Notes under the pieces: model-generated
Database searches by the model: none
Told to the model about the DNA's origin: nothing
What the model saw: only the letters and a program-made list of their open reading frames with translations
Shown here: positions 1-64,000 of the stretch, piece by piece
Layout: every line of letters starts with the position of its first letter
Position numbering within the stretch: position 1 is the stretch's first letter
Program-made: the position numbers and the translations under genes
Assembly (NCBI GenBank): GCA_000165425.1
Contig: CT867985.1
Location: forward strand, 806,001 to 870,000
DNA length: 64,000 bases
Source: Paramecium tetraurelia
Lineage: Eukaryota
Reading direction: 5' to 3'

Positions 1-196
1 TATAGTGAATTTTTATTTAATAATACTTCAATTTTATTTTTTATATGAATAATACTAAATAATGTTTTGATTGATTGTTAATATGCTATTTAGTTATTTG
101 TTACATTGGATGCTAAGTCTTATACAATTATATGTTGGTTAATTTGCAATTTAAATTTTGTGATTAATTTATTAATTTTGTTTTATTTTAATTCAG

Positions 197-1258
<1,062 letters not shown>

Positions 1259-1740
1259 TAATGGTGTTTCTGATTATTATAATTATATATTGTTTATAAA
1301 ATAAATTTAAGTTGAGTTATTAGTAGAATGGATTTATAAATTATAATTTCAATACAAGATTCAGTGATATTTAATAATAAAATTAACGATCAATTACACA
1401 ATATTAAACAATAAATGATATTAAGTTTTTGAGAAAAAATAGTGAAATCCTGATATTAGGGATAAACTATTGTTAGAATTTTTTTGTTAAAACTACAAAT
1501 TATGATTTTATTCCAATTGAAAAATTAAGATTTTTAGCCATTTGTAGGTCAAAAAATTTAATTTAATGAATAAAAATTAATTGAGGAGATGATGCAATTT
1601 ATAATTTATAATTGCTATCGTATGTAGTTGTAAATTTATGTAGGAGAATAAATTATTTAAAATATTATTTCTCTTCAAAAAATGGATGAAGATAAATAAA
1701 TTTTCTAATTTCAATAATTATTTACAAAATAATAATAAAT

Positions 1741-4700
1741 TCATTTTTCAATTGCTTTTTCCAGAATTACATCTTTAATGTATAATTTTATTGATCTTAT
1801 TTTTAGAATTACCTTTAATGGTATCATCAGAACCATTATTCTAGTTTTTTAGATATCTCGAATCAACTTAATTGTCAAAGGTAACCAGAATACAAAGTAC
1901 AAAATAAACAAAATGGCTTCAAATATAATAAATAAAGCTAAAAGTTGTGTTTTAGAATTATTCATATCTTAATTGATTCCTTCCTTTAATTTGAGGAACA
2001 AATACCGGAATGTAGCTATAATAATTTCATTAACTTTTACCTTTTAAATATGTACTTTACATAATTCTGAGTTCTTAAGCCTATTTAAAATTATTTAAAT
2101 TATATATGTAGTTCGTAACATTATCTTAATTTTAAGTAATATTCTTGAATACAACATTTCCTCTGACAGCATTTGAAAATGACACTTCAGGATGACCATA
2201 AAATTATTCATAGACAGTCAACAGAAATCTAATGCTCTCTATAAATCTTGCTATTCCTACAGCCATTCCTTAATCAATGGCTCCTGAAGCAAAGGTTTAA
2301 CATTCCTTCTCAGTCACTGTTTTCATTTCATTTGCAAATATTGCACATGGTTAAAGCATAAAAATTTCTTAGAAAGCGTCTACATAAATACTATTGAGAA
2401 TGTCAATATTTAGAGAGTGTTCTTGATGGAAATAAGAATCAATTTAATATAGTGCATCTATTAGGAATTTCATTAAAAAATATGGATCAACGCCAGTCAT
2501 GGGTATGTCTCTATTTAAAAATACATGTCTTTCGGAACTTTCAACAAATTTATAAAATCCTTCACAATAAGAAGTTGAATTAATCTCAGGTACCATCTGA
2601 TTTAAATTTGTGAGCATCTAACTACTTAAAAAATAAAATATGATGAAATAGCTTTGGAATAATATAGTTAGAATTAGAGTAATCAAAATTAGGTTTCTTA
2701 ATTCTTTGTTAGAATTCTTATACTTCTTCTTCTTTCTTCTTTATTTTAGAGTTCTATTCAATTCTTCTCGCTCTTCTTTTTCAAGCTCATCAAAGTCTGA
2801 TAGCATTTCATCATCTTCTCCTATTTATATATTTGATAAGAAGTTTTCACATTTAGAATATAAGAATTTAATGGTTTTGTCTGGAATATCTAAAAATAAG
2901 ACCAAAATTTCTTAGAGACCTCTGGCCATCTATATCTAAAAGAATATTAGTAATAATAAAGAGACTCCTAAAATGCCTGAGGATGTACCCAATATACTCA
3001 ATAACTCTTATCTGTTGTCAGCGGTTTTCTAAGCTAGATCTAGGGAATATTGTTGAGTTGAGTTTTATAAGTGATTGGCAAAATCATTAAAAAGATTATA
3101 TGTCAAAAACCTGTAGTCTTCATCTTATGTTGTCATAGAGGCTAATTACTTGTCTCTAATGATGAGAGCTTTACTCAATAATTGTTGCATTGCTTATACT
3201 AAATCGTACTTTTGAAATACTCCATCGCTGACCATCATAGTTACAACATTTTCAGTATACAATTCCTTAAGCTATGCATTATCATTTTCACTATTCAGAG
3301 TTAAGATTGTATTAATCTAATTGATTGTATTTATAGTATCATTTATCATCTTTCTCTAATCTTTCTCGTATTAGGCACTTTCAGCTTCGGATGTAAATAT
3401 CCAGATTCCTATTTATTGCATTTATAAGTTTTGCATAGGTGCCATAATATTGAAAAATTCAGCATTTCTAATTCCAACTTATTAAACAAGGTAAAGTTAT
3501 TCACTTATTTTATTGTATTGTTGATTTGTCAAGAAGAATGCAACAAATGATAAAGTTACAATTGATAGCATTTCTAAGTTCATAGTCCAATTAAGTTTGG
3601 TAATGACTTTGGGAGTTTTCTAAATGTTAATGAGTTGGAGAAGATTTGTTCGTGACCTAAAGACATTCACATTATCATTTGCTCCTACTTCGATTGAATC
3701 ATTATCAATTTTTTGGAAAACACTTGATTTTCCTGAATCTTCATCTTCAGAAATGACATCATCTCTATCATCAATATCTTAGATTTTATTTTCAAATAGT
3801 CTGAGAGTCTTGATACCATCATCTAACTTTTAAGAATGTGACAGTATTTGCAAATCATCACTTTTTTCTGTTGATGGTTTCTGATTCTCCATTCCAAGAT
3901 TGGATGTTAATTATGAACTTTGATCTTGTTAATCCCAATTCACAGACTGGTCAACTCTTTATGAATTGAGTTCATTTCCAACTTCTGCTACAAAAGTCAT
4001 GATTTTAGGATTGAATTTAAATTACATCTAATTGTAAACTAGTTATTCAGTTTATTGTTTTTCTGCTAATAAACTCATATTCTATTGGGTTCCAAATGAT
4101 TTTTCATTTTAAATTAGTTCTAACTTAATAGAGTAGCCTACAAGTTGCTTTTCAAAATCTTTAATTTCTGCCATATTGCATTAGTAAATCTGACAGAACC
4201 TATCTGATTTTTATTTTTCAGTTTGTTATTCTGATGATAACTATTATGATGGTGATTTAGTTTGTTAAAGAGAATTGTAAAATTTGATGGGGGCTCCTTA
4301 TTTAGTAAAAAATGAGTTAAATTAATCTTAGAATTGAGGAAAGAGATCGTTGATATAGATCTTGTTATGAGTAATCAATTTGTTATCAATGCCTAATAAT
4401 GAGAAGCAGGAAGCTGAGATAGATTCAATAATCTTTTCAGTATCTGTCAAAATATAACAAATTGGTTTAAATTATTTGATCAATTTGAATTATCCAACTA
4501 TCATAGTGGAATCATCATATGATTATAGCATTCTAATGTTCAAAAAACTAGGCATAATATAATTGTGCTTCTGCTTGACAAAGATGTATCTATCGACATT
4601 AAAAACACTTGAAACGTTTAGAGTCATAAACTTCTCTATGTATTTATCATGGAACTTCGCAAATATATTTGGCATGATTAATGTAATCTTTTTATTCAGT

Positions 4701-6719
4701 ATTTCCGATTTATTGTAAGCTAACACATTACAACAAGCCTTATTGAGATTTGTGATTTAAGAGAACTTATCAACTGTTGTTGCAATCACTATTGTTGGAA
4801 AGGCCTCAAGACCTATGTCTTCTGCATTGATAAAGGATGCTGTTGCTTTATTCCTATTGAAATTGACTTACTATTAGATGAGCCTAGATTTTTCTAGTAA
4901 TTCTTCTCCTTGTTCTTTATCTTGGAGGACTTCTATTTGAAATTTTCCATATAAGCGAAGGGCCTTTGTTAAATTGGTGCTTTATTTTTGCATTTTCTTC
5001 CATAGATCCTCTATTTAAACAATTGAATTGTTTATTTTTTATCCGAGTTCATTCAATTTGCTCAGATCAGGAAAGTCTTCTTGCAACAATGACCAGAAAT
5101 CCATATGCAACAGAGAGGATCTTTCGATATATCTTTATAATGATTTATAGTTATTTTGGAACTATAATTCGTTACCAAGATCGAAACTGCCATATCCCTC
5201 ATTAGAATTTAATTCGTCTTCTATTAATTTTTTAAATCTGTAAATAATGAACTCTTCATCGAACTTAGGAAATAATTATTCGATTGCTTGAAATTCAATC
5301 AAGGCATTCTGTTTTTATTTCATTTTCTCATACATATAAATAGCAAATCTTAATCTCAATTTGATACTATTTTAAAACTTTTTTGTTTAATTCAAGTACG
5401 TTTAATATAATACTATACATAGATCTACATCTCTCTCTTATAAATTGCTGTCGTTTAGGCCAATTTTGTTTCTTCTATAATTCGGTAACCCCTTCAACTT
5501 TAGATGGCAATCTTCTCTTACACAAGTGATCTTGTGATGATCCAAAAAACCGTCAATGACTAAACCTGAGGTTTGATCGTTTTAACTCTCGTATTGCAGT
5601 TACAATAGAAAATTAGTCAAATTATAAATTTATTAAGGAGACTAGCAAGTGGCCATGTTTGTCATTAGAATTTCATATTATTCGTTCTGGGGACGAAGTA
5701 AGGTTATTATTAATAAAGGCAGTCCTCCCATCCAAGAAAATATGACTCCAAAAAATAGAACTCCCTCAAGATATTTAGCAAAACAAAGCATAGAGACACC
5801 CCATAGATGGAATGTGACCAACATTGAATAGGATTTCTGAATTACGTGATTGTTGTATGGTTTTTCAACATGAAAACACCAAAACACAAGGAAACTGCCT
5901 ATTAACATTATTAGAATATGAACATACTCATAGAGCTTGTCATTCATATAAGTGTAACATATAACCATTACCAATTCATATAATAACAAATAAGTTGTGC
6001 ATTTGCTTTGCTTTTTTGAATTTAAATTTTATGGCAAATAGTTGACTTCATAATACACCATTGAGAATAGTAAAGTGATAGAACTAAAGAGTATTACAGC
6101 TAAGATGGCCACTATTCCATGTACAATATGTACATTGGCCCAACATTGCACATCAAATAGATAATGCTGAAAGTCTCCAGAGTCATCCTAATAGCAGGCT
6201 AACATAGCCAAGAAGACATCAACAAAGGGGAGGAATAAGATTGACAAAAAAAATTCGATCAGTGTTCTGAGAATAACGATTGCCCAAGTAAAGCTTTGAT
6301 TTTGTTTATTCGAATAAAAACCGATTACGCATATAAGCATGAGAGATATCAAGAATAGTGACAAGCAAACGTACATGAGAACAACAAAATATGAGAAACT
6401 GTCTTTATCAAAATAAGGGGTAATCATAAAATAACTAATATATGTAAAATTATTACTTGAAAAAACTATGTAATGGGCGTGACACTGTTGTCACCTGCCA
6501 TATTTTCCAAATTTATCGATTAAATAAGATAGCATTCAACTACATATATTAAATGAGTCTCATCAGTAGCTGAAATATCACTGATTGAGACTCAATCTTT
6601 AACATCAATGTGACTATCTTGAAGATCAGTTGTTTCATTTCCAATGTTAATTTATCAACAAATGATCCTTCGTTGTCTAACTAAGTTTATGCATTGTTGT
6701 AATTTGATTTTGATTCCAT
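1741..6719 (-). CDS. Large multi-TM protein with PAS domain (TmcB/TmcC-like)
   Basis: N-terminal multi-TM region, PAS-like segment NKACCNVLAYNKSEILNKKITLIMPNIFAKFHDKYI (~4500-4760), C-terminal TMs; several tiny introns; TGA at 1741. Confidence 0.75.
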
Positions 6720-6866
6720 GAATAGTTTAATTTTTAAAATATTAGCACATTTTATTTGAAAAGAAAGAATCTAACTCAATTAATCTTGTATATTCAATTA
6801 ATTTTTATTCTCAGTAAATAAATGAATTGAAAACACAAATTATGACGAAGATTTTATGTAAACTAA

Positions 6867-7540
6867 TCACCTAGTGAAAAACTTTCCTCCTTCTATATTC
6901 CTGGAATACCCTGGATTGGTACATTTCGAATGAGTATCGTTGAATATGTAGGGGGATTTGCCAACACCAGGTAGGTAATAACTATAATAAACATAATTCA
7001 GAATTACTGATTGAATTTGTATTACTTTAATAATTTTAATTTCTTAAGATCCTAAACTTTTTCCAATAGGCCCTTTTGTTTTGAAATAAGATCTTGATTT
7101 TATACAATCTCTTCAATAATGCATTGTTCCTTCACTGACTGAGGAGTTAAATCAGTTCGTTGACTTAAATTCCTATTCCTTTCAGAACCTTTGAAACTTG
7201 TGTTTTTGTATAATCCCTTATTTGAACTAACTGATTGTTAAATTGGTTCTTTCTTTGAGGATGAAATGTATTAGACAGTTTTATCAATCTTTGCTTAATA
7301 TTATTGATGTTTTTGTAACTATTCAAAAAATGCCATTTTTTTATTATTCTCAGGGTCCAGATATTTGTTTCTAATCTAGTTTTTTGTTTTATCCTTATTT
7401 CTTTATGTGAAAGGATAAACAATTCTTTCTTGAGATGCTCCATTTAAATAATATAAATTAGTCTAATCAATTGGATCTTCGAAATTCTAAAGTGTTGGCA
7501 AAGTTGGATTGTGAATTAGTGGATGATTTTAGGCTCTCAT
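6867..7540 (-). CDS. Hypothetical protein (~215 aa)
   Basis: ATG 7540, 26-nt intron 6982-7007, ends KSPYIFNDTHSKCTNPGYSRNIEGGKFFTR-TGA. Confidence 0.65.
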
Positions 7541-7575
7541 TAAATTGATTTATATATATTAAAAGATTAATTAAT

Positions 7576-9527
7576 TCATTTCAGCAGATCAGATAAAATA
7601 TCTTACGCATCCAACACTGTTTATTTGGCTTCACTCATGCCATTAATAACATCAAATGATAAAAACCCATGAGGCATAGACTAATATTCAATTAATCTAG
7701 CATCTCTATTCAATTGTATCAATCTCTATAGCAACCGAAAACTCTCGTCGTGCAAAGGATCATAAGTTCCAACCTATATCCTCGTCTTAGGAAACCTCTT
7801 CAGAATATCGTCATTAGCTTTAGACGGGGATAACATTGGATCCAAATTCGGATTGAATTCCTTTTAAATATATGACTTTAAACATAACTTCAAAACCGTA
7901 TGGTGAAGCACTTATATAGAAAAAACAATTATACACGAATCATCCAAGGATACTAAAAAACTCGGAGTGAATTGCTTTATGTCCAAAGATAACGCAGGAT
8001 AAGCCAACAATACACCATCAGGTACTCTAACGCCTGCTTTTATGGCTTAAATAGTCAATGCAGCAACTAGATTGCCTCCTGCACTATCCCCCACTAATAC
8101 AACCTTATTTGGAACTACGTTATAATATTATTCAATGAATGTTAAAATAAACATATAGGCTTACCAACAGTCATCCAGTCCTGCAGGATAAGGATGATTT
8201 GGTGCCATTCTGTAATCTATTGAGAAGATGGGTACTTTCAAAGCATTGGCCCATTTTCTTGTGTATGTTTAATGTGATCTAGAAGACATAGCTACAAAAC
8301 CGCCTCCATCTATATAAATTTAAGATATATTAATTTACGTATGTGAATAATAATTTTATCAAAAACAGTATCATTCTTTATTATTTATCCTACAAATTGC
8401 TATAACAACGATTGCTTCTTTGGCTTTAAGATCTCATGACACAGAATTCTAACTTGTACTCTATCTGAACTTTCCTTTTTAGTCAATAAATCTTCTAAAG
8501 TAATCCTATTTTCTGGGTAAAATAGGCCGCAATCATTATTAATTTTATTGATTGTGGATCTTTTATATTGGTTTAGAATATATTCAGATGAAATACATCT
8601 AAAATATCTTGGAATATAAATCTTCTAGTTAAATTTAATGAAAGGAAACACAGCTGGCAAGAGCATTTTGACAAGACCTTGTTCAGGAAGATTCCAAGCC
8701 TTAAAAACCTCTTCCTTTTTAGGATCTGCTAGAAAATGATTTGCTCTACTTTTCATTTTTTATTTATTCAAAGCATAAAATACAAAGCCCAATCCTTACA
8801 TAAATTATTGTTTTATTTATCCCTCATATTCAGATCCTTTGGATATCATAGCATTTGCCAGAAGAATACCCTCACACACTTTGTCATAAGATTATCTTAC
8901 TTATTCATGATCAGCTAATTATTTAATTTCTATATGGTTTTTTAATTGTTGCCAAAATAAATGTTACTAATTAAGAGAAAATAAGTCATCCTACATTACA
9001 CTAGTAGCACCAGGTAATATTTCTATACAGGATTATAATTTAGAGCAATAGATAGAGAATTTTCTATTTTGCTATTTATCTTGATTAGGAAATTTATTTA
9101 GAATTTCTAAAATTTTATTCAAGATGAAATGGTTTAAATAATCAAGAACCATATTGGTTGTATTTTAATTTATTGAGTTGTAGGATTGGGCTTAATTGTA
9201 ATTTTAATGTCTCTAATGAATTCCGAATTCTTTTAATTCTATCAAGGAATATATTTATTCGATTTGCATTAATCCTTCTGATGCAATTGTAATTAATTAC
9301 AGAATCTTTTTAGATACATCTTCTTTGGTGTTTTGTTTATTGAGGATATTTTAGGATAATCCCAACATCTGATTGAGCATTGTAATAGAACTTTAAAGAT
9401 TCTAGTAGAATTTATCTTTAACTACTGTTGTTTGTAGATTGAGATGATGTTCTGAAGGAACAACATCAATTTCTTCATTCGATTCCGAACTAAAATTGAA
9501 TAGGCTATCATTATTTATAAATTGCAT
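7576..9527 (-). CDS. Hormone-sensitive lipase family alpha/beta hydrolase
   Basis: IIHIHGGGF (split by intron ~8310-8338), [37 protein letters not shown]. Confidence 0.9.
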
Positions 9528-9856
9528 ATTTATTTATTAATGTAATTGTTTGCAAAATTTTATTGATATAATTTTAGTAAGAAATATGAAGAACAATAAT
9601 TAATATTTGAAGAAAATAAAATACATTAGAATTGAGTACTAAATTTATTGTATTATTCATCAAAAGTGCAATAGAAATTGACTTTGATTTTATGAAATTG
9701 GTTCTTAAAGTCTCAATATTTTAGTTTTTACAAATATCAATATGATAAGTTTATCTACAATTGCGGAGTTTAAGATATTGGGTTAAAAGTGAAAATTTTT
9801 GTGAATAAATTTCTGATTATTAAAATACCTTAATTTGCTGTGAGATTTCTAGGTCA

Positions 9857-12800
9857 ATGAAGTCTTAACTCAATAAAGGGAAAGCAGAACTGACTAGGTC
9901 TAACTATCTGAAAAAATTACAAAATCTTTAAATTTCATTCACTACTCTTCCAAATAGTGCACAATAGGTTAAAACACCAAATGTTTCCATAAACAATAAT
10001 TCTTTCAAAATTTTATCATAATAAACCACTCCTAAAACTGTTCAAGAAAATAATTTCTTTAGTAGTCGGGATTAAGATGTTAATGAATTAAAAAAATAAC
10101 ATGTGCGCACACAATCTCAAATTGAGGGTTTGCTTTTGAGAACCTAATTAGTTGAAACAGCTAGATAAAGAACAGCCTCTACTTTTATTAAGAAGCCTAA
10201 AGCTGAGGTTAAGCCTGCTAAGGTATATAGAATAATCTAGTAAATGAATTAAGAAGATGAATTGAGAAAACAAGAAAAATAAAAAAAAATGCAGCTGATG
10301 CAATAAGTGGAGATGGAGAAAAAAGAAAAGGAAAAGCTAAATCAATAAAGAGAATCCACTCCTAAAATTAATTCTCTTACATCAATTTTATCTAAAAAAT
10401 CCAATGCTGCTAAATATAAATTATTAAAAGTTAGCCTTAATGTAATAGAAAAATCGAAAGAAAAAAATTAACTGGAGTCAGTCGGAGAAGATTTCCAATA
10501 ACTGTCTTAGAACACAAAAATAAGAGAAAAATAAACAGATACCATTTTTAAAATATCCACTATCATTACAGCTTTGATGTTTTAGCGACTTCACTCTAAA
10601 ATAACATCTCCTAAATTGGCGCGACTTGTAGCAAAACATTATTTGAGTCTTATTAACTATAGAAAAATTGAGGAAAGATTGTTAGCTTTAACTTCAAATC
10701 CCTCGATGAAATATATCCAAAATGTATTACATGAAGATGATGTTTTAAGTAATGCGATAAAGGTGGCTTAAGTTAGAGAAATACAAAGAAGATTGAATGA
10801 AGGACTTTCATAAAGAAGAAAAGCTTCAAAAATCATATTCTAAAAAAAGTCTAGTAGAGAATTAAGAGCTGAAGATATTTTCTCAGAGAAAGTATTAAAA
10901 AGAGTCAGATTTATTTAAATGTGTTTTAGAATGAAGGTCTTTAAGGTCAATAAAAGAACTATTGCTAGTTCTAAACCTATTGAGAAGGCAAGAAAATCTA
11001 CAAAAGTAAGAGCATTCAAAAGAAGACTTGGAGATATTATATTTATGAGTGAAAATGTTCCAGTGTTTCAACTGTAATAGGAGAAGAAAGAGTAGGAAGA
11101 CAAGGAGAAAGAAAAAGAGAAGCTCTAATTAGAGGCAAAGAAGGAAAATCTTGGAGTTTTTGGAATGCTTTGGAAGGCTTAAAATAAATTTAAAAATTTT
11201 TGTAGACATCCAGGCTTAAAAATTCCATCAAAAACTTGCGATGATTGGGTCAAATATATTTAAACTTTATATTATCCTAGTTTCAGATACATTTCTGTTT
11301 TTTATAGAAACATTGTAGTTTGGTCAGTGTCTTATTATGATGTAACTTATGATAAGAGTTGTATTGCTCTATTCTTCAAAGGAGAAGGTCGTCAGTAATA
11401 TCATTTTCGTTTAGATATTCCACTTGTCACTATGCCTGACTTTGAAGTTAATAAGAATTGTAACACTGTTTGGCCTACAGTGAAGGATTACATGCTCATA
11501 TATTTAAGATAGAAGGGACAGTTGGCTTTATTGAATAAGGACCATCTCCCATCAGCAAAAGTGTATAAGACCTCTTTTATTTAAGGACTCTCTCTTAAGT
11601 CAAGAAGAAAACTCACTGAACTTGACATCTAATCGATTGTTGAAACCTAAAAAATTATCACTTATCTGCAAAACAATCAAATAGTAAAAATAAAAAAGAA
11701 GATAGGAACTACATATGATTTATTACCATAGTTATCTGAGACAATTGACTCAGATTTGATTAAATAATACATCATTAATTTACCTATGATTAGATTAATA
11801 CTTATTGACATTTTAGTTTTGGAGTAAAAATTATTAGAAAACAAAAGAAAATTAACTTAGGACATTTAGAACCTTTCAAAAGAATATGTAGCTTATATTC
11901 AAACAAATAAAGAAACACTGAATTAAATATTGCAATTCCGATTCTTACATAACAATAGTGAATTTTTCAATGATCAATTGATATCAAAAATAAATCAATA
12001 AGAAACCAAAAAGATATTCATTCAGTCTTGTTTCGTAGATATTAATGAAATATTAGTACAATCAAATGATGCACTATTGGGATAAGTAAGTAAAACATGT
12101 TAATTGAGTATTCATTTATGTTATAATGGTAATGTAGTATTAGACAAATTGCTATTAGATGTGGATAGAATGAGACCAAGGTATTCACTTCATAATGAAT
12201 CAACATAATTATTTTCAATCAATACTTAAACTTTACAATGGTTATTTGATACATCTAAATTTTAATTATAAATTGAAGCATTATTATTTGAAAAAGACAA
12301 ATAAAACACAGATTAATATTTCTATTAGACTAATCTATATAGAAGAAAAAACGAAAGAATCTTTTAGCCTCTAAGCATTAGTGTTTTTCATTTTGAGAAA
12401 TTAGCTCTTGCAGTTAAGGAAATAATGGATAGTTCAATTTTTGATCATTTTGAAATTAATTAAATTTTGAAGAATCTGATATTCGAAAGAGCAAATTATT
12501 CGGTAATAATCAACTTAATATTAAATCATTTGATTACTCTAAATTTTAAAAATAGACAAGTTACCTTAAAAGCCTAATATCAACACATACTTTCATCTAA
12601 CCTAAATTTTATTGAGAAAATGGATCATCACAGTTTGTATAATACAACTTAAACATATTTGAAATATAGCATATATCCTCATGAGGAGAAAGACTTAAGG
12701 AAAATGAAGGAAACTCGAGAAACTTAATCTAAATTTGAATATCACTCAATTTTCGATTAATAATTTTAACAGATTGATTAGATTGAACTCAAACCAGAAT

Positions 12801-15390
12801 ATACTTCTAAGTAATTGGAAGTAGCCTAGGAATACAATTATGACTAAAAACAAATCTTTTGGTCGTAAGGTGTCAAAAGGTTTGATACATTCCAACATCC
12901 CAATCTGGTAGTTGTTCGGCTGAGAGATAAATTTATCATTGTAATTATGTCATAATAAAGAGTAAGGATGATCAATATAACTACGTTGAGATAACCTTTG
13001 ATATTGGATTCAAATAATGCGCGTATTTTCCTTAATAGTTGTAAGTACACCTAATAAAAGCAATACCAGAAGTTATCTCTATATAGAAGATTGTTTATTA
13101 TTCTATTGAAGGAAAACTGCTTTTTAAGAATCAGAATGGAGAAATTCAATTGTACCATTAGAGCATCCCTCCCGAATTACAGTAAGATTAAGGCGTATCT
13201 ACTATCGGATTCAAAAGAATTAGTTAATTATCTAAATCGTTTGGATTTCACTTTTACTTTTGAAACCATTAATAAAGCAAAATGTTATGCGAATGTTAAG
13301 GTTTTCTATTTAGGTAGGCAAGAATCATATTACTCTACAAAATATGAATAAATTTATAAGTTTGATGGTGAGAACTTGTTTATCAGTCTCCAGATTCATG
13401 AATTTGACTCAAAGTTAAAGAAATATATTCTAATATTCAATAAATTTGACATTGAACAGAGATTTGAAATTTATAACTATTTCTCACCCAATTTAATTTA
13501 TTAATGGTGTTAAGAGTTTGTTGTGAATTTAAAATTTGATAAAAAGTTTCTATATAAAACCCCTTTTTCAGTCATGTAAATAATTAAATCATACCAAGAT
13601 ATAAAACTAGCCTCCTTTTGGATTGCTAAAAGATCATAAAAATGCATCCTTAATGAATATTAGAGAGTTCATTCGTATGATTATAGTCTGGCTAAATAGT
13701 TTTTAAGTTAAAGATACAAGATCTTCAGAGTAATAGCTCATTACATAGAGAAGTTTTATGTGGTGAAACAAAACAATCAAATAACACTTTTAAATGAATG
13801 CATGTTTCTTCAATTTAAGAATTACAAATTGATTAAGGTCGAATTCGTAATAATTACAATACAAGCTCATACAGTATTGGATCTTGTTTAAATCATCTAT
13901 TATTTTCCAAAAAGCAAAAAAAGATTGATGACCAATATTAATTTAATTTAAATTTAAGAAATGGATTTTAGTTTAGGTATGATATTCTAATTATTGAATG
14001 TTACTGAGTTTACTACTTTCAATGATATAACTAGTCAAGTTGATGAAATACAAAGAGGATCACTTAAATATAGGAGAAGCTCCAAATTAAATAGTTAAGT
14101 GATGACAAAATTGCATATTATGAGACAATCTATTGATGTATCTTAGCTTAGTTTCAGGACTGGAAAAATCAAAAGAAGACAAGGATTTGTGCACAGACTT
14201 CTTAAATTAATATCAAAACAAAAGTTATCAATTAAGCCATTGGAAAGAATGAGGATATGTGCTAAAAAGTATTGTAGATCATTGATTTTACGAGATAATT
14301 AAATAGTGGTGATAGAAAGAATGACAAACGCTACTTATTAGAGATAATGTTTTGGAAATTGATGTAATAGCAAGTATTTTAATTATCAGTTCGTAAAGAA
14401 AAGAGGTAACTCAAAAGTTACATCAGTTTATTTGATAGATTAGTAGAACTATTTGACAATGAATCAAACAAGAAATATAGAATTATAGGAAAAGAGTACT
14501 TAGAAAAAAAGTAAACGGATGAAAATATCAGGTATAACTACAAAGTATAATCGGAGTGCAGAAATTTGTATAGGGATCTCATATTAGAATAAGAAATATA
14601 TATGACTCAGAACTTAAATTTTGGTAAGACTCCCTTTGTAATTAAGTGTAATCTAAATGAGATCTCAATCTTAGAGTATCTGTGTACGAAATAATTTCGG
14701 AGTGACAATGGAAGTAGAGGATATATTGAGTATTTCTTAGAGAAGAAATAGAAGTAAAAGGGAATTGATTTGTTTGATCCTGCAAAACCTATTCTTTATT
14801 CAGCATCATCCAGTTACAATATTTATTTGAGGTACTATTGTTTGGCAAATTATCAATACAAAGATTTAAGGATAAACCTTAGAGAAATAATGAATTAGTT
14901 AGTTACAGACGGTCTCTATAAATCATAATCTAATTATATGAATAGCAAAATTAATCTTAGTGACATAATCGAAATGTGTCACTATCTGACTCAAAAAATT
15001 AAAACATAAAACTACCTTAATCTAGCTCGATTGTCACAAATTTAGATTAATCAATTACCAGAAATCTAATAGCACATCATCTCTGAATGTGATGATTAAT
15101 TATCCAAGGAAACTAAGCAAAAATCAGGAGATGGCTTTGTATGTACTCAAGTCATTCGGAACAAGAAAAATCATTCTATTTATCAATACTAATTATTCTA
15201 AACTACAAGAAAGGTTATTATCAATAAATACGAAATGAGATAAGACTATTTTGAATAGAAAGAGTTCACTTATGCTCAATTAACATAGTATGTCCATAAT
15301 TTTACATATCTAATCAAAGCAAAATTATACTATTTAGCTTTGAAAAGATTTTCTTAATGTTACATAGAATTGCAGAAAATTAATTAATGA
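9857..15390 (+). CDS. Very large hypothetical protein (~1,830 aa), one IQ-like motif
   Basis: Long TGA-free frame from ATG 9857; 20-nt intron 14138-14157 restores frame to TGA 15388-15390; FIQMCFRMK at ~10910-10940. Confidence 0.7.
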
Positions 15391-15406
15391 TTATTTATAT
15401 AAATTA

Positions 15407-15949
15407 ATGAATTATGAATTTTCAGTTAATGGCCAAAAGGTGAGTATTCTAAACACTGCTAAATCCCTTTTGGATTGTCATCTACTTAGACATTAATATA
15501 ATAGATCTTAAAAGTATACTCCAATTAAGAAAGTCTAGAATTTTCAATTTGCCCTAAATTCTCTAAGTCAAACATAAACATCCTGTCAGCTATCAACCAA
15601 TCGATCGAAGCGCACTCTCTAGAGTTCTCAAAAAAGTAGAAGAGAAAAGAGGTTTGTTCCAAGTGAATTAAGTTAAAATTTGGAATTCATAGAAAAACTA
15701 CCGAAAAGCAATTAATCATCCATTCAAAGATTAAATTCACCCACTTAGCATGTTCCAAATCTTTAATTCAATCTTAATTATCATTTAAGATAGTTAAAAT
15801 TTAAGTAATAATCATAAAAGGACCAATTTTGGTAAGATTTCTCAATAACTCCTACTCCTAGAGGATTTACAAATAGAGTATATAAGATTAAAAAGAATGA
15901 TCCAAAATTGTAGTTTTACATGGACTGCTCCAAACGTGTAAATGAATGA
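15407..15949 (+). CDS. Small basic hypothetical protein
   Basis: MNYEFSVNGQKVSIL...; probable 21-nt intron ~15652-15672; TGA 15947. Confidence 0.55.
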
Positions 15950-16186
15950 ATATTTATTTGAAAAAATATTATTAATTTTACAAATTTTCAATTAGTGATT
16001 ATTATACATAAAACATAATTATCTATATTGATTGTCTTGAACTAGATTGAAGAATTCTAATTGAAAATAAAATAACTTAATAATCTGTAAGTAGTGAGGT
16101 AAGATTTACTTAATTCTGATTAGAACTAGACTAAAATTTGTTGATATCCTTATATTAGCATTTATAAATATTATTTATTGATTATT

Positions 16187-17700
16187 ATGTATTAAGTTGA
16201 AGGAATTAATATAGCAGTTGAAGGTTGCTTTCATGGCAATTTTGATGAGATATTTGCTGAAGTTGTAGAGTTCGAGAAAAAAAAATAAATTAAAATTGAT
16301 TTAATTACTCGTTTGTGGAGATGTTCAAACTATGAGAAATAAAAATGATATGTATAACATGGCATGTCCTAAGAAATATTTATAAATGGGTTCATTTCAC
16401 AAATACTATACAGGTGAAAGAATAGCTCCTTGTTTAACAATATTTATTGGAGGAAATCATGAGGCATCTAATTATTTGAGAGAAATGTACAAAAACAATT
16501 AATTTTATTAGGCATTTTGGAGGCTGGGTTTGTCCAAATATCTATTACTTGGGGAGTTCAAATGTAATCGAAGTGAAAAAAGGGAAAACTACATTTAAAT
16601 TAGGAGGAAACTCAGGGATATTTAACAATTCAGATTTTTATATTTCTAAATTAGAAAATTTCCCATTCGAATAAGACTAATTACATTCGGTATATCACAT
16701 CAAATAATTTGATTTATATAAATTATGTATGTATGAAGGAGATGTAACTATGTTTTTATCTCATGATTGGCCATTAAGTAAATTTAGATTTCATTCTAAC
16801 TAGATATTGAAAAACATGGGAATACCAATGATTTGATTCGTAGAAAAAAACATTTTGAAGCAGATATTGTTGAAGGAAAATTTGGTAGCATTTCGCATCT
16901 CCATTTATTAAATAAGCTTTAGCCTAACTTTTGGTTTGCTGGTCACATGCATGTAAAATTTGAGGCTCAAGTAAATCATCAATCAAAAAAATAAACAAAG
17001 TATTAAAATCTATTGAGTTTAATAGATTTTTAGCTCTGGATAAATGTCTACCAGGAAGAGAATTTCTATCATTCTTTACATATACAAAAGAAGGGCTAGA
17101 TGTGTATAATGAATTTGCTTCCAATAATGAACCAGTTGAATTATATTATGACCCTGAATGGCTGGCAATCATGAAAACTACTTACAATTTATAATTGATA
17201 TGGGATAAAATGCCTAAATTATTTGAATGCAATTATGCATAAAAAGAGTATTTATCTATAAATATATGGTTAGATTAAAATTAATAAGGTGGGAAAAGTA
17301 CTAGTAAATGTTATAAGCAAAATAAGAAGTATTAAATAAATATAAAAATCAACGAATTAAAATACCAAATAATTTCTAAATAACAGCTACTCCTCATCAT
17401 AAAAATGATCACACAAATAGGTTAACCTTCCCCAATAAAGTAATTATGAATAACCAGATGAGTGATTATTTGAAATTGATCGGTGAAACAGGTTTAGAAT
17501 TAAATGGATTTCTATTTTATGATCCTCAATAACCACGAAAACAAGAATAGTCCAGTTAGTTTTAAGTAATCAATAGAATAGAAAGTCAATAGAATAAAAA
17601 GAAAGTTAAATAAGAAATTCTAAACCAGTTGGAGCAATCATAGAACTAATAAAAAAAGGATGGTAATTTGAGTGCATAAGATTTTCCATTTTTATAATGA
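16187..17700 (+). CDS. DBR1: RNA lariat debranching enzyme (apparent +1 frameshift near 16304)
   Basis: [67 protein letters not shown]; four tiny introns; one extra base between KIDL and LLVCGD. Confidence 0.92.
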
Positions 17701-17854
17701 AAATAAATAATAAACATAATTTTAAAATACCTAAATATAGTGAATCAAACTCAATATGAATGGGAATTCTTTCATATAAAATTTTATTGCGTATTAATAG
17801 AGATTAAAGGATTGTGTAATATTTGAATATTTTTTCAATATTAATAAATTTGAT

Positions 17855-19586
17855 ATGATGGCACAGGCTGATTTCATAGAATTCAAGGCATCCAGATCCC
17901 ATTCACAGTACAAATTGAACTCTATTGATTTCGATGATTTTGCGTACAACTTGAATAAAACGATATACAATTTCTAAAAGTCATAAGAAGGAAAAACGAT
18001 AGATAAAATTTCTAAATTTAGAAGGGCAAAGAGCTTCTTATATGTCAAAAAACATGAATCAACCAACGCTATCTATTAGACCTTCAGTAGGAACGCTCCT
18101 GGATTCGATGAAAATGAAACCAAGGAACTCATGGAGCTCATTCTCTAGTTAGAATATTTATTCATTCTCTACCACAAATTCTATCCAGATCAAAGTAACC
18201 CAGTTTTGCTCACGTCCTATCTAAATTGTCTAACCTACAATAAAGAAAGTATACAATATACTATTTTATAGAATATTTTGATAATTACACCAATGACATC
18301 TCGGAAACCCTCCAAATGTCAATTTTACGTAATTCTTAATAAAGAATTATCGAAGAAAAAACTGACGAAAACCTAATAAAATTCTTAGTCAATGAGATCA
18401 ATAGAAGGAATAAATATAAGAAAAATATGTAACTTATCAGAAGTGATTTAAACAAATTTCAAAAACTTTAACAAAATTATGAAATTTAAAGGAAAACCAA
18501 ATAATTAGAGCATACTAAATCAAATATGTTAGTGGCATCATTAAAAATAGTATTTTAAAATGTAAAATCATATCCCTATCTTAGACTTAAAACCATTCAA
18601 TTAATGTTCGATTTCCATTGATTGATTAAAATAAATCATTATGTTTGGATTTTGAGAAACTACTGAAGTAAGGGGATATTCACGATCTATTTAAATAATG
18701 GAACAATTACATTGACATCACATCTTCTCATTCAGAAATCACATTGCTAATCTCAATCGTCTAAGATCTCTTTCAAGAGGAAAGTTGGATAATCAAATCC
18801 ATTCTTGAATAGGTCTAAGATGAATCCATCATCTCTATTGATAAAATAATCTTGCAAATTGGGGCCTTAACATAATTCTGCCCCAAATGCTTGAATGTTA
18901 TGGATAGGAGTCACAAGGAAATCGCTTATTTGTTATAGTCGAAACTATAAAAATAATTGTTGAGCCTATAAATTAACGAAAATCTAAGCATTTAAAAATA
19001 AGTCATGATTATGCAAAATTCATAAGAGGAGTTATAAAAGGAAGATGAAAGACATAGTTTAGAGAATGCTTTGTTATAATCAAACAATTTGAAAATGTGT
19101 TTAATACCTTAAGGATTGATGAGCTAATTGTTTTTCATTCACAGATATTCTGATAATGGTACTCAAGCAGAGGAAGAGGAGGAATAACATTAGATTCAAG
19201 AATAGAAACAAGATTCTCAATAAAAAATTCAATTAGAAAATAGCTAAATTAAATTTAATAGATAATTTGTTCGATAGGCCTCAAGAAGAACTAGCCTAAT
19301 AAGTTTTGGATATTCTGAAATGCAAGCTGAATATTCAGATTTTGAACCACTCAGACAAAAATTGACAGATATGAAAATTCATTCAACTGTGTATATGGAA
19401 AATGCGGATAAAAAGGAATGGAAGAAGATATTTGATAAGATTAAATAGGAGAAAATGTAAAATTAAGAATTTCTAAAAAATTAATCAATATCTTCTAATT
19501 CATCTTTTGAAATGAATTGTATTGACGAAAAGTTTTTGAAATAGATGAAAGTCTTCTTATAAAATCAATAAATGAGAAGACAATGA
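17855..19586 (+). CDS. Hypothetical 561-aa protein with candidate Zn-dependent deaminase motif (HSE...CPKC)
   Basis: Two 23-nt introns (18249-18271, 18562-18584) give a continuous frame; HSE at 18729-18737 and CPKC at 18879-18890 are in frame. Confidence 0.75.
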
Positions 19587-19747
19587 GATCTCTAAAGAGT
19601 CTAATTAATGAAATTTTTGTACATTTTGTATATACAGAATATAATTTGTTTTTTGAGTGCTTCTATTTACATAAATCATATTATTTGATATTAAGTAAAT
19701 TAGTTTATATCTTATGTTTATCGAATTAAAAACTCAAAATATTTAAA

Positions 19748-22700
19748 TCATTTAAAGGAATGTAATCGCTATGGTGAAGTACCACCTCCTCCATATCCAG
19801 TTGTATTATTTATTACTTTTTTAACTGTCTTAAAGCTTTGAATCGTTTTCGATAATGGTTTTTTCATTGTGTCTGCAAAGGTTTTTCCTCTTAATTTATC
19901 TCCTAACCTCCTTAATTTCCATCCCTTTTTAATTGTCATGAAGAAGAAGGAAAAGTTAGAAAATTCTGGATATAGCCTTTTTTTGCCAAAAAACTTTTGT
20001 AATCTCGTATATCTATTATATATGAAATGGGAGAGTACCTTTTTATAACTGAATCATAATTATTAAAGGGAAAGTAGTATAAGAATGCTTACATTTTATC
20101 GAATTAAGCTAGAATTGTTGTGGATGTATGCTAATTATAGGTTTAATTGTCCATGAAAGAAGTAGGATTAACATCATTTGTCATTTCTCTTCCTTGATTT
20201 CTAGTAAATGTTCTGGTAGCATTTGATTATTTTTTGGATGTAGGTCTTCTTGCATGATTTCTAATTTCTAAATCAGATTGAGTGGGAGGATATATCTTTT
20301 CCGGAGTCAAAGTCCTCTTAATAGTTTAAGAGTTTCTTCCTTTTTGTGTGTAAGTGTGAGATCTTTGGGTTGATGAACGAGGTATGATTTCCTCAGCTGA
20401 TTCTTTCCGAGTAAAAGTTATTTTCGATTATTGATTTCTGACTACTTCTTGGCTTTTATTCGCTGGAATGGGCAAGTGCATAGGGACTTGATCTTTTTCT
20501 TCTTCTGATTCTTCATCAGAGCTTTCTTATTCGTCATCATCCCTTATAATATCAACATGCACACTATCTCTCATTCCGCCTCCAAACCCAGCTGTTTAAA
20601 GAGTTGTCCTAGGAAGTGCTACCTTTCTCGAATAATTTTTCTAATCATCTTCTTCTACTTCTGGAATTTAATTTAATTAAGTCTGCTTTTGACTTAATTT
20701 ACTAAATGTTCTTGAATTGCTCCTTTGATTTAATGAAGATGGTACATCGATTTCAACTAAAATAAATGAATATAAAATAAACCTTCATCCTCATAAACAT
20801 CATTCATCATATTTGAATGTTGGTCCAAATCTTCAAAATCTGTGCCTTTACTTGCTAAATACTAGAGTTCTTGCTGCAATTCTTTGGCTTTTGTCATTAC
20901 ATATTTTTATATGATCCAAGGACTGAGTTCCTTATCTCTTTCTTATCTTCCTCTAACCTTGTTCCTTTTTTAATCAAACGGATAGAGTTCTCTTTTTAGT
21001 ATAGCTTCTTTGTCTGGACAGAGATGTACATAATGACATTTATCAATTAGATGATTATTACTCTAGCAACTGTAACAATTTACTTATAGGACACTATAGT
21101 CCTATTACATTAAGGAATGATTCAATTGGCAGTACTTTTCATAATCATTAGGATAGGAAAGCAAGATCTTGATAAAGTTTTCTCGTTTGATTTTGAATAC
21201 TTTTGTAAATGCTCTTGAAATAGCAGTGGCCTTTCTAGATTAACCAGTAAAGAATCCTAATTCTCCGAAATAATCACCTTAAGATAAGAATTTTAGACTG
21301 TTCCTTTTGGTTTTCTCATTTAAACTGTTTAAGCCTTCAAAGATGATTTCAACTTCCCCTTTTGTAATTATGTATAAAGATGAGTCATCAGTTTAATTAA
21401 TAGTGATGATCCTCTCTTCTGGAGAGAAACTCTGTTCCTCCATTTAGCCCAACAAAGACTTTATCATTTTCTAAGAAAAGGTTTTGATCATGACTTTGCA
21501 GCTGCTCAATATGTTCCCTCTCAATTAATATTGTAACTCCTCCTATAGATTACTACTCAATTTGCTAATCAAAGTTACTACTTCTTCGTCATTCATATTT
21601 TGTTCCTCCTACCATATATACTCTAAATAACTCCGTATTCTAGTTTACAATTCAAATTAGATTTTGTTTTTAGACATGAATGTGTTTATTAATGTCACAC
21701 TTCTGCTGTATTCCATCGCTCCTTTGTACATGTTGGATACAAAAATTCCTATACTATTTACAGAATAAGCAAAGACTATGGAGGCTATGAGCATCGTCAA
21801 ATTATTGATTAACAATTCAAGATTATTCTTGGCTGTAATGTCTCCGTAGCCTACTGTTGTCATGGTCATTGTGGCCCAATATATTGCAGTATTGTATTTG
21901 GAGGCATTTCCTTTGTCTCTCAATTCATAAGCATCCAGCCAAGAATAACCGTCATTGTAGAAGGCTATCCCATGCCAAACACAAGCACAAATATGAGCAA
22001 TAAATACTATTATCATTGTTAACTTCAATAAGCCCACCAAATCATTTAAGGAACCGTACAAATTGAAGAACCTATTATTCGATATTACTTATTGATACTC
22101 TTATATTTATGCTAGGATCTTGTTAATCTTGGTCATCCTGAGAACGTAGAATACAGCACATAATGCTATTTGAATGGCCAACATTTAATTGGAATCTCCA
22201 TTGTTGGTCAGAATGAAAAACTGGAGGGTTATCGTACTGAGCGAAACCTTGAATCCTTATATATTCACAATAAGATACCAAATCAACAAAGGCGTATTGT
22301 CGAAAGTAATTTATTAATATTCTCTTTCTGTTTCTAATTATTATTCCCTTGTAGATAAAGGCCAAGTTCAATCCCACAAACACGTCCATACTGAGGATGG
22401 ACAAAAACAAAATTTCCAGGATCTACTTCGTCTCGTTGTACCCCAAGAATTCCCCTATTGACTCCAGTTTGAAAGAAATCTTATAAGGAAGCCAAAAGAA
22501 TATCAATAAGTATATTAAAATTTAAAATAGGCCCCAAATAAAGATGAACTAACTGTAAGGTGTAAAAACCTCAATGTAGGAGAAAAATCTCTTGATTGCC
22601 TCCAATTTTGTAAGAGTTCTCCTCTAATCCTGATAGTATGTCTCATTCTCTAATTGTAAATCGTCCAAAACCTGAACCTAATAGCCAGACAATTAATCCA

Positions 22701-23082
22701 ATTTCCTTAGGTAAGATCTATTCCAAAGGTTGTGAATGAAATTGTTCTGGATACTCTTTGCTATTATCAATTTAAGAAACTGAGGCTTCCCATTAGATTC
22801 GACATCGTCTTCTGCTACATAGGCAGATTGATATTCGGATTTTTTCATTCCCTTCGTTGATTTATGCATCTCAACAGGAACAGCCTATATGGATTGCTCA
22901 CTTATGTCTGCCAACTTCATTTAATCAGGAACAGTGAAAGAATTCCAACTAGCTGGAATAAATCTACTCGAATCCCCATCTCCCACAACTATCCTCCCAG
23001 AGAGCATAATCGGAGTTGGCCCTTGAAAGATCTCCTCCTGTAAACTAAATGAGTTCTGTTAATTCTCGTTTGAAATACTCAT
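19748..23082 (-). CDS. K+ channel with cyclic-nucleotide-binding domain (EAG/HCN-like)
   Basis: Six TM segments, pore YWATMTMTTVGYGDI, C-linker, CNBD (GDYFGELGFF), long low-complexity tail. Confidence 0.93.
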
Positions 23083-23099
23083 TAAATAATATAAATATA

Positions 23100-25077
23100 T
23101 CACTTTGCAAGTGGATGTTAATAAATATTATAATTCATAATTAGGTTTATTTTGTTATCGGCAAGTATGCTCTAATTAGTGAACCGATCAAGTTTAACCT
23201 AGATCTATACTATTAGTATCACTGAAATGATGAAGGTAGCAATTGTTAAGAGAGTATACTTTGTATTCCATTCCAACACAAACATGACCAAATTTAGAAG
23301 CAACTTTGGATATATGGTGTAAAAGCTAGTGATCAAAACTCGATAAATCAGAGTGTTGTTAGATTTGATTTCTTAGCCAAAGACTGTTTACAGATTCAAA
23401 CTGTCCACGTAAAATCTACACATGGAATAGAAGACACCTGCTAAATGAATAAATGGGATGTTGGTGGAGAATGTCATCACTATAAAGAGGACTGCGATTT
23501 ACAATCCATAATAGTATCCATACGAAAAAATATCTCCAAGAGGTTAGAGATGAGGGTATATCTTAAAATGCTTTCTTTTCAACTCAGTATATTGAACACT
23601 TATGTAGCTTGTAAATATTTCATCCAATCTCAACATTGTTATTAAAGATACACAACCAGCTTAGATTAATATTCCTATGAAAAATCTCCCATTGTTCAAC
23701 TAATATTAGATTAATCAAAATACAAAATAAACAGCTTGTATTGCTGAGATCATATTTGTGGCACCCTGCATTACAATTTAATACACGTTGTGAACAGCCA
23801 AAAATGAAATTGCTGGAATTACCAACATATTCATGGTCAAATAAAATACACAAGGATTGAAAATTTTAATTTAATACTGCGATTTACTTATATGTCTTTC
23901 CCATCTAGATGATAATTAAATCAACATAAGTAGAGCACTGTTTATCAATACAACTAAAATCAAAGAGAAATATTATCTAAATACAGATATGTCCCCTTCA
24001 TCCTCTTATTTTCCAATTGAATTATCAAACCCTATAAATTCTATAATGCTAGTTGGAGTTGTGAAAAAAAGCAATACCAAAATAAGAAGGATTTACATAA
24101 AAAACCTTCTTAACATTAAATTTTTTAAAGTAGTATTTAAATATAAGTAAATTACATCAAAAGGATCTGGGGCTTCAAATGCCAAAAGATAAGTTTAGCT
24201 TATTTTGATTCTATCATCTTCAATATTGTCAGAATCAGCTTTATGACAGCTTTTAAACTCAAACTTAAATCGCTAGAGGCTTTGATTCACTGCTTCAACA
24301 GTATCGAAGGTTATAATAGCATGGCCACTGTTAGGTTCAACTTAAGGAATTTCTTATAATTTTGGAGAGAAACAGCTGATAAGCAATTGATGTTTATTTT
24401 GCAAATATAATTCGTTCTCTTTCTGATTCTTGACTTCCTTAATGGGATATTTGGGAATTATCACAACTGATAGAACTTTGATATGCAGAGTATCAAAAAC
24501 TTAATTAAAGAAATTTTTAATATCTTCTTTAGTCACATCTTCCCTGATTCCCTTTATAAATATAGAATGCTATCTTATTATATCGACTTCCCCTTCTGAG
24601 TGTATCTCTGAGTTTTTGATTTCCTCCAAAGTGTTGTAAACAAATAACATCAAAATCCCACAATAAATTAAAGTCATACAAAATTAGAATGAAGGAGTAA
24701 AGTCTTGATCTATGATTATCAAACTAGTTTTCTTGTCTGGAAAAATACCTGATATGAAGGCAATCAGGAAAAAGACTAATTATAATTTTATAAGTTATCT
24801 TATGAAATAGAGATACTAGTATCCATCAATCCTAATGAATTTATTATTTCAAATACCCACAAACTCTAGTATAATAATCCTTATCAAATGCCAAGAGGAG
24901 TTTAATATTATGCTTAATAGTTATGAATGAATTTTAGATCAAGAGTATTGATCCGTCTTCAGGTCCTGGAAAGTAAATTCCTTTCCTTACAAATAGCACA
25001 TGATAGCAGATCAAAGTGAACAAAATGAGTAGAAAATTTAATCCAAACACAGAACCTAATTCAACTTGTTAACTCAT
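23100..25077 (-). CDS. OSCA/TMEM63 (CSC1-like) stress-gated cation channel
   Basis: GIDGYQYLYFIR, GHAIITF, EAPDPFDVIY, FSYGYYYG, multi-TM, C-terminal YQHPLAK-TGA. Confidence 0.85.
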
Positions 25078-25479
25078 AAGTTTATTTATATAATTTAATA
25101 TGACTTAGACTCAGACTTAAAAATGAACTATCCACTTCTAAGCTATCAATTCGACGAGAGCAAATTTAATACGTTATTTTAATGTATAAGTAGATGTTGA
25201 ATACATTACAAACACATAACAACAAACTCACATTAGAATCAAAGAAATCATCTTGAAACTTACGATGTATTCTAATATAAATTTGATATCATTTTACATT
25301 AGGATCTTATTGCTGGATTTCAATAGATAAATTCAATTATTAATATGATAATAAATTATAATTAAAAATAAAGAATAAATAACATAAATCTTTATTTTCT
25401 TAAACAACACAATAAATATAATGAGATTTACAAAAGTGAATAAAATATTATTTAAATGGTTAATAAAATTTGAATGAAT

Positions 25480-28400
25480 TCACCATAATGAATTTGCTTC
25501 AAAGAAGTTTGGCTCATATTTACTAGGCTTAGCGTAATTTCTGATGAAGTACTTTCGCATTTCTTCCCAGCAAAACAGACACATAGAATATGGAAGACCG
25601 GGCATTCTAATAATCTAATTATTAATTTACCCTAAATTTAAAATATCAACTGGTCTAGCACCAAACCAATTATTGACTCCAGGAATATAGACAATACAAA
25701 TAAAAATAAGTGTTTCAAGGAGGACACCATAAAACATGACTACGTTGATTGGTGAGTAAATCACTGACATTTTACGTTCTAAATATAGGTCACTATCACT
25801 TACATTTGCAAGAGAAGACATTAGACCATTAGACAAGTACGACAGCAACAAAATATGAGGTTTGAGCATATTTAAGTGCAGCAGTTTTGAAACAAGCATT
25901 GGTATTAATGGGATATTTGTTGTCTTCAAGTAACATGTCAGATCTATCAAAATATCGACAGAGGTTGTCTGAGTTTTAATTTTACCATTCTTCGAAGGTT
26001 GGGAACCATCTTTAATAGTTTTAATCGTAATAAACAAAGATGTATCTTAAATCATAGTAAATGATTTCTGGATTTATCCAATTAAGGGGGATGTTTTGGA
26101 ATCCAATACTTGAATCTAATGACTTTCCTTCTTCAACTGTGAGAATGGGAGCTTATTGCCAATCAGGATTGTAAGGTTGTGTGGTTAAAAATGGACTAAA
26201 AGTATAAGAAACTATTACTTATTCATATTCGGTAAGTCCCATACCCAAGTGGTGGGAGGGGGAGTATATGAACTTCCATTAGCTAATATAATAGATGGCC
26301 AAGGGATCTTCTAGTAAGGAGTATTCATCAAATTAAGAAGTAACTATGGAGGGAATCCATATTCATTCATAGTACTAAAATAACTGAAGAATCCAGCTGA
26401 AGTGGCAATGATTCCTTATAACAAATACGCATGAGTGATTAATCTCAAAGACACTAGATGATCGTCCTTCTTTCTGGGTTTACGAGTCATGATATCGATT
26501 TCTGCTTCTTCATAGGCAAATGAAATAGCGGGTAAGATATCAGTTCCAATACAAATGGTGAGAATGAAGGCATTGCTTAAAGGTAATGGTAGTCCTAAGG
26601 CAATTTCACCAACATATGGAAACACTTCTGTGATATTTGAAGTAAGTAGGTAAACGATTGTTTTCTTGAGATTGTCGAATATCTTTCTGCCTTCTTCAAC
26701 ACCATCAACAATAGATGCAAAATCATCATTTAATAATATCATATCTGCAGCATCTTTAGTGACATCAGATCCACTGATACCCATTGAAATACCAATATCT
26801 CCTTATTTGATTGCTGGAGAATCATTCACACCGTCTCCAGTCACTCCTACTACATGTCCGATGTATTGACAGGCTCTTACTATCATCAGCTTTTATGCAG
26901 GAGATGTACGTGCAAATACTACTTAAGGTTTACTGCACCAACTTTTAAGTCTCCTGTCTTTCATGTGTTCAGGGACATATTCTCCATTTTAACTCTCTTC
27001 CTCTAAAGCTTACACTATCATGTCTCCGTGAATTACAATTGCTGGGGCCAATCTAAAGGCCTCATCATAAGACATTGATGGGTTTTCCTCTAACAAATCA
27101 TCCACTGTCTTTCCTGTGATGATTCCAATCTATTTTGCTATTGCACCTGCTGTTGGTGGTTGATCTCCTGTCACCATGATCACTTTAATTCCTGCTGATT
27201 AACATTTTTTAATAGCTTATGGTACAGTCTCTTTAGGTGGATCCATTAATGATAACAATCCTAAGAAAGTAAAGCCTTCTAATTTGAATTTCAATGTGTC
27301 AATTGAGTTCAAATTAAACTTATATCCTTTCTAAAATTCAGATCTTGGTAAATGAAGTTTTGCAAATCCCAAGACTCTCTCACCTCCTTTACCAAATGAT
27401 ACATTGACTGATTTGAATTTTTGTGTTATCTACTCATCTATTGGTTGGTTTCTACCTTCTACTAACAAATAACTAGAAAATGTCCATAACTTCTCAGGTG
27501 CTCCTTTTATGTATACACAATAAAATGAATCCTGAGTCTCCCAATTCACAATACATAATGAGAATTTATTAGTGGAATTGAATGGCATCTTTGCTAAAGA
27601 CTTATCTGATAACTCCACTAATTATCTTCTTTGTCTAGTGTTTTCAATATCTTCAATTGGTTAAAAGAATTTAATTAGAGCTGTTTCTGATGCATCTCCA
27701 ATAGTTGGTGATTCCAACCAGTTGGTTGTAGCTTTGTCTTTAGCTTATATGTTGAACTTGGCTTCACTTGTAATGATTGCACAATCATGTAAGTCTCTAA
27801 AAGTAGGATCATTAATATCATATTCATATTCAGTATTTCTTCCATGTTTAAGTTTATTCAAAGCGACTCTCTTTAATCCATCATACCACACATTTGCAAC
27901 TGTCATTTTATTCTAAGTCAAAGTTCCTGTTTTATCTGAACATATGCAACTAGTAGATCCTAGGGTTTCCACTGCTTCCAAATTTTTGACTAGCACCTAT
28001 TTATCAGCCAATCTTTTTGCAGTAATAGCCAAAGATACTGTTATACATCCTAATAGACCTTCTGGTACATTAGCCACGATGATTCCTATTGCTTACCCTA
28101 CTGCTGTATCAACAGATGCTTGTTCGACCACTAATGATAAAATCAAGAACAAGATTCCAAGTCCTACAGCTATGCAAGAGATCAGAATGACAAATCTCTT
28201 CAATTCTATATTTAAAGGAGTTTCTGGAGTTTCTCCTCCTGTTGCTAAGTCTGCAATTTGACCCATTACTGTATTATCACCTATTTAAATGACTAAGCCT
28301 TTTCCTGATCCTTCCTTGCATAGAGTACCAAAGAATGCTAGATTCTTAGTTTCCAGAGGATTTTCACTTGTGAGTTCAGTTACTCTAAGTAATGGATCAC

Positions 28401-29318
28401 ATTCTCCGGTTAAAGCGGAATTGTCGACTTTCATTTCTCTTGACTAGATAATCCTAACATCTGCTGGAATTTTATCCCCCATCTTGATTTCAATGATATC
28501 CCCAGGGACTAGTTTCTCAGCTGGAACTTCTACTTTTTCTCCTCCTCTGATTGCTATACATTTCTATGGAAGGAAATTCTTAAACCCTTCCATTAATGCG
28601 TCTGCTTTTGCAGATTAATTATAAGTGATCGAACCTGTTAATAAAATGATGGCTATGAGAATGATTGCTATTCACAATAATCTATATATAATTACCAAGC
28701 CATAAGTTTGATTTTGCTCCCAAAGCCTCTGGATTCACACCGTACAATACAAAACACATTATAGATGCTATCCATAATAAAATTGAAAATGGTTGAACCA
28801 TTTCAAGAATCAACTTAATCCACCATGGCTTCTTCTTTTTCTCGGTCAATTTATTGTCCCCGTATTATTTATTCTTCGCTGTGGCCTAATCCTAAGTTAA
28901 TCCATCAGTTAAAGATGTTTCATATCTAGTTTTTGTAGAATATAAGTAGTAGATTACCTTTGCGATAATGCTATTACGTCCACTTTGTGCTCATCCATGT
29001 TTCGATACTCCTCTCCTTTGTTTTAAGCCTTTTTTAAGAGATCTTGCTTGGTATTTGTGGGAGCATCGTAATTTACAATGACTTCATTTGGAACAATTCC
29101 TCTTTCCTTAACTTAACAATGACACTTACTTTTGCTTACTAGTACATTTGACTCTGTCTTGATACCAAAGCTGCTGCTTTGACGGAACTTTTTCTGGCAT
29201 CCTGATTTTGCCTTAATCCCAAATCGACGCTCTAACGAAGTATTTAAAATCCTGTAACGATCTGTGGATTGTTGATAGGTGGGATGTCCCCTTCATTTAA
29301 TTGCCTATATTAAGCCAT
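25480..29318 (-). CDS. P-type IIC (Na+/K+- or H+/K+-like) ATPase alpha subunit
   Basis: [69 protein letters not shown]. Confidence 0.95.
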
Positions 29319-29427
29319 AGGCTATAAATTTAATAAAATAATATCTTAAGTCTTGTTTATAATATCTGTAGAGTTGTAAATAGTCATTTTTGAATAAATA
29401 TTAAAATCTGTGATTGGCTCATCAAAA

Positions 29428-31128
29428 ATGAAGAAAAGAATCAAGCGATTGCAAGGGTCATCATACGTGATTTCTCTTGAACCTGATGATGTGTTGGGCC
29501 AAGGATCTTTCGGCAAAGTCGTGAGAGCCTATGATCTTGAGAATCGGGAAGAGCAATTGGTGGCTAAAATAATGGAAATCGGAACTCAGAGTAAATTGGA
29601 CTCGTTATAACACGAACTCACAGTTTTGGAATAGTTTCAAAGCGATCATCAGAACCTTGTTTAATACAAGTAAATTAATTTCGATCATCCACAGGAGGAA
29701 GAAGTTGTAATCAACCAAAGCTTGTTATATAATTATGGAATATTGTAATGGCGGAACTTTGGAGGATAAAATGAAAAATAAATTTTGGTCAGAGGCTGAA
29801 GTTATGGATTTCCTAGGCCAATTTTGTAGTGGATACCGAGAATTGTTTCTGTAAAATATTATTCATAGAGGTATCACCTTAAGAACCAATAAGATTAGAT
29901 TTGAAACCAGCTAACATTATGTTACATGATCGATTGTATAAAATAACTGACTTTGGTCTGGCGAAAATAGTGAACACTCTAGTCGATAAACTCACCATAT
30001 CCTTTAAAGGCACTCCTCTTTATATGGCACCAGAAATGATTCAAGAAGAAGCAACCGCTGATCCCAAAATCGATATGTGGGGTCTAGGCATCATCTTGTA
30101 TAGGATGCTCTACAATAAATACCCATTTTTGATTCAAAACAAAAAGTATGATAGAGACACTGCTTTCTCAGATATCATCAATAATAACTTGATCATCCCT
30201 CCCACTCCAAAGAGATCTGACTTTATGATTTATTTGCTTCAGAAAATGCTCAAAAAATAAAGTAAAGATCGAATAGGGTGGGAAGAATTATTCTAATTGC
30301 CCTAAATAAAAATTCAATCCTAATCTCAGGTCGATTAAAACAATTAAATGATATCCTCATCTTTATTTATTTAACAGATGGTCATTCAAAAAGTGTCTCT
30401 TATTAAGGTACAACCATTCAAAGAAAAAAAAGTATTGTCTTTGGTTTCTTAAATCTTAACAGAGGAGGACTTAAAAAAATAAACTGAAGATCAAGAGAAG
30501 GAGTAAAAAATCATCTTAAATGAAATGATGTCCAATCTGAATCACAAGTATACTTCATTATATTATGAAAAGGTTGTAAATTCAATTGAAAATTAACTAA
30601 ATTGAGGACATTCTATTTTATTTTCACGAGCAAATATTCTTCTTAGACAAAGCTGCAATGAGAGTCTATAGATTAAATTAAGTTATTCCAAATATTGATT
30701 TTAATATCACATTCAACATCACAGCTGTTATCTTAAATCAAGCATTAGGATTAATTAAAAAATTACAAAAATTATAACAATTGGATCCTCAATAAGTGAA
30801 TTTATATAAAACAACAGAAAACTATTAGATTTTTCAATCATTACTCTAATAAGATATATTAGGCCTGGAAGACTTTTATAAAGAAGTGAAGAATAAGGTT
30901 GTTACTAATATAAAAAATCCAATTGATTAGCTATTTAACCTAATTTAAAATCAAAAACCAATCAATTCTATAATATAAGTCTATATCACTATCAAATACT
31001 TAAAGGATAGCCAGCATCTAGATGAGTTAAATTTTTCTATTATGGAAGATTTTTGGACTTATTATGAAAATGTTGAGAATACATCAGAATAGGAGGCTTC
31101 GCAGTATTTTGAAAAATAACTCATTTGA
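29428..31128 (+). CDS. Ser/Thr protein kinase (ULK/Atg1-like N-terminal kinase domain)
   Basis: LGQGSFGKV, VAK, IHR-DLKPAN (intron-split), DFG, GTPLYMAPE, DMWGLG. Confidence 0.9.
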
Positions 31129-31207
31129 TTAGTTCAGTTTCATTAAATTTATATAATAAAACAAAAATATTATTAAATGTTTATTTATTTTAGGACACAC
31201 ATTCTAA

Positions 31208-34200
31208 TCATTAAATTAACCAGATTATGACCATCGATAATAATAGGGTGTCATATATAGCTGCAGGTTCATCAAATGACTTTCGCAAAGTTTTATTTGT
31301 AAATGAATAAACCTTTGAGGTTTCAGTCCAGAGACTCGGACTGTCTTAAGTAGCTATCAAGTATATGTTGTACCACTTAGAAGGCTATAGATCAGTAAAG
31401 TTATGACTAATGGACTAAAATGTATGAGTAAATTGAATACTTCGGATGAATAATATTTAATGAAATAATAAGCGGAATCTATTGATTAATTTAGAGGATT
31501 AGCAAAATACTTCATTTGAATACTGGAAGGTATGAGTCCATCTGTAGCATATGTGCCAGCACTGAATTTGGGAGTAATGTAACCCCAAACTAAGCCTGTT
31601 TATCTTAATCGAATGTCAGAAAGGGATAACCAAGTTAAACCTCTTGTAAATTTGACAGTGCTGATGATTTCTGGAGATTTATCAAAAGTTATTTCTTCCA
31701 AAGGGTCTACTGAGAATAGGCGTGTAGAGTTAGTTAAATTGCCAACAAAGTATCTCATGAAATTAGTATCTTCCACTCCAGCGATAACCTACTTCCAATT
31801 ATTATCATTAGGTAGATCTTGATTTGGAATGAAATAATATTAGACTGCTGTTTCCACTCCAGCATCTACTTCTTCCTCTCCTTCATCTTAATTGTTTTCA
31901 TCTGTTGGAGTCCCTTCTGTAGTGGTATTGGTCTCTTCGAGCATTTTATATTGGGAATAGACTGCAGTAGAATTGAATGATAAGTCTTTATTGATTGAAT
32001 CGCTGCAGAAGATGGCATCGTAACTCAGCACATCATAGCAGGGATAGGCAAAAGTGTAGCATAGCCAACAAGCTATTGCTTTTTTACTTTCAGCATTGAG
32101 TTCAGTTCCAAAATGAAAGGTCAACTTCATCAATCTGCCATTATTGTTTTGAGTGAAGAACTCAACATATTATGTATTATTCTACATATCATATAAATTA
32201 ACAGCCCAACTCTTAATTTTATACCATGTTCTAGCTCTAAAGGAATATATTATAAAATTACTTGAGTTTCTTCAATTCTAGAACATAATTAGTCTTTCCT
32301 TATAAATAAAGTTGTCCAAATTGTTCTTAATAATAATCTGAATATCTCAATTAAGTGTTATTTTCAGAAAATAACTTTACGTCATCAAAACTTCTTTCGA
32401 ATCCATTCAGCATTATGGCATGATAATAAATGATCAAATCTTAGTCCGATTGAAAAGTAATGATTTACTTATTGGAATAATCTGATAATTGATTTAGTTG
32501 CATGGAGTAAACACATCCAATCTTTTTGATTGCATCTGTGTTATCTTTGACCAATTTGAATATAGTTTATGCGGATGATTACACAAAATATGGAGCTGAA
32601 TTTCCACTGAAAGTCATCAACAAAGTGCTGTAATAATAATCAATGGTATCTAATTTGTCACTATCTTGCACTTCAGTCTCAGAGAAAATAATGAATGTGA
32701 TTTTAAGGTTATCTGAAGTGACTTAGACATTCATTTTGGTATCTGAAGTAGATTGAAATTTCAAACCTGCAGGTTTATCAACATTAAAAGGAATCAATTC
32801 AAAATCAATTAATAGATCTTCAACAGGAATATTCCCTGAGAAATCTATTAATACAGGAATAGATTTCATAAAAATTGGAACATCATATGAAGGAAACTAA
32901 GTGGTGACTTCAGTTTTGGTTGTTGTGATCATCACTTAGATGATTCCTGCTTCACTATAAGTGGGAGTGTCTGATTCTTCTTTTGAAAAATATAAGTAAT
33001 ATGATTGAGGATTTGTCGATCCTGAACAGCCTATTCTTGTCAATGCCTTGCCATCTCCAGGATAGACTATTAAATCATTGACGACTTTGAAGAAACCACT
33101 GTTGGAACTAATACTGAACTTTAATTTCTTATTGTATCCACGTTCAATCTAACCAAGTGAAATTATTCTACTATATTATCCTGGTTTTAAGAGTAATTCA
33201 TTGTAATTCAGTCTCAAGATTTCATCTGTCGACTAGATTGTATATTTAACATCATTGTCTGTCTCCTCTTTCCAATAGATAGTATTTTTGGTAGAATCGG
33301 CATTCAACTTAAACTATTGGATGTTTGAGTAAACATAGGTTGATAATTATTAGATTTGAGTCTTGTCTGATGTAATCAAACTGAAGATTGGCAATCCAAT
33401 ATAACAAGAGGATGCTTCCATATTGGTCATCCCTGTAATTTTGACTATGTATTTTGTATTGGCTTGGAGCATGCCTTCAAATTGTAATAGAATTCTATTT
33501 CCCAATGTTTCACATTTTGAGATAATGGATGTCACTCCATCACTTTCCAAGATTCCACTACATGCAGTCGGAGGCTTCAATTAAACCAATTTACCATAAT
33601 CTTTAGATGGGAGATCAATAACCAGATATTATCCAACTTATATATTACCTAAAGTTGTTAAATAATAGGTGTATTACGATTCGGTTCTGATTCCAACATT
33701 AGAGATTTCGAAATCCCTAATTATCAGAGATATCGGAACTGTAGAAGAAACTGCTACATCACTCAATGTTCCATATTCATTTATTGTCGTTTTATCCTCA
33801 TCATAATCCACCATTATGAATATTTAATCATCGTTATAAGTAGATATAGGTTGAATTATGCCAGCTATTACTAAATTTATTACTGTGAAGGAATCTATTG
33901 TAAGAGTGAATAATTTAATTGAGATTGTCCTTTCGTTATCATATTAGCAATATGCATCGGCATCACTCATCAAGCAACTTAGACTTTTCTTATTGTCATA
34001 TGAATTATAATAGTATGGTAAGTTAACATAAATCGTAGATTTTTGGTCGAATGGCGAACTTAGTACTAAATTTATTTTGAGTTCAATCATCGCATAAGCT
34101 TAGGGATAGGTTTTACTTATTGTAAGACCAGTTGCCGATAGAACAGAAGGCGTATTTTAAAAGGTCAATGCAGTATTACTAGCTGTTCCTTGGGACAAAA

Positions 34201-37200
34201 TAGTCGAACCACTCAAGACCTTGACAAGAGGGGCCATATAAGTATTAGGTGTCAAAATGTTGAAGCATCTGAAAATGTAGAGATTTCCTGGGCTCAAATC
34301 ATTAACTGGTCTTATTGTTATCAAAGTAAATGAACTTCCTTCAAAGGATTTCCAATCGAAATTCTAAGAACCATCCGAATTCAGAATGGAACAATGAGAT
34401 TTGGATACTGTACTTGAGGCCACCATTGTGAGATCAAAATTTATCTACTGATTATATAGGATGCCACGATTGATTAATTTGAATGTAAATTGGAACTTTC
34501 CTCTCATACCATTATTCATCCTTTCAAATTGAACATCCCCAACTTCCACTTTAGGGGTAAGAGGAGTGTTATTAAATTTCAAAGTTCCTGCTCCAACAGT
34601 AGTCGCATCAATAATAACATTCAAAATTGTATATGTAGTTATTGTGTAAGCCTAGTCATTTGAACTTGAATCTGGCATATTGATCCCATATTATACTATG
34701 GTATAAGTATCAGGGGGGAATGCTTAGGAGGCAGCAAAAGTAAACCTTATCTCGACGCCATCCGTCTTTGATATGGTGCATGTATGAGCTATTTGCTTTG
34801 CTGCTTAGCTTGATTTTAATTAACACAGACTTGCAGTTGATACTGTAAATGGCCAAGATCCTGAAGTGAAGGAGAGAGAAACATATCCATCCTTTGGAAT
34901 GTTATTTACAGTAGTGAAGATCCATTGGACTATCTAATCTTAGTAGCTTCTTTAAATTGTTGGGAAAATATCTAAGGGAATTTATATTTGACCAGCAGTT
35001 ATTGTGCTCACTGATTCAGGAGAGTATGATTGTAAATTACCATTTTTATCACTCCATCCAGAATAACCTCCTGTAGGAGTTTAGACTCCTTTATCTGGAT
35101 AATTAAAGCCTTCAATTTTAATGTACTAAGATATGGAGGTGATAATTGTATCTCCAATCATTGGACATAAGAACCCATAGAAATCATTGTAATGATAAGG
35201 AACACATTTCTATTCATAGGTTAAGGATGGATTCAAAATTAACCCTTTAGTGTTGAACTTAGGTCCTATCATATTCCATTTGCCTTGATAAAAGAAGGCT
35301 GTTCCTTACAGTGCTCCACTATTGGGGGTAATGATAGGTGTAGCTTGTGTGTGTCCATAGTATACTTGGGCAGCAGAGTCCTGTTGACCAACACTTGGTG
35401 AGTAATTAATAAGATCCAGTTTATAACTTTGACCAGTTTTGGTAATGCCAGCATTTACTGGGTCAACTAAAGCCAAAGAAGGGGCATTCATCGTTTAAGA
35501 GACTAAGGCACTTTTGAAAGCTATAAAATGACTATAGACTTTATCATCTTAATTTGATGAGATAATAGCCAAAAAGAAAGTCAATTAATTAACATTTCTT
35601 ACAGTACTTACAGGTATGACTAATTGAAATGGAGATGCTGGCCCGCTTTTTGAAAATGTATCATCTAAAATGAATTCAACTCTATGTAGATTATAGACTG
35701 ACTGTAAGGCATTGGTAGCATCATCACTTCCTGTGTAACCATAGCATTTTTATTTTCGATTTAATGTCGAAGAACAAGATACATATTGTTTGCCTTCAGG
35801 AGATGTCCCTTCAGAGAATGGAGATAACTTCAATATTAAGAAAATATACATTGTTAAAGAATATTGCCAATCTCGCAGCTTTATCTACAATTGCTTGTTC
35901 CAAGAAACCTGTCACTCTAATGAAAGCAGGAAAGTATGTACCATCCAATTTTACAGTAGTACCTGTCCAGAAATTGGCAATTGATAGGTAGAGATTATTC
36001 ATTTGATTAGGTCCACTTAATGTATATGAGTTTGCAGCAATAATTCCTGTAATTGGAACTATAGGTGTGTTAGATGGAATTCCAATTTCTGCAGTAAAAC
36101 CGATGAAATCTATTAGATCTTCACCGCAAAATTAAGAGCCATTATTTTATATATACACAGGCCCTATAGAAACAGTATATAAATTATTTGCTGCATTACC
36201 TCCAAACACATTTTAAATGGTGGCTGAGGCAGCTGGTATTCTAGTCAATTAGATAGAGGTGTATTTCTTATTTGCATTATCAATTTAAACATAGTCAGAT
36301 CCTGAATTAAATACGAAATCTAATGCGGTGTAAACTGCAGGAGTTGGGGTGCATGTTAAAGCTGGAGTAAATTACAATGGACTTTCTGCCAATATAGTTG
36401 AAGTCCCTTTTAATATTTTTGGATTAGTGTAAAAATAGTACCCAACTGTTCGAGTGGGAACAGAAGCAGCAAAACTTGTAATTTATGGTCTAGCTGTAAA
36501 AATTAATCTTTGCTCATAGTCTGCATATTGTAAACCAAAAGAGGAACTGGTGGGACATGCAAAGGGATCAGAAAAGCGTTAAGAATGTGCAAAGGTGTAT
36601 CCATTCCCACTATTCGAACTTATAATGGCCACACTATTCAAGGTTGAATAAATGGCTTTTGAATCTCTACCTGAGGGGATTAAAGGTATAGCATCATATG
36701 CCACTCCATTTGAGGATGATTCTAATTGGATTAATCCGAAATCAGCTGGAAGATCTCCTGGAGTAGCTTAATTCGGAAACGACATTTTGACCGATATAAA
36801 ATATGTGCTCTCTAGATTCAGTGTTCCAACATTTGAGCAAACTATTTTGATTGGTTAAACCTTAGTGACACTGCATGAAACTGGGTTCTTGTCAAATTAT
36901 GGCAGATTCTCCTATAGACTTCCCTCCAAAATCATGGAACCTATATCAGATGTCAAACTTAAGGTTACTCTTAATTTCAAATTTAATGGAGTAGTGCTTG
37001 AAGGGAAAAAAGTGAATTTTAATGAATTAAAATAAGGATTTTGTGCAGTGTCTCTTATTATTTTCAATTATGATGGCAAACTTGTATCTGATAATTTCAA
37101 TCCCCATAAAAAATAAGTCACTAAATTGTCATTATTATTCCCCCAGGTTAAGGCAGATGTCGATAAAATATTCAAAACTGTCACTTATTCTACTATGTGA

Positions 37201-38093
37201 TTTGCATATGAAAGCATTGACATTACTTAAAATCCTCCTCCTGATGATTTCACAAATTTGGGATTCTTTATACTGAAACTAAATTTGAGAGTAGTATTGA
37301 ATATCTAATATAAGCTAACAGTCAATATATTATTTGCAATTTAACAAGTGTATTAAGAACTTGTCAATGCTGGTATGTCAGTGTTGTTGACATCTTTATA
37401 GGATTCCGATGTGCATTGTTCACCTTAAAATTAATAATCGTTATCAGTCATCTGGATCACTATTCGAGCTTTCCTATCGATAGGGATCGTCGGAGTTATC
37501 TGCACTAAAAGGGAGTGTCTATAATCTAATAATGTAGGAGTGGCTGATTAAAGCGTGAAACTGGATGCTAATGTTGAAGGTGGAGTAGGGGTGAATTCAA
37601 TCAATGCAAAGGCTCTATTGAAATCATATTTTATCCAATTATTTACACTGAAATCTTAAATTGTTAATGCCTCTATTGGAGATAATATTTAAGCCACTTA
37701 ATTGCTAAATGCAGTTTTAGATGATATGCTGACTTTATAATAAGTGTTTGCTTCTAAAGCTCTTGAATCCCCATCTAAATTGAGAAATTTTACATGGTAC
37801 CATCCATTACTATCTTTATATAAGGCTCCAGGAAATTTTGATATTGGACTACAATCAGTAGTGCTGACTTCATTATAAATCACATCAACTCCTTGTGGAA
37901 CTGTGCTCACAACCGAGGCTTCAATTTAGAATGGGATTTTAAGACTCAAATACCCCGACTTTCCTAATCCACTCTAAAGTCTGAAAGTAAACGTTAATTA
38001 AGTGGTATAACCAATGTTCAGATAATTAATAGAGTAATCAAGTGTTTCTATTAATCCACTGTATACGATTTGTACTAGTAATAAAAAAAGCAT
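31208..38093 (-). CDS. Giant secreted/cell-surface protein (~2,270 aa), probable GPI or C-terminal membrane anchor
   Basis: Signal-like MLFLLLVQIVYSG; long S/T/P-rich beta-type sequence; hydrophobic C-terminus TLLLSMVIIWLIQ-TGA; few tiny introns. Confidence 0.8.
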
Positions 38094-38127
38094 TAATTTA
38101 TTATAAATATACACATAAAACAACTTT

Positions 38128-40033
38128 TCACTTCCCAGTAATCTAATTAAATATATTTTATGCTTCCTCTTTATAATGACTCAAAGCTTCCTCTACGTGT
38201 TCACTCTTTTGACTCTCTTGTACTTCTTCCATTATCTCTATAATGTTCTTCAATAATTTGTGAGCTAATGTAAGCATCTTTTGATCCAACACCTATTAAA
38301 TCATCTCATCTGTATCATCAAACAGCATCTCAAGAAATTCTTACTTCTCAATCCAATTTGCAAACTAAACGATAATACTAATTCATACTAATGCAAAGAA
38401 ACTTTCTAAACTTTCCTCAGGAGTGATCAAAAGTGTTTCTCTTATTCTAAATTAAAGAAATGCCTTCTGTCGATCAATCTTGTATTGCAATAAATGATTC
38501 TCTACTAGAAAACCAACCTCATCAAACTCATCCAATAATGATTCCAAAATAGTTTCATGCATTATGTTGTTAGGCAATACAAATTTATCAGCCAATTCAC
38601 TTAAAATCAATAATTTCTCAGCTTTAACATTCGGATTACCAAATGAATCCAAAAATTAAATAGACTCCTCAAAAAAATCAAATAAACTCTACTAAAATTA
38701 ACCATTTCTGATCACGAATTTAATAGCTTAAATATCATATTCAACAATCAATAAATCATTTTCAATATCAAATTTGTCTCTCATTTCCTAAATCTTAATA
38801 AATAATTCTTTCGTTCCTCTCTCTTAACCTTCTAAAATGCAAAAATAATTCATTGTAACTTCCAAATATATTGTATCTTAATTGAAACTCTCTAAATATT
38901 CGTGAAAATCTTTTAACATTTCTTCACATTTTGATAAATCAGTCAATTGATAAGTTGAAGCTAATTAGCAATAGCTTTAAGCATATTAGATTGAATGTTT
39001 TCCAAAAACTTATAAGTATAATTCTATTGCTTTTTCAAAATAAGGTCTTGCTGCTGTAAACTCTTAGATTTCCATTTGAACACTTCCTAAATCTTCAAAT
39101 ATCTAAGCAAATTTAGCAATTCCTTTTTCCTTTTGTTTCTCTGCTTCATTAGCTACTTCAGGATTTTCGTGATTGCATACTACAATAAGTTTCAATTTTA
39201 CATTATTTAACTATCTCCATAAACTTTTCTGTCTCCTTCAAGGCTGTTTCGTAAAGCTTTATTCCTTATTATATTTATTCTTATTCTATCAATAATTTTG
39301 CTTTCATTTCATAATAGAATGCCAAGTTGTATTAATATTATGCCTAACCTTACTCTTTAGTTAAGTATCCTTCGCTCTCTCCAATCTCCTCGAAATTATT
39401 ATTGAGGTAATTTTTTATAAACACCACAGATTCTTTATACTATCTTGTCAAATATTATTATTATAATACTTTAACCATTATTCAATTTCTCTAAACTCTA
39501 CATCGTCGTATTGCTTAGCATATTTTAGAGGAATAACTCCTATTGCCAAATTGTGCCATAAAAATTAGTGAAAATCAATAGGATATTTAGACAAATCAAC
39601 ATTGTTATAATGAACATCATTCAAAAAGTCTTCAGAAAGTACTTCCTACACCAATTTATCCTCCATTTATTAATTTTCAATTAAAAATCGTGCATACTCG
39701 ATTTTGTCTAATAACAAAGAGACGCATTTTTTTTTTTCTGATTAATCCATTTCCTCTCTGATCCCTATTATTTTTCTTAACATATCCATTTATTAATGCT
39801 CGTTTTCACAATCTTCCATTTGATCATACAATTTATCAATTTCAGCTTATTTTTCATCCCTAATTATCTAGGATCGAAAAATACTTATCATGTTTGCCAT
39901 TAAAAAAAAATCCATATTATGGTATCATAGTTAAGGTTGGAGTATAAACCTATTATTATTTAATCTGAAGAAATAATGATCTACTTTGGAAAATAGTTTG
40001 AAAAATTCTCTTCACGGCATTCCTGATGAGCAT
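38128..40033 (-). CDS. TPR-like repeat protein with putative mitochondrial presequence
   Basis: MLIRNAVKRIFQTIFQSRSLF N-terminus; TPR-like AQIFEDLGSVQMEIQEFTAARPYFEKAIEL; tiny introns. Confidence 0.65.
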
Positions 40034-40258
40034 TAATAAAATAATAAATAAATATTTAATTTTTATGAGCCGCATTGAAGGTTGAGTTCAGTCGAATGAT
40101 GAATAATTATTCATAATTTAATAATTTCATTTTTAATTTAGAATACAGACTTAAATAGAGATTAAGGAGAAAAATATTAAATTTATTGGCATTTAGATTG
40201 ACCATTTATAAAAATCCTCTTACTATATTGAATTTCATTTAATCCTTATATTATAGAT

Positions 40259-40567
40259 AAAAAAGAGTTGTTTATTTTCAGAGTCCTGCTTAATAAGTGC
40301 CACGATAGGCTACATCAATTCAAGAGTCCGGTATCCTTCCGCCGCTCATAGCGATCCCTATTGCTTGCTCTGTTTCCAGCCTAAGCCATTGCGAGATTCT
40401 TCAACACATGTGAAACCCTCATTACTTATGGATCCCACAAGTGACTACGAGCTCGGTTAGGGCGGTGACTCTTAACAAAATGACTCAGCGAGCTCTCAGA
40501 TGACAGCTTATCAAACATCCTCTTACAACCCACGTAAAGTGAAAGCCAAGTTGTCCCAGCCTGGGTT
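40259..40567 (-). ncRNA. SRP RNA (7SL), variant copy
   Basis: Reverse complement of 43568-43876 with 12 substitutions and no indels by manual alignment; helix-8 motif intact; T6 terminator. Confidence 0.85.
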
Positions 40568-40719
40568 TAATACTTATTTACTACTTATTAACTTTAATAC
40601 ATTTTTATCTTAGAACTTTTTACTCTTTAATAAGTAAACTGTAATCTAATTTGTCTTATGGACTAATTTATTTTAAAAATTATAATCGATTTAAATGAAC
40701 TAATTTAATTTATACTTAA

Positions 40720-41980
40720 TCAACTCATTGGTTATTACATTTATCCAAATTAATTAGGTGGTGGTGGGGGTGGTGGTAGCTGATTTTATGGATAATTATA
40801 ATTAGATTATTAGTTCTGATCTTTTAAATACATGGTACTATCAGTAAATTGTACAATTTAAGGTTGGAATACTTAAGGATTCCAATTAGAAGGTGGAGCA
40901 ATTGGTTAATTATAAATCTAAGGAACAGGAGCAACTATTTCAATAGGTACATCTACAGTTGGATCCTTGCTACAGCATGTACAGCCTATAATTTATAAAA
41001 CTTTTATTTTACCTGCAAGAACTGCTTAAACTTATAATCTATATACTGATTTAACTAACTGCCCATTAGATGAAGGATGAATACCATCTGGTGAATTTTT
41101 ATTGTGTAAAATTAATTAGATTTATTTTCTGTCATTTTCAATAGCCTTAATCCCAGCTCCAATTCCTTGAATTTATTATGAAACAATAGTTCTTAATATT
41201 ACCTTTTCTCTTCCTGTTCGGTCTCTCAAGGTTAAGTAATTTTATAATCTGGCATCAATTCTTTTCACATCTAATTTGCAATTAGAATTATCCACATCAG
41301 CCCACAGGTAGGCAGTATCTCCAGGAAGGTAATGATTCTTATCAAATACACACTTGATGTGAGAAGTCTATTTATAATTTTAAATAATTACTCCTTAATT
41401 GATGCAACACCAAGTTGATGCCTTTACTTCCATTTATCCCATCAAAGCTGCCATATTCTGCTTTAATGGTTCCCTAACAACTAAAAGCTATGAATGTTTG
41501 ATGTTCTTATAAGACTTATTATATGATTCGATTTCTGTTTTGACTCTATATGAAATTTTGGCTTAATAATCTCCTCCCTTTTCAAAATAAGATCCTGGTA
41601 AGTGAGACAATAATTAAAATTAAAAAGGAAAGGTATATTGCCCAACAGGTAAGCTACGAGTGTTAAATGTCCATATTGCCACTCGATGTTAATAAAATTA
41701 GGTCTAACCTGAATAAGTTACATATTCAGTGTGTTGTTCTTGCTTTCCATCTGCACCAGTAGTAGTGCGAGAATGACTTTCGGTCCAATGACATTTTTCC
41801 TTTCCAGATACTTTTAATAATACTACTCCTCCAGGATATCCATCTTTAAAAATATTCAAATAGATATTTCCTAAATTTTTAAGATACCTTCTTACCTGTT
41901 ATGATTTCTCCAGCAAAATAGAAAGGTTTGTCTGTTCTAATATATACTCCTCCAAAATCAGAGCCTTATTAATTTCCCAT
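40720..41980 (-). CDS. Arrestin-domain (alpha-arrestin-like) protein
   Basis: MGNQQ start, DKPFYFAGEIITG, GQYTFPFQFQLLSHLPGSY, ISYRVK; poly-Pro C-terminus. Confidence 0.85.
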
Positions 41981-42081
41981 TATAACTTTAATAATGAATC
42001 AATATAAAATATAGTTTTGTATTCAAAATTGAATTATAATGTGGAATAAATAATTATATTGAATAAAAACTAATAAATTAC

Positions 42082-42705
42082 TCAATTCTTTAATCTAGTC
42101 TATAACCATTATTTCCAATATTTTTCAGATATTTATTTTTGAACACTTTCTGTATATAATTAGGCTACTAGCATAGATTAACCTGGATGATTTTGTGGCA
42201 AATCTTTCTTCATTTCTAAAGCAAGTTCAAAGAATCTTCTTTTTGCATCCTAATCAACTATTGTAATCCTTGATTAAGCTATGCTTCCGTATTTTTCATT
42301 CATATCTTATATTATCTTATAATCTTGTCCGATTTCGCTTGGGCCTCTTGATAAATTGATGTCAACTGGAATTTTGAATTCAGGTTAATTCTAAATATTT
42401 GCAGACACTTTGCTTTTTTAAAATTTTGTTGGAACCTATGAAGCTGCTTTATTAGGAGAACAATCGTTAGAAAAATCATCAGAATCACTATCATTATATC
42501 CATTAGTTTTCTTGGAATATTTTTATTCTAATTATTCAAGATATGATTTTGTGTCCATCATTTGATGATTGGGTTTTGAGTTTGTGTATTTTTAATTGTT
42601 AAAGTTAGATAAAGTATTTCCATAATCATACGATCCTATCCTTTAGACATCCTTTAAACTATTATAAGTTCCATCATAAGAGGACAATGCTCTGCTCTCA
42701 GTCAT
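42082..42705 (-). CDS. Hypothetical protein (~207 aa)
   Basis: ATG 42705 MTESRALSSYDG..., TGA 42082. Confidence 0.55.
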
Positions 42706-42736
42706 TTCAGTTAAATTAATATTAATTCATTTTTTA

Positions 42737-43287
42737 ATGTTTGATAATATTAAGTCAGCTGATGAGCTTTATGCTACTGAAAATGAAAAAGAATATTATG
42801 ATAGAAAACTCTTAGAATATTAAGATATGTACTCTATTAAATAAGCAATCACATCCTATAGCAAAATCAAATTATTTAATATCGATCAATAACAAAAACT
42901 TAAATATGAATGTTATTCTAAATGTTATGATAATAATCAAGTGATTTTCGAAAATTCAGAAGAGGGAATCAAAAAACTTAGTAAATGCTTAACTGAGTGT
43001 AAAAAACAAACAAAAGATCTTAAATAATTTCTAAAAAATGTTGATAAACTAGTTTATTTCAAGAATTAAACATGCCATTCTAATTGCGATTAGATGATTA
43101 ATTATAATGTAGATTAAACATACTAGGAAAAAATTAGTGTAAATGAATTATTAATTCTTAGAATAAAGTAAATATATATAGATGTAGATGGGTTTGTGAA
43201 AATAAGCTAGATCGTAGATATAGAGAATTTTGGTTATAATAAAGAAACGATATCATTGATAGATATTCCAGCTAAATGGCAAATTGA
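42737..43287 (+). CDS. Small protein with four CX3C motifs (FAM136A/DUF842-like)
   Basis: CYSKC, CLTEC, CHSNC, CRWVC; 23-nt intron 43139-43161; 175 aa. Confidence 0.7.
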
Positions 43288-43504
43288 GTTATTTAATATA
43301 ATAATGATATAATTATCATTATCTCTAATTATAATATTTTTATGAAACAATTATAAGTTAACACGTATTTTCTAACCTATTGTAGTTTAACTATATTTTT
43401 GCTTTTACATTTATTAAGATATAAGGAGGAGTTTGCAACCATAAGTATCACTTTTAAGAGTAAAGTTTAAGGAAGTATCAGACTTGATTTACTCTGATAA
43501 AATA

Positions 43505-43516
43505 AAACCCATAAAT
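43505..43516 (+). promoter_or_regulatory. Ciliate small-RNA gene upstream sequence element (AAACCCATAAAT)
   Basis: CCCATAA core about 60 nt upstream of the SRP RNA 5' end, matching the element known from ciliate snRNA and telomerase RNA genes. Confidence 0.65.
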
Positions 43517-43567
43517 TGCTAATTGTAATTATACACGTAATAAATGCAGAATAATGTTTAATTGATT

Positions 43568-43876
43568 AACCCAGGCTGGGGCAACTTGGCTGTCACTTTA
43601 TGTGGGTTGTAAGAGGATGTTTGATAAGCTGTCATCTGAGAGCTCGCTGAGTCATTTCGTTAAGAGTCACCGCCCTAACCGAGCTCGTAGTCACTTGTGG
43701 GATCCATCAGTAATGAGGGTTTCACTTGTGTTGAAGAATCTCGCAATGGCTTAGGCTGGAAACAGAGCAAGCAATAGGGATCGCTATGAGCGGCGGAAGG
43801 ATACCGGACTCGTGAAGTGATGTGGCTTATCGTGGCACTTATTAAGCAGAACTCTGAAAACAAACAACTCTTTTTT
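43568..43876 (+). ncRNA. SRP RNA (7SL)
   Basis: GC-rich ~300 nt; SRP54-binding helix 8 GCTTAGGCTGGAAACAGAGCAAGC (43749-43772); helix 6 TCA-GTAA-TGA GNRA loop; Alu hairpin GGCTGGG-GCAA-CTTGGCT then TGT; 5'/3' pairing TGTTTG/CAAACA; T6 Pol III terminator. Confidence 0.93.
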
Positions 43877-44256
43877 CTAAATTCATATGTTTCGAAGAAT
43901 TATTAAAATCAATATTATAGATCCAACATAATGATACTTTGTACTAATTTTAATTTCAATTATTTTTATTAAATATCTATTATTAAAGGACAATATGTAT
44001 CAATTTCATTTTGCGAAAATATATATGTATTATTAGTTAAATTAAATCATACATTGCAAGATGAAATTATTCAGATTTTATTTATTTAATAAGATAATTA
44101 TAGAATTTTCTTCTAGTTATAGAGAATTTTTGTTTTTCATATTAATAACTACCTGTTATATCAACCAAGGATTTCGTAATTAATATTTTCAGAAAAGCTC
44201 TCCTAAAAAGATTATATTCTGATATTTTTATTAGATAAAATTAATTATATGATAAT

Positions 44257-45081
44257 TCAAAAACAAATGCGATTACCCATTATTATTTCTTCTTTGTAAT
44301 GCACCCCAACATAATAAAAATTTTCAAAAGTTACTAATTTTTATAATTCTTCTATATCATCATATTAATATAAACTAGTGAATTTTGGTAGTGTTAGCAA
44401 CTCAAGTAGTTTTGGAATTGCTGTAAAATATAATTTATCTACTATTCTTATTATTCTTTTGGGCCCATCTTCCAACTGAAAAGTTTAAAGTTAATTATAG
44501 TTCATATCATAAACATTTAGTGTTTTTGAAAATGTATCTGCAATATAAATTTTATCATTAAACCATTCAATTCCACTTAAATGAACACCACTTATCTCAT
44601 ACACAAATTCACAATTCCCTTCAAAATCACATTTTAATAATGAAAAACTCTTAGACTAAAAATAAAAGCCGAGTAAATCAGAAACTTAATAATCTATAGT
44701 AATGTAAACATTGTTATGAACTACTATAAAATCATAAATGATCAATCCTTTAGGCAGCAAAATGGTTTTTATAATATTCCAATTGCTTAAGATATCAATG
44801 TTATTGTCATGTGCTAGATATAAATAATTTTCATTTGCAAACATTGCATAGCTATTATTTTAGGAATATAGAAGCGACTATTTTTCATCATAAATCCCAT
44901 TGTCAGCAAGAAAAAGTAAATTATTTTAAAACAATTATAAGTCAATCGGAGTAACATCTATTGTGGTGCATCTATTTATTTTTCCATGATCACTTTTAGG
45001 CCTTTTAAATAATCCAAATTATAGAAGCTAATTTATCATCATTGATGTTATAATTGTAGTGACAATTATAAATAATTTCAT
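44257..45081 (-). CDS. Divergent paraoxonase/SMP-30-like beta-propeller protein with N-terminal signal anchor
   Basis: Hydrophobic N-terminus; YDFIVVHNNVYIT and FKWNGIEWFNDKIYIAD-like segments resemble PON blades; ~274 aa. Confidence 0.5.
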
Positions 45082-45130
45082 CAATAATAAGAATAAAAAT
45101 ACAATAATAATATAATTATTAAATAAACAA

Positions 45131-45256
45131 ATGAAATTCAAAAGGGATATAAAAGGTTTATTAAGTTTAGTAGCATTATCAGCAGCACCAGTGATGTATT
45201 ATTTTTATAGAGATTAAATATATAAAATAGTGGATGGAAAAGAAAAGAAGAAATGA
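45131..45256 (+). CDS. Candidate 41-aa single-TM microprotein
   Basis: MKFKRDIKGLLSLVALSAAPVMYYFYRDQIYKIVDGKEKKK-TGA; coding-like composition within AT-rich spacer; divergent from the adjacent gene. Confidence 0.6.
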
Positions 45257-45614
45257 ATTGATATTATTATGGTAGCATAAAATGTTAAACTAAAATCATA
45301 GATTCAATAATTTACATAAAATTTTCATATTTAAAGTTGAAATATAATTTGAAGCATTCATTGAAAACACATGTTCACTTATGTTCTTATTTTATTCTAA
45401 ATTTTTGTATTAATTAATTACTTCTAAATACCATCCAAAAATTAAATATGTTCTTAATTGTAGAAAAATTAAAATAATATATACAAAAAAGGAATCTTCC
45501 TAACAGGATGAGAGAAAAAAACAATATTTCTGAGTAATTTCAAAATAATTCTTAAGAGATTAAAGTATTTTGCTTATTTAATTCTTTCTTTTTACTATTT
45601 ATTATAATAAACAA

Positions 45615-47639
45615 ATGGCTAAATGCCATATTCAATTAGTTAAATTAGCAAAACCTTGTATAATACTGAATTTCGATCTAAAGTCTTACGTTTTTAACGT
45701 ATCGGAAGGTTTTCAAAGATACCTTTCTGATTATAGCATCAAGACTAAAATGTCAACATAGATATTTTTTACAAATTTAAATGCTACCTACATTAATGGC
45801 ATAATAGGACTATTACTCACACTTAATTTCGATAAGCAAATTGATGGTACTAAGATTTATGGACCTTCTGGATTATGTTAATTGTTTTCAGCTTTTAGAT
45901 ATAGTGAAATCGGAGGAAAATCCATTAATAGTTTATCTTGTCATGAGTTTTAGGGAAAGAATCTTATTTACCAGAAAAAGGATCAATATTACTAAGAAAT
46001 TTTTGAAGGAAATATTTATCCAGTCTTAAATGGACTAAAACTTGTTAAATATGAAGAATAAGAATCTTTATAAATGTATACTGATGAATATGTCGAAATA
46101 GTACCAATAATCCACAAAAACAATAATATTTCTTATATTATTAAAACAAAAAAGATTAAAGGTAGTGTCTCTACAGAAAAGCTTTAGCTTTTAAAATTAA
46201 CTAATATTTAGAAGAAAGAATTATTTTAAAATCATTAAATATAATTAGGGGATTAAATATATCCAGAGGCTTACTTTAGAGAACCTGATGTAGAAGAATA
46301 AGGGATCTTGGTATTAGATATAATTGATGATTTAGACTTATCATAAATCGATTTTCCAAACAATTTAAGATGCATTTTGCATATAAATGATCCTAAAACA
46401 GAAATCTATTTAAATTTTTTAAATAAAGTGAATGTAGATCATATCCTATGCAATTAAGAAGTCCAGAATGAATACTCAGATAGTATTCCAAAGACTAAGT
46501 TTATTTGCAATTATTTGAATTCTAAATATCCTTTCAACTTTCCAAGTTTTAGTAATAATTATTCAATCTAGAATAATAGATACATCTAATTCTAAGCAAA
46601 TTATCATTACATCTTACATCCTTTAAATAAGAGAGGATTTTAGATGATGGCTCCCTAAATGATTGGTTAAACTTCTTAAATCAAAGAAATTAATTACTAG
46701 TAAACTCCGATTAGGCAATATAAGTCTGAGATTCTATTATAATTTTTAGGAACAGCTTCTATGAGGCCAAATAAATATAGAAATGTTTCAGGAATTTTAG
46801 TTAAATAATTTAACTCAGCAATTCTTTTAGATTGTGGTGAAGGAACATTTCATTAATTACAAAGTTAAAATAATTTTGATTTTAATTAAAAAATACTTAT
46901 TTGGATTAGTCATGTTCATTGTGATCATAATTTAGGGATAGCCTCATTCTTATAAAATTGTAGTAATGTATATTTTCTCGTCCCCTAAATTATGATTCCT
47001 TGGATTGTTTAATTAATTGAATTTTATTAAATTAAACATACTTGCTATTTATGTTATATTCCTTTTGATAATTATAATCTAGAATAAGAGTTTGCAATTT
47101 AGAATGCCAAAGTTTAGAAATTTAATGAAATAAAATTATAATAATTATAAGAGCTATTTAATATTTAGTTAGAATATGTTAACGTTGATCATTGTCCATA
47201 GGCTTATGGCTTAAGAATAAACTTCAGAGATGGAAGCAGCATTAGTTATTCAGGGGATACCAGACCTTGTTAATAATTTATTCAATTATCAAAAAATGTT
47301 GATTTAATGATTCATGAGGCAACATTTACTGATGATCTTTAAAAAAATGCAATAAGTAGAAAGCATTCAACTGTTGGAGAAGCTGTTGAATCGGCTATTT
47401 TGGCTAATGCTAAGACATTAATATTAACACATTTTTCATAAAGATACTGTAGAACAGGAAGTTGCTAATAATAGAAAATAGAATCAAATCAAATTTAATC
47501 TACAATTAATAATGAGACATATGAATAATATTTAAATACAAAGACAGTTATAGCTCTAGATTTTTTAAGTGGTCTTTTAGATGAGTATCCAAATTTAGTA
47601 GAATTAAGCTAACACTTATAATAATTGATTGAATCATGA
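45615..47639 (+). CDS. TRZ1: tRNase Z, long form (ELAC2/Trz1)
   Basis: Intronless 674 aa; FNVSEGFQR, FLGTASMRP, LLDCGEGT, SHVHCDH, YSGDTRP, IHEATF, HST, LTHFSQRY. Confidence 0.93.
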
Positions 47640-47664
47640 ATTAAATCATAAACAATGCATTAAA

Positions 47665-48889
47665 TCATTAAAATATTTTAATTCTTCCTTTGAAAAGCGA
47701 GCAGTTTATTCTATCTCTTAGAATCTTATTTTTAGTTTTTCTAAATTTTTTAGGGAACCTAGACTTTTATAATTAGTATTATATAAAGTCAACAGAAATA
47801 TTTTTAGATTTATTCCTTTTAGCAAATCTAACTCAGTTAATTTTTGTTCAATTAGAGGTTTTAATGTACTATGTTAGATGGTCAAAGTTTTCGATGCATA
47901 ATAAAGCAAGAGAACTTATTATGTTAGAATCAGTTATGAATAGTTATCTGTTTAGATGATTGTTGTAAATAATTTATAGGTTGCAGATGAACATAGAGTT
48001 ACTCTGCTACATCTGCCAAAAATTTCAAATAATTCAAATAAAGATTCACTTGGTAATCTTAAAATTTTCTCATTTTCTAGAACCTCGTCTCTTAACTAAC
48101 TTAATTTTAGAAACTTACTTAATAAATTAGTGATGGAAAATAATTAATCCCTGCCTTTACTAAAAACAAAGTGTAATATAATTTCTATTCTAAACTTATT
48201 TATTAATCTAAGGAAGCTAATAATTGTTAATTTATCTAGTCTAATATAGAAGTGCTATATCTTTTGATATATTTCATTAATTAGCAAAGAGCTCTAACTT
48301 ATTTAAAATTGGACAAATTTATGATTAATCTGCCGCATAATTTATGATAGACGTCTAAAATAAATTATTCCTCCTCTGGTGTGAAAATTACTTTCTTTAT
48401 CTTTACAAAAAACTAGTCCTCTACAAAAAATAAGCCATTTTATATAGCATTTAATAGTGCATAAATCTCCTTTTCTGTTATTTCTTTATCAAAGCGATCC
48501 AAGTATTCATTAATCATTTGGCACTGCAAATAAAAATATTTAGGGTGATTTTCTTTTTCAAATTTTGTGTTGACAAAGGAGAAAAATATTTTTTTTTTCT
48601 AAATCAGTCTTAAGAAATTCTTCTTTTAATTTAAGGAAATCATCATAATTTGCTTGATTCCTTTAATATTAAAGAAATAGTATTACAATACTCTCTCCGT
48701 TTTATATTAATCAAATAAGAGCATTAATCTTTATTCTATTTTTAAATTCTAATCCTTATTTTTTGCTATTTTCTTCATGCCATTCTCAGGTGTTTTTTCG
48801 GTGAAAATTAATTTGCTCCCTTTTTTATTTTCGAAAATAAGACCTTTCGAAAGTTTTGAGAAATTACTTTGTATTAAATGTCTTATCAT
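47665..48889 (-). CDS. Hypothetical protein, putative mitochondrial presequence
   Basis: MIRHLIQSNFSKLSK...; helical composition; TGA 47665. Confidence 0.55.
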
Positions 48890-48908
48890 AATAATTATTT
48901 ATTTTAAA

Positions 48909-50055
48909 TCATGCCTTAAAAATGTTAACAATTCCTTCCATTCCACTAAATACTATTGAATCAGTTGTATTCATCTAATCTATGCTGAGTATGCTTTTTG
49001 GTAAGCCCAAAATAGAAGCCTTAGCTAGACCATCTTTCAAACTAAACATTTTGATTTCGTGAACCCCTGAACTACCAGCATATATATAATCCTCATTTGC
49101 TTTGCTAAATTTAAACAAAATAGCTACTTAAACTAAGTTGCATAGATATAATATGATCGATTATCGTCAGATTGAGTTCCAGTCCAAAGTATTTCTTAAT
49201 AAAGTTTTCTTGTCCTCCAATCCCACAATTATACTTAATTTTCTGTTCTATGTGACCCAGTCAAAATCAATTATCTTTTCACTGAGAAATCAAGCGAATC
49301 TCCTGATAGGGATGGACCATAAAATTGACCTACGCATTATTTCTCTCTTATATCCCAAATTAAGATATTTGCATCCCAACCCCCAGATATTAAGATATTA
49401 GGTTAATCTGGTATAAATTTTACTACGAACACTCTATTGGCATGGCCTCTCTATCCCCTAATTATTTCAATAAAAGATACCAATCGGCCTGTTAATATTG
49501 ATGCTATACACTTTTTATATCATCATCATAAATTCTAATACAGAAGTCCTTACCTCCAGTTGCAAATAAACTACCATCAAAATTAAAGTCCAAGCATAAA
49601 ACACTATTATTCTCTTCTACAATTTTGTGTAATTATTTTCCTGAATTAGCGTGCCAATGGATAACGTGGCCTTCTGCATTTGCTGATACCAATATTCCTT
49701 TTGCTTTTAGTCCATAATTGGGCCTCCATCTTAAAGCAGTCACTGGTGTTTAGAATTACTCTAAGGTGTGTGTTAATTTATCTATTTTTATTAAATCATC
49801 TGTGTACTTTAGTTATAAAGATGAATTAGCCCTTCTGACATCCCTACAGCAAGATATTGATCATCTTGATCATATCTCAAAGAAAATACGTCTCCTCCAT
49901 TTACATTTAATTATTGTTATAACTTTAAACTCACTTAATTCTTGTGGACACCAAACCTCTTTTTCTAAGATAGAAAAATACTTAAATTCATATTTTTTTG
50001 GGTCAGAGGCCGAATCGGTTTATAGCTATTCTTCTTAATTTTAAGTACTTTGCAT
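48909..50055 (-). CDS. WD40 repeat protein
   Basis: VLCLDFNFDGSLFATGG, LISGGWDANILIWDIR, repeated WD blades. Confidence 0.88.
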
Positions 50056-50369
50056 TTTTAATATATATAAATAATAATCCTTAACACTATGAATTCAAAT
50101 ATTTTCTAAATTCAAAAGAATTTTATGTGTTAACTATGAAGATATCATTAAAAACAAGAATTGATTTTTACTTCGTTTAATTTTTAGATATCTTTTATAA
50201 ACTTAAAATTACAATCCTCTCAAAGCTCATTAAGTTCCGCTATTTATGTTGAGAGCAGAAGATTTTTTTTATAAAAACTACACAGAAGATATTATAATAA
50301 TTTGGTTTAACCATTTAAGATTTAAGAGTCATGTTGTAATCATATAATCTAATACAAATATCATATCAA

Positions 50370-52110
50370 ACAGAAGTATTCTTTGTTACTGTATATGTAT
50401 TCAGAATAGGCATTTTCTTAATATTTTCACTTATTTACTGAAAACTGTGACTTAGAATTGGAAAAGAGTTCTCAAAGTCTTCATTTTCAAACAAAATGTC
50501 TATAACCTTTAGAAAAACTTAAAATTAAGGTCCTATCTTGCTTAAAAAGTTCAAATCATCATATAACCATTCTTCGTCTTCCTTAGTTAGAGCTCTTGAA
50601 ATGTTCTTCTCTTTCATCATTTTTTTGAGACTGTGTTAGATGAGAATTGTAATATTGGATCTGGTTACGAACAATAGGTTGATATGATCCCTTGTTTTTT
50701 TTTCCAAATTATCTGTGTTCCCTACTAGATCTAGGAGAACATTGAGGTTGTGATATTAATCAAGTAAAAGTTTAACATTTGAAGTTCTTTAGTCCACTTT
50801 AGATTTTTGAATGATAGGAATATCATTATTATTTGTTCTTTATCTTGAAGAAGTGCATGCACCCATAAGTACGTTCCAAAGTGAGGAAGATTAAATAGTT
50901 AATTTAAAATACACATTATTTGCAATTTACTTTCAAGATTTATATTGTGAAATTCTTTTTCTATAAATTTTAGAATCCATTTCAACATTTTAATTGAAAA
51001 TTTAAATCCATGTGAAGCTATTGAATAGCAGACATTCTTTAAAAAAAATTTACAAAACTATATTTAATTTTAAAGGGAATATTTAGGATTTCATTTATGC
51101 AAAACTAATGCTAAAACAGTTTAATATTCATGAATGCACAAGTGATAAGTTAGAAAATGTAAAATTTTAAATCAGTAATATACTGTTATATATTAATTAT
51201 TTTCTTTAGCATTATTATTCCTCTACCTGTAATCTCCCTTCTTTCCATCTTTTCTTATTTTATATAGACCATTTTTCTATTCTATTTCATATAAAATCTC
51301 TAAAATATCTTTCCATCTATTAAGTATTTACAAGGTCAAATATTATTAATATAACAATGTCTTTATAATATTGATTTTCTGATGATGGCAAACTTATCTC
51401 TTCTTTTCATTTAAAATTTAATTTCTTTATATTTTTATCATTTTTAGAATATAATTTTCTTATCTATGATATACATCCTCTTGATTCACATCAAATTTGT
51501 CATTCAATTTTCAGTTACAAGATTCTTTTTCTTATTTTACTAATAAAAAAATACATTTATAAATTAATTCTGATTTTTAGAGTTCACTATATCAAAGAGA
51601 ATTGTAATTTTACATTCGTCTTTAATTAATTCTTTTATTTAATCTCCATATGTCTTTAGATTATTCCATTCTACCAATCGAAAGCCTCAATTTTAGTTAA
51701 TATTTTGTATCTTCCAGCCATTAAATTCAATATCCTGAAAGAACCTCTATTAAATTATTTACTAGAAAATAATAGGCAAATTTTTTGTTTTAAATTAGCT
51801 TTCCAGCAAGATTGATTATAAATCATTAAGTTAGTTCCTATATCAAACTTAATTGGTAATCAGGAAGCCTAAATGGCCGATATTTTCCAAAAAGTTCTCT
51901 AAAGATTAAGGTAAATTTTTGAAGTCCCTTAAGTTTAATTCTTATTAAAAATTAAACAGTTCTATTCAAATAAAATTGTTGTTTTTAATGTGAACTTATG
52001 TTCTTTGTACCACTTACAACTCCTTCTTATAAAAATCGAAACTTATTTCTATAAAGAACGTCTCAATAGTAGGTCTTGTAGTGCATTTTAAATTGGTAGA
52101 TTAGGCCATC
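50370..52110 (-). pseudogene. Decayed coding remnants (probably two pseudogenes)
   Basis: Coding-like blocks (e.g. MMKEKNISRALTKEDEEWLYDDLNFL; AGRYKILTKIEAFDW) interrupted by in-frame TGA and frame changes not explained by tiny introns. Confidence 0.4.
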
Positions 52111-52152
52111 CATAGAAGCAATTACTATAAAAATGATATTTTTATTATTAAT

Positions 52153-55100
52153 TCATAATTATTTGTCTCCATGTTTTCCAAATCTATTAAAATCTATTGG
52201 TGTATGACAAAGGGAACAAAATTTTAATGCAAGATTTTAGACTTCCTGATCGATCATCTTATGTTTGCAGGCTTTGCAAGTGTAAAACTTCTATCCATAT
52301 ATGGATTTTCCGGAAGCCACACAGACTCCAAAAATGGTTCCACATTCTTTACAGAATAATTAACTATAAAATAATAATGATTGTTGTTACTATTCAGTTA
52401 TTTTTTTATTACCACAAGAAGGTTTTGGACATTGGATAGCATCACACACAGCATCCTCAGGTGCATGTCTAAGATATAATATTAATTTTTACTTTACAAA
52501 TATTTGAGCAGCAACTGATTAATATCTCTCCCTTTCCTCCTCTGTAATATTGTCTAGATTCTCCAATTTCACAAAGGCTCTTGCACATTCTTTATAAGAT
52601 TTGTTATAGTAAGCAGCAAGAGCAAGCAACGAATATATCCTTTTAGGATCCATGTCTAATTCAAATTCACATAATCTAATGGCTGATTTTCTATGCATAA
52701 TAATAATGGATATATTACAATGCATATTTGTAATTTCCAGAATAGAGGAATTTCTGTGTCAAAATATAGAAATGCCAAGCCTCTGCTTATCTCCAAGGAT
52801 TATTGAGTACTTTGTCAGCAGAATGATTTAAATCATTTGTAACTAATTAATCTAAAGTATGAGCAATAGTATTATTCTAAGCTGTCATGGTGACATCATA
52901 CAACTTCTTTTTGTACAGATCAACTTCTAAAGCAGCCATAACAAATAGTTTCTTCACAACAAGGGGACTTTAATCGCTTTTAATAAGATCTTCACCAATT
53001 TATGATAACAAGCGAGCTGCATCTGAATTATGATTGGCCTTTCTATATAATTCTGCAGCCTCTAATTTCATTCTTTATTCTAACAATTAAGCAGCATATT
53101 ATTGTAGCAATCCTTCAATTTATACAAAATTGTGTCTTTCAGCTAATTCAACGGCGAAATTCCAAGCATTCAGGAGAACTGCGCAATCAATAGCTTTTTT
53201 AATGTCTCCTGCTTTTTCAAAACATTTGATTGCACTCTTTGCCATTCCTAATAATTGGAATCTTTCACCCAAATCACATAATAATGCATTTCCTTCTTAT
53301 AAAGAATTAGCTAACTCTTCAAGTGTTTAATAATCTTCAATCATGAATGAGGTCTCTATTAATCTTTCAACATTATTAGATAATTTGAATTGTTATTATG
53401 CTTTTTCCCACTCTCCTTGATCACAATAGAAGTTTCCCAATTTATTTTGAGTTTGAACTATAACTTCATCTGCACCTACAAGATCCTTAGATAAAAATAG
53501 CACTCTTGAATAATCACCAGTTTTCATCCTCATTTAAACAGCCAGATCTTTTCTTTCAATTTCTCTTAGTATTTTCTCAGCTTCATCAAATCGTTTCAGA
53601 AACACATAAACCTCTGCCTTTTATTTTTCTTTTTCATCATAATCTAAGATCCTCTTTATGAATTGCAATCCAGCATAATCTTCTAATTTCAAGTAACACT
53701 TTTCTGCAACTGAGAAATCTAATTCTTCCAGAGCCTTTTAAGCCAAAAGTTACCATAAAGTATTAGACTATTTACATTAAATCATAAAATTACTGGTTAT
53801 TTTTCAATGATACCAAACATTTCCTTTGGAGGTGTTTTCTCAATAGATTCCTTGATTTCCTTAAATAATCTACTTTCATATTAGACAAGTAATTCATCTG
53901 CTCTTAATTAGCCATCAGGACTCATCATGATATCATCTAATAATGCTCCTTTAACAGTAAGTTCTGAGAATCTAATAATAATTCTAAGATTTACGAGCAT
54001 AAGAAGGCATCACAAGGAAGAGGATCATCAGCAGTTATGTCCCTTACTAAATGGATTCTACCCTTTTCCATGACGGCAAATTAAAGAGGGTCATTATCAG
54101 ACCAAACAACCTGCCAACATTCCTTCTTATCGAAATCTAATAATTTTCCACCTCCAACAGAAATGTCTAATAACTATAAAGTTCCCATCACATCAATTAT
54201 AGATAATCGAGTAGAATTACAATTAATATTAATGATATTTGCCCTATTTTCAAGGAAATATTTAGGTTCAACACTGACATAAGGTAATGTGAATTTTAAT
54301 ATATTACCATTGATTCTGCCAATAAACAAATAATTTTCATTTGCTTATATGGCACAAATAGTTTCCTCAGTTTGTTTTTCCAAATTAAATGTATCTTTAT
54401 CATAGATTACTTAACTATCTGGGTTTTCATCAATAAACCATGCCATTTCTTTACCAATTTTTCTGATTCCTGTATTCTAATTGGATTCGAACGTAGTTAA
54501 TCTTTAGACTTAGTTTCTGTATTACCATAAGTATACATAATCACTATTAGCAATAATGATATGAGTTTTAGTCATACAATTAAATTTGGGTTCAATGGAT
54601 ATGAATTTAGTATCTAAGGGACTGCCAATAGAATTGCAGAGTTCCACCTTCCATGTGTCTTATTCAACAAGACTTATCAAGACACAACAATCATTTGATC
54701 CTTTGATATCAAGTAAGCCTTTCATATACCTGATGGATTTTTATTCTCTTTTCGTATCCCAAAAGATGATAGTAAATTCCATTCTATCTTGCCTTTGATA
54801 GGCGAAGATGAGAGTTTCTGATTATGCAAGATAACTCCACTTGTAATCTAATTTGAGATTGGCAACATAAACAGTTTGACCAACTCCCATGACCAATCTC
54901 AAACCATCACCTTCAAAACTAAGACTATTGACTTTGTCGGTGTTTGCAACTCTTAGTGTCTTTAGATGATCACCCATATTTGAATAGAATTACACAACTG
55001 CCCTTTGTTCATCCTTATCTTTGGCACTACCAGCCACTGCAAACATAGAACCATTGGGACTCCATCTGACTGATGATATGGCCATTACCGTGTCTATTAA

Positions 55101-55947
55101 AATAGGAGACTCATCCTTATCATTTTTCATTAACTAAACTCTACCACATGTGTAGCCAATTAGCAAACCTGGAGGAGTTTCATCAGTGTACATTTTGCCA
55201 TATTCATACCATTGGACAGCTGCTATTTATTGATTGGGAGTGAAGTAATTTTTGGGATCAACTAATCCCATTAAACAACTCATTTTCAATGAATTTAGCT
55301 GATTACCATTCTAATCATGTATGATGACTTGTCCATCGGCAGTTCCCAAAATCATCAACTTTGAATCTGGTGACCATTCGATCAATCCCAACCTGTATTG
55401 ATAGTCTTTGCCCCAGAGTCTATTACCTTCAACTGATCCTATGATGACAGCTCCATCCTCATAGATGATTCCAATTTTGAATCCATCAGGTGACCATTTC
55501 ATATCGGTTACATTTGATTTCTGTCTATTATTCACCATCTCCTCGACCCATTCATTCTATTTATGTTATACATTTATTATTTACTCCCAAATTTATCCAC
55601 ACAATAATCTACCCTTGATCATCACTAGTAGTCAATTTCTGATATCTCTCATTCCAAATAATTATATTCACCTTACCCATATGTTATTCCAAGGCTGCTT
55701 CATATGGTAATTTGGCTTGCTTAAAATATGTATAGTGATTCTTACTTGTCCTTGAATACCTGCCTTTTAATCATCCAACTTTATTATTTTCAATAACCCT
55801 TTCTTTTATCCTTATGGCGCATGTCTAATTTATCAACTTTATATACTCTCCTCCGATTGCTATCCAACCTTCCTCCTAATTCCACGCTATGCTGTGCACT
55901 TTGCCCTGATTGAGCATTCCTATCTTCTTGACTAAAAATGAAAACAT
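52153..55947 (-). CDS. IFT121: Intraflagellar transport protein 121 (WDR35, IFT-A)
   Basis: MFSFLVKKIG start, MVNNRQKSNVTDMKWSPDG, GSVEGNRLWGK, TPR-like region, WRQAEAWHFY, C-terminal zinc finger CKACKH...CSLCH. Confidence 0.95.
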
Positions 55948-55993
55948 CTCTAAGTAATTTGATATTTAAATTAATAAATATATATATTCACAA

Positions 55994-57683
55994 ATGCAAT
56001 ATGAACAAAAACCACTCAATGTTAAACTCGCATAATAAATTGACCTATTATCAACTGATTTAGATCACATCCTCTCTCTGACCAAAATCAGAGGCAAGGA
56101 TATCCCCTATTCTCGGATTTGCCAATATTGCAAATTTAATCATGACTATGACACCCACCATAACCTAGTAATGAAACAATACTCAGAAGCATAATTTATA
56201 TCAGATTTGATAGCAGAGCATGACACCCTTTTTTAAATCTGCAATTGGGCGCATTAAAGTCTTAATAATTAAAATCTGAAAGAGTAAGATTTAGCCTGGT
56301 TTCACATACTTTAAAATTAATTTCACCTGGTTCAAAATTTTTTGAAGGATGAAGAAAAATGCATCCTAAATTCCTTAAAACCTTATGGAGTTGGACAATA
56401 TTTATTCGATTTCATGCAGTTATCAACATATCAAAATGAAAATTGGGTCTTGGCCTTGGAAACTCTCCATCAAGCGACGACGAGTCGAGTTTCAAATACG
56501 AACAACAAATTATATAAATGGGCAACTTGTCAAAGTATACCTTGGTGTACAGATATCTCTAAATTTGATGAAAATCTGTGGCTCAATATTAGAGCTGAAT
56601 TGTTTTGTAAGGTGATGACTAGACATTCAGAAATCTATCCTAAAATGATGAAATGCATCAATTTTGGAATCAATAAGCCATATTTGTGGACACCAAAATA
56701 CTATGAATTAAATTATGAAGACATGGGTCTAGGTATTGAAACAATAGGTAAAAGGTTTATTATTGAAATCATTAAGTATTTAACATAAAAATCTAATGCT
56801 TTTCAACTAGTTGAATTGATCGAAGATGCTATTACTGCTTTGTCAAATATTTCTCAGAATCAATAATTTGTCAATCTTAGAGCTAATTGTTTTTATAAAA
56901 TAGCTATAATGATTAGTGACTTGTTGGATATCGATGAATAAGATGAGTGCTAATTCTCGTAATTGATTAAAAGGATTATTGAATTTATAGAAGCAGAGAA
57001 CCTTGACTTTGTAGTAAAATAAAAAATTCTGATCCATTTATTAAGTTTCTTAACAAGACTATCTATGTATAATTAATTCATTTGCCAAATGTGCTAAAAC
57101 ATCATTAATTATTTAGGAGATTCACTGGGCTCTATTTTACAATTATTTATTGATTATAAGTTCGATAAAGCTTTAATCACTAAAATTGTATTCAATTAAT
57201 TTACAAAATTAAGTCCAATACAATAAAATGAAATAATATCTTCATCATTTTCTAAATACTTTGATTACGACCAAAAAAAGTCCTATATACTTGAATTGGT
57301 TCCTTACATTATTAAGAACATTGAACTGTTCAAAAACACATCTGTAGAATTATTCTAAGAATATCCTGAGATAGGTGATTTCCATGACCTATATTTACAT
57401 GTCTATATCACTCAGGATTATGGAAGAATGAAAACCATGATTTAAGAACAATAAATTCCGTTTTAATGGTTTTCAAAATATATTACATTCATACTTGAGA
57501 ACCCTCATTTAGAATAAAAAGAAATGTAAGCCATAATACCATATATTTAGATGCGAGGTCATGAATGCCATAGATATTAACAGTGTACTATTTGACAGTC
57601 TAGAGAATAAAGTATATCTTTTAGCATTAATTGCCAAGAAATTAACATTATTTAAAACATTTATTAATTATTTGCTCAAGTGA
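55994..57683 (+). CDS. Hypothetical alpha-helical protein (~555 aa), weak Nup107-like segment
   Basis: Long TGA-free frame from ATG 55994; probable tiny intron near 57580-57603; LYKWATCQSIPWCTDISKFDENLWLNIR. Confidence 0.6.
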
Positions 57684-57769
57684 TGTGTGTATTAAATATT
57701 AATTATATTACATATTAATTGAGTGGCACATTTCTTAATTTAATATATTTAAATCAATATATATTTAAA

Positions 57770-60700
57770 ATGTCGCAGGAAGAACCTCTTCTATAAAATA
57801 GAAATTCTCGGCCTCCAGGATTGATATCGCGAAGTTTATTTCTTTATGTTTTCCCTTTACTACGATTGGCTAATAAAACTCCTTTGGAATTCGAAATGAT
57901 AAAGGACCTAGAGATAGATGATTAAGGAGAATCTTTATTTAAAAGAATGAATTAAACATTTTAAGTTTACAAACATGATAGATTTGCACTTTACAAATCT
58001 CTATTTATAACTTTTAAAAGTATTTTCTTAATAGTAAATATAGAACAATTTGTTATAGTGTATATCATAATCTTAATTTGGAACATTTCTTTAATGTATG
58101 GTCCTATAATGATTCGGTAAACTCTATCTTATATCGACTATTCCGAACATACAATAGGCAAAGGATTCCAATGGTTGGGAATAATTATAGTTGTAAGAGT
58201 TTTTAATGCAATTTCGTATTAAAATAGTTTCTATATGTTGGTAATTACTTGCATAAAAATATTAGAGAAAACTAGGTTATGATTAGCATACAGCAGTTAG
58301 TGTATCTATAATGAAGAAAACTCTGAATGTGTCTTTTTAAAGCAACAAGTAATACAAAACAGGTGAAATAATGAATATAATGCAGGTTGACTTATAAAGA
58401 ATACTGTAACTAAATATGGCAATAGCTTCAGTGTTGTTTTTGCCATTTTAAATTGGGATATCCTTTTATTTGCTATTTGATTTTATTGGTGTTTCATGTC
58501 TGGCCGGTTTGGGTATCATGATTTTGGGATTGCTCACTAATTTTTTACTAGGAAGATGGGGTTGGAGAATTTAGAAACAAGTAATGGTTGCAAAGGATAA
58601 TAGAACAAAACAAGCACATGAAATATTTTCTTAAATTAAATTCATTAAAGCAAATGCTTTCGAAGAATATTTTAAAAATAAGTTATTGTCATTTAGAGAG
58701 AAGGAGATCTCCTTAATTCATAAAAAGAACATGGTGAGTGGCTTTTTCATATTGGCATTTTTAATGACACCATAATTAACTTTGAACATCACTTTAGCTG
58801 TATACGTATGGCTCTAACATAATCTTACGCCTGCAGAAACGTTTTCCATTATCAGTTTGTTTAGCATCTTACAACAGTCAGCAAGTGCATTGCCTAGCTT
58901 CATTAATTAAATCATAGAAGCAAATATCAGTATAAAGAGAATATAGAATTTTTTATTGACTGATGAACTTATGAATGATTGTATATACAATGTAAATGAC
59001 ATTCTTGGAAATTCAATAGAAATTGAAGGAACCTTTTACTGGGACAAGGTCAAAAATAATTAATTTCCGAATAAATCTACTGACGTTGTCCCTGTGAATC
59101 AAGAGATAGAACCGATATTAAAAAATATCAAATTAAAAATTGACATTGGTGAATTTGTTACAGTCATTGGAGAGTAATCAATTAATAGATATTATTTAGT
59201 GTTGCAAGTGGCAAAAGTTCATTAATAAGTGCTATTTTAGGGGAAATGGTTTACAATTTTTCTAGATTGCCTCCAGTAATTAAAATAAATGGAAGGATAG
59301 CATATGTAAGTTAGAAGAGTTGGATATAAAATGCAACTTTGAAGGATAATATTTTATTTGGTCTGCCTTATGATGAAAAGAGATATAGAGATGCAATTAC
59401 ATATTCTTGTTTGGAATAAGATATCAAGATTCTAGACAAAGGGGAAGCTACTATGATCGGAGAAAAAGGAGTAAATCTGAGTGGAGGATAAAAGGCTAGG
59501 ATAAGTTTAGCCAGAGCATTGTATAGTGATTGTGATATCTATTTATTGGATGATCTAATAAGTGCAGTGGATATGCATGTGGGTAAATTTATTATTGAAA
59601 AATGTCTATGCGAACATCTTAATGGAAAAACCATAGTACTTATTACTCATGCTCTTTATTCCTGTTAGTATGCAGATAGAATCATTTTAATGGACAACGG
59701 TACAGTAATTAAAGAAGGCACTCTTGATGATGTTAAAGAGTGTGAGAAATTTGATTAAATTTATTAGAAATATTTCAAAGAATAGAAAAAAGATGAGAAA
59801 GAAGACGAGGATGATGATATGGAAGTGCTTAAATTGTAAAAAAAAAAATCATCTACACAAAAGATTAATATTACCAATAAGGATTAGGTTGATGATTTAA
59901 TGATATTAGAAGATAGAAAGGTTGGTAGTGTTTAGCTAGATGTATACAAAGAATATTTTAAAATGAGTGGAGGATGGCTATTCTTTACTTTTAATCTCAT
60001 TATTGTTATCATTCAAGTTTTTGCCAGATTTGGATCATAAATATGGTTGGCCTAATGGTCTGGATAAGATGATCTAACTTATGATGATAACTTACATAAT
60101 CTAATGATTTTTTCATTCTTTTCTTTAAGTTTTGGTTTTTTCGCCTTGATTCGTATTCTAACACTCTCTAGAGAAAGTGTCAATACTGCAAACAAAATAC
60201 ACACAAGAATGATTGAGTAATACTAATAATATTATCTATTAGATCATTACTTTATGCACCACTCTGTTAATTTTTTGAAAGGATCCCATTAGGTGTATTG
60301 ATGAATCGATTAACTAAAGATTAATCAGTTCTAGACACAGAAATTCTATGGACTATATCCATTCTATATATCAGCTGCTTAAACTTTTTAGGTAATTTAT
60401 TTGAAAATATTCTCTAGCAAGCACTCTAATCAATGTATTTAGTAGTTCTTATTACATTGTTTTGCCAGTATTGATATTTTTATATGCAGTATGGAAAGTC
60501 TAAAGATTCTATATGGCTGCAAATAGGGAACTGTATAGATTGGAATCAATAAGCAAAAGTCCCATTCTTAGTTTCTTCTCGGAAACAGTGAATGGGTTAA
60601 ATATCATAAGGGCTTTCACAAAGCAAGAGCAGTTTTTAGATAGACACACTAAAAACATTGATTTGAACAGGAAAATACAAATAGCTTAATTATAGACAAC

Positions 60701-61738
60701 TACATGGTTTTCAATGAATTTAACATTTACAAGTTTCATTGTAAATATCTCTGCTATAGCTTTTGTGTTGTTTTTTGGAAGTGAAAATCCTGCCTTGGCT
60801 GGTTTACTTATGACAGTTGCAACTGTAATTGACAATAGCTTGTAATCAGCTATAAATTCAATCACTTAAGCAGAAACACAATTCATATCCTTTGAAAGAT
60901 GTTTGGCCTTTGCTAAGGTTGAACATGAAAATGGGTATAAAGAATCCAAGCCTTATATCTTGAATTGGCCTTAATTTGGAGATATTAAAATAGATTAACT
61001 AGTTGTCAAATATAGAGAAAATCTATCGCCAGCCTTAAGAGGTTTAAGTGTTATGATAAAACGATAAGAGAAGATTGGAGTTGTAGGTAGAACTGGAGCT
61101 GGAAAATCTACTGTTACTTTATCTTTGTTAAGAGTTCTTGAGGCTTCAGGGGGTTCAATTATAATTGATGGAGTAGACATATCAACTTTAAATTTGAAAT
61201 AACTCCGGGAATCAATTACGATGATATTATAAGATTCCACTCTTTTTGAAGGAAGCTTAAGAGAGAATCTTGACCCACTCCATCAGCATTCAGATTAAGA
61301 ACTTAACGATGTAGCCTTATAATGTTGTTTGGGAGACTTACTATTGTAAAAGAAAGGTTTGGATACTGAAATATCAGAAAATGGGGATAACTTGAGTGCT
61401 GGAGAGAAACAACTCATATCCATAGCCAGGGCAGTTCTAAAATAATCTTAAATAATTTTGATTGATGAGGCAACTGCCAACATTGATATCGATACGGAAT
61501 CAAAAATATAACAGACTATTTAAACTGCCTTTAAAAAATGCACAGTGATAACAATTGCTCATAGAATTAATACTATAATGCATTGTGATAAGTACTATTT
61601 TAGTTTAATATCAATAGAATATTAGTTATTGACTAAGGCGAGGCCAAAGAGTTCGATGAGCCCTAAAAACTATTAGAAGACAAATCTTCCATTTTTTATA
61701 GCTTGTATTTACAAGGAAAAAAAAGTAATAAAATTTGA
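57770..61738 (+). CDS. ABC transporter, ABCC/MRP family
   Basis: TMD-NBD-TMD-NBD; GDVASGKSS (intron-split), [38 protein letters not shown]; six tiny introns. Confidence 0.95.
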
Positions 61739-62005
61739 TAAATATTGTAATTATTATAATTTAATTTGTAATTCTGATTTAAAAATATATATAGAATAAA
61801 ATTATGAGAGTCAATATTAATACGATTTAAAGGTTCTAATAGAAGATTAAAGGAAGGAAGAAAAGAAGGAGAATAGAATAGAATAAATTTGATTATCAAT
61901 GTTATATTAAAATATTTCGATATCTAAATCTATTATGTTGAAATAATCAGAGTCTTAGATAATAATCATTTTATTTATTTCAGTTTGACATTGATGTGAA
62001 ATATA

Positions 62006-63221
62006 TCATTTATTTATGAATTGTTTGTTTTAAAAAGCTTTTTTTTGATTCTAGTTTATATTTAAAGTTTTCTTAGTTCCCTTCTATTTTGATTTTTCAT
62101 CGCTCTTTTCATCACCTTTACCACTATCTAAACAAATCTATTTAAATATATCAGGCATTATCACAGTTGAATTGGATTTACTTCTTGAAACTCTTTAGTT
62201 TTATTATTGATTTATAAGCATTTTCCTTTGTCTTATCTAAGCGTCGATATTTTATTGACTGATTTAAGCATATTGATTTTAATCAATTAAGTGTTGATAG
62301 ACTGAATTAAATTAATAATTGAGTCCCTTATTCTTTTATGATGTAAAACTATGGCTATCTGAGTTTGTTGGAGATAAGCATAAACTATTTGGATTTGGAA
62401 ATGTGGAAACATGAGTTAAAACAGGCGATTGTTAAGGAGGAGCTACTTATGAAAATAATGCTTAGTATGACATATAGGGATCTACTCTAAAGATGTCCAT
62501 CGACATTTCAAATTGATTTTTCTAAGAGAAATTTTAATAGGCAGATTCTTTATCTTTTTCAAAACTTCTCTTTCTTTTAGGATACATTGTATTATCTAGA
62601 AGATCAAAGGCCTTTGTTATTAGATTATTTTCTGCTTATTAATATATTAGCAATTTATTATATTGGTATTAATAGTTAATGGGCTTAACTTCCATTTGAT
62701 CTTTTTCTTGCTTTTATGTTTAAAATATTAGTTCTAAATTGGTCATAAACACTCTATTTTTTATAGGTTCATCCTTATCTTAATTTTATATTGCAAGATT
62801 AATAAGGTTTGTAATAATTTAACTAAATTAGCTTTACAGACTGCTAATGATGCAATATAATTTTATAAGCAACTAAGTTTACAGTTCCTAACTTCTCAGA
62901 AACTATGCTAATAATTCATCTAAATTTGGTGTATGAAATGAAGTTGCCAATTTTTCTACGATTCCAAAATTTGGATTCAATATTAATTGCTTATTGCCAT
63001 TACTTAGAATTTTAACTTCCAAGTGTTCTAGATATTGAAGCTTTTCTATAAATAATTATTTTTCACAATTATTTTCAAGAATATCCTCAAATGCAGAAAC
63101 ATTACAATCAAATTTTATCACACTTCCTATTCTGATGATAAGCTTTATAAACTGATTGCTATGATTAGTACATATAAATTACGTTTATAAGCTAAGGATT
63201 AATTACAATTAATTCAGGCAT
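62006..63221 (-). CDS. Hypothetical protein (5' end uncertain)
   Basis: Long TGA-free frame ending at TGA 62006; first exon could not be joined unambiguously. Confidence 0.5.
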
Positions 63222-63248
63222 GTTAATAATTAAGAAACACTTGAGTTT

Positions 63249-63941
63249 TCAATGAGGATGCTTTCTTCCTTTAACTTTTGTACTAGCTATTCTATTTTTT
63301 ATTTTTTAATTGGTGATTATAATTTTGTTTAGAATTGCTAGTTTATTTGTAATAAATTTAACATTTTAATATTATTATCAAAGATTAGTTGCTTTCTTAA
63401 CTCCCAATCTTGGCTTTTAGATTTATTAATATGGGTCCACTCTTTTTTCATAAAAATCAATTGGCTTATCTCTTGGTACAATCCTGGGTTCTGGGACTTC
63501 AACTGGAGGATATGACCTGGATATTTCCATTTGATGTCTAGGATAGATGTTAGTCTTAAATAAATTCTCATTCCAACCCCCTTGGATTGAGGGTGTGAGT
63601 GTTGTCACTTTTCTTCCTGCATGTCTTACACTTTATTAGCCAACTGATTGATATTACAATTTTATACATGAATTTCTCAACAATGCAATTCTATCTAATA
63701 TTTCTTGATCATCTTCCAATCCTTTCAAAGATATTTATTTCTAATATCCATTCACATAGATTCCATTTAAATATGGGTGAGTATTTTTTTTCATATAAAT
63801 TTGAAAGTCTATTTTAGGTTGATTCAATAAAGGGTGCTCAATAAGAGTTGGTAAGAAAAGTCTAATTTTTGAAGAGCTTCCTCCATAATCGCAATAAAAT
63901 ATTTGAAGGAATTTTAATTAAAATATGCCTCTTGAACACAT
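63249..63941 (-). CDS. MRPL43: Mitochondrial ribosomal protein mL43 (L51/S25/CI-B8 domain)
   Basis: MCSRGIFQLKFLQIFYCDYGGSS, HPYLNGIYVNG, TPSIQGGW; intronless 230 aa. Confidence 0.88.
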
Positions 63942-64000
63942 TTATTTTTATTTAATATTTTAATATATATATAGAGAAGAAAATCACTAAAATGAAGCAA

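What the first reader, a model, noticed from the sequence alone, without database searches (positions are those of the whole stretch)
17855..19586. Orphan gene with a toxin-type nucleic-acid deaminase signature (N..VA / HSE / CPKC)
Seen: after splicing two 23-nt introns the protein reads KSNMLVASLKIVF (strand-like), then SHSEITLL (helix-like), then, 50 codons after the His, IDKIILQIGALTQFCPKCLNVM, followed by a helix and the strand KQVMIM. Established: the cytidine/adenosine deaminase superfamily is defined by HxE followed by a strand and (P)CxxC. Bacterial polymorphic-toxin deaminases, such as the BURPS668_1122-type clade, have an early N-x-x-(V/I)-A strand and an xSE-x-x-hydrophobic helix. 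Inference: this is an unannotated, intron-containing (host-domesticated) deaminase unlike Tad2/Tad3/CDA. It could be a ciliate DNA/RNA editing, tRNA-modifying or anti-symbiont defence enzyme, with ~230-aa N-terminal and ~200-aa C-terminal accessory regions. The ORF track misses it entirely.
Basis: partly seen in the sequence, partly recalled or inferred. Interest (0 to 1): 0.75.

Follow-up and report, generated by a model that had tools for sequence, protein, structure and literature searches.

The report
Possible hidden deaminase in Paramecium
A transcribed Paramecium gene found only in this group of ciliates has a middle part that may fold like the zinc enzymes that edit DNA or RNA letters, but this rests on a weak structure prediction and no sequence search supports it.

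Summary
The sequence observation holds. A 561-codon gene at 17855-19586 (+), read with the ciliate code and spliced at two 23-nt GTA..TAG introns, gives N216-x-x-V-A, H277-S-E279 and C327-P-K-C330, with the His 50 codons before the first Cys. It is not unannotated. The spliced product equals a Paramecium tetraurelia database protein ("unnamed protein product"), and RNA reads cover exactly this gene.

The family has 11 full-length proteins, all from the P. aurelia complex. A profile search of 1.84 billion representatives found nothing outside it. H, E and both C are invariant in 11 of 11, but 43% of all columns are invariant.

A divergent helix-4-type (APOBEC/TadA-like) deaminase fold is plausible, about 0.45. 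The BURPS668_1122 toxin-clade assignment is not supported.

The parts
17855..19586 (+). Whole gene: three exons, two 23-nt introns, 561 codons plus TGA under the ciliate code.
   Evidence: Equals database protein P0004. RNA reads lie only within 17834-19575.
17855..18248 (+). Exon 1 (residues 1-131 and the first base of codon 132). It is part of the most conserved region of the protein (residues 1-204, 53% invariant columns). Its fold was not resolved.
   Evidence: pLDDT is below 50 for residues 1-216 in the full-length model.
18249..18271 (+). Intron 1, 23 nt, GTA..TAG.
   Evidence: X4 contig shows 23 nt left out at 18249.
18272..18561 (+). Exon 2 (residues 132-228). It ends with predicted strand b1 (NMLVASLKIVF, N216 at 18523-18525).
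18562..18584 (+). Intron 2, 23 nt, GTA..TAG.
   Evidence: X4 contigs end at 18561 and begin at 18585, and a low-depth unspliced contig spans 18532-18614.
18585..19586 (+). Exon 3 (residues 229-561 plus stop).
18490..19160 (+). Putative deaminase-like core, residues 205-420 (intron 2 lies inside). Predicted order: b1 217-228, b2 233-239, helical insert 241-267, a2 278-291, extra helix 296-305, b3 310-322, a3 328-352, b4 363-372, a4 381-393, b5 397-401.
   Evidence: AlphaFold models. Structure searches.
18729..18737 (+). H277-S278-E279 (cat tca gaa), at the N-terminus of predicted helix a2. H and E are invariant in 11 of 11. S is P in 2 of 11.
18879..18890 (+). C327-P-K-C330 (tgc ccc aaa tgc), directly after predicted strand b3 and at the N-terminus of helix a3. 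Both C are invariant in 11 of 11. P-K is S-N in 5 of 11.
19161..19583 (+). C-terminal region, residues 421-561. It has a variable acidic, Q-rich linker (421-480, 13% invariant columns) and a conserved helical tail (481-561, 37%).

Best explanation
The gene encodes a 561-aa protein restricted to Paramecium. Its central 215 residues (205-420) most likely adopt the zinc-dependent deaminase fold in its helix-4 form, the form of TadA/Tad2, dCMP deaminases and AID/APOBEC. Inferred mechanism: His277, Cys327 and Cys330 hold one zinc ion. Glu279 acts as proton shuttle for a zinc-bound water, which attacks C4 of cytosine or C6 of adenine in a nucleic acid or nucleotide. [quoted passage not shown] The highly conserved N-terminal 200 residues and the helical C-terminal tail would supply targeting or partner binding. 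Shown here: the gene model, transcription, restriction to the P. aurelia complex, invariance of H/E/C/C, and the predicted order of secondary structure elements. Inferred only: the fold itself, zinc binding, catalysis, and the substrate. No evidence bears on the substrate.
Confidence: 0.45

Rival explanations
1. This is a lineage-specific Paramecium protein with an ordinary alpha/beta domain that is not a deaminase. The HxE and CxxC motifs are a coincidence or a structural metal site, and AlphaFold was steered towards a deaminase-like arrangement by the motifs and the shallow alignment.
For: All sequence-based searches are negative. Structural scores sit in the range that the tool calls common for unrelated arrangements. 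Non-deaminase alpha/beta folds (SGNH esterases, CetZ, Rab, xylanases) appear at similar scores. The five models vary widely. A chance rate of 0.4% per protein still allows many chance motif pairs across a proteome scanned by eye. The N-terminal region is the most conserved part.
Against: The a priori motif hypothesis and the independent ranking of structural neighbours agree: 22 of 50 rows in an unbiased search of 48,161 chains are deaminases. Both motifs fall at helix N-termini after strands, as in real deaminases.
Confidence: 0.4
2. The domain has the deaminase fold but is not a nucleic-acid-editing enzyme. It could be a non-catalytic nucleic-acid-binding or scaffold module, or an enzyme on a small-molecule substrate, such as a nucleotide or base.
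For: The same structural evidence as the main reading. The matches include dCMP, RibD and cytosine deaminases as well as APOBEC and TadA. Passages of Iyer et al. 2011 note that eukaryotic offshoots such as the Perkinsus proteins are predicted inactive.
Against: All four catalytic-type residues, including the Glu, are invariant in 11 of 11. This argues against an inactive form. The long flanking regions are unusual for metabolic deaminases.
Confidence: 0.1
3. It is a PX-domain (phosphoinositide-binding, sorting-nexin-like) protein, as the UniRef name of one paralogue (P0014) suggests.
For: UniRef calls P0014 a 'PX domain-containing protein'.
Against: Pfam lists no PX match in 0 of 11 members at E up to 10. 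No PX structure appears in the listed rows of any structure search.
Confidence: 0.05

Closest known systems
AID/APOBEC family cytidine deaminases (helix-4 division of the deaminase superfamily)
   Different: There is no detectable sequence similarity: Pfam APOBEC families match 0 of 11 members. The first Cys is preceded by F, not P. H-to-C spacing is 50 residues, with an extra helix. [quoted passage not shown] The D-aromatic motif that Iyer et al. 2011 describe at helix 5 is not seen. The protein has long N- and C-terminal regions of unknown fold.
TadA/Tad2 tRNA adenosine deaminases
   Different: hhalign probability is 0.1%. H-to-C spacing is 30 residues in TadA and 50 here. The EPC motif and the C-terminal helices of TadA are not recognisable.
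BURPS668_1122-type polymorphic-toxin deaminases
   Same: [quoted passage not shown]
   Different: By passages of Iyer et al. 2011, that clade has DxE within RxxDxExK, has CxxCxS, belongs to the C-terminal hairpin division and is often truncated after helix 3. This protein has HSE-I-T, a variable residue at the S position, and a predicted helix 4 between strands 4 and 5. No bacterial relative was found.

Membership tests
Zinc-dependent deaminase superfamily (CDA fold) | [H/C/D]-x-E at the N-terminus of helix 2. | tested here: met
   H277-S-E279 has H and E invariant in 11 of 11. The predicted helix starts at residue 278.
Zinc-dependent deaminase superfamily (CDA fold) | (P)C-x-x-C at the N-terminus of helix 3, directly after strand 3. 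| tested here: met
   C327 and C330 are invariant in 11 of 11. The strand at 310-322 is followed by a helix from 328. The residue before the first Cys is F, not P.
Zinc-dependent deaminase superfamily (CDA fold) | Three-layer alpha/beta/alpha fold with a five-stranded sheet that superposes on known deaminases. | tested here: inconclusive
Zinc-dependent deaminase superfamily (CDA fold) | Significant sequence or profile similarity to a deaminase family. | tested here: not met
   Pfam matches 0 of 11 members. PDB profiles give 0 hits. hhalign against TadA gives probability 0.1%. HHpred against the whole deaminase clan was not available.
Zinc-dependent deaminase superfamily (CDA fold) | One zinc bound by H/C/C, and hydrolytic deamination that depends on the Glu. 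| not testable with these tools
   This needs metal analysis and enzyme assays.
BURPS668_1122 toxin-deaminase clade | RxxDxExK in helix 2 (DxE in place of HxE). | tested here: not met
   The sequence is I-T-S-S-H-S-E-I-T, with no R, D or K at those positions. The definition comes from Iyer et al. 2011, passages.
BURPS668_1122 toxin-deaminase clade | CxxCxS in helix 3. | tested here: not met
   The position two residues after C330 is N, T, S or Q among the 11 members, so it is not conserved.
BURPS668_1122 toxin-deaminase clade | C-terminal hairpin division (strands 4 and 5 form a hairpin without an intervening helix). | tested here: inconclusive
   Both models place helices (376-379 or 374-378, and 381/385-393) between strands 4 and 5. 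Confidence there is only 53-62.
AID/APOBEC-like clade | Clade signatures listed by Iyer et al. [quoted passage not shown] | tested here: inconclusive
   M399 lies in predicted strand 5, and F326 (not W) precedes C327. No D-aromatic motif is seen at 404-416. About 10 residues separate strand 4 from helix 4. No APOBEC Pfam family matches.
PX domain | A match to the PX profile and the PX fold. | tested here: inconclusive
   Pfam lists no PX match in 0 of 11 members at E up to 10. No PX chain is listed in any fold search. The PROSITE profile that probably gave the UniRef name could not be run.

The most novel reading that the evidence does not exclude
Paramecium carries a family of active nucleic-acid deaminases of the APOBEC/TadA structural type. 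The family is retained through whole-genome duplications and is so divergent that no sequence method finds it. It would edit or mutate DNA or RNA, for example in defence against transposons, viruses or endosymbionts, or in the RNA-guided genome rearrangements of ciliate development. Its strongly conserved N-terminal region would act as the targeting module.
Probability: 0.15. Interest if true: 0.8.

Novelty: new variant of a known kind. Interest (0 to 1): 0.5.

Why it matters
Editing and mutator deaminases of the AID/APOBEC type are known from animals and a scattering of other eukaryotes. The main text of the survey I consulted (Iyer et al. 2011) has no occurrence of 'ciliate' or 'Paramecium'. 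My four literature searches that touch the question found no report of such an enzyme in ciliates. If the fold and activity were confirmed, it would give ciliates a candidate enzyme for base editing or targeted mutation. These organisms have elaborate RNA-guided genome surveillance. It would also be an example of a deaminase family that only structure prediction can see. If it is not confirmed, this is simply one more conserved Paramecium orphan of unknown function.

Tried and rejected
Whole-genome search: no genome is held for this window.

More distant relatives:
- The profile search of 1.84 billion representatives returned only the family itself and four short fragments of 30-65 aa.
- A profile search of the 5.8-billion collection returned the same 11 proteins.
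- A metagenome scan with peptide patterns gave 221 pattern matches, none confirmed.
- A scan with my own degenerate DNA pattern, allowing TAA/TAG for Gln, gave 0 matches.

Sequence-based fold recognition:
- The protein atlas gave no usable hit for the whole protein or for residues 205-420.
- The TadA search returned only relatives of 80% identity or more. The TadA profile (A3) was therefore shallow and the hhalign test had little power.
- PX-domain reading: no Pfam support.

RNA runs: 'no RNA holder listed' in the index. The raw-read runs that were laid did show transcription.

Read depth falls off about 100 nt before the stop codon, and the X4 contig ends at 19532. I considered an earlier transcript end, or the 26-nt GTA..TAG candidate at 19519-19544. 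I rejected both for three reasons. The contig reads into that candidate. The C-terminal residues up to the stop are conserved in the relatives. The annotated 561-aa product uses the same end.

Earlier notes of this scan: nothing for this place, sequence or words.

No complex prediction was run, because no binding claim is made.

Full report
**What is there.** The window reads as gene-dense ciliate macronuclear DNA, with TAA and TAG inside long open frames. An ATG at 17855 opens a frame that is interrupted twice. Only two 23-nt GTA..TAG candidates lie in the span, at 18249-18271 and 18562-18584. Removing both gives a single frame of 561 codons ending in TGA at 19584-19586. NMLVASLKIVF sits at the end of exon 2. 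SHSEITLL, IDKIILQIGALTQFCPKCLNVM and KQVMIM are in exon 3. H277 lies 50 codons before C327.

A search with exon 3 returned a 561-aa Paramecium tetraurelia protein, 100% identical over the query and named only "unnamed protein product" (P0004). The gene model is therefore right, but the gene is not unannotated.

**Transcription.** Two poly-A RNA runs were laid as raw reads and gave 96 and 154 reads. All lie within 17834-19575, and nearly all have the first mate on the minus strand. That is what an mRNA from the plus strand gives in the usual stranded library. One transcript-like contig set (X4) lacks exactly the 23 nt at 18249. Its contigs end at 18561 and resume at 18585, and a low-depth unspliced form spans 18532-18614. 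Depth is low and thins about 100 nt before the stop. I attribute this to the end effect of short reads. The conserved C-terminal residues and the annotated product agree on the stop.

**Family and conservation.** The family has 11 full-length proteins, from P. tetraurelia (3), sonneborni (3), primaurelia (2), octaurelia (2) and pentaurelia (1). They fall into two groups, 86-92% and 57-60% identical to the window's protein. A profile of all 11, scored against 1.84 billion representative proteins, found only the family's own representative and four fragments of 30-65 aa that look like pieces of further Paramecium copies. Two metagenome scans found nothing. One of them allowed TAA/TAG for Gln.

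H277, E279, C327 and C330 are invariant in 11 of 11. S278 is P in 2 members, and P328-K329 is S-N in 5.
- 240 of 561 columns (43%) are invariant.
- 4 of 6 Cys and 4 of 12 His positions are invariant.
- The N-terminal 204 residues (53% invariant columns) are more conserved than the putative catalytic core (43.5%).

**Chance.** H.E.{20,70}C..C appears in 77 of 20000 shuffles of this protein. It appears once, in this gene, in 53,534 residues of code-6 ORFs of at least 100 aa in the window. The pair is rare per protein. A reader scanning whole genomes will still meet chance pairs, so the motif alone proves little.

**Sequence-based recognition: negative throughout.**
- Pfam at E up to 10 lists no deaminase family for the exon translations, for five full-length members, for all 11 full-length members or for all 11 domain pieces.
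- Profiles of the family find no PDB chain at E up to 10.
- The protein atlas gives no usable hit.
- hhalign of the domain alignment against E. coli TadA alone and against a shallow TadA alignment is not significant: probability 0.3% and 0.1%.
- The best-scoring hhalign path does place SSHSEI on TAHAEI and QFCPKC on EPCVMC in one register, with an insertion after helix 2. That is a description, not support.

**Structure prediction.** The full-length model is poor (mean pLDDT 42.4, pTM 0.36), except for parts of residues 217-372, which reach 70-86. A second run on columns 201-420 of the alignment gave mean pLDDT 66.4 and pTM 0.66, with blocks at 84-91. The five models ranged from 66 down to 40.

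Both runs give the same order of elements: b1 217-228, b2 233-239, short helices 241-267, a helix from 278, a helix 296-305, b3 310-322, a long helix from 328, b4 363-372, helices to 393, and b5 397-401. H277 sits one residue before a helix start. C327 and C330 straddle a helix start immediately after a strand. This is the arrangement of the two zinc motifs in the deaminase fold. The helix between strands 4 and 5 is the mark of the helix-4 division as defined by Iyer et al. 2011 (passages read).

**Structure comparison.**
- Foldseek found nothing at E of 0.001 or better. For both models the first rows are APOBECs (E 0.064, TM about 0.3, rmsd about 10 A). For the domain model they are mixed with xylanases and others.
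- With the full-length model, the 6 rows that reach residues 204-422 are all deaminases. The other 44 match helical hairpins in residues 73-187.

What carries weight is this. A hypothesis made from sequence motifs alone is met by an independent ranking in which one rare fold dominates. The caveat is that AlphaFold, given a shallow alignment (Neff 1.5), may itself have keyed on the motifs. I also could not inspect coordinates to see whether the four residues meet.

[quoted passage not shown] The family here has H-S-E-I-T, a variable residue at the S position, and a predicted helix 4. [quoted passage not shown]

Structurally the nearest are AID/APOBEC, then TadA and dCMP-type enzymes, all of the helix-4 division. 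Of the APOBEC-like signatures listed in the paper, a Met in strand 5 (M399) and an aromatic residue before the first Cys (F326 rather than W) are present. The D-aromatic motif of helix 5 is not. I therefore file it under no clade. It works like, at most, a helix-4 deaminase.

No bacterial relative exists in the libraries searched. Introns, the ciliate code and retention of paralogues mark it as an ordinary nuclear gene. Nothing speaks for recent domestication of a toxin.

**Other readings.** UniRef names one paralogue a PX-domain protein. Pfam lists no PX match in 0 of 11 members, and no PX chain appears in any fold list. The neighbours are a lariat-debranching enzyme gene upstream on the same strand and a cyclic-nucleotide-binding potassium channel downstream on the other strand. 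They give no functional hint, as is usual for Paramecium.

**Literature.**
- Iyer et al. 2011 (PMC3239186): passages read only. 'Ciliate' and 'Paramecium' each occur 0 times in its main text.
- Searches for Paramecium with 'deaminase fold', APOBEC-like with ciliate, 'Paramecium tetraurelia' with 'cytidine deaminase', and 'APOBEC-like deaminases' with alveolates returned listings with no paper on such an enzyme in ciliates. I judged these by titles and abstract starts only.
- Supplements were not consulted. The supplementary alignments of Iyer et al. could hold ciliate sequences that I did not see.

**Verdict.** A divergent deaminase-fold core with an intact H-E-C-C set is the best single reading (about 0.45). 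The plain alternative, an unrelated orphan with a chance motif, is close behind (about 0.4). Substrate and biological role are unknown. The toxin-clade label and the 'unannotated' claim are wrong or unsupported.

Noticed in passing
window 16182-17700 (+): The upstream neighbour is a multi-exon lariat debranching enzyme (DBR1) gene. Two frame pieces match the Pfam DBR1 C-terminal domain (E 2.2e-17 and 9.4e-07), and a metallophosphatase-like GHMHV motif lies just before them.
   Followed up: partly
window 20574-22367 (-): The downstream neighbour on the opposite strand is a cyclic-nucleotide-binding potassium-channel-type gene, matching Ion_trans, Ion_trans_2 and cNMP_binding.
   Followed up: partly
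window 9746-14362 (+): A single uninterrupted code-6 frame of 1538 aa has no Pfam family at E up to 0.001. It is another large uncharacterised Paramecium protein.
   Followed up: no
window 23718-24848 (-): This frame has a weak match to RSN1_7TM, the calcium-dependent channel 7TM region. The match (E 5.2e-4) is below the Pfam cut-off.
   Followed up: no
window 17855-18489 (residues 1-204 of the protein): The N-terminal region is the most conserved part of the family. It has 53% invariant columns and a 15-residue window at 93% around residues 23-39. AlphaFold nevertheless gives it pLDDT below 50, and no family matches it. Its fold and role are unexplained, and it may matter more than the putative catalytic core.
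   Followed up: partly
window 19519-19544 (+): A third GTA..TAG candidate of 26 nt lies near the 3' end. The transcript-like contig reads into it, and the annotated product does not splice it. RNA depth is too low there to exclude occasional use.
   Followed up: partly
P0016 (57-aa fragment from the representative library): This fragment matches residues 217-265 of the family but carries about 9 extra residues where intron 2 lies. It looks like an unspliced read-through of the same intron position in another Paramecium copy.
   Followed up: no
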